Positions 1 through 64,000 of a stretch of 64,000 bases of DNA are shown one piece after another. Under the pieces are notes generated by a model. It saw nothing but the letters and a program-made list of their open reading frames with translations. It had not been told where the DNA came from and did not search any database. The translations under genes and the position numbers were made by a program. The first letter of the stretch is position 1, and each line of letters opens with the position of its first letter. The stretch is from Syntrophorhabdaceae bacterium (GTDB lineage: Bacteria; Desulfobacterota; Syntrophorhabdia; Syntrophorhabdales; Syntrophorhabdaceae): NCBI GenBank assembly GCA_963665295.1, contig OY762209.1, forward strand, positions 5,312,001-5,376,000, in the 5' to 3' direction.

Positions 1-479
1 CGTGTCCGAACACGGATCATCCGGGCACACAATTCCTTCACCGGGACGGGATGTTCACCCATGGAAAGGGCGTATTCAATCCGGTTGACTGGAAGGCGCC
101 CGCAGAGGTCCCTGATGAGGACTATCCCTTCGTTCTCAGCACCGGTCGCCGTCTGTTCCACTATCACACCCGTACGCAGACAGGACGGTCAGGAATGGAC
201 GAGCTCGTGTCGGAAGAGACCGCCGATATCTCCCAGGCCGATGCGGAGAAGCTGGGTATAGAACATGGAGAGTACGTCAAGGTCCGGTCCCGCCGGGGCG
301 AGGTAAAGGTCAAAGCCAATGTAACCCCCCAGGTGCCACCTGGTATGATATGGATGGCCTTTCATTTCCGCGAGGGATGCGCGAACTGGTTGACCAATGC
401 GGTCTACGATCCTGTAACTTTTACCGCGGAGTACAAGGCCTGCGCAGTAAACCTGGAAAAGCTCCAGGCTCCGGGGTAA
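1..479 (+). CDS. Formate dehydrogenase alpha subunit / molybdopterin oxidoreductase, C-terminal part (5' end outside window)
   Basis: Frame open from base 3 (CPNTDHPGTQFLH...). Motifs LSTGRRLFHYHTRTQT and ANWLTN...EYKACAV of the molybdopterin dinucleotide-binding domain; FdhD nearby. Confidence 0.85.
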   Translation, partial: CPNTDHPGTQFLHRDGMFTHGKGVFNPVDWKAPAEVPDEDYPFVLSTGRRLFHYHTRTQTGRSGMDELVSEETADISQADAEKLGIEHGEYVKVRSRRGEVKVKANVTPQVPPGMIWMAFHFREGCANWLTNAVYDPVTFTAEYKACAVNLEKLQAPG

Positions 480-493
480 GCGGCTTTTAAGGC

Positions 494-1111
494 ATGGACA
501 CATGTATTCTTGATCATACTTTTGAAGAATACCTGGAAATCGTGACAAGATTCCACGGTGGTGAAGCCCCCGGTGTAATCATCGGGGGCTTCATGGTGGA
601 TCTCGCCCTAAGGAACCTCCCGGATGGCATCCTCTATGATGCCATCTGTGAAACCCGCTCCTGCCTGCCTGATGCCATCCAGATCCTCACACCCTGCACG
701 GTGGGGAATGGCTGGCTCAAGATCATTCCTTTGGGACGTTTCGCCATGTCCCTGTATAACAAACAGGATTATCACGGCATAAGGGTCTTTATGGACGCGG
801 AGAAACTGGAGGCATGGCAGGAAATAAAAGCCTGGTTCTTTAAGCTGAAGACCAAGAAAGAACAGGCGAGAGAAGACATTATCCGTGAGATCCGTGAGGC
901 GGGCGCGAGTATTCTGGGTAGCCATCCCGTAAACGTTCAGCCCGAAGCAGTAATAAAGGCACATAAGGGAATAATCAGGGTATGTCCCCAATGCGGAGAA
1001 GCATATCCATCCGATGAAGGTGGATTGTGTCTTGCGTGCCGGGGAGCAAATCCCTATCAGCCCGTGAATACCCCGGAACAGGCCGGGAAAAGTGGGGAGA
1101 TCGCGTCCTGA
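494..1111 (+). CDS. FmdE (formylmethanofuran dehydrogenase subunit E) family protein with C-terminal Cys finger
   Basis: FHGGEAPG, CETRSCLPDAIQILTPCTVGNG and CPQCGE...CLAC motifs. Confidence 0.85.
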   Translation: MDTCILDHTFEEYLEIVTRFHGGEAPGVIIGGFMVDLALRNLPDGILYDAICETRSCLPDAIQILTPCTVGNGWLKIIPLGRFAMSLYNKQDYHGIRVFMDAEKLEAWQEIKAWFFKLKTKKEQAREDIIREIREAGASILGSHPVNVQPEAVIKAHKGIIRVCPQCGEAYPSDEGGLCLACRGANPYQPVNTPEQAGKSGEIAS

Positions 1112-1214
1112 TCCAACACTGCTGTTTCGATTACCTGAGAAGAAGCAATCATTCATACCCCGTCCCTCCTGGGGCCGGGGTATTTCACCTTCAGAAGAAG
1201 GGGGAGCGGCACGC

Positions 1215-2051
1215 ATGAAGGGTCATTCAGGAGAAGGAGGGGCGCCGGGGAGCGCGGCCGACGTCCCTGTAACCGCCTATTCGGACGGGGAGCGCTCGGA
1301 GGTGCATAACCTCATCGCCGTAGAGGAACCTCTCGAGGTTTTCATCAACAACACCCTCTTTTACACCACTATGCGGACGCCGGGAGAAGAAATATTCCTT
1401 GCCCTTGGCTATTGTTTCACCCGGGGCGTCATAGACTCCATCGATGATGTCCTCAGTCTTGCCTATTGCAGGGAGGGAACAGGAAACCGGATCGACCTTT
1501 TTCTTCCTTCAGATAAAGAGGGTAAGAGTCGCGTTGTGACGCCGAGAACTTTCACGGCTTATTCGAGCTGCGGCATCTGTGGATCCGACATAGTCAGGGA
1601 TATGAGTACTCTCCTTCCGAAGAAGGAAACGACGCTCTTCATAGGAGCCGGCAAGATACTTCTCTTCCACCGGACCCTGGAGAGCAGACAGGACGTGTTC
1701 CATGCCACCGGAGGCGCCCAGGCTGCCGGTATCTTCGACCCAACGGGCAACCTCCTTGCCTTCTCCGAGGACGTGGGAAGGCACAATGCCCTTGATAAGG
1801 CTATCGGACGGCTTGTGGCGGAGCGGAAACTTGATGAGCCCTCCGTGGTGGTCCTCACGTCGAGGCTGAGCTATGAAATGGTCCAGAAAGTTACCCGTAT
1901 CAACGCGGAGGTCCTTATCGGGGTTTCCTCGGCTACATCGCTCGCGGTAAGCCTGGCCCGGACCGTCAATCTCACCCTCGTCGGATTCTCGCGAAAAGAG
2001 AAAGGCATCATCTATACATGCCCCGAACGGATACTCCCGAACCACTCCTGA
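1215..2051 (+). CDS. fdhD: Formate dehydrogenase accessory sulfurtransferase FdhD
   Basis: EEPLE, TMRTPG, SSCGICG, EDVGRHNALDKAIG motifs. Start moved to ATG 1215 (GGGGAG upstream). Confidence 0.92.
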   Translation: MKGHSGEGGAPGSAADVPVTAYSDGERSEVHNLIAVEEPLEVFINNTLFYTTMRTPGEEIFLALGYCFTRGVIDSIDDVLSLAYCREGTGNRIDLFLPSDKEGKSRVVTPRTFTAYSSCGICGSDIVRDMSTLLPKKETTLFIGAGKILLFHRTLESRQDVFHATGGAQAAGIFDPTGNLLAFSEDVGRHNALDKAIGRLVAERKLDEPSVVVLTSRLSYEMVQKVTRINAEVLIGVSSATSLAVSLARTVNLTLVGFSRKEKGIIYTCPERILPNHS

Positions 2052-2080
2052 TTGAAAGCGCCCGGGACCGCGGGCATATT

Positions 2081-4189
2081 TCACCGGGGCTGGGTGACGG
2101 GCGGTGACATATTTGAGGCGTCATGTTCGTCGGCGTCCGCGAACTCGATGGCAATCCCCTTGAATTCGCCTTCCACTGCGACGAAGGCGTCAACCACCGA
2201 GGGATCGAAGAAAACCCCTTTCAACTGTGTTATCATGGCCACTGCCTCTTCATGACTGAAAGGGGGTTTGTACACGCGCTGGGATACCAGGGCATCATAT
2301 ACATCCGCGATAGCCATTACCCTCCCCGACAGGGGGATATCCTCTCCCATCAGATGTTCGGGATACCCCGTCCCATCCCATTTTTCGTGGTGGGTATACG
2401 CCATTTCCTTCGCAAGGTCCAAAAAGGAGCTGTTGGTTCCGGTCCCGAACTTCTTCTCAGCCCTCTGAATCGCATCCCGTCCATATGAGGTATGTTTTTT
2501 CATCTCTTCAAATTCCTCCGCCGTAAGCTTTCCGGGTTTATGAAGGATATGGTCGGATACACCCACCTTTCCGATATCATGAAGGGGGGCGGACTTATAG
2601 AGGTTCTCCAGGGTCTCACTGTCAAGCAGTCCCGCGAAAGCATGGTTGTGGGACAACGCGGCGCACAGAGCCGCGACATAGCGCTGAGTCCTCAAGATGT
2701 GTCCCCCTGTCTCGCTGTCCCTCGCCTCCGTGAGCGATGCGAGGCAGCGGATCGTAAAGTCCTGAGTGAGGGTTAATTCCCTGCTCCTTAACTTCGCCTT
2801 TCGTTCCTCACGCCAGAATTTGAGCAAGGTGATGAGGGAAAAATCAGCCCCCAGGGTAATGAGGGGGACCACAGGAGAAAGGAAGGCGCCCGACCCATGG
2901 AGTATCCATGAGGAGGAGTGCCATAACCCTATCGCCCCCAGGCAAAGGAAGGCAAGGCTCCACAACGCCCCCGTCCAGGTAAGAAGGAGGGTGCAAAAGA
3001 ATCCGGCCCCCAGAATCAGCAACACCTCGAGAGCAGGCGCCCAATTCGGCCGGAAGAAGAAATCTCCGCTCAGGATGTTTTCCACAATGGTGGCATGAAC
3101 TTCTACGCCCGGCAACACGGTATCGACGGGGGTCGGGTGAAGATCGGCGAGTCCGACCGCTGAAGCGCCCACGAAGACGATTCGCCCTTTTACCCGATTA
3201 CTTCCGACAGCCCCTGAGAGAACGTCCGCTGCGGAAACGGAATCCAGGGTCCTGCTCTTCCCCCGGTACCGGATCAGCAGGTTGCCCCTCGCGTCGAGGG
3301 GTACCACCTTTCCGCCGAAACGGAGCGATTCGATCCCTCCCCGGTCCACGTGAAGAGTGAACTGCTTTATTTCAAGGGCCCGTGTGAGGGCGGCCAGGGC
3401 GAGGCTCGGAAAGAATTCGTTGTGGTACCCGATTACAAGCGGGACCCGGCGTATCACCCCATCCGTATCGGGAATTATGTTAAGAAATCCGGAACAGGAA
3501 ACCGCTCGCGCGAGAACTCCTATATTGCAGACCGCGCCCTGCCCCTGATAAAGAAACAGGGTATCTTTCACACCGCCTTTTCCCCCGGTCACCGCCACGT
3601 TGATCGGATTAAGGAGACAGCCGGCATGAAGCGGAGATTGTGACGCGGAAAATGAGAACTTGTACGCCAGCACAAAGGGTCCCCGGGAGAGGACCTGTGA
3701 GAGGGCCTTGTCGTTGTCCATAAACGATTCGGGAACACCGTTCATGGGCACTGTAAAATCGAGTTCCCGGTAGATATCCCTCCGGATAACCGCGAGGGAA
3801 GTCCGGTCGGGTTCCGCGAAAATCATGTCGAGGCCGATGCTCGATGCACCCAGACCTTCAATCTTTTCGAGCAGTCTCGCAAGGCGGTACCGGGGCCATG
3901 GCCACTGACCGTATTCGGACAGGCTCCGTTCATCGAGATCGACTACAAGCGGGGCCCGGGCCTTATCACGGATCTGTTCAGGCCTCTCTCTGAGCATGGT
4001 GTCATAGAATCTGTTGTCGAGAAACTCGATGAAGGCGGGCTTGAAGAGGTAGAAGAAGACCATGGCAACCGTAAGTATGGAACTGGCCAGTATGATTACT
4101 TTACGGGCCTTGCCCGGCCCCTGAAGCATAATATTGCGCCACATTCCGCTGCCCTTCATGAACGGCTCGCCTCGTCTTCGCCCTGACAT
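2081..4189 (-). CDS. CHASE2-domain membrane HD-GYP cyclic-dinucleotide phosphodiesterase
   Basis: GQWPWPR, DxDGVIRRVPL and PGVEVHA (CHASE2), three TM helices, HDIGKVG, HHEKWDGTGYP, RVYK. Start uncertain. Confidence 0.9.
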   Translation of the reverse strand: MSGRRRGEPFMKGSGMWRNIMLQGPGKARKVIILASSILTVAMVFFYLFKPAFIEFLDNRFYDTMLRERPEQIRDKARAPLVVDLDERSLSEYGQWPWPRYRLARLLEKIEGLGASSIGLDMIFAEPDRTSLAVIRRDIYRELDFTVPMNGVPESFMDNDKALSQVLSRGPFVLAYKFSFSASQSPLHAGCLLNPINVAVTGGKGGVKDTLFLYQGQGAVCNIGVLARAVSCSGFLNIIPDTDGVIRRVPLVIGYHNEFFPSLALAALTRALEIKQFTLHVDRGGIESLRFGGKVVPLDARGNLLIRYRGKSRTLDSVSAADVLSGAVGSNRVKGRIVFVGASAVGLADLHPTPVDTVLPGVEVHATIVENILSGDFFFRPNWAPALEVLLILGAGFFCTLLLTWTGALWSLAFLCLGAIGLWHSSSWILHGSGAFLSPVVPLITLGADFSLITLLKFWREERKAKLRSRELTLTQDFTIRCLASLTEARDSETGGHILRTQRYVAALCAALSHNHAFAGLLDSETLENLYKSAPLHDIGKVGVSDHILHKPGKLTAEEFEEMKKHTSYGRDAIQRAEKKFGTGTNSSFLDLAKEMAYTHHEKWDGTGYPEHLMGEDIPLSGRVMAIADVYDALVSQRVYKPPFSHEEAVAMITQLKGVFFDPSVVDAFVAVEGEFKGIAIEFADADEHDASNMSPPVTQPR

Positions 4190-4213
4190 GGGGTATTCCT
4201 CCGTGGGGTCCGA

Positions 4214-4837
4214 CTATCGAACAGTCACCTCGACCCTTCTGTTCTTCGGTTCGGGAACGTTATCAAGGGTTTTGATTATCGGATTGTCCTCTCCATGGGA
4301 GTCGATTTCTATGAAACGGGGGTCAACCCCCTTAGATACAAGGAGGGTCTTGATGCGCTCAGCCCTCTCAAAAGAAATCTCATAGTTCTTTTGTCTCGTC
4401 CCCACCCGGTCGGTATGACCCACTACGCTTATGTCGGTCGATTTTCGGGACTGGATCGCGGCGAGAAGGCCGGATATCGATTGCGCCGATTCCCCGGCAA
4501 GCTCGCTCGACCCTGTTTTGAAATAGAGGACAAATATTTCCGGCTGCGCGGGTTGTGCTGCAAGGGCGGCCCCAAAGATCCTTGATATTGTCTTCTCATC
4601 CATGGGTTGGGCTGTGGTTGGGCGGGTAACCGCGTCCTTCACCTCCGTCGAATGATTCGCCCTGTCGATAGTTTCAGTTCCCGCCTTGTTGGAGACGGTA
4701 ATCGTGCCTGTCTTACCGTCAGGATCGGCAACCAGGACTACAAGGTTCTTCGGCGCGGTCGAGCATGCCGACAGGAGAAAAAGCAGGAGAAGGACCATAG
4801 CCGACATGGGCTTGGCTGCATGGATAAAGGATTTCAT
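4214..4837 (-). CDS. OmpA-family lipoprotein
   Basis: LSAC lipobox; GHTDRVG, SFERA, NRRVEV. Confidence 0.88.
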   Translation of the reverse strand: MKSFIHAAKPMSAMVLLLLFLLSACSTAPKNLVVLVADPDGKTGTITVSNKAGTETIDRANHSTEVKDAVTRPTTAQPMDEKTISRIFGAALAAQPAQPEIFVLYFKTGSSELAGESAQSISGLLAAIQSRKSTDISVVGHTDRVGTRQKNYEISFERAERIKTLLVSKGVDPRFIEIDSHGEDNPIIKTLDNVPEPKNRRVEVTVR

Positions 4838-4859
4838 GGAACGCACGTCCCCCTTTGGA

Positions 4860-5306
4860 TCACTCGTCATCAATCTTGACGAGAAATTTGGTGCCCCGGA
4901 TACCGACAGTCGCAACGGGGGTCTCGAACCGCACGGATTGGGGCGAAAGACGTCCGATAATCCCGGAAACGTATGCTACCGTCCCCCTTATCATTCGCGT
5001 AACAATGGAAAGTTTTTCCTGGGCAGGGTTAAAAAGAAACTCGTCGATCACAATCTCGGTCCGAGGCCCGAGAGAAAACGTCGTATTGTCCTTGAAGGTT
5101 ATGCCCAGAGAACTGTCGGGCCCTGTCCGGAGGGTGTCACCTTTATAGAGATTCTCTTCCAGTTTTACTGCGAGCACCTTGCCCTGTCTCGCAACCAGCG
5201 CCTCACCGCTCACGGTCTTGACCCTCGCCACAACAGCCTGGGAATCGGCAAAGGCAGCGCCCGACGCGAAAAGGATGATGCACATCCCCATAACGACCAG
5301 TCTCAT
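4860..5306 (-). CDS. Secreted FecR-domain protein
   Basis: Signal peptide, GDTLRTG...DNTTFSLGPRT, TPVATVGIRGTKF. Confidence 0.85.
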   Translation of the reverse strand: MRLVVMGMCIILFASGAAFADSQAVVARVKTVSGEALVARQGKVLAVKLEENLYKGDTLRTGPDSSLGITFKDNTTFSLGPRTEIVIDEFLFNPAQEKLSIVTRMIRGTVAYVSGIIGRLSPQSVRFETPVATVGIRGTKFLVKIDDE

Positions 5307-5592
5307 ATACACTCCTCTCAGGGTTCCCGTAAATTTCATCAATATTGATGTAATCTTACAGAAACTTCTTGTCCTTGTCAATTTACGGATGCCTGTTGAG
5401 CAAGCCGGGCAAGGTAACACCCGGAGCATGGCGGCCTCTCCTCCCCGTATGCCCCTGTTGTCATGCCCGAAATGTGCGCAAGAAAGGTTTGATTGTCATG
5501 AAAGGCATTTGATATACTGATTGTGGATGAAAGACAAAAAGTCCGGGCGACTTGAAACGCATGGGGCAGTGCGGGGTTGGAGGGGGCGGGAA

Positions 5593-6273
5593 ATGAAATA
5601 CGTGGTCCTTTTTCTTGCGGGCTTTTTCGCAATTGCCTCACTCGCCTCCTGCGCGGCCCCGACAAGGACTACCTTCGGGCCTATAGCAGACCCTCTCTCC
5701 AAAGTAGAACCCCCTCCACGGCGTCGTGAACCGCCGAAGAACGTCTTTGTTCTCATAGAAGACCATGAAGGCAAGACAGGGAGGATTACTGTGGGGAACA
5801 AGGAAGGGACCCAGGATATCACCCGGCCGGGACTCGCCGCGGAAGTAAAAGATGCCGCCAGTTCTCCCGCTCCCCCTACGCTCATGAGCGAAGAGGAGAT
5901 CAATAGGATCTTCGGCGCCGCCCTGTCGGCGCTGCCTCGGCCTCCCCTGACGTTTACACTCTATTTCAAAAACGGTTCGACCGACTTCACGGAAGAATAT
6001 GCGAAGGGTTTTCCTTCTGTTCTCGCTGCCATCGATGCGAGGAAATCAAGGGAAATCGTCGTGACAGGACATGCCGACAGGGTGGGCACGAGACAGAGAA
6101 ACTATGACCTTTCCCGCAACAGGGCTCAAAGGGTCAAAGAAATCCTCACGTCAAAAGGCATTGATCCGGAGGCCGTAGAGACCGAGTGGCACGGAGAGGA
6201 CGAACCTCTCGTCAAAACCGACGATGAAGTGGCGGAACCGAGGAACCGCAGGGTCGAAGTTACCGTAAGGTAG
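5593..6273 (+). CDS. OmpA-family lipoprotein (paralog of 4214-4837)
   Basis: LASC lipobox; GHADRVG, NRRVEVTVR; visibly similar to the first OmpA. Confidence 0.88.
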   Translation: MKYVVLFLAGFFAIASLASCAAPTRTTFGPIADPLSKVEPPPRRREPPKNVFVLIEDHEGKTGRITVGNKEGTQDITRPGLAAEVKDAASSPAPPTLMSEEEINRIFGAALSALPRPPLTFTLYFKNGSTDFTEEYAKGFPSVLAAIDARKSREIVVTGHADRVGTRQRNYDLSRNRAQRVKEILTSKGIDPEAVETEWHGEDEPLVKTDDEVAEPRNRRVEVTVR

Positions 6274-6362
6274 CCTTTTACCTGCGCGAGGGTTAAGATT
6301 CACGGGGCATGAAAGGCGAGCGGACACACAACTCCCCATTCGTGCAGGAAAGGCCTGAAAGG

Positions 6363-7370
6363 CTAATAGCCCACCACTGCCATGCCTTCGGAAAACCGGG
6401 ACACCTGTGTAAACCGCGGACTGATCGCCATGGTCCCGTCCGTCCTGATGAAACCCCATACATTCTCCACCAGTACGGCCGCGAGCCCTTCCGAGAAGTC
6501 TTCCCCGTAGTAGAAGACCGGATCGATGACAATCCTTCCGGCCTTGTCGATATACCCGTACTTCGCTCCCTGCTTCACAACCGCCCGCCCATCCCGGAAG
6601 TTACCCGCCCATTCAAAACGGAGAGGGATGATTTCCCTCCCGACTTTGTCAATGAAACTCCAGTTTGTCCCTTTCCTCACCCGGGCGAGGCCCTCCCGGA
6701 AGTTGTCGGTTTCAAAATAAAGGGTTTCAATGACCGTTTTTCCGCTCCTGTCCACAAAACCCCAGTACGTGCCCCGCTGCACGCGGGCGAGGCCCTCCGA
6801 AAAATCATCGGCGTCATCAAACTGAAAATCTATGACCATCTTTCCATCCTTCGATATATATCCCCATTTTTCCCCCACCTGCGCCCGAGCAAGGCCCTCC
6901 GCAAATCTTCCTGCGCCGTTAAATCCGGAGCCAATGACATATTTCCCTTCCCCGTTGATCCAACCGTATTTCCTACCTGTTCCCGCTGAGGCAAGGCCTT
7001 CGGAGAAATCACCGGCGTCAGTAAACTGGGGATGGACCGCGTAGTATCCCGATCTATGCACATACCCCCACTTGCCTCCCGCCTTCACGCGGGCGAGGCC
7101 TTCCTTGAAGGGCCCCCTGTCTTCAAACCGGACGCCTATGACCGTCTTTCCTTTTCTGTCGATGTAGCCCCATCTCCCTGCAATAGCCGTGGCCGCAAGC
7201 CCTTCGGAAAAGGGATCGGCCTCGATGAACCTTCGATCCAACGCCGTTCTCCCTGTCTTATCGATAAACCGGCACTCCAGGGCGGGGGTTGTTATCCCCT
7301 GGTCCAGGGTGCTGCACGACACGAGGCCAAACATGACCAGGGCCATGACAAAGATGGCGGTCCCTCTCAT
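6363..7370 (-). CDS. WG-repeat (WG_beta_rep) lipoprotein
   Basis: LVSC lipobox; about 8 repeats of FSEGLA.V....WGYID..G. Confidence 0.9.
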   Translation of the reverse strand: MRGTAIFVMALVMFGLVSCSTLDQGITTPALECRFIDKTGRTALDRRFIEADPFSEGLAATAIAGRWGYIDRKGKTVIGVRFEDRGPFKEGLARVKAGGKWGYVHRSGYYAVHPQFTDAGDFSEGLASAGTGRKYGWINGEGKYVIGSGFNGAGRFAEGLARAQVGEKWGYISKDGKMVIDFQFDDADDFSEGLARVQRGTYWGFVDRSGKTVIETLYFETDNFREGLARVRKGTNWSFIDKVGREIIPLRFEWAGNFRDGRAVVKQGAKYGYIDKAGRIVIDPVFYYGEDFSEGLAAVLVENVWGFIRTDGTMAISPRFTQVSRFSEGMAVVGY

Positions 7371-7608
7371 AAATCCTCCTCCTCAGTCAGCAAAACAGTT
7401 CGTTCCGGAACCAAGACAGCCTTTCAAGATGTCCCGGGTCGTGCCTTCTTCCTCTCCCCTTTTGGGGACCTCTCTGTAAGCATACAGGAACAAAAGGACG
7501 GTTGCAAGCACGGCCCCCGTTGCCCGGGAGGGGAAAAATGAATATGTTTTCTGCAGGAGGCGGCGGATCACGGCAACAGGACCTCACTACAGGGAAAGGA
7601 GGAAAAGC

Positions 7609-8058
7609 ATGAAGTCGATGGGATATTCACGGAGAGCGCTCTCGGCCGCGGCATTGCTGGTCGCGTGGCCGTTACTGGTTTTCGCCCAACAAACGGGCGA
7701 GCCTTCGGCAAACTCAACCCCTGCCGCGCAGGAAGAGGCTGCCACAACGAAGCAGGACACGGGGACATCGGAAAAATCTTCGAGCACTTACAAAGGGGAG
7801 GCAAAGAAAGAGATAAAGGACCTCAACAGGAAGATAGCAGCCCTCGGCAGGCAGATCAGGAAGGAAAGAGCAAAGGCGGGGGCCGAGGCAAAGGAAAGTT
7901 GGAGGGACCTGAAGATAAAGCAGACGGAAGCGAAGAAACAATTGAAGGAGCTTTCATCCGCAAGAGAGGAAGCCTGGGAAGAGACAAAATCCGAGTTCCG
8001 CAAATCCGTCGACGAGGTCCGCAAGGCCTACGACAAGACCGCGTCGTACTTCAAATGA
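7609..8058 (+). CDS. Secreted charged coiled-coil hypothetical protein
   Basis: RBS AGGAGG, signal peptide, K/E-rich helical body. Confidence 0.7.
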   Translation: MKSMGYSRRALSAAALLVAWPLLVFAQQTGEPSANSTPAAQEEAATTKQDTGTSEKSSSTYKGEAKKEIKDLNRKIAALGRQIRKERAKAGAEAKESWRDLKIKQTEAKKQLKELSSAREEAWEETKSEFRKSVDEVRKAYDKTASYFK

Positions 8059-8064
8059 GTTTTC

Positions 8065-8108
8065 GAACGTGAAGGGCAGAACTGTTTCCTGTCCCGCCCT
8101 TCACGTTC
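8065..8108. terminator. Hairpin between convergent genes (probable bidirectional terminator)
   Basis: GAACGTGAAGGGC ... GCCCTTCACGTTC, 13-bp inverted repeat. Confidence 0.55.
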
Positions 8109-8159
8109 AGCGCAATCCTATACCCCTGATCCGGCGTCGCGCCATGACGCGTTGTGCCG

Positions 8160-8483
8160 TTACTTCTTGCTTTCCCTGGTCTTCCTGTCGTATTTGTCGC
8201 GAACCGCCTTGAGTTCATCCGGGGTTCGGCATATCTGTTCCGCCTGTACGGCTTCCATGTTCTTCAAAATGGAAAACCCGTATTTCTCGCTATATGTGGT
8301 CTGACCCCACACGACATCCTCAACCACGGAATGGTCCTCTTTCCTCATTACCTTCCAACCTTCCGGGGTTTCCCATGCCAAAGGTTCCTTTTCAACCGCC
8401 CTGACGATGGCGTCGGCGTCCAATGCACCTGCGCGCTCCACGGCAGCCTTTATAGAATAAAATAGACCTTCACGACGAATCAA
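8160..8483 (-). pseudogene. C-terminal remnant of a branched-chain-amino-acid-type ABC substrate-binding protein
   Basis: IKAAVERAGALDADAIV...ETPEG...MRKEDH resembles LivJ/K-family C-termini. No signal peptide or RBS; begins at the aldolase stop. Confidence 0.55.
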
Positions 8484-10006
8484 TCCGCCAGGTCGCCCGT
8501 ATCTTCCTTGACGCCTGCAACGGAAGAGGCTCCCGTCTTTTCCGGGTACGGCAGATGAAAATCATGTACCGTAATATATTGAGCGATCAAGTCTTTCGTA
8601 TCAACTACGCCGAGTTGCCCGAACAAGAAGGCAAACTGGTCGTAGAGCTTCTCGGCGACGCCTGCCCGGACCTCTTCCGGCATGGTCCACACCATCCATT
8701 TGAAAGGGCCTGTGGCCTGTTTACGGGTGCTGTAGGCAAACTGGGCAAAGGTCTTACCGGCCTTCCACTCTCCCCTGAATTTGTCCGCGAGAAACTGTTC
8801 TATCTCGCTTTGCAGGCCTTTCACTTTATAGATCCCGCCGTCGAAGGTGATATTCTGAAAACCGGTGGCGAGATGAACCTCTACCGCCTTATGCTTCGGA
8901 AACAGGCTGAAGGCGTTATCCGGCAACGTGGACGCTCCATGCTGAACCGAACCGGCCCATCCGTACTTCCTCCCGATGTCCGTTGCCATCTTCAATATGT
9001 CAAAGGCTATGGCTACATCGGCCACCGACCCGTCGGGAAGCGGTGTGCCTCCGTGGGCGGTGCCGTCATTCACCGCTATCTTCCGAATACCGAGGGCAGG
9101 GTCGATCCCCAACCGCTTCATATTCGCGATGATGCCTTCGGCGTACGCCTCGAGGTCTTCCTTTCTCGTGTTCATTTTTCCGACTTCGCCCGTTTCTCCC
9201 CCCAGCAACACCGTCCAGGGAATTCCAAGCTCCTTTTCCAGGGCCCTTACATCGGCGATCTTCTCGGCGGTCAATCTCGCGTTTTCCGCCTGCTGTTCTT
9301 CAAAGGAAAGATTTTCCTCGGTCCTCCGCTCAAAGGGGGACATATCGAGATCGATCGACCCGAAACCTGCGGCCAGTAAATCCCGAATAAGAGACCTGTG
9401 GGCATTTATTTCTTTCGTTGCCCCTTCTCCGCCATCCCTGACCGGTTTCGATTTCAACTGCACGTGGTCGCCCTGAAGGAAAAGGGGCCCCTGAAACCCT
9501 TCCAGCATCGCCGCTGCCTGAAGGACCGCGGCAAATTCCGCCGGGCTCTGACTGGTATAACCCATTTCGGAACGGGCTATTTCGATAATAAGCGCCCCGA
9601 CCTTATTGTCGTTGGCGGCCTTGAACAACGCCCTTGCGGTATCGAGTGCGCCCACACGGATATTGACTGCAGGAAAAGACATTTCCCTGGTTATCCGGCC
9701 CTCTGCTATGGCAACATATGCTTCCTGGGGAGATGCGAGTTTTACATTGAGCTGCTGCGCCGCTTCACCTATTATCCATCTGGATAGTGTCTGCACATCG
9801 GCGGGAGCGCTCTTCTCGCCAAAATCAACTGCGTTGGCCGCCAATGTCGGCAATGAACCCACAAAGGCATCCCTGTTTTCTATATGAATCGCGCCTTTAC
9901 TTACAGTTGCGCCTTTCAGGCCGTTGCTCAACAGATCGTTTCTATTCGCAAAAACCTTGATCGCCGACGTTTGATGGACCATATTCGCACCGATTCTTAA
10001 TGCCAT
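8480..10006 (-). CDS. Class II fructose-bisphosphate aldolase family protein with long N-terminal extension
   Basis: QGDH, GETGEVG, GTAHGG, VQHGAST and EVHLATGFQ motifs; RBS AGGGGG. Confidence 0.85.
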   Translation of the reverse strand: MALRIGANMVHQTSAIKVFANRNDLLSNGLKGATVSKGAIHIENRDAFVGSLPTLAANAVDFGEKSAPADVQTLSRWIIGEAAQQLNVKLASPQEAYVAIAEGRITREMSFPAVNIRVGALDTARALFKAANDNKVGALIIEIARSEMGYTSQSPAEFAAVLQAAAMLEGFQGPLFLQGDHVQLKSKPVRDGGEGATKEINAHRSLIRDLLAAGFGSIDLDMSPFERRTEENLSFEEQQAENARLTAEKIADVRALEKELGIPWTVLLGGETGEVGKMNTRKEDLEAYAEGIIANMKRLGIDPALGIRKIAVNDGTAHGGTPLPDGSVADVAIAFDILKMATDIGRKYGWAGSVQHGASTLPDNAFSLFPKHKAVEVHLATGFQNITFDGGIYKVKGLQSEIEQFLADKFRGEWKAGKTFAQFAYSTRKQATGPFKWMVWTMPEEVRAGVAEKLYDQFAFLFGQLGVVDTKDLIAQYITVHDFHLPYPEKTGASSVAGVKEDTGDLAD

Positions 10007-10327
10007 AATTATTTCCCCCTTTAAATCGTATTAGAAAACTGACAGGAATAGCTTTTCGGCATGACATAAGAATAGCAGAACAAAGGCAAACCATCAATAT
10101 ATTCTGAGCGCGACAGGGAGTAGGGAAGGCAAAAGCTGCCGCCATATCCGGCTCGTAAGGCCTTAACATCTCAGGGTCTATGCCCCTGGGCCGGTGTGAT
10201 CGGTCTTCGCGACGCCTCCGATAGCCCCATAATCTATCCGATAAGATATTGACTTCCGCCTGTATTCATGAGATAAGGTCTCAGAGCTAGAATTTTCCGG
10301 CTTCAATAAAAAAAGGGGTGTTAAAGC

Positions 10328-10534
10328 ATGGCAAAAGGAACAGTGAAGTGGTTCAACGATTCTAAAGGTTTTGGATTCATCTCCCAGGAGGACGGCGAAG
10401 ACATCTTTGTCCACCATTCAGCTATCCAGGGAGAAGGTTTTAAGTCTTTATCGGAAGGTGACGCCGTTGAATTTGAAATCGTGAAGGGACCGAAGGGCCT
10501 GAACGCCGCAAACGTGAGGAAGGTTAAATCCTAA
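10328..10534 (+). CDS. Cold-shock protein
   Basis: [12 protein letters not shown] and DIFVHHSAI (RNP1/RNP2). Confidence 0.97.
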
Positions 10535-10797
10535 GGAGCGACGGCAAAGCGACAGGCGCTCTCCATTGCCGAATTGCGTAGCGCAAAAGATTTAATCTGT
10601 CGACTTCCTTGAGGCGCGGGCCGACCGGGCGGGGCTGACAATACACACAGTGAACCCCTTCGGACCCGAGAAACCCGCTTCTCCACTTCTCAGACTTAAG
10701 GTGTCCGTGGCGATCCTTGCATTGGAGTCATAGATTTTTCTGCGTGAGAAGGCAGTCGTAAACTACGCATCAAAATAAACTGAAAAGGAAGCATAAA

Positions 10798-12390
10798 GTG
10801 CCGGCAGTAGATCACCATCGTTTCTGGCGATGGTTTAGAGATGACTTTCTGGGCATTGTACGTGAGATGCGTTGGAGCTACGTACCTCCCCTCATGATTT
10901 ATCTGGCGGCCGGTGTTTCGGGTTTTACCGGGATCGTCGAGAGTTTCTTTGTGAAGGAGAGCCTGGGGTTATCCGCTGCCTTCCTCGCAAGTCTGGCGTT
11001 CTGGGCGGGTCTCCCGTGGGCGTTAAAGATGCCTTTCGGCCACCTTGTCGATCTGTTCTGGCACAGAAAATCCTTCTTCGTCTACCTGGGCGCCGTCCTG
11101 ATGGCCGCAAGTCTCATAATCATGGTGGGACTCACGGGCTACAAGGAATTCATGGCAGCCATACTGCCGCCCGACGTGTGGTATATTATCTCTTCACTGG
11201 TCTCCCCCATCGGTTTCGTCCTCCAGGACGTGGTGGCCGACGCCATGACCGTCGAGGCTGTCCAACCCTACGACAAGGATGGTTCGCCTTTTCCGGAACA
11301 TGTGATTAAGCGTATGCACATCACCATGCAAACCCTTGGACGGATCGCCATCATAGGCGGAAGCGCCATCGTCGCGGGAATAGGCGGCTGGCTCGCCACG
11401 ACCATGTCGTACAAGACCATGTATGAGTTCTCCCTCATCATACCGGTAGTCTCCGTACTGGGAGCGGTGCTGGGCACGTGGAACCTCCGGAGACTGCGGG
11501 TCGAGTATAAGCGGGCGGGCCGTTCCGACAAGGAGATACGTAATCTCCTGCGCGCCGGGGAGGGTCCTCTGAAACCCAACTGGTACATACTCGGGGGCAG
11601 CGCCGCCTTCGTGGGGGCAAGCCTCTTCTTCGGCCTCTCGTCGTTTTCCGCAAAAAAGGAGATCATCTTCCTCGCCTCCCTGGGCACCATCTGTTACCTG
11701 ATGCACGAACTGTTGAAGGACCTCGATCCCTCCAAACGCCGCGACATCATCGGCATCGCGATCATCGTCTTCGTGTTCAGGGCCATGCCGAATATAGGGG
11801 CGGGAGCCAGTTGGTGGCAGATCGACGTACTCAAGTTCGACGAGGCATTTTTCGGCACCCTGCGCCAAGTCTCCTCCATACTGGCCATTGTGGGTATGTT
11901 CGCCCTCCGGGGCTGGATGACCCGGCGGCCCATCCCCTACCTCATTATTTTTCTCTCCCTTTACAGCACCTTGATGATCCTGCCCTTCATAGGCATGTAT
12001 TATAATCTCCACGAGTGGACCGAAAGGACATTCGGTTTCGGAGCGAGAACCATCGCCATCATCGACACCATGGCGGATTCCCCCCTCGGCCAGGTTGCCA
12101 TGATTCCTATGCTCGCCTGGATCGCCAGGGAGGCGCCCAACGACCGGAAAGCCACCTATTTCGCGGTCATGGCAGCCTTCACCAACCTCGCCCTCTCGGC
12201 GTCAAGTCTCGGGACTAATTACCTCAACGAAGTTTTCGTCATCGGGCGCGGCCGGTACGGCGAACTGGGGCACCTGATGATCACCGTGACCCTGATCGGT
12301 CTCGTACTCCCCGTTGCCACGGTCCTCATCGTTAATGCGGTAAAACGTTCCCGGTCTTCCGGCCGGGCCCCTTTACAAGGGCACCCATGA
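10798..12390 (+). CDS. BT1 (folate/biopterin) family MFS transporter
   Basis: LPWALKMPFGHLVD, QDVVADAMTVE, ATYFAVMAAFTNL; many TM segments. Confidence 0.8.
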   Translation: MPAVDHHRFWRWFRDDFLGIVREMRWSYVPPLMIYLAAGVSGFTGIVESFFVKESLGLSAAFLASLAFWAGLPWALKMPFGHLVDLFWHRKSFFVYLGAVLMAASLIIMVGLTGYKEFMAAILPPDVWYIISSLVSPIGFVLQDVVADAMTVEAVQPYDKDGSPFPEHVIKRMHITMQTLGRIAIIGGSAIVAGIGGWLATTMSYKTMYEFSLIIPVVSVLGAVLGTWNLRRLRVEYKRAGRSDKEIRNLLRAGEGPLKPNWYILGGSAAFVGASLFFGLSSFSAKKEIIFLASLGTICYLMHELLKDLDPSKRRDIIGIAIIVFVFRAMPNIGAGASWWQIDVLKFDEAFFGTLRQVSSILAIVGMFALRGWMTRRPIPYLIIFLSLYSTLMILPFIGMYYNLHEWTERTFGFGARTIAIIDTMADSPLGQVAMIPMLAWIAREAPNDRKATYFAVMAAFTNLALSASSLGTNYLNEVFVIGRGRYGELGHLMITVTLIGLVLPVATVLIVNAVKRSRSSGRAPLQGHP

Positions 12391-12412
12391 TGTCCACACC
12401 GCAATCAGGCTG

Positions 12413-12613
12413 TCACGTGTCGGTTGACCTCGCCTTCTTCCCATGGGGTGTGCTCTTTCCGCACTGAGGGCGTGTTTCACGACGGCTCCGGCGTATCAGC
12501 GTCACACCGGGGATAATATGCCATCTCAGAAACAGTACGGCAGCAGTGGCAACCAACGCCGGGAAGGCTATCCTCGATAATAGGGCAAATAACTCCTTAA
12601 TCAGATTTTCCAA
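12413..12613 (-). CDS. Small membrane hypothetical protein
   Basis: 66-aa ORF with one hydrophobic segment; no family recognised. Confidence 0.3.
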   Translation of the reverse strand: MENLIKELFALLSRIAFPALVATAAVLFLRWHIIPGVTLIRRSRRETRPQCGKSTPHGKKARSTDT

Positions 12614-12887
12614 TATGGTCCCGGCCTCTCTTCGGGCTCCGTCCCCCGGGCTTTAAGGCGGGATGACGCTCCAACGCTCCATCCGGGCCCTGGTGGGGGC
12701 GGCCCTCCGTTACATCGAATAAATGTATATTCCATCGACGGCTGCCGGGGATGTGATCACTGTCACGACCCTGTCCGTCCGAATACGCGACCGCCGGAAC
12801 GGACGCACCGGTACACGGACACGGGAGATTGCCGTTGAAAGTGTTTCATGAAGACAAAAGCCCGGCAAAGTAAATTTCTATTTTTTA

Positions 12888-12895
12888 AAAGACTT
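12888..12895. repeat. 8-bp target-site duplication AAAGACTT, copy 1 (others at 16164-16171 and 23002-23009)
   Basis: Identical 8-mer directly abuts each terminal inverted repeat. Confidence 0.92.
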
Positions 12896-12960
12896 GGTAG
12901 TGGGTCAGTTTGATTTTTTTCCATATTGATATGCTTAAGCGGTCATGCTAGACTTATGAC

Positions 12961-13233
12961 ATGGCAAAGAAAAGACCGACAGACATAAACTTACTCGCTC
13001 GACAGATCGTAGAGGAAGCCATAGGAGAACCGCTTATAGATAAGGTCCAAGAACCTACCGAAGAAACCCCGACACAGGAACCAGTCAAAGAGAAGAACGC
13101 CGCCGCTGTTGCCCTTGGTAGATTGGGAGGATTGAAGGGGGGCAAGGCACGGGCAGAACGACTTACCCCCGAACAGAGGAAGGAGATCGCTAAGAAAGCG
13201 GCTGCGTCTCGCTGGACAAAGAAAGATCACTGA
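12961..13233 (+). CDS. Small basic KGG-motif accessory protein of element A
   Basis: GGLKGGKARAERLTPEQRKEIAKKAAASRW. Preceded by TTGATA-17bp-TAGACT ending 6 nt before the ATG. Confidence 0.8.
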   Translation: MAKKRPTDINLLARQIVEEAIGEPLIDKVQEPTEETPTQEPVKEKNAAAVALGRLGGLKGGKARAERLTPEQRKEIAKKAAASRWTKKDH

Positions 13234-14239
13234 ATAGTGGTAAGTCTTTGAGTTTAGTATATCTCGGATATGCTCTATCTAACATTACTTTGAATTGTTC
13301 CCATCCCTTGTCTTCTGCTATACGCATCAAGCCTATAACTGCGTATAAATGTTGCGCTAATGCTGGATGGCCTACGTCCTCGGTCAAAAATTGATGGTGT
13401 TTAACTTTCCTGTAGCCCTTATCGTTTTTAGGATTCTTTCTTTCCAGTTCTTCCAGAAGACCAGGAGTAAGGCGACTATAGACTATATCATTCGTGTATT
13501 TGGCTACTATTTGAGGGGGATTAACCTTAAGTCCTTTCCACTCCCATCCCCGTAGTCTAAATATCTCTTTATAGAATTCAAGCGGGAACTTTCTTGCCCA
13601 CGCTGCGAATTCTTTTCTTAAGAACCGATCAAGTATTGCCTGTAATGCTTGACGATCTCTTACGTCTTGGTATCCGGTAGCTTCATCAACGAGGGCAATA
13701 ATACCTACAGTGGCAAGACCCCTAATAAGGATTCTACATTTTTGAGCGATGTGTTTCTGCGTGGCGGTAAGAACACCCGCTTCATCAGCATCAATAAATA
13801 CTCCACATACTTGAGGAAGCAATTCAGCCTTGTAGCCGATAAACTGCGTGTTTTTGTGTTGAAAAATAATGGGAGATGAATTCTCCTTTAAGTCATCAGG
13901 AATATAGGCCTTTATATTATTTGCAGTTAGAAAAACAGGCAGTTTGAATTCATCGTCGTAGGCCCTACCACCCTTAGCTTTCCCCTTTCTGCCTATGGCC
14001 TTAACAAAGGTCGCTCGTGTTAATACTCTCGTGCCATCTTCAAGAACTGCCGCCTTGAATTCTGCGTTGCCTACTTTTAATTCATTGAAATATTCTGTGG
14101 TAAGTACCTTTCCTTCTATGCCAGATTTAGCCCATCGCTTTTGTACTGCCTTCCTCGCTATCTCACTTCTTTGCTCAGGAGTCAATTTGGCCGCTCTTGC
14201 AAAACCACCTTTGGCTTTTCCAGAAGCTTCATCGTCCAT
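13190..14239 (-). CDS. P63C-domain protein with an N-terminal KGG-like motif
   Basis: VLEDGTRVL, VGIIALVDEATGYQ, HHQFLTEDVGHPAL; RBS AAGGAG. Confidence 0.88.
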   Translation of the reverse strand: MDDEASGKAKGGFARAAKLTPEQRSEIARKAVQKRWAKSGIEGKVLTTEYFNELKVGNAEFKAAVLEDGTRVLTRATFVKAIGRKGKAKGGRAYDDEFKLPVFLTANNIKAYIPDDLKENSSPIIFQHKNTQFIGYKAELLPQVCGVFIDADEAGVLTATQKHIAQKCRILIRGLATVGIIALVDEATGYQDVRDRQALQAILDRFLRKEFAAWARKFPLEFYKEIFRLRGWEWKGLKVNPPQIVAKYTNDIVYSRLTPGLLEELERKNPKNDKGYRKVKHHQFLTEDVGHPALAQHLYAVIGLMRIAEDKGWEQFKVMLDRAYPRYTKLKDLPLFSDLSLSSETQPLS

Positions 14240-14342
14240 ACTTGCATTCTCCTTAGTTTTAATACTTGCATTTTATCTTAAAACAACTTTATAATGCAAG
14301 TATTATTTGATGGCAAAAAAGAAACATACTTGCAAAAAAGAC

Positions 14343-14372
14343 TTGACATGCTTAACCGCTCAAGCATATAAT
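14343..14372 (+). promoter_or_regulatory. Sigma70-type transposase promoter overlapped by an ATGCTT-N8-AAGCAT palindrome
   Basis: TTGACA 14343-14348, 18 bp, TATAAT 14367-14372; ATG at 14379. Confidence 0.75.
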
Positions 14373-14378
14373 GTAAAT

Positions 14379-15209
14379 ATGAACAGGTTAGACAGAAAAA
14401 GACAGGCACAGGTGATAGCGGCATTAGTTGAGGGTAATTCTATCCGTGCTACTGTCAGAATGACCGGCGTAGCCAAGAATACCATTGTTAAGCTCCTTGC
14501 CGATATAGGTAGGGCGTGTGCGGAATACCAGGACAAGACCCTGCGCAACTTACCCTGTACCAAAATCCAATGTGACGAGATATGGTCTTTCTGCTATTCC
14601 AAGGAAAAGAACATACCTGAAGACAAGAAAGGTCGCTTTGGATATGGCGATGTATGGACCTGGACGGCATTAGACCCCGATACTAAGCCCATGGTATCAT
14701 GGTTGGTTGCAGATCGCAGCGCAGGGGCCGCCATGGAGTTTATGACCGATCTTTCAGAGAGACTAAGCAACAAGATTCAGCTTACCACGGATGGTTACAG
14801 GATATATCTCAACGCCGTTGAAAGCGCCTTCAGAGGCAACATTGATTATGCCATGCTCGTCAAGATATATGGCAACGACTCGGAAGGTGAAAAGAGATAT
14901 AGTCCCGCCGCTTGTAGAGGCTCGGAAAAGATTGTTGTATGTGGTAAGCCTGATATGCAGCATGTTTCAACAAGCCATGCAGAGAGGCAAAACCTTACGA
15001 TGCGTATGAGCATGAGAAGGTTCACGAGACTCACGAACGGCTTTTCAAAGAAGGTCGAGAATCACAGCCACGCAATATCACTCTATTTCATGTACTATAA
15101 CTTCTGCCGGATTCACCAGACGTTAAGGGTGACACCCGCAATGGCAGCAGGGATAACAGATCATGTATGGGATATTAAAGATATAATAAGTCTTATGTCT
15201 CAAAAATAA
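14379..15209 (+). CDS. IS1-family single-ORF DDE transposase (element A)
   Basis: N-terminal HTH (GNSIRATVRMTGVAKNTI), QCDEIWSF, TTDG, AERQNLTMR, RRFTRLTNGFSKK. Start set by alignment with 17725-18549. Confidence 0.9.
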   Translation: MNRLDRKRQAQVIAALVEGNSIRATVRMTGVAKNTIVKLLADIGRACAEYQDKTLRNLPCTKIQCDEIWSFCYSKEKNIPEDKKGRFGYGDVWTWTALDPDTKPMVSWLVADRSAGAAMEFMTDLSERLSNKIQLTTDGYRIYLNAVESAFRGNIDYAMLVKIYGNDSEGEKRYSPAACRGSEKIVVCGKPDMQHVSTSHAERQNLTMRMSMRRFTRLTNGFSKKVENHSHAISLYFMYYNFCRIHQTLRVTPAMAAGITDHVWDIKDIISLMSQK

Positions 15210-15247
15210 GGAGCATTTCTTGAGACTATTGTTGTTAACGTACCCAC

Positions 15248-15276
15248 TTGACAGATTAGAACAAGTGTGCTACTGT
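15248..15276 (+). promoter_or_regulatory. Promoter-like sequence downstream of transposase A
   Basis: TTGACA-17bp-TACTGT with TG extension. Confidence 0.45.
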
Positions 15277-15321
15277 TCGATATAGAACTAAATGAGGCAA
15301 ATAAGAGCAAAAAAGGATGGG

Positions 15322-16080
15322 CTAGATATCCAAGGCAAGAATGGTGGATTCCATGGCGTTAACCGTGCCGACCACGAGTTGAGACAGTTGATACAGAGTT
15401 GGGAGAACAGGTTGACCCTCGAAAGCCTGTCCTTCATCGAACAATACATTGAAGGCAGGCTTTCCATAATTTGTGATCTTTACCGCGCCACTGAAAGATA
15501 TCGCGTTGAGCTTTTTGCCTTGGGGAACGGCAAGAGTAGTGCCATAAAAGGCGTTCCCGTTTTCATCGATCATGTCTACCCCAGTCAGACCTGCAATGGT
15601 CAGTACGGGGACAAGCAACTTGTGTTTGTCCATGATATCGATTTGGTGGAGGGAATACAAGGCGTCGTTCCCTCCTGGATAAGGCTTAATAGTATCGACA
15701 ATGAGGCCAATAATAGCGGCGGGCAAAGGCTGTTCTTTTCTACCATCCAGGGTTGCTACAAGCTCGTCCCTAGTCTTCCTAAACGGGAACTTCGTATATT
15801 GGGTGGGAGTTTGTCCCGCAATAGTTACCACTTCCCAAAACATCAGATCAAGAGAGGATCGGAGGTTATGGACAATATCTCCCATTACCAATGGAATGGT
15901 TATGGGAAGAGATTTAGTCATCTCAAGCTGTATAACATGCTGTCTAGTGTTAGAATCTTCCTCGACGCTAAGACGGCAAAAATCTTCCTTGGAAAAGAAG
16001 GCAAGGACGGTTACCAACTCGGAGATATGCTGGTTGGCCCTTTCGATCTTGAGGCGCGCTCCTGAAAATAGAGGACTCAT
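15322..16080 (-). CDS. Hypothetical cargo protein, possibly HEPN-like
   Basis: 252 aa with GDIVHNLRSSLD, KFPF and LHQIDIMDKH motifs. The fold call is inference. Confidence 0.6.
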   Translation of the reverse strand: MSPLFSGARLKIERANQHISELVTVLAFFSKEDFCRLSVEEDSNTRQHVIQLEMTKSLPITIPLVMGDIVHNLRSSLDLMFWEVVTIAGQTPTQYTKFPFRKTRDELVATLDGRKEQPLPAAIIGLIVDTIKPYPGGNDALYSLHQIDIMDKHKLLVPVLTIAGLTGVDMIDENGNAFYGTTLAVPQGKKLNAISFSGAVKITNYGKPAFNVLFDEGQAFEGQPVLPTLYQLSQLVVGTVNAMESTILALDI

Positions 16081-16246
16081 ATAAGAGGATATTATCGTTT
16101 ATTTTGGCTTTTGTAAAACAGTTTCGCAAAAGCTTATCTTCTTTTTCAAACTGACCCACTACCAAAGACTTGGTAGTGTCTCAGTTTCACGCAGCCCTCT
16201 CTTGACAAAAGGGTGAAAAAAGATAGCAGCCATGATATACTTAGAT

Positions 16247-16492
16247 ATGCCCAAGGGACCGCAAGGACAGAAACGACCCGCCGATGTAATAGGCAATGCT
16301 ATAACGGTTGCCAGAATCGCCACAGGGGAAATTGAGGAAACTACCGATGGCAAGGATTATGCGCGCGAAGGTGGGCAGAAGGGGGGAAAAGCGAGAGCAG
16401 AGAAACTTACTCCCGAGCAGAGATCCGAGATAGCGAAAAGGGCAGCGGAGATAAGATGGGCAGCGAAGGCGGGGGTTAAGGGTGAACGATAA
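16247..16492 (+). CDS. Small basic KGG-motif accessory protein of element B
   Basis: KRPADV...GGQKGGKARAEKLTPEQRSEIAKRAAEIRW; same position and motif as in element A. Confidence 0.8.
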   Translation: MPKGPQGQKRPADVIGNAITVARIATGEIEETTDGKDYAREGGQKGGKARAEKLTPEQRSEIAKRAAEIRWAAKAGVKGER

Positions 16493-16499
16493 GTTTTTG

Positions 16500-17414
16500 C
16501 TATTGCAGACTTTGGTGTTTAACGAAAGCGACTCCGTTATGATTTTCGATCATCTTGTATGCATCAGTGTTCATTAGACTATGCATGAAGCAATGATGTA
16601 CTGTTAAAATTAGGTCTTGTAGATCGTTGTCGTCTTCTATCCTATCAACACATAATCCAATATCCTCACATTCTTCCATGTGCAGATGTCTTCCGTGAGT
16701 TTTGTTTAGTTGTGGGTCTGATAAACTTTTCGCGATAGCTTTAGCCTTTTTCTTGGCATCCGGTTCCCCGGCAAACATTATTTCTTCAAGTTGATCCTGG
16801 ACAAATTTATTTGACCATTCTATTGCCTTTTCGCATTGGCCTAAAAAGGTAGGCCTGTATTGGCCTATAATGGATACCCATAATGGAATCTTGTCCGGGT
16901 CTTTCTTGCATTCTTTGTAAGCCCTTTTGAACTCTTCAAGAACTCCATAGGCGGGGACCCCTCGCAGATGTGGATCAATAGGCCCTAGATTTGAATGTTC
17001 TGTCATTAGTATTCTCTTACACGAACAGGCAATCATGGTCCCCGCCGACATAGCTATTTGGGGGACAATTGCCCTGACATCGTTCTTGAACATCTTATGT
17101 AAATAATTAACGATCGATTGGGTAGCGGCAATACTACCGCCTTCGGTATGGAGAATAAGGTCAAGCCCCTTGGCTCTGTCCAATTGATGAACCGCCATCA
17201 TAAATCCATTCTTGTCTTCATCGTTGATGTCGGATTGGGCAACATTTGGCTTGGATAAAAAAGCTGAATAGTACGCGATTATATTTCGATTGGTCTTTTC
17301 GTGAAGCTTCTTTAAGTAGTCTCGACGGACAATATCCACAGCGCCTTGTGATTGGCTGTGAAGTTGAGCCTGTGTTATTTGAATTTCTTTAAGAATGTCG
17401 TTCCAATTTGGCAT
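16500..17414 (-). CDS. SDH-family Clp-fold serine proteinase
   Basis: LDLILHTEGG, AMSAGTMIA (catalytic Ser), LGPIDP, HGRH. Confidence 0.88.
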   Translation of the reverse strand: MPNWNDILKEIQITQAQLHSQSQGAVDIVRRDYLKKLHEKTNRNIIAYYSAFLSKPNVAQSDINDEDKNGFMMAVHQLDRAKGLDLILHTEGGSIAATQSIVNYLHKMFKNDVRAIVPQIAMSAGTMIACSCKRILMTEHSNLGPIDPHLRGVPAYGVLEEFKRAYKECKKDPDKIPLWVSIIGQYRPTFLGQCEKAIEWSNKFVQDQLEEIMFAGEPDAKKKAKAIAKSLSDPQLNKTHGRHLHMEECEDIGLCVDRIEDDNDLQDLILTVHHCFMHSLMNTDAYKMIENHNGVAFVKHQSLQ

Positions 17415-17417
17415 TCG

Positions 17418-17597
17418 CTATATCGGCTTTTCGTATGCTCCATATGTTGTTACACTATTTACGATCTTTCGAGCGTGAGGCTGCTCCAACGAATAATCAT
17501 CTGTACCGTGTGTTGTAAAGGGTTTCACTACAATCTCTAGGTACTGAGATTCTATGGATTTCTTTAGCTGCGAAGGTTTTTCTTTCTTTTCTGCCAT
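17418..17597 (-). CDS. 59-aa peptide directly upstream of the protease
   Basis: RBS GAGGAGGTG before ATG (MAEKKEK...); stop 3 nt before the protease ATG. Confidence 0.65.
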   Translation of the reverse strand: MAEKKEKPSQLKKSIESQYLEIVVKPFTTHGTDDYSLEQPHARKIVNSVTTYGAYEKPI

Positions 17598-17689
17598 CAA
17601 TACACCTCCTCTTATCGTGAGGCACTCTTCAAAGCAAGTATAGCACGTTTTTGCTGAAAGAGAAAGAAAGTTTAAACTGCAAATAATGC

Positions 17690-17718
17690 TTGACACCTAA
17701 GCATAAAGTTCATATACT
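17690..17718 (+). promoter_or_regulatory. Transposase B promoter overlapped by an ATGCTT-N7-AAGCAT palindrome
   Basis: TTGACA 17690-17695, 17 bp, TATACT 17713-17718; ATG at 17725. Confidence 0.75.
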
Positions 17719-17724
17719 TACAAT

Positions 17725-18549
17725 ATGAACAAGCTGCCAATATCGAAAAGAGTTCAAATCCTTCAGATGCTTTGCGAGGGATCGTCTATGAGGTCCATAT
17801 CAAGGGTGGCCGACGTATCTATCAACACGGTAACAAAATTGCTAGTGGATGCAGGAAAAGTATGTGCTTCGTATCAAGACAAGACGCTCCGTGGCTTGGC
17901 CTGCAAAAGAGTACAGTGCGATGAAATATGGTCGTTTTGTTACTCAAAAGAGAAAAACATACCTGAAGACAAGAAAGGTCGCTTCGGTTACGGTGATGTA
18001 TGGACCTGGACGGCGTTAGACCCCGATACAAAGCTCATGGTATCATGGTTGGTTGCAGATCGTAGCGCAGGGGCCGCCATGGAGTTTATGACCGATCTTT
18101 CAGAGAGACTAAGCAATAAGATTCAGCTTACCACGGATGGTTACAGGATATATCTCAACGCCGTTGAAAGCGCCTTCAGAGGCAACATTGATTATGCCAT
18201 GCTCGTCAAGCTGTATGGCAATGACTCCGAGGGCGAAAAGAGATATAGCCCCGCTAAATGCCTTGGAGCGGAGAAGTCGATTATATGTGGGTCACCCGAC
18301 AAAAACCATATATCCACAAGCTATGTGGAGAGACAGAACCTTACCATGAGAATGAATATGAGGCGGTTTACAAGACTGACTAATGGTTTCTCAAAGAAAG
18401 TCGAGAATCATTGTCATGCCCTCGCCCTCTATTTCATGGCATATAATTTTGTAAGGATTCACAAAACACTGAGAGTCACGCCCGCAATGGCGGCAGGGGT
18501 GACAGATCATGTATGGGAAATAAAGGATATCATTAGTTTAATTGAGTAA
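17725..18549 (+). CDS. IS1-family single-ORF DDE transposase (element B)
   Basis: HTH, QCDEIWSF, TTDG, VERQNLTMR, RRFTRLTNGFSKK. Confidence 0.92.
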   Translation: MNKLPISKRVQILQMLCEGSSMRSISRVADVSINTVTKLLVDAGKVCASYQDKTLRGLACKRVQCDEIWSFCYSKEKNIPEDKKGRFGYGDVWTWTALDPDTKLMVSWLVADRSAGAAMEFMTDLSERLSNKIQLTTDGYRIYLNAVESAFRGNIDYAMLVKLYGNDSEGEKRYSPAKCLGAEKSIICGSPDKNHISTSYVERQNLTMRMNMRRFTRLTNGFSKKVENHCHALALYFMAYNFVRIHKTLRVTPAMAAGVTDHVWEIKDIISLIE

Positions 18550-18648
18550 ATTTTCACATTTACCTTGACTTGCAACCCCTCCCATGCAAATATTAGTTAA
18601 TGAGTGGCTCCGATGGACGATAATACGTCAAAAGGAGGGTAGGCCATT

Positions 18649-19092
18649 ATGCCAAATTATACTGCTTCCGATATAGCCAATTATTTTCTTTTCAAAGCTC
18701 AAGAGGAAGACCAAGAATTATTATCGAATTTAAAACTTCAGAAACTCGTTTATTATGCTCAAGGACTTCATCTTGCGATTTACGGTGGGCCTCTTTTTGA
18801 TGATAGAATAGAAGCGTGGCAATATGGTCCTGTAATACCCAGCTTATATCATGAATACAAACATTATGGGGCTAGCGGAATCCCTGCCCTAGACAGTTAT
18901 GATCCTCCCATTATCGATGCTGAGACGATTGATTTCTTAGATGAAGTCTATGAGTTTATGGGGCAGTATTCGGCTATTCGTCTGATGGAAATGGCCCATT
19001 CTGATGATTGTTGGATAGACGCTGGAATAGGTAATATAATTACTTGTGATGCCATGAAAAATGACCTAAAAAAGTACCTCAAGGATGAGTAG
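18649..19092 (+). CDS. Panacea (SocA/GepA/DUF4065) antitoxin
   Basis: LKLQKLVYYAQ and EAWQYGPV motifs; RBS AGGAGG. Confidence 0.9.
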   Translation: MPNYTASDIANYFLFKAQEEDQELLSNLKLQKLVYYAQGLHLAIYGGPLFDDRIEAWQYGPVIPSLYHEYKHYGASGIPALDSYDPPIIDAETIDFLDEVYEFMGQYSAIRLMEMAHSDDCWIDAGIGNIITCDAMKNDLKKYLKDE

Positions 19093-19245
19093 ACATCTAA
19101 AAAAATCGCAATCGAAAAGTACTAACCGTTTTCAAGATACAAAGATACCTCCTTCAAAAAACTACGATTTGGAAAAGCCAGTTTTTTCACTGAGACATAT
19201 CGGAACGTGTCAATGAAAATGAGACACTTCCATCAGATATTTAGT

Positions 19246-21166
19246 CCGAAGTTCCCCCTGTGAAATCCCCCCAATATCACTCTATCCCGTTGAAATGACG
19301 GGAATAGGGTGATAATCATATCTTCTACTTGTTGCCATGTAATAGTGCATTATGTACTTGACATGTAGGTAAGCTATTTGCTATATATGTTCCATGTACA
19401 TCGAAAGCATCCCCAACCGCAACTCCCGGCCCGCCATCCTCTTGAGGGAGGCATGGAGGGAAGGCAAAAAGATAAAGAAGAAGACAGTCGCAAACCTCAC
19501 TGATTGGCCGGAAGAGAAGATCGAGCTCTTGAGGCGTGTATTGAAAGGGGAGTCTCTCGTCTCTCCGAAGGAAGCCTTTAAGGTTGAGCAGTCTCTCCCC
19601 CACGGCCATGTGGAGGCCATACTCGGGACAATAAAGAAGCTTGGCCTTGATACGGTCATTGCCTCGAAGCCTGGAAGGGAGAGAGACCTCGTAATCGCCA
19701 TGATCGTGGAACGCCTCATCCACCCCTCATCGAAATTAGCAACTACGAGGCTCTGGCATACTACTTCGGTGGCGGAGGAACTCTCGGTTGCAGATGCCGA
19801 TGAGGACGAACTCTATGATGCCCTGGACTGGCTTTTGGCAAGACAGGAGCGGATCGAGAAGAAGCTGGCGAATAAGCACCTTACCGAGGGCTCGCTCGTG
19901 CTCTACGATGTGACGAGCAGTTACTACGAGGGCCACACCTGTCCCCTTGCGCAGTTCGGCCATGACCGGGATGAAAAGGGAAAGAGGATCATCGTCTATG
20001 GAGTACTCACCGATCACGAAGGCCGACCTGTTGCAGTTACCGTCTATCCGGGGAATACGGGCGATCCCTCTACCATTCCCGACCAGACGGCAAAGCTCAA
20101 AGAAAGATTCGGTCTCGATCACCTCGTCCTCGTGGGCGACAGGGGCATGCTTACGGAGACACAGATTACAAAGATAAAGGAGATGCCCGGCATAGGGTGG
20201 ATATCGGCCCTCAGGTCTTCCGCCATACGCGAGCTTGTGGGACAGGGGAGCATCCAGATGTCCCTCTTCGATACCCAGGACTTTGCGGAAATCACCTCTC
20301 CCGAGTATCCGGGGGAAAGGCTCATCGCTTGCTTCAACCCCCTTCTTGCCGAAGAGAGAAAGAGGAAAAGAAACGCGCTCCTCGATGTGACGGAAAAGAA
20401 GTTGTCCTCCATTGTACGGGCGGTCGGGAGAAGGACAAGGACGCCTCTTTCCGCAGCGGAGATAGGGAAGAAAGTCGGCGCGGTAGTCAACGATCACAAG
20501 ATGGCGAAGCACTTTATCCTTACCATCGGAGACGGGTCCTTCTCATTCGCCCGGAACGAGGAGTCAATCACCGAAGAAGAAGCCCTCGACGGGATCTATG
20601 TGATCCGTACGAGTGAACCAGCCCTTCCTCCCGCCGATGTGGTACGGAACTACAAGAACCTTGCCCGGGTAGAGCGGGCCTTCAGGACCTTGAAGGGCAT
20701 CGATCTTCTCGTCCGTCCCATTCACCACCGTACCGAGGATCACGTGCGAGCCCACATCTTTCTCTGCACCCTCGCCTATTACGTAGAGTGGCATATGAGG
20801 GAGGCCCTTACGCCGCTGCTCTTCGACGATGAGGAGCTTCCCCTCTCACGAACGACGAGAGACCCGGTAAAGCCCGCGGAGTCATCTTCTTCCGCAAAGA
20901 AAAAGAAGACCACCAAGCTCACCCCTGACGGCCTTCCCGTCCAGAGCTTCCGTACCCTCCTTGCCGCACTGGGGACCCGATGCAAAAACCGGTGCAGGAT
21001 GGTTTTGGACTCCATGGCCCCGGCCTTCACCCTTCTTACTGATCCGACACCTCTCCAGGCCCGCGCCCTTGCCCTCCTCGGACTGTAGCCAGTAACGGGA
21101 AATCAATTTCTGCCATAATCATTGGAATATCAAGGTGATGGGTTAATATTGGGCGGGGAACTTCGG
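19246..21166 (+). mobile_element. IS1634-family insertion sequence
   Basis: TIRs CCGAAGTTCCCC / GGGGAACTTCGG; 6-bp TSD TTTAGT (19240-19245, 21167-21172). Confidence 0.9.
19394..21088 (+). CDS. IS1634-family transposase
   Basis: LYDVTSSYYEG, LVGDRGM, YKNLARVERAFRTLK, VRAHIFLC. Confidence 0.92.
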   Translation: MYIESIPNRNSRPAILLREAWREGKKIKKKTVANLTDWPEEKIELLRRVLKGESLVSPKEAFKVEQSLPHGHVEAILGTIKKLGLDTVIASKPGRERDLVIAMIVERLIHPSSKLATTRLWHTTSVAEELSVADADEDELYDALDWLLARQERIEKKLANKHLTEGSLVLYDVTSSYYEGHTCPLAQFGHDRDEKGKRIIVYGVLTDHEGRPVAVTVYPGNTGDPSTIPDQTAKLKERFGLDHLVLVGDRGMLTETQITKIKEMPGIGWISALRSSAIRELVGQGSIQMSLFDTQDFAEITSPEYPGERLIACFNPLLAEERKRKRNALLDVTEKKLSSIVRAVGRRTRTPLSAAEIGKKVGAVVNDHKMAKHFILTIGDGSFSFARNEESITEEEALDGIYVIRTSEPALPPADVVRNYKNLARVERAFRTLKGIDLLVRPIHHRTEDHVRAHIFLCTLAYYVEWHMREALTPLLFDDEELPLSRTTRDPVKPAESSSSAKKKKTTKLTPDGLPVQSFRTLLAALGTRCKNRCRMVLDSMAPAFTLLTDPTPLQARALALLGL

Positions 21167-21167
21167 T

Positions 21168-22166
21168 TTAGTGTACCCCGCCATCGCTCGTTGATAATGG
21201 CTTATTGATCCAGACGGCGTCAGGCAGTGACGCCGGTTTCGGCATCCTCCCCTTGAACCGTTCCGGATGTTTTTCATACGCAGCCCGCAGTACGTCCGTA
21301 CGACCTTCAATGATCCTCAACGCTCTTCCATAATGGACGTCCTCGGGGGTGAGAAGACCTATCCCCGAATGGTAATGCTCGGTATTGTACCAGGGGAAGA
21401 ATGTCTGGCAAAAGGCCCGGGCATCCTCAATGGAGCCGAACCTTTGAGGGAACTCGGGCCGGTACTTCATGGTCTTGAACTGAGATTCGGAATAGGGGTT
21501 GTCATTACTGACCGAAGGCCTCGAATGGCTCTTGGTGACCCCGAGATCGGCCATGAGCAGGGCGACGGGTTTCGACGTCATACTCGACCCCCTGTCCGCA
21601 TGGATCAGGAGCTTACCGGGCTCTATCATTTGCTTCTCGCAGGTCTCCGCGATCAGTTTGCGAGCAAGGGCGGCAAGTTCCCTGTGGGCCACCATCCACC
21701 CCACCACATAGCGGCTGTAGATGTCGAGGATCACATAGAGGTAGTAGTAGGTCCATTTTACGGAACCCTTGAGCTTCGTGATATCCCAGCTCCACGCCTC
21801 GTTGGGCGCCTTCGCGAGGATCTCCGGTTTTGCGTACCGGGGACGGGAGACCTGCCTCCTCCTTTCTTTCAGCTCACCTTCTTCTTCAAGGATCCGGTAC
21901 ATGGTGCGCACTGAACAGAGATAGCTCTTCTCGTCCAGGAGGGCCGCGTAGATTTCCCGGGGTGCTTTATCGATGAAGCGGTCCGAATGAAGGATATCAA
22001 GTACATCGTTCCGTTCCCCGAAGGAGAGGGCCAAGGGAGAGAGACGGTTCAAAGGTTCCTTCTCTTTCGGATGCTGCCACCGGTAAAAGCCCGCACGGGA
22101 TACGTCGAGGGCGTTGCAGGCAGGGCGGATACCCACTTCATGGGCAAGCGATTGCGTGATGTTCAT
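21168..22166 (-). CDS. IS3-like OrfB integrase-core (rve) transposase
   Basis: WSWDITKL, LDIYSRYVVGW, HADRGSSM, NDNPYSESQFKTMK. Confidence 0.9.
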   Translation of the reverse strand: MNITQSLAHEVGIRPACNALDVSRAGFYRWQHPKEKEPLNRLSPLALSFGERNDVLDILHSDRFIDKAPREIYAALLDEKSYLCSVRTMYRILEEEGELKERRRQVSRPRYAKPEILAKAPNEAWSWDITKLKGSVKWTYYYLYVILDIYSRYVVGWMVAHRELAALARKLIAETCEKQMIEPGKLLIHADRGSSMTSKPVALLMADLGVTKSHSRPSVSNDNPYSESQFKTMKYRPEFPQRFGSIEDARAFCQTFFPWYNTEHYHSGIGLLTPEDVHYGRALRIIEGRTDVLRAAYEKHPERFKGRMPKPASLPDAVWINKPLSTSDGGVH

Positions 22167-22561
22167 GACTTCTCCTCGCTCGACCCCTTGAGCAGCTCGG
22201 CCACTTTTTTTTGGACCTCGATAATGAGCTCCGCCTGTTTCAGTTTATGGGTGAGCCTCGTGTTCTCCTTTTCCAGTTCGATGGTGCGACGGATAAGGGG
22301 ATCAGGCTTTTGTGTGACGGGTCCTCTCTTTTTCGGGATGAGGCCCTGGTGAACCTGACGCCGCCATGAGGTGAGGCTCGATGAATAAAGTCCCTCTCTG
22401 CGCAGAAGCGCCCCTATCTCACCCTTCCCGGTACAGTTCTCCACCTCCTTGAGGATACGGAGCTTGTACGCCGCGGTGAATTTCCGGCGAACTGCCTTTT
22501 CCGGTACTTCCGGATCGGGGACTACCCTTGGTGATGCCATGACTGATTTCTTTTCTTCCAC
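22163..22561 (-). CDS. IS3-like OrfA (HTH plus coiled coil)
   Basis: RRKFTAAYKLRIL, LLRREGLYSS..SWR; ATGA overlap with orfB. Confidence 0.85.
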   Translation of the reverse strand: MEEKKSVMASPRVVPDPEVPEKAVRRKFTAAYKLRILKEVENCTGKGEIGALLRREGLYSSSLTSWRRQVHQGLIPKKRGPVTQKPDPLIRRTIELEKENTRLTHKLKQAELIIEVQKKVAELLKGSSEEKS

Positions 22562-22944
22562 GATCGTTCTTTCCTTCCCGCCCCCAAGAGTCTAAACTAT
22601 TGGGTGGGAAGTGTCTCACTTATATTGGCACGGAGGGGATAGTGTATGAAGGGCCATATTGCGTATCCCAATGTGATGAGGAAAAGAAGGCAACTATCTT
22701 GCAAAGATTATTAAGGCTGAGCCAATCAACGTGGCAAGAGATAAAGAGACTACCAAGAGAAGATGGATTTGAAATTATTCCTCACCATAGATTCAGGGCC
22801 CCCCTTCCATCTATTTTAACTCCAGAGACCGTAATACTTGTTGCTCGCTATGATGGTGATGGCGGCAGGCTTGCAGGCTATAGAGACAAAGATGTATACC
22901 ATATAGTCCTTGTAGGCAGAGATTTGTATCCACATTAATTCTTT

Positions 22945-22962
22945 TCAAACTGACCCACCACC
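22945..22962. repeat. Relic IS1-type right TIR inside element B
   Basis: TCAAACTGACCCACCACC, 17/18 match to the element A right TIR. Confidence 0.7.
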
Positions 22963-23007
22963 CTACAAAAAAATTTATCTTTTTCAAACTGAGACACTAC
23001 CAAAGAC

Positions 23008-23038
23008 TTGACAAATTTGCGTGTGTAATATATATAAT
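23008..23038 (+). promoter_or_regulatory. Sigma70-type promoter of the V/A-ATPase operon
   Basis: TTGACA 23008-23013, then TATATAAT 23031-23038 (17-19 bp spacing). Confidence 0.7.
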
Positions 23039-23260
23039 GATATTAGGTTTAGTAGTTGTTCTATCTCCGGTAGCCGAGAGCAGGACGTACTGCTCGGAGT
23101 CTTTTACAGTGGGCGGTGGCGCGAGACGGCAGTAAGCGACAGGAAAAGGTGATTGTCGCGTAACGGTTCAGCATGCGTCACCAGGCGGTTTAACCACGAA
23201 TATCAGTGATGTCGCCGACCCCGGAGGCCGGCGTGCACGCTGAAGGACCAGGGGGTAGAT

Positions 23261-24010
23261 ATGTGCAAGCCTGTTGATTTAAACAAATGTATTTCCTTTA
23301 TTAAGTCCGGATTTCTCCAGAAGATCGACAACGCTTCTCTCTCAACCATGGTAAGGCCGACGGTGACAATTTCACGGATGACGGGGTCCGGCGGACATAC
23401 GGTCGCCGCGAACCTCGCGGATTACCTGCGGATGACCCTGCCGGATCGTGGCGAATGGGCCGTTTTTGACCGGAATCTGGTGGAGAAGATCCTGGAAGAG
23501 CACCATCTCCATAAACGGGTTGGCGATTTCATGAAAGAAGGTCACAAGACCATGTTTACCGACGTGGTGGAGGAGTTGGTAGGTCTCCATCCCGGCGGCT
23601 GGACGCTCTTGCAGAAGACAAATGCCACAATATTGCACCTCGCACAGATGGGAAATGTCATCCTTGTGGGTCGGGGTGCATGCGTAGTGGCGGCCAAAGC
23701 AAGAAACGCCCTCCACGTGCGTCTGGTAGGGTCCCTTGAAAAACGGATCAAATGGGTGGAACGGACCTGTAATGTCGATGCTAAAGCGGCCCTTCAGTTC
23801 ATCAAGAAAGGTGACGAAGGGCGCAGGCGCTACCTGAAAGATAACTTTGATAGAGACGTCGATGACCCGCTCCTCTATCACATGGTTATCAATACGGATA
23901 TTGTGAGCCACGAAGAAGCCGCCCGGATGATCGGCAATGAATTGATCAGGCGGTTCAAACTGGACAGACAGGTGAAGGCGACGGGAAGCAGGCAGAGCGC
24001 GATCCAATAA
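23261..24010 (+). CDS. Cytidylate kinase-like family protein
   Basis: VTISRMTGSGG, VILVGRG, YHMVINTD. Confidence 0.85.
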   Translation: MCKPVDLNKCISFIKSGFLQKIDNASLSTMVRPTVTISRMTGSGGHTVAANLADYLRMTLPDRGEWAVFDRNLVEKILEEHHLHKRVGDFMKEGHKTMFTDVVEELVGLHPGGWTLLQKTNATILHLAQMGNVILVGRGACVVAAKARNALHVRLVGSLEKRIKWVERTCNVDAKAALQFIKKGDEGRRRYLKDNFDRDVDDPLLYHMVINTDIVSHEEAARMIGNELIRRFKLDRQVKATGSRQSAIQ

Positions 24011-24040
24011 CAGGACCCGCTTTTCAGGGGAGGCATTGCC

Positions 24041-24352
24041 ATGCGCGATGTAATTCAGAGGATCATCGCGACGGAGAGCGAGGCGAGGCTTATTGTCGAT
24101 GCGGCCAGGGCCGAAGCGGACCGCATCTTGTCTGAAGCCCGGAAAAAGGGAAAAGATGTTGTTGAGAGGGCCCGCCAGGAAGCGCTCTTCGAGGCGGAGA
24201 AGATCGTAGAAGCCGCAGTGGAAGAAGCGGAGAGCGAAAAAAAACGCCGCCTGGACCATGCCGCGGTCACCACCGAAAACGAAATCCAGTTCGGACAATC
24301 CGATAGGGAAGGCGCGGTGAAAGGGGTCCTCCGGTGCGTGTGCGGACTGTAA
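24041..24352 (+). CDS. V/A-type ATP synthase subunit G(H), peripheral stalk
   Basis: A/E/R-rich coiled coil at the head of the ATPase genes. Confidence 0.7.
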   Translation: MRDVIQRIIATESEARLIVDAARAEADRILSEARKKGKDVVERARQEALFEAEKIVEAAVEEAESEKKRRLDHAAVTTENEIQFGQSDREGAVKGVLRCVCGL

Positions 24353-25440
24353 CGGCCGATTCCCTCGCCCCCCGGTCGAGACGAATAGCGAGGGACCTCG
24401 ATTATCTCGCGGCCCGGCTTCACGGCCGGCGCAGCCGCATGGCCGAGGGCGCGCGACTCGATAGCCTCTGTCGTATGCGGAGCCTCCCGGAATTCTTTCA
24501 CGCACTCTTTCCCGACGCGGAGCTTAAGGAGGCTTCCGATTTCCAGCGCCTGACGATTGATAACATGGTCCGCGAGATCAGCGGATTTCCCGCCCACATG
24601 CCCGGGCCCGGGGCGGACTTCCTTGATTGGATCCTGATCCGGTACCAACTCGAAAACCTGAAGGTATGGATCAGGGTCCTTCTCACGAATACACCCGCAA
24701 CCGGCATCGAACAATACCTTATCTCCATCCCGGGAAAACCGACCCTCCACGTTCGAGGGCCGTCCGCGGCGGAGTCTCTCAGGGATCTTGTTCACCTCGT
24801 CCCAAGAGGACTGCTCAGAGACAGCCTCAGAAGGTCCCTCGCGACGTATGGCGACCAGGCGCCGCCCTTCTTCTTCGAAACGGACCTTGACCGAAGCTAT
24901 CTCGAGGGGTTGCTCGAGTCCCTTGAACGGCTTCCACAGGAGGACCGGGAGATCATCGAGCCTCTGGTTCGTCAGGAAGTCGATATATTTCACCTGATGC
25001 TAGTGGTCAGGGGCAGATTCCACTACGCCCTGACACCGGAGATACTGCTGCCCCTGCATATTTCGGGGACGAGAATCTCCCACGCCCTCTTTGCTGCCAT
25101 GCTCGGTGACCCGGATCTCCCCACCGCGGTGGGCCGTGCTGTCGGACGCGCCCTCGATACCGCGCCTCCGGGATGCGCGTCAGCCGACGCTTCCATGACC
25201 GACACCGTTGACAGCGGGGTCGTAGAGCGTCTCGGGTGGAAGCGGTACCTCCGTTTGGCCAACCTCGCTTTTCGCAGAAGCCACATGGGGCTGGGAGCGG
25301 TCATAGGGTACGTCGGCCTTCGCCGGATGGAGACGGCGGATCTCATCACCATTTCCGAGGGTATTCAGAAAGGCGTGGCCTCCGAGACAATCCGGGCGCG
25401 CCTGATCACAAGTACCGATTCCGAGGCGGCCTATGTTTAG
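24334..25440 (+). CDS. V/A-type ATP synthase subunit C
   Basis: DYLAARLHG, YQLENLK, EVDIFHL; operon position. Confidence 0.8.
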   Translation: MRVRTVTADSLAPRSRRIARDLDYLAARLHGRRSRMAEGARLDSLCRMRSLPEFFHALFPDAELKEASDFQRLTIDNMVREISGFPAHMPGPGADFLDWILIRYQLENLKVWIRVLLTNTPATGIEQYLISIPGKPTLHVRGPSAAESLRDLVHLVPRGLLRDSLRRSLATYGDQAPPFFFETDLDRSYLEGLLESLERLPQEDREIIEPLVRQEVDIFHLMLVVRGRFHYALTPEILLPLHISGTRISHALFAAMLGDPDLPTAVGRAVGRALDTAPPGCASADASMTDTVDSGVVERLGWKRYLRLANLAFRRSHMGLGAVIGYVGLRRMETADLITISEGIQKGVASETIRARLITSTDSEAAYV

Positions 25441-27409
25441 GGTGGCCCCCATGACACGACTCAACGCGGTAGTGCTCGAAGGCGATGAACACACCGTGTT
25501 GAGAGACCTGGGCCGCCTCGGCGCAATACAACTCACGCGCACCTTACCCGGTCCGGACACGGGGCCTCTCGCCTTTCGCGATCACGCTGCCGACCTGGCC
25601 CGTTACGACCGCCTCCGGGGCTGCAGCGAAGAACTACGCCGGTCACTGGAAATCCCCCCTTCCTCCTCAGGGCAGGAACCCGGGAAGATGACCATCGACG
25701 AGGCTGAAGATGCGCTCCGCTCCATGGAAGCGCAGGCCGACCACCTGCTGGAGAGTCGCCGGCAACTGGTCCAGCGTCAAAAGGAACTGACCGCTGTCCA
25801 CGAAAGGGTGTCGCATTTCTGCGGCCTCGATTTCCCCCTTGATGACGCCAGCCGGTTCTCCTTTCTCCGTTTTGTCACCGGAAGCCTGCCCTTCAAGAAC
25901 CTCGAGGGCCTTGAGCGCGAGGTGGGGGGGAACGTGGCCCTCCTTCCCACGGCGCAACGAAACGGGCGGCAGGCGCTCGTGGCAGTCACCACCCGTGAGG
26001 GACTGCCCACCCTGGAAGAGGTCCTGCAAAAGGCGGGGTTTCAGCACGAGGCGCTCCCCGAAATCCCGGGCAGCACCGCAGACGCCCTGTCCGAGGAAGG
26101 AGACAGGGAGCTTGAGCGGGTAGGCGCGGAATTGGAGGACGTAAACAAGAGGCTGCAAACCTTCGCAGCCGGGATAGCGCCATCTCTCAATGAGATTGAA
26201 AGATTCGGGGATGTCGAGTGCCGCCTCATGGACGTGTCCCAGAGGTTGCCCCGTACGGAGAATGCGGTCCTCCTTTCGGGATGGGTCCCCGCCGACGACG
26301 CGGCAGCCATCGAGTCGCGGGTGCGGGAGATTACGAATGGCCGGTGCGCCTTCGAGACGACGCCGCCGGACAATTCAGCACGGGAGCAGGTCCCTGTCCT
26401 GCTGAGGCATTCGCGGCTGCTCCGGCCATTCGAGATGCTGGTCTCCACGTATGGTCTGCCGGACTACCGGGAACTCGAGCCCACACTCTTTGTGGCCCTC
26501 AGTTACCTGTTCATGTTCGGTATGATGTTCGGCGACGCCGGACACGGCGCCGTTCTGGCCGCCTGCGGTTTGACCGCCCTCATCGCCGGCCGTTCCGAGA
26601 AGGCCCGGGACTTCGGCCTGCTCCTTCTTTTAGGGGGTTCGGCAAGTATCATCTCCGGCGTGGTCTATGGAAGTTACTTCGGTATCGAGGGGCTCAAAAG
26701 ATACGCGCTGTGGCGGGACCCTCTCGAGGGCGACCCCATGAACCTCATGTATGCCGCTATCGGCTTCGGGATCGTCATGGTAAGTCTCGGTCTGATACTC
26801 AATGTCATCAACCGTTTTCGACGGGGCGACACCCTGGGGGGCATCCTGGACAGATTCGGCCTTGCGGGCCTCTTCTTCTACTGGGGCGCTCTCGCCCTGA
26901 TCATGAACGGGACGGCCATCCGGTCACGGGGGCTCATGCCCCTGATGATCACCCTGTTTCTCGTGGTCCCCATTGTGGCCTGGATAATCAAGGAGCCCAT
27001 GGAGCACCTCCTGCACAGCCGCAAAGGGGTGAAGGACGAGGCAAGCGGCGGTATGGTCGGCGCGATCATGGAATCCTCCGTCGGAGCCTTTGAAGGGGTT
27101 CTCGGCTATCTTGCCAATACCATAAGCTTCGTCCGTCTTGCTGCCTACGCCATGAGTCATGCAGCGCTTCTGCTGGCTGCTTTTATGCTGGCCTCGGAGG
27201 TGAGGGGCCTTTCCATGGGGGGCAGTTTCTGGAGCGTCCTCATCATCATTCTCGGCAATATGGTGGCAATCATCCTTGAGGGTATCATCGCCTCGGTGCA
27301 GGCGTTGCGTCTTGAATATTATGAATTCTTTGGAAAGTTTTTTTCGGGCAACGGACAACCCTTCGAGCCGTTTCGCTTGAGCGGGAACGGCCGGCCTCCC
27401 GGACCGTGA
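25433..27409 (+). CDS. V/A-type ATP synthase subunit I (a)
   Basis: YGLPDYRELEPT, FGMMFGDAGHG, ISFVRLAAYAMSH, QALRLEYYEFFGKF. Confidence 0.93.
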   Translation: MFRVAPMTRLNAVVLEGDEHTVLRDLGRLGAIQLTRTLPGPDTGPLAFRDHAADLARYDRLRGCSEELRRSLEIPPSSSGQEPGKMTIDEAEDALRSMEAQADHLLESRRQLVQRQKELTAVHERVSHFCGLDFPLDDASRFSFLRFVTGSLPFKNLEGLEREVGGNVALLPTAQRNGRQALVAVTTREGLPTLEEVLQKAGFQHEALPEIPGSTADALSEEGDRELERVGAELEDVNKRLQTFAAGIAPSLNEIERFGDVECRLMDVSQRLPRTENAVLLSGWVPADDAAAIESRVREITNGRCAFETTPPDNSAREQVPVLLRHSRLLRPFEMLVSTYGLPDYRELEPTLFVALSYLFMFGMMFGDAGHGAVLAACGLTALIAGRSEKARDFGLLLLLGGSASIISGVVYGSYFGIEGLKRYALWRDPLEGDPMNLMYAAIGFGIVMVSLGLILNVINRFRRGDTLGGILDRFGLAGLFFYWGALALIMNGTAIRSRGLMPLMITLFLVVPIVAWIIKEPMEHLLHSRKGVKDEASGGMVGAIMESSVGAFEGVLGYLANTISFVRLAAYAMSHAALLLAAFMLASEVRGLSMGGSFWSVLIIILGNMVAIILEGIIASVQALRLEYYEFFGKFFSGNGQPFEPFRLSGNGRPPGP

Positions 27410-27534
27410 CCGGCGATTATTCCCGGTTCGCCCGGAACTGGTGGAATGGGGAGATATTTGATGACGAGAAACCGGTTGATGATCCCGGAAACACGAACAG
27501 GGCGCTTCACGGCCCATGCGAGGGGAGGTGTCAC

Positions 27535-27882
27535 ATGTTAAAGGCGTCACGTTGGCGGCTTGGGGGAATAGGAATGGTTCTGGCGGCACTGCTGGTCCTG
27601 CTCGGCGCCGCGGTTATGGCCGGGGAGACCACACATGGCGGCGCGCCGGTCGATCAGGCAACGGCGTACAAGACAATAGGATTGGCCGCGGCCGCTGCTT
27701 TCGCCATCGGCATGAGCGTTCTCGGCGCAGGGTATGCCGTGGGGCGGATCGGGTCCGCGGCCCTCGGACTTGCCGCGGAGAAACCGGAGCTTCTGACCCG
27801 CAGTATCCTCTTCGTGGCATTGGCGGAAGGACTGGCCGTGCTCGGTTTTGCTATCGCCATGATGCTGATGCAGAAGATATAG
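27535..27882 (+). CDS. V/A-type ATP synthase proteolipid subunit K (c)
   Basis: RBS GGAGGT; AEKPE...ALAEGLAV with the conserved Glu. Confidence 0.9.
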   Translation: MLKASRWRLGGIGMVLAALLVLLGAAVMAGETTHGGAPVDQATAYKTIGLAAAAAFAIGMSVLGAGYAVGRIGSAALGLAAEKPELLTRSILFVALAEGLAVLGFAIAMMLMQKI

Positions 27883-27892
27883 GAGGAAGGCG

Positions 27893-28201
27893 GTGAAGTT
27901 CTTTTGTATCGGTGACGAAGATACGGTCCGGGGATTCCGCCTTGCCGGGATCACGGCCGAGACAGCGACAACCGCGGAAGAGGCCTATAACGCCATCCGG
28001 GTCGCGAGGGCCCAACCCGACTGTGGGATCATCATCATTACCCAGGAGGTAGCCGCGTGGATTCGGGAGGAAGTGGAAACCATCCGGCTGGAGCAGGACC
28101 GCCCGTTGATCGTCGAGATTCCCGGGCCGGAAGGGCCGCTGCCGGGGCGCAAGGGCTTGCGCGAACTGGTGCAGGAAGCCGTGGGTGTACGAGTTGGTTA
28201 A
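27893..28201 (+). CDS. V/A-type ATP synthase subunit F
   Basis: IGDEDTVRGFRLAGI, PLIVEIP. Confidence 0.92.
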   Translation: MKFFCIGDEDTVRGFRLAGITAETATTAEEAYNAIRVARAQPDCGIIIITQEVAAWIREEVETIRLEQDRPLIVEIPGPEGPLPGRKGLRELVQEAVGVRVG

Positions 28202-28213
28202 AGGGGCACGGAT

Positions 28214-28867
28214 ATGACGACGAATGCAGAATCTGCTGAAGTGATGCGCGAGGAAATCCTCGCGGAAGCCCGGAGACAGGGCCGGGAAATTATCGAACGG
28301 GCCGTGAGGGATGCGGAAGCTGCCACGGCCCGTGCCGCCGCCGAAGCCGACGCGGTTCGCAAAGAACATGTCGACCGCGCCCGCGCTGAGGCAGCCCGTC
28401 AGAGGGAGATGATCCTCGCGACGATCACCGTGGAAACCGGCCGGCTCCAGGCGGAGCGTATCGAGACCCTGCTCGAATCGGTACGCCGTGATGTGCGCCG
28501 GCTGCTGCTGGCCCACGACGGTTTCGAATACAGGGAAACGGTAATTACCCTTGCCTCCCATGCCATACACCGGATGGCGGGCGAGACCATTGTGCTCCGC
28601 ATGTCGGAAACGGATCGCATCGCCCTGGGCAATGGATTCATCGAAGATATCGGGCATCGTGTAGGGCGGCCGGCCCTCTCCATTGCCGTTTCCTACGAGC
28701 CGGGCCTCGCGGATGACGGCGTGGTGGTGGAAGGCGCCGAGGCCCACCAGATGTGGGATAACCGCCTTACGAAAAGACTCGAGAGAATGTGGCCGGAGCT
28801 GAGGCGACACCTGGCCGTGCAGGCTTCGTTTGTCCCGAAACCGGAATCAGGAGAAGGTGGCCCATGA
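28214..28867 (+). CDS. V/A-type ATP synthase subunit E
   Basis: N-terminal coiled coil, GVVV...WDNRL; operon position. Confidence 0.85.
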   Translation: MTTNAESAEVMREEILAEARRQGREIIERAVRDAEAATARAAAEADAVRKEHVDRARAEAARQREMILATITVETGRLQAERIETLLESVRRDVRRLLLAHDGFEYRETVITLASHAIHRMAGETIVLRMSETDRIALGNGFIEDIGHRVGRPALSIAVSYEPGLADDGVVVEGAEAHQMWDNRLTKRLERMWPELRRHLAVQASFVPKPESGEGGP

Positions 28868-30651
28868 TCGCCGTTACGAAAGAGACCGAACCGGTAGTCA
28901 CCCGTATCAGCGGGCCCATTGTCACCGCCGTGGGGATGCAAGGGGCCGAGATGTATGAAGTGGTGCAAGTGGGGGACCTGGGCCTCGTGGGAGAGGTAGT
29001 GAGGCTGGTCGGTGACCATGCCACCATCCAGGTCTACGAGGACACTACCATGCTTTCTCCCGGGGCGCCGGTGCGATGCACGGGAGTCCCCTTGTCCGTG
29101 TGGCTCGGGCCGGGACTGATCGGTAATATTTACGACGGCATTCAACGTCCCTTGCCGGGAATCATGGCGCGTAGCGGCGCCTGGATACGCCGGGGCGAGA
29201 AGGTTGACTCCCTGGACACGGAGAAGCAGTGGACCTTTGAGCCCTCGGTCAAACTCGGTGAATCCGTGGTTGCCGGCCAGGCCATAGGTCAGGTTGCGGA
29301 GACCCCGCTGGTAATCCACAAGATCATGGCCCCGCCCGACGTCTCCGGCGTGGTGCAGTCCATAGTCGATAAGGGAGATTATGCGCTCCGCGACCCACTC
29401 GCCGTAATCGAGACTTCCACCGGTCCGCGGGAGGTCATAATGCTTCAGCAGTGGCCCGTGCGCGTGCCCCGTCCCATTTCCGAACGGATGCGGATTATAG
29501 AACCCCTGATCACGGGACAGCGCATCATAGATACCTTCTTCCCTATCGGCAAGGGCGGCGCAGCGGCCATACCCGGCGGGTTCGGCACAGGGAAGACGGT
29601 CACCCAGCACCAGCTCGCCAAGTGGTCCGATGCGTCAATCATTGTCTTCATCGGCTGCGGGGAGCGGGGGAATGAAATGACCGAGGTGCTCCGCGAGTTT
29701 CCCAAGCTTAAGGACCCGCGGTCCGGAAGGCCTCTCATGGAACGGACCATCCTCATCGCGAACACCTCCAACATGCCCGTGGCGGCTCGGGAAGTATCGA
29801 TCTACACGGGCATTACCCTCGCCGAATACTATCGGGATATGGGGCTCAGCGTGGCGGTCTTCGCCGACTCGACCAGCCGCTGGGCGGAGGCGCTGCGTGA
29901 ATTGGCGGCGCGGCTGGAAGAGATGCCCGCGGAAGAGGGCTTCCCCGCGTCTCTTCCCACGAGGCTTGCACAATTCTACGAGAGAGGCGGAGCGGTTACC
30001 ACCCTCGCAGGGGAGCCGGCTTCCGTGAGCATCGTGGGTGCGGTGAGCCCTCCCGGCGGAGATTTTTCCGAGCCCGTTACCCAACACACACGCCGTTTTG
30101 TCCGATGTTTCTGGGCCCTCGACACGGAACTGGCCAATGCCCGCCATTACCCTTCCATCCACTGGCTTCACTCCTATTCCGAATACGTGGAGGACGTGGC
30201 CGTCTGGTGGAAAAGACATGCCCCCGACTGGATCGAACTCAGGACCGAAGCCCTGACCCTCCTCCAGCGCGAGGACCGGCTCCAACAAATCGTGAAACTC
30301 GTGGGACCCGATGTCCTGCCCGACGGGCAGCGCCTGATCCTCTTCATCGCCGAGATTATGAAGGATGGTTTTCTGGCCCAGAGCGCCTCCGTTGAAAACG
30401 ACATGTATTGCACACCGGAAAGGCAGGTGACCCTTCTCAGGATCATCCTCACCCTGTACAGGAAAGGGCGGGATTTGATCCAGAACGGCGCCCCTCTCAC
30501 GCGTATCCGCGCCATGAACTGCGTGCCCCGGATACTTCGGGCAAAGGAGGCTTTCGGTAACGAAGACCTCGACAAACTGACGGAATTGGAACGGAAGGTC
30601 CTGGAGGAAATAGAAATGCTGTCGAAAGAATATCCCGGAAAGGTCGTGTGA
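28864..30651 (+). CDS. V/A-type ATP synthase catalytic subunit A
   Basis: GGFGTGKT P-loop, [21 protein letters not shown]. Confidence 0.96.
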
Positions 30652-30652
30652 T

Positions 30653-32083
30653 ATGGATATCGCGTACGAAACGGAAGACCGTGGACTGCAGTACATCGGC
30701 GCATCGCGCATCGAGGGGCCTCTGGTGGTGGTGGAACGGATCCGCAACGTGGGCTACGATGAAACCGTGGAGATCCTCGATTCCCTCGGTCGTCCCCGCC
30801 TTGGCCGCGTCCTCGATATTTCCGACACCCAGGCCGTCGTGCAGGTTCTTGAGGGCACCACGGGCCTGTCAAACCGGACCCTGCGCGCCCGCTTCCTGGG
30901 AGAGAGCTTTCGCCTCCCTGTTTCGCGCCATATGCTGGGGCGCGTCTTCGATGGCCTGGGCCGTCCTGCGGACGGTGGTCCGCCCCCGCTTTCCGCGGAA
31001 AGGCGCGACGTCAATGGAATGCCTATCAATCCATACGCGCGGCAATATCCGCGCGAATTCATCCAAACCGGTCTGTCCGCGATCGACGGGATGAACGCAT
31101 TGGTGCGCGGACAGAAATTGCCGGTCTTCTCCGGCAACGGCCTACCTCATGACAGGGTTTCCGCCCAGATCGTGAGGCAGGCACGTCTTCTCGAAGAGGA
31201 GGTCGAATTTTCCATCGTCTTCGCCGCCATGGGCGTGAAGCACGACGTGGCCGAATTCTTCATCCGCAACTTCCGCGACTCCGGCGCCCTCGCCCGGGCC
31301 ATCATGTTCTTCTCCCTCGCCGATGCGCCGAGCGTGGAGCGGCTCCTCACCCCGCGGGCCGCACTCACCATAGCGGAGCACCTTGCCTTTGACTGCGGGC
31401 AACACGTGCTCGTTCTCCTCACGGATATGACAAACTACTGCGAGAGCCTGCGGGAAGTCGGTACGGCCCGCGGGGAAATCCCGGGCCGCAAAGGCTATCC
31501 CGGTTACCTCTACTCCGATCTCGCGGGCATCTACGAGCGCGCCGGCCGTATCGAGGGTTCCTCCGGCTCCATTACACAGATGGCCATCCTCACCATGCCC
31601 GCGGACGACATCAGCCACCCCGTCCCGGACCTCACGGGGTACATCACGGAAGGACAGATCGTGCTTGACCGCGATCTCTTCCAACGCGGCGTGTACCCAC
31701 CTATCGCCGGACTGCCGAGCCTGTCACGCCTTATGAAAGACGGCGTGGGCAAAGGCTACACGCGGGAAGACCATCCGGCCCTTGCAAGCCAGTTGTTCGC
31801 GTGTTACGCCTATGTCAAGCGGGTGCGGGGACTGGCCGACGTCATCGGCGAGGAGGAATTGAGCCCCCTGGACAAGCTGTATCTCAAGTTCGGCGAAGCA
31901 TTTGAGACGCGTTACCTCAACCAGGGAGAATATGAGAACCGGTCCATTGAAGAAACACTCGAACTCGGCTGGGATGTGCTGTCCGTGCTGCCCCAGGATG
32001 AGTTGCACCGCGTGAACGACGCGCTGCTGAAGGAACACTACCGTGGGGACGGGAAGAACCCCGCCTCCACCGATCCCGCGTAA
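30653..32083 (+). CDS. V/A-type ATP synthase subunit B
   Basis: [37 protein letters not shown]. Confidence 0.96.
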
Positions 32084-32109
32084 GGAGGTCCGGCGAAACT
32101 GAGCGGCCT

Positions 32110-32757
32110 ATGGGAAAACTGAATGTAGCACCCACAAAATCGAATCTCCTTTCATTGAAGCGGCAGCTTGCCTTTGCCGAAGAAGGCTACGACCTGCTGG
32201 AGCAGAAGCGCCAGATCCTGATCTTCGAACTCATGAGCCGCCTCGGCCGCGCCCGCGACGCGGAGCGCGATGCCGCCGAAGCGCTGCGAGGCGCCTTTGC
32301 CGCCCTCAGGGAGGCCCGGCTGGACGGAGGCTCGGAGGCGCTTGACCGCGCCGCTCTCGCGGTCAGCATGGATCACGAGATCAGCCTGTCTCACCAGCAC
32401 CTGATGGGCATGAAGATTCCTCGCGCCACGGTGCGCACGGAGCCGGTAGGCGTCCGGTTCGGCCTGGGCGGGACCACGGCCAACACCGATATCGCCATGA
32501 GCCGCTTCATCGAAGCCCTCCCCCTCCTCGTCCAACTGGCGGAACTCGAAACCGCGGTCATGCGTCTCGCCCGGGACCTCCGCAAAACTCAACGCCGATG
32601 CAACGCGCTCTCCAAAATATTCATGCCCGACTACCGCGAAACGATCAAATATATCACGGGTGCCCTGGAGGAACGGGAGCGGGAATCCCTCGTCATCATG
32701 AAGATGATCCGAAACCGCCTCAGGGATCCGCCCTCCGGAAATAATGGAGGCCCCTGA
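32110..32757 (+). CDS. V/A-type ATP synthase subunit D
   Basis: PTKSNLL, GYDLLEQKR, KTQRRCNAL, LEERERE. Confidence 0.94.
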   Translation: MGKLNVAPTKSNLLSLKRQLAFAEEGYDLLEQKRQILIFELMSRLGRARDAERDAAEALRGAFAALREARLDGGSEALDRAALAVSMDHEISLSHQHLMGMKIPRATVRTEPVGVRFGLGGTTANTDIAMSRFIEALPLLVQLAELETAVMRLARDLRKTQRRCNALSKIFMPDYRETIKYITGALEERERESLVIMKMIRNRLRDPPSGNNGGP

Positions 32758-33005
32758 CCCCGATCCCCGGCGCGCTCTCCCCGCGCGTTCAGCCCCTGAC
32801 CGACCCTGCAAGCAGATCTGTCTATTCTCCATCAGGCCACGCCGACTTCATCGGTGGAGAAGGGGTGAAGGGCCGCGGAAGAGTGCTTGACACGCGCGCC
32901 CCTGTCTGCTTAAATTGGATTCAAAGAAAACGGTCGAGGAGATAGGGGCAGCCTTCGATAGGAATATCGTTTCCGCGCCGTCATCGCGCCGGGAAGGAGC
33001 AAAGT

Positions 33006-33551
33006 ATGAGCAAGTTGAAATGTCTCAGCCGGTCTATCGCTGTGGTCCTGGGGTTTTTCCTCTGGACAGCAGGGGTCCATGCCATTGATTCAGACGTGAC
33101 AAGAAGCACCCTGAGCGGCATTCAGGGAGTCAATGTGGTCGTTGAGGAACTGCAGCCGAACCTTCAAAAATATGCGTCCAAATTCGGCCTCCAGAAAGAG
33201 AAGGTGAAAGCGGACGTGGAAGCTTCTTTAAGAAACGCGGGCATTGAGGTGCTGAACTACGACCAGTGGCTCAAGGCGCCGGGGCGACCCTTTCTCTATG
33301 TCGTCATCAACACCCATGAGTACGAGAAATACTGGTATGCTTATGCTCTCAAGGTAGAACTGCGACAGAGCGTGCTCCTGGAACTTAACCCGTCCATAAC
33401 GACCATGGCGGGAACATGGGGAATCAATATGGCGGGGACCACGAATGTGGGGAAGCTGAATACAATCAAGGAAGGGCTGAACGTGCTTATGGCAAAGTTC
33501 ATAGAGGCCTATCAAAGGGCGAATGCAAAGGACCCTGGTTTGAAGAAGTGA
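33006..33551 (+). CDS. Secreted hypothetical protein
   Basis: RBS AAGGAG, signal peptide ending GVHA. Confidence 0.7.
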   Translation: MSKLKCLSRSIAVVLGFFLWTAGVHAIDSDVTRSTLSGIQGVNVVVEELQPNLQKYASKFGLQKEKVKADVEASLRNAGIEVLNYDQWLKAPGRPFLYVVINTHEYEKYWYAYALKVELRQSVLLELNPSITTMAGTWGINMAGTTNVGKLNTIKEGLNVLMAKFIEAYQRANAKDPGLKK

Positions 33552-33629
33552 GATCCCGGGCACGGGGAAACAGGTCCCGGCCCCGAAGCGCCGGCGCGTG
33601 CCGGCGCGTGGTCGGGTGAAGCCTCCGGC

Positions 33630-34376
33630 TTATCTCCCGAAGACCGTTTTCAGAAGGTCCGTGGTCCTCGCGGCAGGGTTGGTCCTGATCTTCTTTTCCT
33701 CCTGACCCACCATAACAAATAGCCCGTCTAGGGCCTTGTTGGTCACGTAGTTGTCGAGATCCATCGATTCCTTGCTGATGAAGGGGACTGCATCGGCCTT
33801 CCCCATCATTTCCTTGTAGGCCCTCGTTACTCCGACCTGATTCATGGATGTGGAGACAACAGGTTTGAACTCATCCCGGAGCCTCGCCGAGGTTTTTGCC
33901 TTGAAGAAGTCCGTGGCTGCGGTGTTCCCTCCCTGGAGGATCTTCCGTGCGTCGTCGAAGTTCATGTTCTTTATGGCATCCACGAACAGGGCGGCCGCCT
34001 TGGGAGCCGCTTTTTCCGCGGCACGGTTCATGGAGAGGACAAAATCGTCGACCTGTTTCTGGTAACCCACTTTGCCGAGGGCATTGGCCATCATTTGAAC
34101 GTTCTCAGGAAGAACAATCTTGATCAACTGGTTGCTGAAGTAGCCGTCGGTCCTCGACACCGCTTTCACCGCGTTGCCCGTCCCTATTTCAAGGGCTTCC
34201 TTGAGGCCGGACACCGTAGTCTTGTTATCAGGACCTGCAACAGGGCCGGAAGATACCTGACCGGGAAGCTTTGCCGCACCCTTGAGCATGTCGTCAAGGC
34301 CGACCGGGTAACCGGAAGACACCAGGACCAACGAAAATAAGACCATTGAAAACATCGCGAAGAACACTCTTTTCAT
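33630..34376 (-). CDS. DUF4197 domain protein
   Basis: [38 protein letters not shown]. Confidence 0.9.
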
Positions 34377-34630
34377 CTTGACCTCCTTCAATCTTCTGCT
34401 CCTGTCGGGGTCCTGCACCTCCCCCTTATGTAGAGTATATACCGGCCGCCCGTAATGTAAAGCAAAACCCACCACGCCCGATAAGGCCCGTTCATAGCGG
34501 CTCCCGCCGCTGCCTCGCGCCCCCGCGCCTTTTGGACGTTCTCATGGGCACAATCCTTTTTTCACGGTCCGCCGGCTTTTCCGACGGCCCGGAACAGGAC
34601 GAAGGTTTTCACGCGGGAGAATCCGCGCCT

Positions 34631-35899
34631 TTACGCCTCGCCCGTTTCTTCCGGTTCGGGCAATTCCAGTGCCTTGATCGTCCCTATGGCCTTTCCCGCG
34701 ATCCCCTTGATGGAGCTATACATGTGGTTGGTGTTGAGGAGGACTTTCTGAATCTGCTTCTCCCGTTTCTTCCATATCCCCTCCATAGCCCTCTTCTCGC
34801 TGTCCATGTCCGTCTTCATCTGGGTGAAGCCCTCGACAATGGCCTCCACCTGCATACGGAATTCGGCGCCCGTCAGAAAATCATAGAGCATGTTCATCTT
34901 GTCGCCCTTGTTCTCCTGGGTCGTCACCGCGTCGCTTATGAGGACCACCGCCTCCCTCAAGACAAAACAAAGGGCCTTGAACTCTTCGAAGGTGCAGATC
35001 CATATCCCTTCCCTCTGTCCAAGGCGCTCCATCTCCTTAGGCAGGGCGTCGGTAACGAGCACGCCGAAGGTGGCGCCCTTGTCGCGCATGTCGGCCTTGA
35101 ACTTCTCAATCCATGTAGGCTGGAAGTCTTTCGTCCTCTTGCTCTCATAGTAAATGGACCCGCAGTTCTGCCTGGACCGGGTGTTGACCGCCTGGAAACA
35201 GTCCGCTCCCCGGACTCCTTTCTTTATCTCATCTATCGTATCGAGGGGAAAGTTGGCTCTCAGCCACTCTTCGATGGCCAACTCCTGGACCTCCCCCTGC
35301 ACCTGCATAGACCCCTGCTCCGCTTTACGCTGGGCCTCCTTGAGTTGCTGGTTCAACTGGTCTATCACATGGTCCTTCTCGGATATCTTGAGCCGGACCT
35401 TCTCCTCCACGGACTTCCTGATCTTTTCCCTTTCCTCGCTCACGGTTTCCGTGATCCTCCGCTCCGCCTCAGCCTCGATCTTCTCCTTCAATTCCGCTTT
35501 CTCGCGGGTGATCTTTTCCAGTTCGGCCCTGGTCTTGTGGAGGTCTTTCGCCTCTTCGATCTTCCGGTCGAGTTGTTCCTTGTAGGACTTTATCTCTTCC
35601 GACTTTTCCTCTCCGATCTGGTCGCGGAGTTTTCGCTCCAGCATCGATTTCTCGGCGTTCAGTTTCTTCCTCACGCCTCTTTCTATGGTCTCCTCGATCT
35701 CCTTCTTCTCATGGTCGAGGGACTCCTTCTCCCGGGCAAGCTCGCAGGACTTCTCGTCGTAAAGCTTCTGCTGCTCCAGGAGTTTCGCCGTGTATTCCTT
35801 CTTTATCTCCTCCTGAAGCTGGTGATAGAGAATTTCGTTCACATCGATCTCTTTGCCGCAGTTCGGACATTTGATGTGGGTGTTTTCCTGTGCCGTCAT
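34631..35899 (-). CDS. DUF2130 domain protein
   Basis: IKCPNCG, long coiled coil, QGSMQVQGEVQE, YESKRTK. Confidence 0.88.
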   Translation of the reverse strand: MTAQENTHIKCPNCGKEIDVNEILYHQLQEEIKKEYTAKLLEQQKLYDEKSCELAREKESLDHEKKEIEETIERGVRKKLNAEKSMLERKLRDQIGEEKSEEIKSYKEQLDRKIEEAKDLHKTRAELEKITREKAELKEKIEAEAERRITETVSEEREKIRKSVEEKVRLKISEKDHVIDQLNQQLKEAQRKAEQGSMQVQGEVQELAIEEWLRANFPLDTIDEIKKGVRGADCFQAVNTRSRQNCGSIYYESKRTKDFQPTWIEKFKADMRDKGATFGVLVTDALPKEMERLGQREGIWICTFEEFKALCFVLREAVVLISDAVTTQENKGDKMNMLYDFLTGAEFRMQVEAIVEGFTQMKTDMDSEKRAMEGIWKKREKQIQKVLLNTNHMYSSIKGIAGKAIGTIKALELPEPEETGEA

Positions 35900-36088
35900 T
35901 TGTTTTCCTTCTTTCAGGGTTATGGGGATAAGATGCGTTCCGACGCGGGAAATTCCCGCATCCGCGCCTTCCCCTGTAAGGGCTCTCTTCATTGTGACAT
36001 TGTAGGGAAGGGGTTGTCAAACAGGTTGCGGGGAACGAGGGGTCTTTCTCGCGTGCGTCACCGGCGGGCGAAGGGGTCTATGACGGGA

Positions 36089-36120
36089 ACCTCCCGGCGG
36101 GCATACTTCCGCCGGGAGGT
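36089..36120. terminator. Hairpin downstream of the MCP gene
   Basis: ACCTCCCGGCGG-N8-CCGCCGGGAGGT. Confidence 0.6.
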
Positions 36121-36128
36121 CGTTATTT

Positions 36129-37754
36129 TCACGTCTTGAACTGGTTTGCCATACTCTGGAGGTCTTCGCTCAGCCTGGAGAGTTCCCGGGAGGCCCCCGA
36201 AACCCCGCCGGAAGCCTGGGATGTCTCGCGCGATATGTGGGCAATGGATTCTATGTCCGTACTGATCTGTTCGGAGGTGGACGACATCTCCTCGATGGCG
36301 GAGGCGATCTGCTGCACCATGAACTGGAGGTCTTCCACGTTCTTGACAATCGTCTTCAACTCATCACCCGCCTTCGTGGAGAGTTGCACCCCGTTGTCCA
36401 CATTGGAGCTTACGAGTCCGATAGACGAGACGGCGCTCTTCACCTTGTTCTGGATTTCCTCCACGATGCCGTTTACTTCCGACGTGGCCCCCGTGGTCCT
36501 TTCCGCGAGTTTTCTCACCTCGTCGGCAACCACCGCGAAACCTCTCCCGTGTTCCCCAGCCCGCGCCGCCTCTATAGCCGCGTTGAGGGCCAGAAGGTTC
36601 GTCTGGTCGGCGATCTCGTTGATAATCCCGATGATCTCCCCCACTCTGTGAGACAGTTCAGTGAGTGATGTAATATGATCTACCGATTCATCCACCGTTT
36701 CGGCGATCTTTTTCACCTCGTACACGGCCTCTTCGACAATCTGTCCCCCTGCCCTCGCCGTGGAGGCGGCGTGAGTGGCGGTAGACGCGATATCCGAGGC
36801 GTTCTTGGCGATGTCTCCCACGGTTTGAGAAAGCTCCTCGGAGGCCGCAGCCACCTGTTGCGCCTTTTCGGCCTGGGTGCCGGACCCGCGCGACATCTGC
36901 TCCGCGCTGGCGCTCAGTTCCGCGCTCGATGACGCCACCGTGCTGGAGACCTGTTTCACGCTGTTGATAATATCCCTCCACTTCTCAAGCATCAGTCTGA
37001 CCGCCTCGGCCTCATCGCCGAACTCGTCTTTCCGGTCCACCCGGATATTGAGCGCGAGGTTGCCGCCCACGAGGAGATTCGCGGTCTTTATGCTGCGGCC
37101 GATGGGGACCGTGATGCTTCTTACAAGCAGGTACGTCACCGCGACGGCGAATACGATCGCCGCAACCCCCAGGCCGATAAGGACGAAGAAGGTAGTGCGG
37201 TACGAAGACTGGGCCTTTTCATAGCCCGCCATGATGCTCCGCTTATGGTGGTTCACCATCTGTTCCGCCGCTTCCGTAAGCTTGGCGGTGATCGCCCTGG
37301 TCTGGGTCATATATATAGTGGTTGCCTCGTCCATCTTGCCTGCCGCCGCCAGTTCCAGGGCCTTGTTGTTCGCTGCTTTTCCCGATGCGAGGGATTCCTT
37401 CAGCTTTGCGATCAGTTCTTTACCCTGCTGTTGGTCCTCTACCTTTTCAAGGCTTTCCATGGCTACCCGGTAGTCCTCTCTGGCCCCGTGGACCGCCTGG
37501 ATCGCTTCCTCCCGCGCGGCCTGGTCTTTTGCGATAAGGAGGGTGAGCAGTCCCTTGTCGATCTGCTGTACCGCCTCCTTGACCGCCGCCGCCGCGAGCA
37601 TCTTCGTATTGTCAACCGTTACGAAATTCTTGAACTGGCTGTTGATTGCCCTGACACTGACCATGCCCGTAATGATGAGCACCACCATGGCCGCGACAAG
37701 GCCGCCGAAGCCCAGACTTAACCTTTTACCCACCCCCATATCTTTCAGCCTCAT
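36129..37754 (-). CDS. Methyl-accepting chemotaxis protein (4HB sensor, HAMP)
   Basis: [38 protein letters not shown]. Confidence 0.96.
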
Positions 37755-37872
37755 GACAAAACTCCTCCTTAGCGATAAATGTACTCGAAGCGCAAATCGG
37801 ATTTCTGCCGAAGTCCCGGAGGGACCATGTTCCGATTGGCGCCGCTCGATGTGTTTTCCTGTATTACTAGTC

Positions 37873-37899
37873 CTATCGGTCGATCCCGGCCATTCTTAA
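37873..37899 (-). promoter_or_regulatory. Putative sigma28 (FliA) promoter for the MCP gene
   Basis: Minus strand TTAAGAAT-N11-ACCGATAG versus consensus TAAAGTTT-N11-GCCGATAA. Confidence 0.5.
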
Positions 37900-38409
37900 G
37901 AAATAATTCACAACTTCTTTCGGGATGAGCCGTCCCGAATTCCCCGGGCAGCAGTGTCCCCCATCGTGCCTTCGCCCTGTCGGCACGATGGGAATGAGGA
38001 CGCCCTGGGCTTCACCGGCTATCCTGAATCAGGTGGCCGATTCACCCCGGGCGTCGGGGGGATTGCCTTCCCTTTGCGTCTTCTTCCTGATTACACATCC
38101 GTGGGGAATAAGACAATCCACAACCTCACCCGCGCCGGGAGGGAGTGCGCAGGTATAAGCTTCATAAGAAAGATCATTACCTTATGAGAGACCAGCCGCA
38201 CCGCGGCTTTACATCAAGCGTACAAAAGCAAAACCGGCCCACGAGGTTTTATTGTATTAAATAAAATACATTTTTCCCTCAAGTTTTCTTGACACTACCG
38301 TGCAGCTATGGTACACATTTCCGGACAGACCAGGATTGTGGCCGGACTTAGGACGAGCGCAGCCCCGCCGCGACTGGTCCCCCCAAAAAACCTTTCAAGG
38401 AGACTCGAT

Positions 38410-39915
38410 ATGAACATCGCGACGAATTTAGAGGCATCCCAGTTCTTCTTCCCTGACCGACCGGCCGTTCGGGAGGGAGGCGTGGATGTGACGTACACCC
38501 GCCTCAATGAGGAGGCAAACAGGGTAGCAACGGGCCTTATCAAACTAGGGGTAAACCCGGGCGACCTGGTGGCCGTCTGCGCAACGAACTCCTCCCAGTG
38601 GGTCTCGTTCTACTACGGCGTACTCAAGGCAGGCGCGGTAGCAGTTACCCTTTCCAGTGGTCTCACTCCCGATGAACTTACGCTCCTTCTCAACCATGCA
38701 AGGCCCCGCATCATCTTTACCGATCCCGTCAGAGTCAAGGACCTGAGGGGACCGAAGGCCCCGGAGACAATTGAAAAGATCATCTGCCAGGGCGGCGACA
38801 TGGATATGGCGGCCCTCATGGCAACGGGTTCTCCCTCCTTCAAGGCCATTGACCGGGACCGTGACGATACGGCAGCCGTCCTTTACACGGGAGGCACCAC
38901 GGGCATGCCGAAAGGTGTCATGCTGACTCACGAAGGCATCAATTTCACCTACCGCGCCGTTGCCTTCAGCGAACGGACCACACAGGAAGACTGCGCCCTC
39001 TGTTTTCTCCCTTTCAACCACGTGTTCGGTCAGAACCATATACTCGGTTCCACCATCCATAGCGGCGGCTGCGTGGAGATGCTCTCCGCCTTCGATGTGG
39101 AGCCCGCCCTCGAGGCAACAGCCTCCGGCCGGGTAACCAAGTTTTTTGCCGTGCCCACCATCTATGTCCGTCTCCTCACTGTCCCGAACCTCAAACAAAG
39201 ACTTGGGAAATTACGGTACTGTTTTTCCGCGGGTTCCAGCATGCCTCTCGAAGTAGTGCGGCAGTGGAAGGAGCAGACCGGCATCAACATTTCCGAGTCC
39301 TACGGAATGACGGAAGGTATTCCGGTAACCTTCAACCACTATTATCCGGAAAAACATGTGGTCGGTTCCGTGGGTACCCCCGTGCACAGCGTGGAAATCC
39401 AGATCAGAGACATCTCCGGAAATATCCTCGGAGAAGGCCAGGAAGGCGAGATATGCTTCAGGGGACGCAATCTCATGAAGGGGTACCTGAACAATCCCGA
39501 GGCCACGAAAGAGACTTTCTGGGAAAACGGCTGGCTCCGCACCGGTGACATCGGGTACTTTGACTCCGGTAATTTCTTCTACATTGTCGACCGCCTCAAA
39601 GACCTCATCATTACGGGTGGAGAGAACGTCTACCCCAGGGAAGTGGAAGAGGTGCTTTACACAAGGCCCGAGGTGCAGGAATGCGCGGTTATCGGACTCC
39701 CCGACAAACAGTGGGGCGAACGGGTGGCGGCTTTCATCGTGACGAAAGAGGGCAAGACCATCGCCACCGACGAATTGAAGGCTTACCTCAAATCCCGTCT
39801 CTCCCCGTACAAAGTCCCCAAGGAGTATGTAACCCTGGCGGAACTCCCGAAAAGCCCCGCGGGCAAGATACTGAAGCGGGAGATAAGAAAACAGTTCATC
39901 GACGCAAAGAAATAG
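38410..39915 (+). CDS. Long-chain-fatty-acid--CoA ligase family (AMP-binding) enzyme
   Basis: YTGGTTGMPKG, YGMTE, TGDIG, DRLKDLIITGGENVYPREVE. Confidence 0.93.
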   Translation: MNIATNLEASQFFFPDRPAVREGGVDVTYTRLNEEANRVATGLIKLGVNPGDLVAVCATNSSQWVSFYYGVLKAGAVAVTLSSGLTPDELTLLLNHARPRIIFTDPVRVKDLRGPKAPETIEKIICQGGDMDMAALMATGSPSFKAIDRDRDDTAAVLYTGGTTGMPKGVMLTHEGINFTYRAVAFSERTTQEDCALCFLPFNHVFGQNHILGSTIHSGGCVEMLSAFDVEPALEATASGRVTKFFAVPTIYVRLLTVPNLKQRLGKLRYCFSAGSSMPLEVVRQWKEQTGINISESYGMTEGIPVTFNHYYPEKHVVGSVGTPVHSVEIQIRDISGNILGEGQEGEICFRGRNLMKGYLNNPEATKETFWENGWLRTGDIGYFDSGNFFYIVDRLKDLIITGGENVYPREVEEVLYTRPEVQECAVIGLPDKQWGERVAAFIVTKEGKTIATDELKAYLKSRLSPYKVPKEYVTLAELPKSPAGKILKREIRKQFIDAKK

Positions 39916-39937
39916 TCTCACCGGTTCCGATCGGAAC

Positions 39938-39978
39938 ACGGGCCCCCGCGACTTCAGGGTTGCAGGGGCCCGTTTTAT
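39938..39978 (+). terminator. Rho-independent terminator
   Basis: ACGGGCCCC...GGGGCCCGT followed by a T run. Confidence 0.55.
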
Positions 39979-40173
39979 ATGAGCGTTCAACCCGTCACCC
40001 TGTACTTCAGGGGTGGGTCCAAAGCCTGAAAACAGGGCATTCTTCCGGATTTGTGAGCATTATCTCGCACAAACCGCCCGTGACCGGAATAGCGGCAATG
40101 TTTCACAACTACGTTATTTGTTCTCACACATCTGATATAATATTGTCAGCATACTGATGCATACCGAACCTAT

Positions 40174-43100
40174 TTGTCGCCTGTAAGGAGGAGTGGCTTG
40201 AGTGATCCATCGAAGACAGGGAAGGAACCGATTGACGGGACATCCGTTTCGAGCAAGGGGATAGACAAAGAGAAAGGACCGGAAACCCGGCCCGGGCAGG
40301 CGGAGGTGACGCTTAGGGAGGACAAGGCCTTCCTGAACACGCTCCTCGATGCAATCCCTATTCCCGTATTCTACAAGGACAGGGATGGACGATATCGGGG
40401 ATTCAACAGGTCTTTCGAGACATTTTTCGGTACAACACGGGAACAACTGATCGGCAAGACCGTCTTCGAGGTCGGGCCCCCGGAGTTTGCGGCGTCCTAT
40501 GATGCCAAGGACACGGAACTCTTTGAAAACGGCGGGGTCCAACAATACGAGTCTCAGGTAAAGGACCACCGGGGCCTCACCCGTGACGTCATCTTCGACA
40601 AGGCGATTTTCACTGACAGCGAGGGGACCGTCAGCGGGCTGATCGGGACAATCCTTGATATTACGGAACGTAAACAGGCAGAGGAAGCTTTGAAGGACAG
40701 AGAAAAGGCGCTCCAGGCGCTTTTCGACGCCGTCCACGAAAGCATGGTGCTGATTGACCCGGAAGGCACGGTAATCCTGTCCAACGAAGTGGGCGCTCAA
40801 AGGTTGGGTACCACCGTTTCGGAGCTCCTGGGAGCCTGCCTCTATGACCATTTCCCTCCCGGCACCTCGGAATACAGAAAAGAGCGATACGAGAAAGTCG
40901 TGGCCACAGGAGAGCCCGTCTACTTTCAGGACTCCAGGCTGGGAAGGTTCTTCGAGCATTACTGTTACCCCGTGTTCGATGGGAAGAAGGTTGTATCGGG
41001 GGTAACCATCTTCGCCCACGAAATCACCGAACAGAAAAAAGCGGAAATTGACCTGCGGCACAACGCAACCCGGATGAAACACCTGCTGGAGATGACCAGG
41101 CTGCGCGGACGTTCACTCAGAGAGATCACCACATATGCCCTGGAGGCCTGCGTCACCCTGACGGAGAGCGAGTCCGGCTTCTTTCACTTCTATAATGAGG
41201 ATAGCGGCGAGATTACCCTTAACACGTGGTCAAGGAACGTCGAGTCCGGGTGTTCCGTAAACCAGGATCAACATTATCCCCTCGATAAGGCGGGAATATG
41301 GGCGGACTGCGTCCGCCTGCGCAAGCCGACCATCTATAACGATTATCCGAACACGCCGGAGAGAAAAGGTTATCCGTCCGGACATTTTCCGGTAAGAAGC
41401 TTCCTGTCCGTACCGGTCATGGAACAGGACAAAGTGGTCATGATCTGTGGGGTGGGAAATAAGGCGACCCCTTACACCCAGGCGGATATCGATGAAATTA
41501 CCTTGTTTATGTCCGGCGCGTGGACAACCATAAAGGAGATGAGGTCGGAAGAGGCACGGCGTGAAAGCGAGGAGAGGTATCGTAATTTCTTTATGACCTC
41601 CCGGGATGCTGTTTTCGTCACCTCTCCTTCCGGCGAATGGATCGATTTCAATGATGCCTCCCTGGAACTGTTCGGATATGAAAGCAGGGGGGAACTGTCA
41701 CACATGCCGGTTTCCCGGTTGTTCGAGCGGAAAGAGGACAGGTTACAGGTGCTTCGCCTCATCTCGGAGAAGGGATACGTACACGAATGTCCGGTTCGTC
41801 TGAAGACGAAGGACGGCGCGGTTATGGACGCGCTCATCACTGCGGTGCCCCTTCGGCGCGACGACGGTTCAATCAAGACCTTTGTCGGCACCATCCGGGA
41901 TATCACCGCCCGAAAAAAGATGGAGGAAAGTCTGAAGTCGAGCGAAGCGGAACTGAAGCTCACCATCGACGCTACCACGGACGGCATCTGGACATGGAAC
42001 CCGAAGACCCACCAACTTTGGTTCACGCCCAAATCTTACACCATGCTGGGATACGCACCCGGTGAGTTCGCGGCGACCTTCGGCAGCCTTGTGAAGATGA
42101 TGCACCCCGACGACATAAAGGATGCCTCGGAGGTGGTGAAGACCTTCCTCAAGACCAAGCCCGATGTCTATGAAAACGAGTTCCGCCTCCGTGCAAAAAA
42201 CGGGGACTACAGGTGGATTCTCGCAAAAGGGCATGTGGTGGAAAGAAATGAACAGGGTGAAGCCACGCGGATCATAGGAAGCCATACGGACATAACCGAA
42301 AGAAGGCAGGCGGAAGAGTCTCTCAGGGAGAGCGAGGCAAAGTACCGTTCTATCTTCGAAAATTCCCTTGAAGGCATATACCGGACCACCAGGTCGGGGA
42401 CCATTCTCATGGCAAACGCGGCGTTCTGCCATCAACTCGGCTACAGCTCTCTTGAAGAACTTGCGGCAATGGTCACGGATGTGGCCACCCAACTCTACGT
42501 GAACCCCGATGACCGTGACCGCCTCCTCGGCATGCTTGATGCGCAGACGGCCGTCAAAGGGTTTGAGACAAGGTTTTCCAAAAAAGATGGAACTATGATC
42601 TGGGTTCACATCAACATCATGGCGGTTCGGGACGAATCGGGGGATGTGCTTTATTACGAAGGCATAAATGAAGACGTTACCGACCATAAGGAAGCCCAGG
42701 AAAAGGCTGAAAAGAGTGCGGCGCAACTGCAGAAAGCCATGATGGAGACCATCCATGCCATAGTCTCCATGAGCGAGTTCAGGGACCCTTATACCGCGGG
42801 TCATCAGAACAGGGTTGCCGATATTGCCGCGGCCATAGCCACGGAGTTGGGCCTTTCGCAGGAACAGGTCAACGGGATCGGGATCGCGGGGCTTATCCAT
42901 GATGTCGGCAAGATATGCGTGCCCGCCGAGATACTCAGCAAACCCGGGATACTATCGCGCCTCGAAAAAAGCCTCATAGAATCCCACGTCATGGCCGGTT
43001 ATCAGATCATAAAGGACATCGAATTTCCGTGGCCCATACGCAAGGCGGTGCTTCAGCACCACGAGAGGCTTGACGGTTCCGGATACCCTTCCGGCATATC

Positions 43101-43326
43101 GGGTGAAGACATTGTCGTAGAGGCAAGAATCATCGCCGTCGCCGATGTGGTGGAGGCCATGTCTTCCCACCGCCCTTACCGGCCCTCCCGTGGAATCGAC
43201 CTGGCCCTGGAGGAGATTGAAAAAAATAAGGGTATACTCTATGACGAACGGGCGGTCGACGCGTGTGTCAAGCTGTTCCGCGAGCAGGGGTTCGTGTTTG
43301 AGGGGAATGAGCCCCGGCATACATGA
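40174..43326 (+). CDS. Multi-PAS/GAF HD-GYP phosphodiesterase
   Basis: Several PAS/PAC units (DITERK), GAF, HDVGK, HHERLDGSGYP, HRPYR. Start uncertain. Confidence 0.9.
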   Translation: MSPVRRSGLSDPSKTGKEPIDGTSVSSKGIDKEKGPETRPGQAEVTLREDKAFLNTLLDAIPIPVFYKDRDGRYRGFNRSFETFFGTTREQLIGKTVFEVGPPEFAASYDAKDTELFENGGVQQYESQVKDHRGLTRDVIFDKAIFTDSEGTVSGLIGTILDITERKQAEEALKDREKALQALFDAVHESMVLIDPEGTVILSNEVGAQRLGTTVSELLGACLYDHFPPGTSEYRKERYEKVVATGEPVYFQDSRLGRFFEHYCYPVFDGKKVVSGVTIFAHEITEQKKAEIDLRHNATRMKHLLEMTRLRGRSLREITTYALEACVTLTESESGFFHFYNEDSGEITLNTWSRNVESGCSVNQDQHYPLDKAGIWADCVRLRKPTIYNDYPNTPERKGYPSGHFPVRSFLSVPVMEQDKVVMICGVGNKATPYTQADIDEITLFMSGAWTTIKEMRSEEARRESEERYRNFFMTSRDAVFVTSPSGEWIDFNDASLELFGYESRGELSHMPVSRLFERKEDRLQVLRLISEKGYVHECPVRLKTKDGAVMDALITAVPLRRDDGSIKTFVGTIRDITARKKMEESLKSSEAELKLTIDATTDGIWTWNPKTHQLWFTPKSYTMLGYAPGEFAATFGSLVKMMHPDDIKDASEVVKTFLKTKPDVYENEFRLRAKNGDYRWILAKGHVVERNEQGEATRIIGSHTDITERRQAEESLRESEAKYRSIFENSLEGIYRTTRSGTILMANAAFCHQLGYSSLEELAAMVTDVATQLYVNPDDRDRLLGMLDAQTAVKGFETRFSKKDGTMIWVHINIMAVRDESGDVLYYEGINEDVTDHKEAQEKAEKSAAQLQKAMMETIHAIVSMSEFRDPYTAGHQNRVADIAAAIATELGLSQEQVNGIGIAGLIHDVGKICVPAEILSKPGILSRLEKSLIESHVMAGYQIIKDIEFPWPIRKAVLQHHERLDGSGYPSGISGEDIVVEARIIAVADVVEAMSSHRPYRPSRGIDLALEEIEKNKGILYDERAVDACVKLFREQGFVFEGNEPRHT

Positions 43327-43507
43327 ACCACGCCATGCGTGGACCGGCGCAGGCGCGGTCCCCCGATTCCAGGCAGCCCGGGGCCGCTCTCGGGAAAATC
43401 ACTGAAAACCGCGACGAGGCCGGATCTAATCTTTGACAGCACCTGGCACGATGGTATAGATTTATTCCAACACCGAGTCAATTAAAGGCACATTTGCGGG
43501 GGATCAT

Positions 43508-44068
43508 ATGGCGGCAGACAGAATAATCGATCTGGATCGTGAGCTGGCAGACCTTTTTACGAAGGAGGAAATGCTCGCTTTTTTCGATTTCCGTCTCGTC
43601 CTGAACGGAGACGAAGCGCTTTCCGGTCTCTGCAAAATCTCGGAGCCCAAAAGGCCGGGAGACAAGTCCACCTATTTCTCCCTTTTCTTTGTGACCGATA
43701 TACCCGACCAGAAGATGTGGACGGAAATAGACGCTCTCATGTCAAAAATACCATGGGACCGGTTCCAGAGGTATCTCCCTCATGTGGAAAGCGTCATGTC
43801 TCTCCCCATCCACAAGCCGATACACGGGGTATATCTCAGGGAGACCTACGTGTATGTGAACGGTCCCCTGCCGCCTCTCGGCGTGTACCTGACGAACCAG
43901 TTATATCCCGCCATCATCAGGGTGACCGGGTTTCAGGCAGGTGAACTCGTCATCTGGAGTGAAATCGCCGATATGATGGCCCCGCTGAAAGCCGCGGCAG
44001 ACGCGGCTGCGTCGAAAGACAAACCGGTGCCCACTTTCCTGGAAAGGTTGGGCAGGCTTCTCAAGTAG
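43508..44068 (+). CDS. Hypothetical protein
   Basis: 186-aa ORF with RBS GGGGGA filling the intergenic space. Confidence 0.65.
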   Translation: MAADRIIDLDRELADLFTKEEMLAFFDFRLVLNGDEALSGLCKISEPKRPGDKSTYFSLFFVTDIPDQKMWTEIDALMSKIPWDRFQRYLPHVESVMSLPIHKPIHGVYLRETYVYVNGPLPPLGVYLTNQLYPAIIRVTGFQAGELVIWSEIADMMAPLKAAADAAASKDKPVPTFLERLGRLLK

Positions 44069-44117
44069 CGAACGTCCGAGGGAGGCTTCCCGACCCCTTT
44101 TGCGGGCAAGCGCCTTT

Positions 44118-45146
44118 CTATCGTTGACTCCCGTCCCGTGCCAGTTCCTGGACCATCCCCGGGAATCCCGGCATGTCGGTGCCTTTTGCGGATTGCCGGA
44201 CCAGCCTGACCGCCACCAGTCCCGATTCGGGTATGATCACAAGGTACTGTCCACCGTGCCCCCTGGCACAAAACCCCCCGGGCACGCCCCGGACAACCCA
44301 CCAGAGAAGACCTGAGTCCGGGTTAAAACCCTGCGCGGGAGAGGTAGAGAGCTTGATCCACTCCTCACTCACTATGCGCCTGCCTTTCCAGACGCCACCC
44401 TGGACCATCAACTGCCCGATCCGCGCGAGGTCCTCGGCGGTTATGTGAAGACCGGCCATTCCCAGGGCGTTCCCCCCTCCATCGACGGTCCATGAATACT
44501 CCCTGATCCCAAGGGGAATGAATATCTCGTCCCTCACAAAATGGTCCAGCCTCTTGCCCGTTACCTTCCTTACCACGCCCGAGAGCAGGTTTACCGCGCT
44601 GTTATTATAGGAGAACTCCGTCCCGGGATCGGAAATGAGGTCCCCGTCCCGCGCTGCCCGGACGAAGTCGGCCTTCGGCCCGATTCCGCTTCCCGGCTTC
44701 GTCATGTCTTTAAGGCCTGAAGTATGGTTAAGGAGGAGGCGAAGCGTGACAAGCCGTTTCTTTCCCCGGCTCCATTCCGGAAAGAAGCGGGACACAGGCT
44801 CATCCACCGACCTGATCCTGCCCGTGTCTATGAGCCGCCCTATGGCGAGGCTTACTACCGATTTGGTGATCGACATGCACTCCATGGGACCGGCGTCCGC
44901 GTCGCGGCGCCATGTGAGGACCGGCTCTCCGTTTCTTACCACCACGAAGGCATCCGACCCGGAAGCCTTGACCCGCTCGAGGAGAGGGCCGAGCGCCGCC
45001 GGGCTGACGCCCGAGGCGCGCCCTTCGGACGGGGAAGGTTCTCCTGCCGCCGTTAGGGGACCTGTCGCCTGTACAAAGGCAATAAGGAATAGCGTGGATA
45101 AAAGGAAGGTTATGCAGACCCCCGGGGCCCTGAGGCGCGGCATCAC
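44118..45146 (-). CDS. Serine hydrolase, beta-lactamase/AmpC-like family
   Basis: SITK (SxxK), LLNHTSG, YNN, GHGGQ. Confidence 0.88.
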   Translation of the reverse strand: MMPRLRAPGVCITFLLSTLFLIAFVQATGPLTAAGEPSPSEGRASGVSPAALGPLLERVKASGSDAFVVVRNGEPVLTWRRDADAGPMECMSITKSVVSLAIGRLIDTGRIRSVDEPVSRFFPEWSRGKKRLVTLRLLLNHTSGLKDMTKPGSGIGPKADFVRAARDGDLISDPGTEFSYNNSAVNLLSGVVRKVTGKRLDHFVRDEIFIPLGIREYSWTVDGGGNALGMAGLHITAEDLARIGQLMVQGGVWKGRRIVSEEWIKLSTSPAQGFNPDSGLLWWVVRGVPGGFCARGHGGQYLVIIPESGLVAVRLVRQSAKGTDMPGFPGMVQELARDGSQR

Positions 45147-45180
45147 CGCGTAAACCCGGGACCCTGGGGGACCGAATGTT

Positions 45181-46104
45181 CTACTTGCTGAACTCTATCT
45201 CTCCGAACTGTACACACTTCTTGAAAGAATGGTAGCGCTCTTTTATCTCATGGTACCCGAGAGCCTTCAGCCTGTTCACGCTGAAATCCTCCACATTGAA
45301 CGACGCCATGAGAGATCCCATGATAATGGCCTGCTTTATGGTTTCCGAGTTTGCTTCTCCCACGTTGGAGAGGTAGCCCATGAAGCCGCCGGCAAAGGTG
45401 TCCCCCGCGCCGGTGGGGTCGAACACATCCTCAAGGGGATAGGCCGGGCAAAGGAATATTTCGTCCCTGTTTACCATGAGAACGCCATATTCACCTCTCT
45501 TTGCCACTATGCATTGGGGACCTTTCTCCATAATCTTTCTGGCCCCTTTCACGAGGTTATGCTCTTTCGATATCTCTCGCAGCTCAGCCTCGTTTATGAC
45601 AAGCATATCGACCTTGCCGATAGCTTCCATAAGGGCGTCAAATTTGTTCTCTATCCAGAAATTCATGGTATCGAGGACCACCGTGGAGCCCTTCCCCACT
45701 TGTCCTATCACGTGGGATTGGAGATCGGGGTCAATGTTGGCGAGAAACACAAACTCCGCGTCCATGAAATTCTCGGGAATCAGGGGCCTGAAGTTCTCTA
45801 TTACATTCAACTCCGTCTTCAGGGTGATTGCCTGGTTGAGGTCAAAGCCGTACCGGCCTTCCCACCTGAAGGTCTTGCCGTTATCGACCTGGATGCCTCC
45901 CATGTCGACGTTCCTCTCCTTCAGGTAACTGATGTCGTCGAGGACAAAATCCTCCCCCACGGATGCGACAATGCCCACGTCGGTAAAGAAGCTCGCCGCC
46001 GAGGTGAAATGGAGGGCGGAACCCCCCAGCACATTATCCACCTTTCCGAAAGGGGTTTCTATAGAATCATATGCAACGGTGCCTACCACAAGGAGCTTGC
46101 TCAT
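45181..46104 (-). CDS. PfkB-family carbohydrate/nucleoside kinase
   Basis: LGGSA, INEAE, DPTGAGDTFAGG. Confidence 0.92.
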   Translation of the reverse strand: MSKLLVVGTVAYDSIETPFGKVDNVLGGSALHFTSAASFFTDVGIVASVGEDFVLDDISYLKERNVDMGGIQVDNGKTFRWEGRYGFDLNQAITLKTELNVIENFRPLIPENFMDAEFVFLANIDPDLQSHVIGQVGKGSTVVLDTMNFWIENKFDALMEAIGKVDMLVINEAELREISKEHNLVKGARKIMEKGPQCIVAKRGEYGVLMVNRDEIFLCPAYPLEDVFDPTGAGDTFAGGFMGYLSNVGEANSETIKQAIIMGSLMASFNVEDFSVNRLKALGYHEIKERYHSFKKCVQFGEIEFSK

Positions 46105-46236
46105 GTGCCCATCTCCCGGGGTGCGAGGCATCTCTTCGGTTCCGACGTCAGTGCGCCTGCCCGATCCCCTAAACCTGTATTCTTAACATCGTAGTCAATT
46201 CCCATTATATCTCCACTCCCGGCCCGCGCCTTTATA

Positions 46237-47400
46237 TCAGACGCCCGCCTTCTTTCTTATTTCTTCAACCATGTCAAGCTTTTCCCAGGTAAAATCCGGG
46301 TCGTTGCGGCCGAAATGGCCACAGCACGCGGTCTTGTTGTATATGGGTCTCAAAAGGTCGAGTTTTTCTATGATCTTTCTCGGCCTCATATCGAACAATT
46401 CGTTCACGATCTCTGCGATTCTGTCGGGGGGTATCTTCGCGGTACCCTGTGTGTCGACCATTACGGATACGGGCTGGGCCACGCCTATGGTGTAGGCGAG
46501 CTGCAATTCCAGCCTGTCCGCAAGACCGGCTGCAACGAGGTTTTTCGCTATGTAGCGGGCCATGTACGACGCGCTCCTGTCTACCTTCGAGGGGTCTTTC
46601 CCCGAAAAGGCGCCGCCGCCGTGGCTTCCTACTCCACCGTAGGTATCGACGATGATTTTGCGGCCCGTCATGCCGCAGTCCCCTTTAGGTCCGCCTACCA
46701 CGAACCGTCCCGTGGAATTGACATATATCTTCGTATTTTCGTCCATCAGTTCTGCAGGAATGACCTTTTTGATTACTTCCTCGACAACGCCCTCTCTCAC
46801 GGTAGCGCTGGTAACATCCGGGTTGTGCTGTGCGGCGATAACCACCGCATCGACCCTGACGGGCTTTCTGTCGATATATTCTATGGTCACCTGGCTCTTT
46901 CCGTCAGGCCTCAGGAACGTGAGGGTATTGTTGTGCCTCACCTCCGCAAGCTTCTGCACGAGTTTGTGGGCATAGGAAATGGTCATGGGCATAAACTCAG
47001 CCGTTTCATTACACGCGAAGCCGAACATGATGCCCTGATCGCCCGCGCCCTGCTCATGCTCGTTCGTCTCATCGACGCCCATGGCGATATCGGGCGACTG
47101 TTCGTCTATGGAGGTAATTACCGCGCAGGTTTCCCAGTCGAATCCCATAGAGGAGTTGTTGTATCCGATACCTTTGATCGTTTCCCTCACCACGTCGGGG
47201 ACGTGGACATAACAATCGGTGGTAATCTCACCACCTACAAGGACAAGTCCTGTGGTGCACAGCGTTTCGCACGCCACTCTGGCCTTCTTGTCCTGGCCGA
47301 TCATCGCATCAAGAATTGCATCTGAAATCTGGTCCGAAACCTTATCGGGATGTCCCTCTGCGACAGATTCGGATGAAAAAAGAAACCTACTCATTCCCAT
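46237..47400 (-). CDS. metK: S-adenosylmethionine synthetase
   Basis: [32 protein letters not shown]. Confidence 0.98.
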
Positions 47401-47529
47401 GTCTATACCTCCTCGTTATTGATATCGTTAAACCTAACCAAAGAATCCCGGCCGGGCGCCGCTCCATGGGGGGAGCGTTGCGGGTAAACGTGCCGGACAC
47501 TCTATATGTTGTCTATTCTCCTTTGGGCC

Positions 47530-49314
47530 TCAATCCCCATAACACCTCAAAAAATCCTCGGGAAAAAGTCTGCCCATCTCTCTGCGGAGCAGAATCTCCC
47601 CCTCCTTGGCCGACTGTCCGTTCATTACCTCTTCGAGAAGGTCTTTACAATAGTCGTGATCCAGTCCCCTTACGACCTTCTTGGCCCTGGGGATCGAATA
47701 AGGGTTCATGCTCAGCTCATCGAGCTCGAGACCCAGCAGGATCGGGACATACAGGGGTTCGCCTGCCATTTCGCCGCACAGGGCGACCTCTATCTCTTCC
47801 GAATGGGCCGCATCCACCGTCCTCTTTATCATTCTGAGCACGGCAGGGTGGAGCGGCTCGTACAAATAGGACACGTATTCATTTACCCTGTCTATGGCCA
47901 GAGTGTACTGTATCAGATCGTTGGTGCCGATACTGAAAAAATCGACTTCCTTGGCGAGGATGTCCGCGATCATGCACGTGGAAGGTACCTCGATCATGAT
48001 GCCGATCTTTATATCCTTGTTAAAATGGATCCTCTTGCGCTTCAGTTCGTCCATGCACTCGTAGATCACGGCCTTTGCGAGCTTTACCTCTTCCACGCCC
48101 GACACCATGGGGATCAGTATCCTCAAGGGGCCGTGGGCGCTCGCCCTGAGAATGCCCATGATCTGCGATTTGAAGAGGGCCATTTCCTTAATACAAAGCC
48201 GGATCGCCCTGAGGCCCATGGCAGGGTTTATCTCCTTCGGGACCTCGATGGTGGAAGCAAACTTGTCGCCCCCGATATCAAGGGTCCTTATGGTGATATA
48301 TTTCAGTACCTTGTTCTCTGCGAGCTTTCGGTAGATGTGGTAGTGATCCATCTCGGAAGGAAGGGTCTTTCTCGAAAGGTATATGTACTCCGTCCTGTAA
48401 AGTCCTATACCGCTGGCCCCGTACCTCTCCACGATGTCCATTTCCGCGAGAAGCTCTATATTGGCCCCGATCTTGACCCTGAAGCCGTCGCGGGTTTCCG
48501 ACCTGAGTTTTGCGATCCTCAGGAAATCACGCTTCTGCCCCTTCAGGTGCAATTGCCTTGCAACATAGTCCTTGTGGACCTGTTTGCTGGGGTTGATTAT
48601 CACTACGCCGTCATCGCCGTCTATGATAATCGTGTCATTGTTCTTCACCAGACTCGTGATATCCCCCAGCCCGACTACGGCGGGTATTTCAAGGGCCCTC
48701 GCCACGATAGACGTGTGTGAGGTCCGCCCGCCCACATCAGTGGCAAACCCCGATATCCTGTTGAGGTTCAGCTGAATCGTGTCCGCCGGTGAGAGATCGT
48801 GGGCTACAATGATCGCCCTTCCCTTGAGATCCCTGGGGCGGACGGTCGGGCTTTTGCCCTTCACGAGTATCCTGATCAGCCTGTCATAAATATGCTTGAT
48901 GTCCAGGCCCCTTTCCCTCAGGTAAAGGTCTTCCATCTTCTCGAAACTGGCGAGGTATTTGGACACTACGATATCAAGGGCCCACTCCGCGTTGATCTTC
49001 CTCTCCCGGATAGTGTCCGTCACGTCGTTCACGAAGAGGTCATCCTGGAGTATGAGCATGTGGGCGTCTATGATAAAGGCGTGCTTCCGCATCTCATCGT
49101 CGGGTATGGTCTTCTTTATGTTATCGAGTTCCTCGATGGCAACCTTTATGGCGTTCTTGAACTTGAGCACTTCCCGCTCGACATGGTCTTCTTTCACGGA
49201 GAGCTTGCTCACCGCAACCTTGCCCCGTTCGAGGAGGTATACAGTGCCGATCGCTATGCCGGACGATACTCCGACCCCCTTAAGAACCTTGTTGACAAAA
49301 ACCTCTTCGCTCAT
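47530..49314 (-). CDS. ptsI: PTS enzyme I (PEP-protein phosphotransferase)
   Basis: GGRTSHTSIVAR, GLYRTEY, DFFSIGTNDLIQY, CGEMAG. Confidence 0.95.
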   Translation of the reverse strand: MSEEVFVNKVLKGVGVSSGIAIGTVYLLERGKVAVSKLSVKEDHVEREVLKFKNAIKVAIEELDNIKKTIPDDEMRKHAFIIDAHMLILQDDLFVNDVTDTIRERKINAEWALDIVVSKYLASFEKMEDLYLRERGLDIKHIYDRLIRILVKGKSPTVRPRDLKGRAIIVAHDLSPADTIQLNLNRISGFATDVGGRTSHTSIVARALEIPAVVGLGDITSLVKNNDTIIIDGDDGVVIINPSKQVHKDYVARQLHLKGQKRDFLRIAKLRSETRDGFRVKIGANIELLAEMDIVERYGASGIGLYRTEYIYLSRKTLPSEMDHYHIYRKLAENKVLKYITIRTLDIGGDKFASTIEVPKEINPAMGLRAIRLCIKEMALFKSQIMGILRASAHGPLRILIPMVSGVEEVKLAKAVIYECMDELKRKRIHFNKDIKIGIMIEVPSTCMIADILAKEVDFFSIGTNDLIQYTLAIDRVNEYVSYLYEPLHPAVLRMIKRTVDAAHSEEIEVALCGEMAGEPLYVPILLGLELDELSMNPYSIPRAKKVVRGLDHDYCKDLLEEVMNGQSAKEGEILLRREMGRLFPEDFLRCYGD

Positions 49315-49577
49315 TCTTCGTAAAATCCTTCGTCAAGCAACGTACCGAGTTCCTTGAACGCCTGTTCCTCGTCGGAACCGTTCGTACTCAGCCTTATTGT
49401 GCTTCCAAGGGGACATGCGAGCATGAGGAGCCCCATAATGCTCTTCCCGTTTACCCTTGCCTCGCCCTTTTCCATCCATATTTCCGCTTCGAATTCAGTC
49501 GCCTTCTTCACGAACAGCGCCGCAGCCCGCGCATGAAGGCCCAGTCTGTTCCTTATGGTGAATGTCCCTTCCCGCAT
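49311..49577 (-). CDS. ptsH: Phosphocarrier protein HPr
   Basis: GLHARAA, NGKSIMGLLML. Confidence 0.95.
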   Translation of the reverse strand: MREGTFTIRNRLGLHARAAALFVKKATEFEAEIWMEKGEARVNGKSIMGLLMLACPLGSTIRLSTNGSDEEQAFKELGTLLDEGFYEE

Positions 49578-49583
49578 AGATTC

Positions 49584-49994
49584 CTAGTCCTTTTTTCTCG
49601 CCTTCAGTACATCCGTCGCCAGGTAGATGTTCTTCTGTCCATACTGAGCGATAAACTGCGCGAGTTCGTTCAACAACTTCCCTTCCCTGTAGGAAACCAG
49701 TTTTATCAGCATGGGCAGGTTGACTCCCGCAACGACCTCTACCTTGCCGTCCTCCAGAAAAGAGAGGCTTATATTCGAGGGGGTGCCTCCGAACATGTCG
49801 GTAAGGATGATGATCCCTTCCCCTGAGTCCACCTTCTTCAGCGCCTGGACGACCTTGTCTTTCACCTTATCCACATCATCGGTGGGAAAAATATCCACAT
49901 ACCCGAACTGCTTCTGTTTCCCTACTATCAGTTCGGTGGCTGCGACCATCTCCCGCGCCAGATTGAAATGGGCCACAACAATCAGTCCTATCAT
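49584..49994 (-). CDS. PTS mannose-type EIIA component
   Basis: IVVAH, LTDMFGGTPSN, GVNLPML. Confidence 0.92.
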   Translation of the reverse strand: MIGLIVVAHFNLAREMVAATELIVGKQKQFGYVDIFPTDDVDKVKDKVVQALKKVDSGEGIIILTDMFGGTPSNISLSFLEDGKVEVVAGVNLPMLIKLVSYREGKLLNELAQFIAQYGQKNIYLATDVLKARKKD

Positions 49995-50004
49995 CTCTTC
50001 CTCC

Positions 50005-50853
50005 TCACCTGTCAATATCCCTGTGAACGGCAGAGACAGTATAATTCAACGCTGAGAGCTGCTTCGCGAGATCGACGGCCATAAATACCGACCTGTGCTT
50101 TCCGCCCGTGCATCCGAGGCCCACGGTCAGGTAGTTCTTGCCTTCCTCCTCGTATAACGGAATAAGGTAAGACAGGAAGTCAAAGAGCATACGGGAATAC
50201 TCCTCGTATACCCTAGTCGATCTTATGAATTGGGCGACCTCGTCGGTAAGTCCTGTTTTTTCTCTCAGTTCGTCGACAAAATAAGGGTTGGGCAGAAACC
50301 TTACGTCGAATACCATGTCCGCTTCAAGGGGCACTCCCTGGGCATAACCGAAGGACATGAGGTTTATTATCATCCCTCTCCGGTCTTCCTGCCTGTATTC
50401 ATTGAAAGCAAGGCGCCTCAGTTCATGGGGTGTCATGTAAGACGTGTCGATCACCCGATCCGCGATGTCCCTGATCCAGCTTACGAGTGCCCTTTCCTCC
50501 TTCAAGGCTTCCTTGACACTCGATATGGCATAAAGAGGATGAGAACGCCTCGTAACCTTGAACCTGTTTATCAAAACATCGTCGGAGCTGTCCAGGAAGA
50601 TGACTTCGGCCTTCCACTTGGCCTTCACCTGTTTCAGGATATCCCTTCCCTCTTCGAAAAATTCCTTTTCCCTGATATCGACGACAAGGGCGCATTTTTC
50701 GATCTTATCACCTGCGGCTTTTGCGAGAATGGAAAACTTCTGAAGCATGATGAGAGGGAAATGGTCGACACAGAAGTACCCCACGTCTTCAAGGGCCCTG
50801 AGGAACGTAGTCTTTCCCGACCCGGAGATGCCGCTAAGAATCACTATTTTCAA
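50005..50853 (-). CDS. rapZ: RNase adapter RapZ-like P-loop protein
   Basis: SGISGSGKT, DVRFLPNP, GCTGGKHRSV. Confidence 0.93.
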   Translation of the reverse strand: MKIVILSGISGSGKTTFLRALEDVGYFCVDHFPLIMLQKFSILAKAAGDKIEKCALVVDIREKEFFEEGRDILKQVKAKWKAEVIFLDSSDDVLINRFKVTRRSHPLYAISSVKEALKEERALVSWIRDIADRVIDTSYMTPHELRRLAFNEYRQEDRRGMIINLMSFGYAQGVPLEADMVFDVRFLPNPYFVDELREKTGLTDEVAQFIRSTRVYEEYSRMLFDFLSYLIPLYEEEGKNYLTVGLGCTGGKHRSVFMAVDLAKQLSALNYTVSAVHRDIDR

Positions 50854-51790
50854 TAATCCGCCCCTTCTCTATGGTCCTTAATATCTTCTCTTCCAACTCG
50901 ACCGCCGTGTTTATGCCCTGGGTCTTGAGGATATGGTTTCTGCACGCAAGCTCTATGATCGCCGAAACGTTCCTCCCGGAGCTAACAGGAATTCTCACAA
51001 GGGGCAGATCGAGCCCGAGAAGCCCGTATTTGTCTTCCCTCAAGCCGACTCTTTCGCAGTCCACGCCCTTGTCCCAGTCGAGGAGTTCTACCACAAAATC
51101 CAGCCTCTTCCTGTCCCGCACCGAGGAAACACCAAAAAGCTGCCTGATATCGACAATTCCGACCCCCCTTATCTCCAGAAGGTTCTTTATCATCTCCGGC
51201 GCTTCTCCGTAAAGGTCGATTATCCCCATCTTCTTCACCTGAACCACATCATCGACCACAAGCCTGTGACCACGCATGACGAGGTCAAGGGCGTTCTCGC
51301 TTTTGCCTATACCGGGTCTGCCGATTATCAGCACGCCCACGCCCAGGATATCCATAAGGACACCGTGGACCGTGGTGTTAGGGGCAAGCTTCTCTTCGAG
51401 AAACCTCGTTATCCTCTCGATAAAAACGGAGGTAATAAGGGGGGTTCTCAGTATGGGAATGTCCTTCTTCTCCGCCTCCCTCAGAAAATAATCAGGTACG
51501 GCAAGGTTGCGCGTTATTATAAAACAGACCACCGGGTTTTTGCAAAGCTCTTTTATTATCCGCTTGCTCTCCTCCTCCGGAAGAGAATGCAGATAGGACA
51601 TCTCCACATTCCCCAGGATCTGTACCCTGTGGGGATGGAGATACACCATGTGGCCCGTTATCACAAGTCCTAGCTTCTGTATCCTCGGGTTGAATATCTT
51701 CCTCGATAACCCTTGAAACCCTGTAGCAGCCTCCAACTCCAGCCCGTATACGGTGTCGTCTTTCAGTTCTTGTACGGTTATTCCCGTCAT
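50834..51790 (-). CDS. hprK: HPr kinase/phosphorylase
   Basis: VHGVL, GRPGIGKSE, GHRLVVDD, LEIRGVGI. Confidence 0.95.
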   Translation of the reverse strand: MTGITVQELKDDTVYGLELEAATGFQGLSRKIFNPRIQKLGLVITGHMVYLHPHRVQILGNVEMSYLHSLPEEESKRIIKELCKNPVVCFIITRNLAVPDYFLREAEKKDIPILRTPLITSVFIERITRFLEEKLAPNTTVHGVLMDILGVGVLIIGRPGIGKSENALDLVMRGHRLVVDDVVQVKKMGIIDLYGEAPEMIKNLLEIRGVGIVDIRQLFGVSSVRDRKRLDFVVELLDWDKGVDCERVGLREDKYGLLGLDLPLVRIPVSSGRNVSAIIELACRNHILKTQGINTAVELEEKILRTIEKGRIIENSDS

Positions 51791-51833
51791 CCGGCAAACA
51801 TCTTCCCACCCGCGTTATTTCGCGGCGTCCCTT

Positions 51834-52298
51834 TCATGGATGCTTTCTGTCCTCTTCAATTACCTTCTCGTACAGACCGTCCGCTCCATTGAACTCAACG
51901 AGACTTCTCCTGAAGGATGGGTCCCTCAGGATCTTCGAGATGCGGGACAACATCTTGAGGTGCAGGCTCGCCGAGTCTTCCGGCGCAATAAGCAGAAAAA
52001 ATATGTGAACCGGTTTACCGTCCACCGCGTCAAAGTCGATACCCTCTTTCGACCTTCCAAAGGCGCACAGGATGTTCGGTATGCCTTTAAGCTTTCCGTG
52101 GGGTATGGCAACTCCGTCGCCGATGCCTGTACTTCCAAGCTTTTCCCTCTCCAACACCACACCGACAGCCTTCCCGGCGTCCTGAACAAGGTTCGCTTCT
52201 TTCAGTGCGTTTACGAGCTCGGCCACGACCTCTTTCTTGGAGGTCCCTTTCAAGTCACTTATCACACACTGCCCGTTCAGCACTTCTTCTATTGTCAT
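51834..52298 (-). CDS. ptsN: PTS EIIA(Ntr)-like protein
   Basis: EREKLGSTGIGDGVAIPH. Confidence 0.88.
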   Translation of the reverse strand: MTIEEVLNGQCVISDLKGTSKKEVVAELVNALKEANLVQDAGKAVGVVLEREKLGSTGIGDGVAIPHGKLKGIPNILCAFGRSKEGIDFDAVDGKPVHIFFLLIAPEDSASLHLKMLSRISKILRDPSFRRSLVEFNGADGLYEKVIEEDRKHP

Positions 52299-52819
52299 AA
52301 AGTCTTTCCCTGCGTTTCAATGAGGCTGAAATTCCCGTCTTTTCTCTTGTAAATGACGCATATGTTTCCACGCTCACGGTCGCTGAAGATCATGAAGCTG
52401 TCTCCCGATGCGTCAAGCTGCATTGTCGCTTCCTCGGGGTCCATAGGTTTCGCATCCACCGTCCTCGTCACAATGATCTTCGAAGCCTCTGCGTCCTGAG
52501 CCGGACCCGCGCCTTTCGGTTTTGCCTCCCTATACTTCTTCAGCTTGTCCCTGAACCTCGTCAGTCTCCTCTCGAGCTTGTCCACGATTTTGTCAACAGC
52601 GGCATGCATCTCGTCCGTAACTTCATGGGCGTTGATCACCACGCCGTTGATAGTGAACATTACATCGATCCTGTGCCGGTATTTCCTCTCAATGGAGAGA
52701 ACCACATGAACGTCAAGAGGTATTTCAATATACTTTTGAAGTTTCGCGATCTTCTCTTCCACGTACTTCTTGATCTCCTCGTCAGGAGTGATGTGCCGGA
52801 AACTTATCGTTATACCCAT
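52295..52819 (-). CDS. hpf: Ribosome hibernation promoting factor, long form
   Basis: Sigma54-modulation/S30EA N-domain plus KPMDPEEA...YKRKDG C-domain. Confidence 0.9.
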   Translation of the reverse strand: MGITISFRHITPDEEIKKYVEEKIAKLQKYIEIPLDVHVVLSIERKYRHRIDVMFTINGVVINAHEVTDEMHAAVDKIVDKLERRLTRFRDKLKKYREAKPKGAGPAQDAEASKIIVTRTVDAKPMDPEEATMQLDASGDSFMIFSDRERGNICVIYKRKDGNFSLIETQGKTL

Positions 52820-53053
52820 AATACCTCCACTCATAAAAATAAGGTTGGCACAATTCCAACCCTGTCAACAAAGTTATCAGATATACAACGCGGTGTCAAC
52901 CTAATTCGTTGTAACCATTAAGCTATTAGGGATCACCCTGCGCCGGGGACCCACCCGGACCCCGGCGCGTCCCGCTCTGTAGAGGCGTAACTGCGCGCTA
53001 CGACACCCATAACGGGTCCCGCCGGTTCGGCCATGCCCTTTCACGTTATTCTC

Positions 53054-53082
53054 TTGATCCCGGGAGACTCATGTGGTACAAT
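53054..53082 (+). promoter_or_regulatory. Sigma70-type promoter of the riboswitch/efflux operon
   Basis: TTGATC-17bp-TACAAT with TG extension. Confidence 0.65.
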
Positions 53083-53091
53083 GAAACAAGC

Positions 53092-53183
53092 AAAGGGGAG
53101 TAGCTTTTATCGGCAGCAGCGTCATTACGTCTGCATAGACAGACCGGGCTGCCGGTTAGGTAAAACTAACAAGCAAGACCTTT
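53092..53183 (+). ncRNA. yybP-ykoY (Mn2+-sensing) riboswitch aptamer
   Basis: AAAGGGGAGTAGC ... CGTCATTACG ... ACCGG ... GCAAGACCTTT, the hallmark segments of this class. Confidence 0.9.
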
Positions 53184-53216
53184 ACCAGCAAGACTGGTAA
53201 AGGTCTTTTTTATTTT
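53175..53216 (+). terminator. Riboswitch expression-platform intrinsic terminator
   Basis: AAGACCTTTACCAG-N5-CTGGTAAAGGTCTT plus a T tract; the 5' arm overlaps the 3' strand of aptamer P1. Confidence 0.88.
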
Positions 53217-53245
53217 GTACAAAAAGGAGGCAAGGCAGGTATTCC

Positions 53246-53587
53246 ATGAATAAAAACAGCGCAGGAGGAGGAAGCGATAATTCCGTGAGAATTCGTCCCG
53301 TAGCCCCATGGCCGGCCTTCGCGTTCCCCCTTCTCTCGATCCTGCTCATTGTCATGAGCCTTGCACTCCCCGCAATGGACGCCCTATCCGGACCGGACGA
53401 CGGCAGGAGCGGCAGGTCGTACGAATCCGGCAGTTCGCCCGACGACTCCGACGTGGATATGGACGGCGCGGGGTTGCCCGTAATCCCCTTTCGAACCGTC
53501 TTCCTTGACAGGACCTTCCTTTACTGCGACGGTGAAGGGCTTCGCCCATGGAGCCGGGCCATCTCCCTCTACAAGCCGCCAAGATAG
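53246..53587 (+). CDS. Small leader protein upstream of the RND system
   Basis: AGGAGG upstream; hydrophobic segment, Asp/Ser-rich linker, ends LYKPPR. Confidence 0.55.
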   Translation: MNKNSAGGGSDNSVRIRPVAPWPAFAFPLLSILLIVMSLALPAMDALSGPDDGRSGRSYESGSSPDDSDVDMDGAGLPVIPFRTVFLDRTFLYCDGEGLRPWSRAISLYKPPR

Positions 53588-53717
53588 CCATATCCTTCTT
53601 CCGACACCCGCACAAACAGGCGCCGGGGCTTCCAGGCCCGGCTACCGATGCGACGCCGGTCCCGGATACATGTTCATTGCATAAAAAGATCACCAGCCGA
53701 TTCAGGAGGCAACATTA

Positions 53718-54959
53718 ATGACACATATGCTCGTATCTTTCCTATTTCTCTTATTTACCGCGTGGAGCGCCGTTATTGCCCTCGGGGCAACCAGGGACGA
53801 AGCGGTAAACACGGCGCTTAAGAACAACCCCGAGCTTCAGGCCCTGCGATATGAGGAGGAGGTCGCAAAAGCGCAACTGCAGAAAGCGAAGCTTCCTCTC
53901 CCCGCGAACCCGGTTGTGGGGGGCTCCCTGTCGAAAAAGGACAGACCCGCCGGTGATACGGGGAGCGGGAAATATACCAACTACGGCATCACCCTGTCCC
54001 AGGAATTCGAGATAGGGGGCCAGAGGGGTCTCCGGATAGACCTGGCCCAGAAGAATCTCTCGAAGGTCGGGTTCCTTATAAAGGACAGGGAGAGGGTTCT
54101 CACCTACGAAGTGAAGGACGCCTTCGCCCGGGCCCTTTCTCTCGGGAAGAGAGCGGAACTGGCGGGAAAAGTGGTGGGCTTGCAGGGAGAACTGCTTGAC
54201 TTCACGAGGATAAAATACAAGGCGGGAAGTGTTTCCGGCCTGGAGGTAAACCTCGCCGAGGTAGAACTGGGCAAGGCGAGAAGAGACCTCCTCACCGTGG
54301 AGAGGGAACTGAAAGAGGCCCTCGTCATGCTCCAGGGCCTTATGGGCATGAGGCCCGAGGCCTCCTTCATGGTTCGGGGCGAGTTGTCACCCGAGACTTA
54401 TGTCCTGCCCGACAAGGAGACCTTGAAGGAACGCGCCGCCATGACGAGACCGGACCTCAAGGCGTCCGTTGCGGAGGTTGACATCTCCGGTACGGCCGTG
54501 GACCTCGCGAAGAGGCAGGCCATACCCAACGTGACTTTCGGCGGTTTTCAGGCCAGGGACCAGGAACAATTCGACCGGGGCGTCCTCATGTCCGTCTCTA
54601 TCCCTCTTTTCGACAGGAAACAGGCGGAGAGAAAGACCGCCGAGGCCAGGGCGTTTCAGGCAAGGATAGCCCGATCAGGGGCTGAAAAGGGGCTCCTGAG
54701 GGAGATCGAAGGGACCTACAACAACCTCGTCCTCACCCTCGAGGAACTCGCGGTCTTTAAAAAGGACATCATCAATAAGTCGATTGAGACCCTGAACCTT
54801 CTCAACTTCGCGTTCAAGGAGGGCAAGGTCAGCTTTTTCGAGGTCAGGACCGCCCAGAAGGATACGCTGGAAATGCAGTTCGCCTATCTCGACACGGTAT
54901 TGCAGGCCGAGAGGTGGATATACGCGATCGAGAGGGCCACGGGAGGTACCGCACGATGA
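53718..54959 (+). CDS. TolC/CzcC-family outer membrane efflux protein
   Basis: Signal peptide, ALKNNPEL, LSQEFEIGGQRG, SIPLFDR. Confidence 0.9.
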   Translation: MTHMLVSFLFLLFTAWSAVIALGATRDEAVNTALKNNPELQALRYEEEVAKAQLQKAKLPLPANPVVGGSLSKKDRPAGDTGSGKYTNYGITLSQEFEIGGQRGLRIDLAQKNLSKVGFLIKDRERVLTYEVKDAFARALSLGKRAELAGKVVGLQGELLDFTRIKYKAGSVSGLEVNLAEVELGKARRDLLTVERELKEALVMLQGLMGMRPEASFMVRGELSPETYVLPDKETLKERAAMTRPDLKASVAEVDISGTAVDLAKRQAIPNVTFGGFQARDQEQFDRGVLMSVSIPLFDRKQAERKTAEARAFQARIARSGAEKGLLREIEGTYNNLVLTLEELAVFKKDIINKSIETLNLLNFAFKEGKVSFFEVRTAQKDTLEMQFAYLDTVLQAERWIYAIERATGGTAR

Positions 54960-56176
54960 AGGGATTTCTACTCGGACGAAAGAAACAGGTCGCCATCGTT
55001 ATTATATGCCTTCTTATCGCTTCCATATTCGGAGTCTCTATGGCTATCCGGAAGGGGTCGTCAAAAGGCGACGCCCTTCAAGGGGGCAAGGGGGGCGCGG
55101 CGGGAGAACCGGAGTCCGGCGTAGTCGTACTCCCTCCGGAAAAACTCAACGCCTCGGGTATAGAAGTGATCAAGGTCTCCCGTGAACCGGTCACCGCGCC
55201 CCTTATGGCCACCGCCGCCATCGAACTCAACGCGGACAGGACCTCCAGGATAAGCTCAAGGGTCGCGGGACGCATCGTGCGTCTTGCCGTATCCCAGGGA
55301 GACCGGGTGCGGCAGGGTCAGCCTCTCGCGACCATGGACACTGTCGAACTCGACCAGATATGGTCGGACTACAGGAAGAACACGGGAAGGTATGACCTCG
55401 CCCGGAAAAACCTCAAACGGGAGGAGGCCCTCTTTGAAAAGAACGTGGCCCCGGAAAAGGATGTACTCAAGGCGCGGCAGGAACTGAGCGAGGCTGAGGC
55501 AGACCTTACCCTCTCAAAGGAACGTTTTCGTCTCCTGGGGATCAATGCACTGGACACCCTCCGGAACGGGGATGTTCAAAGCCGGCCTCTCATCCCCATC
55601 ATCTCGTCGGTGGGAGGGGTCGTGATCGAGAAGTCGGTCACTCAGGGTGAGGTGGTAAACCCTGAAAAACTGCTCTTTGTCGTGGCCGACCTCACCACCC
55701 TGTGGGTGCTCGTGGATATTTACGAGAAGGACATGTCGCGCCTCAAGACGGGCGCGGTCGTCCATGTGTCTGTGAACGCCTTCCCGGACAAGACGTTCCG
55801 GGGCAGGATATCCTATATCGGTGACGTGGTTGACGAACGCACGAGGACTGTCAAGGCCCGCGTCACCATCGACAATACGGAAGGACACCTGAAACCGGGC
55901 ATGTTCGCCACCGTCTCCGTAGACTCCGATAAGGACGCCGTCACGGAAAAGGTTATCGCTGTTCCCGAGGAAGCCGTCCTCGTCGACGGGACGGACAGGT
56001 ACGTCTTTGTCCGCACGGGCGATGGCCGGTTCCGGCGCACGGACGTGGCCCTCGGACGCCCCATGGGCAAGCAGGTCGAGATAACCGGGGGGCTCTCCGA
56101 AGGGGATATGCTTGTGGTGAAAGGGACGTTTCCTCTCAAATCGGAGTACAAAAGACAGTCGCTCAGGGCCGAATAA
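54956..56176 (+). CDS. RND periplasmic adaptor (CzcB/CusB-like)
   Basis: GDRVRQGQPL, ADLTTLWV, RTRTVKAR, LKPGMF. Confidence 0.92.
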   Translation: MKGFLLGRKKQVAIVIICLLIASIFGVSMAIRKGSSKGDALQGGKGGAAGEPESGVVVLPPEKLNASGIEVIKVSREPVTAPLMATAAIELNADRTSRISSRVAGRIVRLAVSQGDRVRQGQPLATMDTVELDQIWSDYRKNTGRYDLARKNLKREEALFEKNVAPEKDVLKARQELSEAEADLTLSKERFRLLGINALDTLRNGDVQSRPLIPIISSVGGVVIEKSVTQGEVVNPEKLLFVVADLTTLWVLVDIYEKDMSRLKTGAVVHVSVNAFPDKTFRGRISYIGDVVDERTRTVKARVTIDNTEGHLKPGMFATVSVDSDKDAVTEKVIAVPEEAVLVDGTDRYVFVRTGDGRFRRTDVALGRPMGKQVEITGGLSEGDMLVVKGTFPLKSEYKRQSLRAE

Positions 56177-56188
56177 GGAGGGGACACG

Positions 56189-59100
56189 ATGCAGAGAATT
56201 ATCGATTTTGTTCTGAAGCAGCGCCTCCTGGTGCTCCTTTGCCTGGGCCTCCTCGTTGCGGCGGGGCTCTTCAGTTACAAGACCATCTCCATCGACGCCT
56301 TTCCGGATGTGACCAACGTCCAGGTCCAGATCATCACCCAAACCCCCGGCATGTCCCCTCTCGAAACGGAGAGGTTCGTCACCGCCCCCATCGAGTTGCA
56401 GATGAGCGGCCTCACAGGACTCAAGGAGACAAGGTCCATATCGAAGTACGGCCTCTCTCTTATCACCCTTGTCTTTGAAGACAGGGTCGATGTCTACTTC
56501 GCCCGTCAGCTTGCCCTGGAACGTCTTATCGAGGTAAGGGACCGGCTCCCGAAGGGGGCGGACCCATCCCTTGGACCGGTTTCCACGGGTCTCGGTGAGA
56601 TATACCAGTACACCCTCGAAGGGAAGGGAAAGAGCCTCATGGAACTGAGGACCCTGCAGGATTGGGTAGTGAAGAAGGTCCTGAAGTCCGTCCCCGGAGT
56701 AATCGAAGTCAATTCCCACGGCGGAGACGTGAAGGAATACCAGGTCATCGTGAGTCCCGAAAAACTGATCAAATACAACCTTTCCCTGAAACATATCTTC
56801 GAGGCGGTGGCGCAGAATAACGCCAACGCGAGCGGCAGCTACATGAACATCGGCGGAGAAAGGTATGTCATAAGGGGCCTGGGGCTCCTCAAGACCCTGA
56901 ACGACATAGGCAATATCGTGGTTACGTCGTCCCGGGGAACGCCCGTGTTCGTAAAAGATATTGCCGACCTCAAACTCGGGCCCGCCTTCAGTCCCGGTGC
57001 GGCGGTACGGAACGGCGAGGAAGCGGTGGCGGGAATCGTCCTCCTTGTAAAGGGCGGCAATTCCATGGTGGTCGTCAAGAAGATAAAGGACAAGATAAAG
57101 GAGCTTCACAAGATGCTCCCCGACGGTGTCCGGACCGTTCCCTTCTATGACCGCGCCGAACTGGTGAAACGGGTGCTCTCCACCATCACGTGGGCCCTGG
57201 CGGAAGGTTCCGTCCTTGTCATTGTGGTGCTCTTCATATTTCTGGGAAGCGTGAGGACCGCCCTGGTGGTCACCTTCTCCCTGCCCCTCACCGTACTCCT
57301 CACATTCGTCATCATGAAACAGGCCGGGCTCACGGCAAACCTCATGTCCCTGGGAGGTCTTGCCATAGCGATCGGCATGATCGTGGACGGGGCCGTGGTT
57401 ATCGTGGAAAACGTGTACCGGGAACTCTCGGAGAATAAGGAGAAATCACGCACCCATATCGTGGCTGAGGCGGCAAAGGAAGTGGTAAGGCCCGTCTTTT
57501 TCGGGATATTGATCATTACCATCGTATTCCTGCCCCTCTTTACTCTCACCGACGTGGAGGGAAAAATGTTCATCCCCCTCGCCCTGACCGTGGTGATAGC
57601 CCTCGTAAGTTCCCTTGTGGTCTCCTTCGTGTTCGTTCCCGTTTTCTCCCTCTTCGTCCTGAAGCCGGGCAAGGAGCAGGACACCAGGCTCCTTGCCGCC
57701 ATCAAGCGGCGCTTCCGGCCCATACTCGACTGGGCGCTCTCGCACAGAAAGAAGGTAGCGGTTCTCTCGCTGGCGCTCCTTGGGGTAAGCCTCTGCCTGC
57801 TGCCCCTGATCGGCCGCGAGTTCATGCCCATCATGCAGGAGGGCGCCATCGTTATCCAGCCCATAAGGTTTCCGAGCGTCTCCCTGGAGAAATCCATAGA
57901 GATTGAAAAGCAGGTCCACAAGATCATCTTCTCCTTCCCCGAGGTGGAGACCATGGTCTCCAAATTGGGCGGTTCGGGCATTGCCACAGACTCCCAGGGA
58001 CCCGAGATTTCCGACCCTATTGTCACCCTCAAGCCTCGATCCCAATGGAAAACGGCAAAAACCCAGGAAGCCCTTATCGCGAAGATGCGTGAACGCCTCG
58101 AGGCGGCCCTGCCCGGAGTGGGCTTCAATTTCAGCCAGCCCATAGCCCTCAGGGTCGACGAGTTGATCTCGGGCGTTAAATCGCAGCTCGCCATAAAGAT
58201 ATTCGGCGATGACCTCGACGTCCTGAAGCAGAAAGCGGAGGAGATCGCGAAAATCATGTCTGCCGTGAAAGGCACCACGGACCTCCGGGTGGAGCAGGTA
58301 TCCGGACAGCCCTACCTCCACATCGATTTCGACAGGAATGCGACGGCACGGTACGGCATCAATATATCGGATGTCCAGGAGATCATAGAGACGGCGATCC
58401 GGGGGGGTCAGCCCACCGAATTGTTCGAGGGAGACAAAAGGTTCGCCGTGAGGATACGGTTCCCCGAGGAAAAACGGAATAATGCGGAAACCATAGGCAA
58501 ACTGCTCGTCCCCGTACAGGAAGGCCGGGGCATACCCTTGAATCAGGTGGCAACCCTGAACCTTCTCGAAGGCCCCAACCAGATAAGCCGGGAGAACGGC
58601 CAGAGGAGGATCGTCATCGAGTGTAACCTGAAAGGCCGCGATATGGGGAGTTTTGTCGAAGAGGCCCAGAAAAAAATCGGTGGAAAGGTGACCCTGCCTG
58701 CGGGGTACACCATGAAATGGGGTGGACAATTTGAAAACCAGCAACGGGCCATGAAGCGCCTTATGGTCATCGTGCCCATCACCCTGGTTCTCATATTCGT
58801 CCTTCTCTATTTTACCTTCAACTCCGTAAAGAACGCCCTCCTCATCATTTTGAACATCCCCTTCGCGCTCATAGGAGGGATAGTCGCCCTCTTCCTCTCG
58901 GGCCAGTACCTGAGCGTCCCCGCGTCCGTGGGATTTATCGCTCTTTTCGGGGTGGCGGCCCTCAACGGGATCGTTCTGGTTTCATGTGTCAATCAACTCA
59001 GAAGGGACGGAATGCCCCTGGACCAGGCAGTAAGGACCGGCACGGAGCTTCGCTTGAGGCCGGTGCTCATGACCGCGTCCGTGACCCTCCTCGGCCTTAT

Positions 59101-59254
59101 ACCCCTGCTCCTCTCGTCGGGGATAGGGTCGGAAATACAGAAGCCTCTCGCAGTGGTGGTGGTGGGTGGTCTGATAACCTCGACGCTGCTCACTATAGTC
59201 GTATTACCGACCTTTTACAAGTGGTTCGAGGAAAATGACGAGCAAGGGTCATGA
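56189..59254 (+). CDS. CzcA/CusA-family heavy-metal RND permease
   Basis: IDAFPDVTNVQVQI, AIAIGMIVDGAVVIVEN, RLRPVLMTA. Confidence 0.95.
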   Translation: MQRIIDFVLKQRLLVLLCLGLLVAAGLFSYKTISIDAFPDVTNVQVQIITQTPGMSPLETERFVTAPIELQMSGLTGLKETRSISKYGLSLITLVFEDRVDVYFARQLALERLIEVRDRLPKGADPSLGPVSTGLGEIYQYTLEGKGKSLMELRTLQDWVVKKVLKSVPGVIEVNSHGGDVKEYQVIVSPEKLIKYNLSLKHIFEAVAQNNANASGSYMNIGGERYVIRGLGLLKTLNDIGNIVVTSSRGTPVFVKDIADLKLGPAFSPGAAVRNGEEAVAGIVLLVKGGNSMVVVKKIKDKIKELHKMLPDGVRTVPFYDRAELVKRVLSTITWALAEGSVLVIVVLFIFLGSVRTALVVTFSLPLTVLLTFVIMKQAGLTANLMSLGGLAIAIGMIVDGAVVIVENVYRELSENKEKSRTHIVAEAAKEVVRPVFFGILIITIVFLPLFTLTDVEGKMFIPLALTVVIALVSSLVVSFVFVPVFSLFVLKPGKEQDTRLLAAIKRRFRPILDWALSHRKKVAVLSLALLGVSLCLLPLIGREFMPIMQEGAIVIQPIRFPSVSLEKSIEIEKQVHKIIFSFPEVETMVSKLGGSGIATDSQGPEISDPIVTLKPRSQWKTAKTQEALIAKMRERLEAALPGVGFNFSQPIALRVDELISGVKSQLAIKIFGDDLDVLKQKAEEIAKIMSAVKGTTDLRVEQVSGQPYLHIDFDRNATARYGINISDVQEIIETAIRGGQPTELFEGDKRFAVRIRFPEEKRNNAETIGKLLVPVQEGRGIPLNQVATLNLLEGPNQISRENGQRRIVIECNLKGRDMGSFVEEAQKKIGGKVTLPAGYTMKWGGQFENQQRAMKRLMVIVPITLVLIFVLLYFTFNSVKNALLIILNIPFALIGGIVALFLSGQYLSVPASVGFIALFGVAALNGIVLVSCVNQLRRDGMPLDQAVRTGTELRLRPVLMTASVTLLGLIPLLLSSGIGSEIQKPLAVVVVGGLITSTLLTIVVLPTFYKWFEENDEQGS

Positions 59255-59293
59255 AACCATGGAAAGTACACAAGACGAATCCGAGGAGAAAAG

Positions 59294-59635
59294 ATGAAAG
59301 AGATCAAGGCGATACTGCAACCATTCATGTTGTCGAAGGTGGCGTGGGCCCTTCAACAAGTCCCTGACTTTCCGGGGATGACCGTGTCCAGGGTCCAGGG
59401 CTTCGGCCGGGGAAAGGCAAAGGGCGCGCCCGATGCGATCATGGAGGACCTCATCGACTACGTGCCCAGGGTAAGGATAGAGATAGTCGTGAAGGACGAT
59501 ATGGTCGAAAAGGTCGTGCGGACCATCGCGCAGAACGCCCATACGGGAAACAAGGGCGACGGCAAGGTATTTGTCTGCAATGTGGAGCATATCATAAGGG
59601 TGAGGACGGGCGAAACGAATGAAAACGCCCTCTAG
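59294..59635 (+). CDS. PII-family signalling protein
   Basis: MKEIKAI, GMTVS.V.GFGR, AHTGNKGDGKVFV, IRVRTGE. Confidence 0.92.
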   Translation: MKEIKAILQPFMLSKVAWALQQVPDFPGMTVSRVQGFGRGKAKGAPDAIMEDLIDYVPRVRIEIVVKDDMVEKVVRTIAQNAHTGNKGDGKVFVCNVEHIIRVRTGETNENAL

Positions 59636-59685
59636 CGCGGATCTTTCCCGGTTCGGGGCGGTTTCGCGCGAAGGAGGGGAGAAGA

Positions 59686-61440
59686 TCAGCCTTCCAGCGT
59701 CCTTTCGATGATCTCGGCAAGCTCACGCCTGCTTACGGTCTTCGAGGTAAAGGCCCGGATGCCCGCCTCGGCAATCATGGCCGGGGTGATGGTCTCGTTG
59801 AAACCGGAACAGAGGATAACGGGTATATCGGGTCTGATCTCTTTCACCTTCTTCGCGAGGTCGATCCCCGTCATGTGGGGCATGGTATAATCCGTAATGA
59901 CGAGATCGAACTGGTCCGCCTTTGCCTCGAAAGTCCGCATCGCCTCCGCGCCGCTCGTGTGAGCGACCACGTGGTGGCCAAGGTTCCTGAGCCTTGTCGA
60001 ATTCATCTCCACGAGCATATCCTCGTCGTCCACAAAGAGAATCCGCGCCTTCCTCCCCGGGGTGGCGCCGGACTCGCCCGCCTTTGAAACGGCCCTCCCC
60101 ACGACCCTGGGCAGATAGACGCAAAAGACCGACCCGTGGCCGGGTGTGCTTCGGACCGCAATGTGTCCCTCGTGGCCCTTCACAATCCCGTGCACCACGG
60201 AAAGCCCCATCCCTGTTCCGTGACCGGCCTTTTTCGTGGTAAAAAAGGGATCGAATATCTTTTCCAGGAGGTCGTGGGCAATTCCGCACCCCGTGTCCCC
60301 CACAGAAAGCTCTACGTAGGGACCCGGTTTTATCCCGCACTCCAGGGCTTCCGCCTCGGAAAGGTCCCTGTCCGTGAGGCTCACTTCAAGTACGCCACCT
60401 CTTTCCCGCATGGAGTGGGCGGCATTCGTGCAAAGGTTCATGATTATCTGGTGTAACTGGACCTGGTCCGCAAGTATTCTGTCGTGGACCGTGAAAGGCT
60501 TCTTCCTGATTTCCACGGTGGACGGAATGGCGGGACCGAGAAGCTTGAGCGCCTCTTCAATGACCTGCCCCGCGGCGACCTCTTTGCGCTCGGTCTTTGT
60601 CCGGCGGCTGAAGGTAAGGATCTGTTTTACAAGCCCCCGGCCCCGCATGGCGCCCTTGAGCACCAGCGTGAGCTTGCGGTGCAGGGGACTGTCGGGCGGC
60701 GTCTCTTCGAGGGCCATCTCCGTGAAACCGATTATGCCGGCAAGGATATTGTTGAAGTCATGAGCGACGCCTCCCGCAAGAGTGCCCAAGGCCTCCATCT
60801 TGTGGGACTGGCGAAGCTGCTCCTCGACTTTCACCCGTTGCTCCGTCTCAGCCCGGAGGGTCTCCAACGCTTCCATCAACTCACCTGTCCGCTCTTCCAC
60901 CCTCAGCTCGATCTCACGCTTCGACCTTTCCAGGGCGTCACGCATTTCGGCGAGGTTCATCACCATGGCGTTGAAGGACTCGGAGAACTCTCCCATGAAG
61001 TCCACCCGTTGGGTAAAATCCCCCCTGGCCACCGCCTGGGTCTGCCAGGTAAGATGACGGAGGTTCGCCTGGAGGGCCTTGAGACTGCCCGCCATGGCGC
61101 CCGTAGCCTTGAGAGGGTGCGAAAGGTCACCGTTACCCAGGGCAATGGTGAAACGCTGTACCGCCAGCATGTCCGCGAGGAGACGGGCCACCTTGTCCTC
61201 ATAGGCCGGTCCGCCCACCGATTTCCCGGGCAAGTCCGTGGCTTTCGACCAGATAAGGTCTATGGCGTCGAATATCCTGCCTGCCTCGTTCCCGTCGGCA
61301 GTCCCATGGGCGCCGGTTCCCGCCGACCGGCCGAGGGCCGCTTCCATGGTTCGACTCAAACGGGCGTAGTTTTCGGGTGTTTTGGTTTCAATCGCAATAT
61401 CGAGCTGTCGTCTCAGTTCAACCAGGATATCCTCATGCAT
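59686..61440 (-). CDS. Cytoplasmic hybrid sensor histidine kinase (HAMP-HisKA-HATPase-REC)
   Basis: GGVAHDFNNIL, NLCTNA, PFFTTK, GTGMGL, FVDDE, TDYTMP. Confidence 0.92.
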   Translation of the reverse strand: MHEDILVELRRQLDIAIETKTPENYARLSRTMEAALGRSAGTGAHGTADGNEAGRIFDAIDLIWSKATDLPGKSVGGPAYEDKVARLLADMLAVQRFTIALGNGDLSHPLKATGAMAGSLKALQANLRHLTWQTQAVARGDFTQRVDFMGEFSESFNAMVMNLAEMRDALERSKREIELRVEERTGELMEALETLRAETEQRVKVEEQLRQSHKMEALGTLAGGVAHDFNNILAGIIGFTEMALEETPPDSPLHRKLTLVLKGAMRGRGLVKQILTFSRRTKTERKEVAAGQVIEEALKLLGPAIPSTVEIRKKPFTVHDRILADQVQLHQIIMNLCTNAAHSMRERGGVLEVSLTDRDLSEAEALECGIKPGPYVELSVGDTGCGIAHDLLEKIFDPFFTTKKAGHGTGMGLSVVHGIVKGHEGHIAVRSTPGHGSVFCVYLPRVVGRAVSKAGESGATPGRKARILFVDDEDMLVEMNSTRLRNLGHHVVAHTSGAEAMRTFEAKADQFDLVITDYTMPHMTGIDLAKKVKEIRPDIPVILCSGFNETITPAMIAEAGIRAFTSKTVSRRELAEIIERTLEG

Positions 61441-61475
61441 TCCTTGCTTTTCTCCTTTTCCGGATCGGTCCCGGG

Positions 61476-62024
61476 TCACGGACTTGTTGAGACCTGCGCC
61501 TCGGCATCGAGCATCGTCGCGATAAAACGGCAGGTGCGGTCTCCGGTACACCAACAGTCCACCTCTTTGACCTCGAACCGTTTCCCGGAAAATCTTTCCA
61601 GCAACCCCGCAATGAAACCTTCATCGTATACGCAGATCTCATAGTCGAGTTCGGGAAGGCCGGAACATTCGAGGTCCTCCGAAACGGTAAATACAAAGGA
61701 ACCTCGCACAGGGTCCGATTGTTCGATACGGAGTATGCCGATGGCCATTTCCCTGAAAACCCTCTGCAGTTCGCTCAGAAACGTGGGGAGGTCCGTGATG
61801 CCGCCCAGGATGTTCTCACAGAATTCCATGCCTGAAAGCTTACCCGCTTCATAAAAGATCCGGTCCGTCTTCTCGGCGCCGAAGTGCTGTTCCATTACAT
61901 CCCTGAAGGAAAACTGCATCAGCCTGTATATTTCGAGCCTTGTATCTTTTCCGAGGTTCGGGCGTCCCGATTCAAGATCCCCCAGAAGCCCCCATGAAAA
62001 TTGATACTTACGGTCCACGTCCAC
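61476..62024 (-). CDS. V4R (4-vinyl reductase) domain protein
   Basis: GRPNLG, EDLECSGLP, CVYDEGFIAG, EVDCWCTGDRTCRF; GTG start after GGAGG. Confidence 0.88.
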   Translation of the reverse strand: MDVDRKYQFSWGLLGDLESGRPNLGKDTRLEIYRLMQFSFRDVMEQHFGAEKTDRIFYEAGKLSGMEFCENILGGITDLPTFLSELQRVFREMAIGILRIEQSDPVRGSFVFTVSEDLECSGLPELDYEICVYDEGFIAGLLERFSGKRFEVKEVDCWCTGDRTCRFIATMLDAEAQVSTSP

Positions 62025-62266
62025 TATGCCTCCAAGTCTGTCGTGCCGGCCGCTCTTCCGGTCCGTCCGGGGATATGCGGTTTCGCCAAAGAACAGTATC
62101 TTATTGTACTCACAATCCATCCTTCATAGCAATCGTGCGAAGACCGGGGCCGTTTCCGGGAAAGTCTTGCGGTCCGCCGGGCTCAATGCTTATATAGACT
62201 GTAAGGAGCGCGGGAGCACCTGCCTCCTATACCCCACAATACACTATAAGACCATTGGGAGGACTT

Positions 62267-62842
62267 ATGAAGACGGACAACGAATTTTCCATTCTCGGGT
62301 TCGCGGGCAGCCTGAGACGGGGTTCTTTTAACAAGGCAATCCTTCGGGCCGCCGTGGAACTGGCCCCGGAAGGGGTGGACCTCGAAATATTCGACCTCGA
62401 AGGCATCCCGCCCTTCAATCAGGACCTTGAGGGTGAGCCGCCTGAAAGGGTAAGGGTATTCAAGGAGAAGATAAGGGCGGCGGACGCAATCCTCATTGCG
62501 ACGCCCGAGTACAATTACTCCATGCCCGGAGTTTTGAAGAACGCCATCGACTGGGCATCCCGCCCTTACGGTGATAACGCCTTCGGGGGCAAGGCGGCGG
62601 CCATAATGGGCGGGTCCATCGGCATGATCGCCACGGCCAGGGCGCAGTACCATCTCCGTCAGTCCATGGTCTTCCTCGACATGCACCCCCTGAACCAGCC
62701 GGAGGTTATGGTGCCCTTCGCGGACAAGAAGGTGGATGAGTCGGGACGCCTTGTCGATGAGGCAACCCGGGAGAAGATAAAGGACCTCATAGCCGCCCTT
62801 CGGCAGTGGGCCGGGAGACTCAAAGCCCGGGCCTCCTCATAA
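62267..62842 (+). CDS. NADPH-dependent FMN reductase (ChrR/YieF-like)
   Basis: GSLRRGSFN, TPEYNYSMPGVLKNAIDW. Confidence 0.92.
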   Translation: MKTDNEFSILGFAGSLRRGSFNKAILRAAVELAPEGVDLEIFDLEGIPPFNQDLEGEPPERVRVFKEKIRAADAILIATPEYNYSMPGVLKNAIDWASRPYGDNAFGGKAAAIMGGSIGMIATARAQYHLRQSMVFLDMHPLNQPEVMVPFADKKVDESGRLVDEATREKIKDLIAALRQWAGRLKARASS

Positions 62843-63008
62843 CGGATTGATTCCAATAGCCCTTCCGGCGTCCGGAACAGCCTCACGGGAGAGACGCCTC
62901 CGACGATGGGGCGCTTTCGCCTTGCCGGAGGGGGAGCGGTTCTGATACAATAGATGAAGCGCCCGGCAAAGATGCCGACGGCTCATCGAAATCACGTAAG
63001 GAGGCTCC

Positions 63009-63446
63009 ATGAAACTTCCGGAATACATCACTGCGGCAGAAGTACGAAGGGTATGCGCGGAACTCGGCATTCGGGACTGGTCGGTCCTCACCACGGTGGA
63101 CGTCCTCCCCGAAGAAGCGGCGAAGATCCTTGCCGAGGTGAATACGGAGAAGATGGGTATCGACCTCGACGAATACCGCGCGGGCCTCAATGTGGAACTC
63201 GAACACGGCACCCGGTTCAAGGACGCCAATGTTACCAACAACCACCCCATAATCACCGGCATGATCGTCCTTGCCCATCTCAAGGAGTCCCTCGACTATT
63301 ACAAGCTCCTCGATGTGGCTGAACTGGAGGGCGATGTTCTCAAAGCCATCGCTTCCGGCGACGCGGCAAAGACAAAAAGGGAGTACCGGAAGCTTGCCGA
63401 GGCAAAAATAGCCCTCGCAAAGGCGGAGATAAAGGCCCTAGGGTAA
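63009..63446 (+). CDS. DUF5661-like protein
   Basis: GLNVELEHG, NVTN, LAHLKE..DYY. Confidence 0.7.
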   Translation: MKLPEYITAAEVRRVCAELGIRDWSVLTTVDVLPEEAAKILAEVNTEKMGIDLDEYRAGLNVELEHGTRFKDANVTNNHPIITGMIVLAHLKESLDYYKLLDVAELEGDVLKAIASGDAAKTKREYRKLAEAKIALAKAEIKALG

Positions 63447-64000
63447 TACCATCTCGATCAGGTGTGGCCCGGGCTCCACAAGAGCCCGCCTGAGTTCCCG
63501 GGCAAGGTCTTCCGCAGTGTCTACCGCCGTGCCCGGCACCCCGAACCCTCCGGCAATCTTCACCCAGTCGATGGACGGGCGGCCGAGGTCTGTAAGGGAG
63601 CGCGCACCGGGGCCCGGAGAGAAAAGGCCCGCGCGCTCGAACTCTACCCTCACGATATTATAGCTTCTGTTTGAGCAGATGAGGGTGGTCACGTCGAGAC
63701 CCTCCCGCGCCTGGGTCCAGAGAGCCTGCACCGTATAGAGGGCACTCCCGTCGGCCTGGAAGTCGATCACGGGCCGGTCCGGGCACGCAAGGGCCGCGCC
63801 TGTAGCCGCAGGTATCCCGTATCCGATGGCGCCTCCCGCGATGGTCATAAGACTCATTCGGGGTAAACCTGCGGTGAGGGGATAGTACCCGAAGACCGTA
63901 GTCAATCCTTCGTCCACGACGATCGCCCCTTCCGGCTGAATTGCCGCAAGGGTGAGACAGGCTTTTTCCGCGGTCAGCCCGCCATGGGGGACGGCAGGCC
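63438..64000 (-). CDS. Thiamine-diphosphate enzyme (acetolactate synthase large subunit-like), C-terminal part
   Basis: GGAIGYGIP, ADGSALYTVQALWT, NRSY; 5' end outside window. Confidence 0.85.
   Translation of the reverse strand, partial: PAVPHGGLTAEKACLTLAAIQPEGAIVVDEGLTTVFGYYPLTAGLPRMSLMTIAGGAIGYGIPAATGAALACPDRPVIDFQADGSALYTVQALWTQAREGLDVTTLICSNRSYNIVRVEFERAGLFSPGPGARSLTDLGRPSIDWVKIAGGFGVPGTAVDTAEDLARELRRALVEPGPHLIEMVLP

What the first reader, a model, noticed from the sequence alone, without database searches (positions are those of the whole stretch)
12888..23009. Tandem array of two distinct IS1-family cargo transposons at one identical 8-bp site
Seen: AAAGACTT-[TIR A...TIR A]-AAAGACTT-[TIR B...TIR B]-AAAGACTT. 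The elements have different TIR variants (GGTAGTGGGTCAG versus GGTAGTGTCTCAG), divergent transposases and wholly different cargo. They have nearly the same core size (3268 and about 3390 bp) and the same layout: small KGG gene, reverse cargo, transposase, cargo. Known: canonical IS1 is a small cargo-free InsA/InsB element with only regional AT-rich target preference. Inference: a modular, site-preferring transposon family that stacks at one nucleotide position like a cassette array and delivers stress/defence-type genes. This is the best candidate for an undescribed system here.
Basis: partly seen in the sequence, partly recalled or inferred. Interest (0 to 1): 0.85.

Follow-up and report, generated by a model that had tools for sequence, protein, structure and literature searches.

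The report
Cargo transposons stacking at docking sites
Two different gene-carrying jumping elements sit head to tail on the same eight bases because their widespread family tends to land a fixed distance from promoters or from the chromosome-terminus site, so later arrivals pile up behind the same spot, a habit known from other transposon families.

Summary
Observation confirmed: AAAGACTT-[A, 3268 bp]-AAAGACTT-[B, about 3390 bp without two nested IS]-AAAGACTT. Short-read contigs bridge all three junctions. Both are members of a widespread single-ORF IS1-like cargo clade. Stacking recurs: 80 of 94 end-to-end junctions in species genomes have an 8-9 bp spacer, but 78 of the 80 spacers differ, so there is no fixed target sequence. 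Members land at a fixed offset from a host site. A sigma70 -35 box starts 16 bp from the end in 22 of 77 unselected insertions (p about 1e-32). Two separate sub-clades dock 5 bp from dif (17 of 52 stacks, 0 of 77 solos), and there the dif-proximal element is the intact one. The window's own anchor is promoter-like but off-register (TTGACA at +7, TTGCGT at +16). Transposase residue 33 co-varies with TIR base 8. Defence-type cargo occurs in 31 of 91 elements, but none of the window's cargo hits PADLOC. Precedents: IS1202/ISAba32 stacks at dif; ISLre2/ISKra4 promoter targeting. New variant of a known kind.

The parts
12888..12895 (.). Target duplication copy 1 (AAAGACTT)
12896..16163 (+). Element A, 3268 bp, GG-type ends (perfect 18-bp TIR at 12896-12913 and 16146-16163)
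12961..13233 (+). Small basic KGG-motif gene of A (90 aa); conserved family gene, auto-named 'histone H1'; probable regulator (inference)
   Evidence: no Pfam/NCBIfam/PADLOC hit
13190..14239 (-). Cargo: P63C-domain protein (349 aa)
   Evidence: PF10546 E 6e-34
14343..14372 (+). Consensus promoter of transposase A (TTGACA-18-TATAAT), leaderless, with a palindrome in the spacer
14379..15209 (+). Transposase A (276 aa): N-terminal HTH, RNase H DDE core D66/D138/E202, residue K33
15322..16080 (-). Cargo: 252-aa protein of no known family
16164..16171 (.). Target duplication copy 2, shared by A and B
16172..23001 (+). Element B, 6830 bp (about 3390 bp without nested IS), TC-type ends; chimera of a TC-type left half and GG-type right cargo
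16247..16492 (+). Small KGG-motif gene of B (81 aa)
16500..17414 (-). Cargo: SDH-type ClpP-like serine protease (304 aa)
   Evidence: PF01972 E 2e-24; 9-member cargo cluster
17418..17597 (-). Small 59-aa ORF upstream of the protease
   Evidence: only a sub-threshold Abi_C match
17690..17718 (+). Consensus promoter of transposase B (TTGACA-17-TATACT)
17725..18549 (+). Transposase B (274 aa), residue I33; 79% identical to A overall, 48% in the HTH, 99% in aa 78-162
18649..19092 (+). Cargo: SocA/Panacea antitoxin (147 aa)
   Evidence: PF13274 E 5.5e-22
19085..19200 (+). 5' piece of the Panacea partner gene (probable bacterial TA toxin, inference), interrupted by the nested IS
   Evidence: matches N-terminus of intact 143-aa gene in L446
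19201..22637 (-). Nested IS3-family element (orfA 22163-22561, orfB 21168-22166), 10 copies in the genome
19241..21166 (+). IS1634-family element nested in the IS3-family element, 12 copies in the genome
22638..22938 (+). 3' piece of the Panacea partner gene
   Evidence: 71% identical to L446 143-aa gene; no Pfam hit
22945..22962 (-). Inner GG-type right end, 39 bp inside B's true right end
23002..23009 (.). Target duplication copy 3
23008..23038 (+). Candidate anchor promoter: TTGACA at +7 (23008-13), TTGCGT at +16 (23017-22), TATAAT at 23033-38; upstream of a cytidylate-kinase-like gene (23261-24010)
   Evidence: sequence; not called by the 16-18 nt spacer scan; register ambiguous

Best explanation
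A and B are two independently arrived members of a widespread clade of autonomous, single-ORF IS1-like DDE transposons that carry a small KGG gene and exchangeable cargo. The clade chooses its 8-bp target by position relative to a host site, not by the target's sequence: most often so that a sigma70 -35 box starts 16 bp from the element end, and in two separate sub-clades 5 bp from an arm of dif. The anchor and one copy of the 8-mer survive each insertion, so the next element cuts the same 8 bp, lands between the anchor and the earlier element, and the TSD becomes shared. Older, anchor-distal elements usually decay to a lone end. The window is a fresh stack in front of a promoter, B probably second. 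End recognition is modular (HTH residue 33 tracks TIR base 8), and recombination between nested or stacked members swaps HTH-plus-end and cargo modules; B is such a chimera. Shown: geometry, recurrence, offsets, polarity at dif, co-variation. Inferred: that host proteins (RNA polymerase holoenzyme, XerC/XerD) do the tethering, copy-out/paste-in chemistry, the order B after A, and which -35 anchors this site.
For: Gap 8 in 70 and 9 in 10 of 94 junctions, other gaps 1-2 each; 78 different spacers. Spacer equals the outer TSD of one or both elements in 49 of 69 junctions with long flanks, of both in 11. -35 hexamer (>=5/6) at +16 in 22 of 153 flanks of 77 unselected insertions against 0.0024 per offset (p 2.5e-32); a -10 box follows at 16-18 nt in 20 of 32 such sites against 0-2 in seven shifted controls. 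The third family copy in this genome has TTGACA at +16. dif abuts 17 of 52 stacks and 0 of 77 solos; in 5 of 5 genomes checked it is the best dif match of the genome; 0 of 14 ends fetched from a random sample of the same order lie at dif. At 18 dif stacks the proximal element is TSD-bounded (14 intact transposases), the distal one never has an intact transposase, also not within 40 kb in 7 of 7 genomes; the stub is never a copy of its neighbour's end (0 of 45). dif-docking transposases form two separate groups (2 changes vs 15.9 shuffled). Residue 33 is K/R in 52 of 52 elements with G at TIR position 8, I/V in 13 of 13 with T, F in 9 of 10 with A or C.
Against: The window's site is not in the strict register: TTGACA is at +7, only TTGCGT at +16, and the promoter scan does not call it; offset +7 is not enriched (1 of 153, p 0.3; +6 3 of 153, p 0.006). 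40 of 77 solos and 5 of 10 fully bounded stacks show no anchor by my tests, and the +16 signal is weak in viral loci (2 of 25 units). The nearest relatives are mixed: +16 in L447, +9 in L448/L450, none in L446/L459. B, the supposed later arrival, is the one that carries nested IS. A 5-member subgroup (TCCTAATT ends) has T at position 8 with R33. The dif groups are host-lineage clades, so the 13 actinobacterial cases are not independent origins of the trait; the tree is a quick one with SH-aLRT only. The junction scan required a GG-type end on one side. No empty allele was found.
Confidence: 0.7

Rival explanations
1. End-targeting as in IS30/IS911: the incoming element's end attacks 8 bp from a resident end, recreating an IR-spacer-IR junction; anchors explain only where the first element landed.
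For: IR-targeting with IRL-IRR junctions is documented for IS30 and IS911 (PMC9333248 passages). The sharp 8-9 bp gap fits. 21 of 52 stack units show no anchor, the window's site is off-register, and ends nested 22-44 bp apart occur 7 times. Both routes may act.
Against: It predicts the same anchor spectrum in stacks and solos and new elements on either side. Observed: dif 17 of 52 vs 0 of 77 (0 of 14 within the same order), and the intact element is dif-proximal in 14 of 18 with no reverse case.
Confidence: 0.15
2. The offsets come from direct DNA reading or DNA shape (transposase binds TTGACA-like or bent A-tract DNA itself), with no contact to RNA polymerase or Xer proteins.
For: The family's own transposase promoters carry TTGAC(A/T) 35-36 nt before the start codon in 34 of 86 elements; the reversed XerD arm contains TTTACA/TTGACA-like hexamers; A's promoter and the target share AAAGACTTGACA, which occurs 3 times in the genome.
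Against: A -10 box at promoter spacing accompanies 20 of 32 +16 sites; the 15 bp between end and hexamer have no consensus; at XerC-side dif sites no TTGACA-like hexamer faces the element at +16.
Confidence: 0.1
3. The family has a dedicated attachment sequence (AAAGACTT or its locus) and builds an integron-like cassette array there.
For: Three identical 8-mers in the window.
Against: 78 different spacers among 80, none AAAGACTT; 13 same-order relatives at unrelated sites; the third copy in this genome has another TSD; AAAGACTT occurs 182 times in the genome.
Confidence: 0.02
4. Tandem duplication of one element followed by divergence, or an assembly artefact.
For: The transposase genes share a near-identical tract (9 differences in 255 nt).
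Against: Ends, KGG genes, HTH (48%) and cargo differ and each has closer relatives elsewhere while all three TSDs and four TIRs are perfect; short-read contigs from two studies bridge the junction.
Confidence: 0.03

Closest known systems
IS1 family, single-ORF members with passenger genes (tIS; ISMhu11-type group, recalled from Siguier et al. 2009, paper not seen)
   Same: Pfam DDE_Tnp_IS1 above cut-off; 54-60% homologues are annotated 'IS1 family transposase'; ends begin GGT; 8-9 bp TSD; HTH without zinc finger; passengers on both sides of the transposase.
   Different: Below the NCBIfam IS1 cut-off (57-66 vs 100 bits); no InsA/InsB frameshift; fixed-offset docking at promoters and dif, stacking and an HTH-TIR code were not found for IS1 in ten library searches. 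Whether ISfinder lists members of this clade could not be checked.
IS1202 family, ISAba32/ISAjo2 subgroup (bioRxiv 10.1101/2022.12.17.520857; PMC10132070)
   Same: Insertion 5 bp from an Xer arm; different IS stacked at one site, separated by the shared repeat, proximal element inferred to be last.
   Different: 400-500 aa transposase, 5-6 bp repeat, always the XerC side, rarely cargo. Here 275 aa, 8 bp repeat overlapping the arm by 3 bp, XerC side in Solirubrobacterales and XerD side in Acidobacteriota, either orientation, routine cargo, and promoter docking in the same clade.
TnGBS / ISLre2 (p-MULT3) and ISKra4 (p-MULT4) Mutator-type elements (PMC3942029)
   Same: Insertion about 15-17 bp upstream of sigmaA -35 boxes; near-perfect TIRs go with either orientation, as here (12 vs 9). 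The best structural match of the model is the IS256-type ISCth4 transposase (Z 13.4, rmsd 3.8, 223 aligned, 15% identity).
   Different: No Mutator-family profile hit in Pfam or NCBIfam; shorter enzyme; stacking not seen in the passages read.
IS30 / IS911 IR-targeting and IS dimers (PMC9333248)
   Same: IR-spacer-IR junctions made by insertion next to a resident end.
   Different: 2-3 bp spacers, same element, unstable intermediates; here 8-9 bp spacers equal to the TSD, different elements, polarity towards a host site.

Membership tests
IS1 family | DDE transposase matching IS1 profiles | tested here: inconclusive
   PF03400 31.4 and 29.2 bits (cut-off 24.1) but only over about 43 residues; NF033558 best family, 57-66 bits, cut-off 100; DDE triad conserved
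IS1 family | Short TIRs beginning GGT and 8-9 bp TSD | tested here: met
   (feature itself recalled)
IS1 family (canonical IS1) | InsA zinc finger and InsA/InsB frameshift, no cargo | tested here: not met
   single ORF starting with an HTH, cargo present
IS1 family, ISMhu11-type tIS group | No zinc finger, HTH kept, passengers up- and downstream (recalled) | tested here: met
   definition from memory, 'ISMhu11' has 0 papers in the library
IS1 family, ISMhu11-type tIS group | Clusters with the named ISfinder members | not testable with these tools
   ISfinder sequences not available
IS1595 family | Transposase matches IS1595 profile | tested here: not met
   NF033547 23-27 bits, cut-off 75; no PF12762 hit
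IS1202 / ISAba32 subgroup | 400-500 aa transposase and 5-6 bp repeat | tested here: not met
   274-276 aa, 8 bp
IS1202 / ISAba32 subgroup (works like) | Insertion 5 bp from an xrs arm with shared-repeat stacks | tested here: met
   met by two relative sub-clades; not by the window, whose genome's dif at C1:3906642 is unoccupied
ISLre2 / ISKra4 (p-MULT) | Mutator-type transposase sequence | tested here: inconclusive
   no profile hit; fold nearest to ISCth4 at 15% identity, close to integrase rows
ISLre2 / ISKra4 (works like) | Insertion 15-17 bp upstream of a -35 box | tested here: met
   family level: 22 of 77 unselected insertions; at the window's site inconclusive
Copy-out/paste-in IS | Circle with abutted ends | tested here: inconclusive
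   no circle or excision joint in contigs of 4 runs, which drop rare forms
Anti-phage defence cargo | Cargo protects against phage | not testable with these tools
   PADLOC 0 of 9 window proteins; hits in relatives

The most novel reading that the evidence does not exclude
The clade is a natural set of docking transposons whose 275-aa transposase has switched host tethers by lineage (RNA polymerase at promoters as the ground state; XerC and XerD gained separately; perhaps operator-bound promoters), and whose end specificity is set largely by one HTH residue and one TIR base. Orthogonal elements can then queue at one safe site, recombine and trade defence cargo, so stacks act as the clade's cargo-shuffling workshop. 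That would be a compact retargetable, multiplexable safe-harbour integration system.
Probability: 0.3. Interest if true: 0.8.

Novelty: new variant of a known kind. Interest (0 to 1): 0.6.

Why it matters
IS1-type elements are usually regarded as having only regional AT-rich preference (recalled). A very common environmental clade (62 of 401 genomes of this phylum carry its end motif, partly by chance; Acidobacteriota, Actinomycetota, Alphaproteobacteria, phages) instead inserts at single-base precision beside promoters or dif and carries defence/TA genes. Promoter and dif docking were each known from one unrelated family; finding both, and both dif sides, in one clade of 55-80% identical small enzymes makes the open question of how DDE transposases find protein-bound targets testable by domain swaps. 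The HTH-33/TIR-8 co-variation predicts orthogonal transposase-end pairs.

Tried and rejected
Empty site in relatives: left flank matched only the upstream transporter gene (4 of 40 relatives) and right flank only the kinase-like gene (18 of 40); no empty allele or excision joint in 4 runs; no RNA holder listed. Junction scan in viral contigs: 0. Rfam: nothing in the array or the right-hand leader. Idea that stacks favour unlike ends: 38 of 69 junctions unlike, 31 GG-GG, no excess over what the solo frequencies give; rejected. Idea that distal partners are large elements: no transposase within 40 kb in 7 of 7 genomes; rejected. Self-duplication: 0 of 45. Complex prediction of transposase with the host sigma region 4: no verdict (score 0.01), not used as evidence. 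No IS1-family structure appeared in the fold search. Careful tree did not finish; quick tree used. KGG and 252-aa proteins stayed unnamed. 28 of 176 cargo cluster representatives (the shortest) were not scanned, and many ORFs in GC-rich elements are probably spurious. Literature: searches found no report of promoter or dif docking or stacking for IS1-like elements; the library lacks most subscription papers, the Siguier 2009/2014/2015 reviews were not readable, and ISfinder/TnCentral could not be queried.
Full report
Observation. The sequence is as described. AAAGACTT stands at 12888-12895, 16164-16171 and 23002-23009. Element A (12896-16163) and element B (16172-23001) each have perfect TIRs of their own variant. 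B holds an IS3-family element (19201-22637) with an IS1634 inside; both are multi-copy in the genome, 10 and 12 copies. Without them B is about 3390 bp. Contigs from two short-read runs of two studies bridge the left flank-A, A-B and B-right flank junctions. One run may be the source sample, and no piece spans the whole array.

Anatomy. Each element has a small KGG-motif gene, reverse cargo, a leaderless transposase gene behind a consensus promoter, and further cargo. Cargo is P63C and an unnamed 252-aa protein in A; an SDH-type protease, a Panacea antitoxin and its IS-interrupted partner in B. None of 9 window proteins hits PADLOC. The transposases have an N-terminal HTH and a conserved D66/D138/E202 triad. 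The model (pLDDT 76.6) is an RNase H fold, nearest to ISCth4 at Z 13.4. Pfam IS1 passes its cut-off, NCBIfam IS1 does not; plasmid homologues are annotated IS1 family.

The family. The end GGTRGTGNNTCARTTTGA is clade-wide. I assembled 91 end-bounded, transposase-bearing elements (nearly all with a matching TSD) of 1.9-7.5 kb, median 3177 bp. 75 carry the KGG gene, and 252 cargo ORFs fall into 176 clusters. Of 148 cluster representatives scanned, strong PADLOC hits include type I R-M, GmrSD, SoFic, RosmerTA, PD-Lambda-2 and PDC systems. By cluster, 31 of 91 elements carry such cargo, 35 with Pfam TA/NYN families.

Stacking recurs but has no fixed sequence. A scan of species genomes for a right end followed within 0-30 bp by a left end gave 94 junctions: gap 8 in 70, gap 9 in 10, any other gap at most twice. 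The scan needed a GG-type end on one side. 78 of the 80 spacers differ and none is AAAGACTT. In the 69 such junctions with long flanks (80 of 94 loci had them), the spacer equals the outer TSD of both elements in 11, of one in 38, of neither in 20; 3 of the last have it inverted. Stacking is rare per element: 1 junction among 220, 0 among 93 and 0 among 102 strong ends in unselected viral, genome and metagenome loci, and only this genome among 401 of its phylum. Thirteen same-order relatives sit at unrelated sites, unstacked.

What fixes the position. In 77 unselected TSD-bounded insertions (153 flanks) a -35-like hexamer starts exactly 16 bp from the end in 22 flanks, against 0.0024 per offset (p 2.5e-32). 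A -10 box follows at promoter spacing in 20 of 32 such sites, against 0-2 in shifted controls. The signal is 17 of 38 in metagenome loci, 3 of 14 in genome loci and 2 of 25 in viral loci; 40 of 77 show no anchor. The third family copy in this genome is at +16. An earlier scan note pointed to this offset; I re-derived it on my own set. Among 52 stack units, 17 abut dif, with the Xer arm starting at +6, against 0 of 77 solos. The site matches the published dif layout (PMC10132070 passages) and is the best dif match in 5 of 5 genomes. In a random sample of the same order 0 of 14 fetched ends (about 8 credible elements) were at dif. Actinobacterial elements dock on the XerC side and acidobacterial ones on the XerD side; their transposases form two separate groups (SH-aLRT 97 and 92, quick tree), while +16 docking is scattered over the tree. 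A further 8 stack units are at +16, 5 at +6 to +8, 1 at a loose +16, and 21 show no anchor; 42 of the 52 had only one free flank to test.

Order of arrival. At 18 dif stacks the proximal element is TSD-bounded and 14 have intact transposases; no distal partner has one, even within 40 kb in 7 genomes. Distal partners are lone ends, 27-36 bp scars or non-autonomous remnants, and never a copy of the neighbour's end (0 of 45). This polarity is what repeated insertion at an anchor predicts; pure end-targeting does not predict it. None of the 69 junctions matched the window in having two TSD-bounded elements with intact transposases.

The window's own anchor is the weak point. The right flank has TTGACA at +7, TTGCGT at +16 and TATAAT 19 nt behind the TTGACA; the promoter scan does not call it. 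TTG alone at +16 is enriched in the remaining solos (12 of 131, other offsets 0-7), and TTG at +6 in non-dif stacks (7 of 43), but a strict box at +7 is not. The genome's dif (C1:3906642, at the GC-skew maximum) is empty. I infer a promoter anchor with B second, and cannot exclude end-targeting here.

End recognition and chimerism. The TIR dinucleotide is the same at both ends in 81 of 83 solos. In 80 elements, residue 33 of the HTH has the highest mutual information with it: K/R in 52 of 52 with G at position 8, I/V in 13 of 13 with T, F in 9 of 10 with A or C; a divergent 5-member subgroup is an exception. The TC class needs 7 changes for 7 rows on the catalytic-core tree, so the pairing is not merely inherited with the core. 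A's HTH is 88-92% identical to GG-type relatives and 48% to B; B's is 87% to a TC-type relative. B's right cargo and inner GG-type end resemble those GG-type relatives, so B is probably a recombinant of a TC element and a GG element nested near its right end. A and B also share a conversion tract. Direct base contact by residue 33 is inference.

Comparison. Different IS stacked at one xrs and separated by the shared repeat are published for ISAba32-type IS1202 elements (bioRxiv 10.1101/2022.12.17.520857, passages and section 9). Insertion about 16 bp upstream of -35 boxes is published for TnGBS/ISLre2/ISKra4 (PMC3942029, passages). IR-targeting is published for IS30/IS911 (PMC9333248, passages). 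IS with passenger genes (tIS) are known in several families (PMC7986276, passages); the IS1 ISMhu11 group is recalled, not seen. No supplements were read. Ten library searches found no such targeting for IS1-like elements, within a library that lacks most subscription papers.

Verdict. A real, well-formed stack, explained by anchored insertion in a common IS1-like cargo clade. Each ingredient has a precedent in another family; their union in one clade, XerD-side docking and the HTH-TIR co-variation appear undescribed. New variant of a known kind; interest 0.6.

Noticed in passing
window 14337-14348 and 23002-23013: A's transposase promoter and the target site share the 12-mer AAAGACTTGACA, found only 3 times in the genome among 2497 TTGACA sites; relatives' promoters keep CTTGAC but not the A-tract. 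Unexplained, may be chance.
   Followed up: partly
window 12926-12954 and 14343-14372: The KGG-gene promoter and the transposase promoter of A carry a similar palindrome (TGCTT..CGG/CCG.TCA.GC) in their spacers, conserved in GG-type relatives and different in TC-type ones: a likely shared operator.
   Followed up: partly
G000:C1:1899181-1902971 (L445): Third family member of a divergent subgroup (TCCTAATT ends, no KGG gene), at +16 of TTGACA, TSD 7 of 8, carrying a KilA-N/BstA-like gene.
   Followed up: yes
L161, L162, L232: At three dif stacks the spacer is the reverse complement of the outer flank, as if the whole two-element composite had inverted.
   Followed up: partly
L068, L179, L182, L216, L225, L417: 27-36 bp scar elements made only of two overlapping ends with a TSD.
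   Followed up: partly
L166, L203, L221: An alphaproteobacterial sub-clade stacks where TTGAC starts at +6, followed by GAAC/GTTC repeats that look like LexA boxes (motif recalled).
   Followed up: partly
L167, L208, L418: Three Solirubrobacterales insertions lie about 11 bp from a similar imperfect palindrome (TACTWTA.-4-GTAAAGTA), possibly a third kind of anchor.
   Followed up: no
L187, L193, L199, L214, L222, L227, L236 (distal stubs): The relic ends at actinobacterial dif stacks share about 100 bp with repeated ATGTGAGAC words, i.e. an older related element family.
   Followed up: no
window 19214-19231 and 22607-22622: The inner TIR of the nested IS3-family element (GGAAGTGTCTCATTTT) resembles B's TIR at 14 of 16 positions.
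   Followed up: no
window 23040-23260: A 220-nt leader with a hairpin (23078-23095) precedes the cytidylate-kinase-like gene and what looks like a V-type ATPase operon (not tested); no Rfam match. The insertions separated its -35 from the upstream T/A tract.
   Followed up: no
window 13190-14239: The P63C cargo begins with its own KGG-like segment, similar to the small KGG genes.
   Followed up: no
window 10156-10565: Cold-shock protein gene with a sub-threshold cspA leader match (E 0.0035).
   Followed up: no
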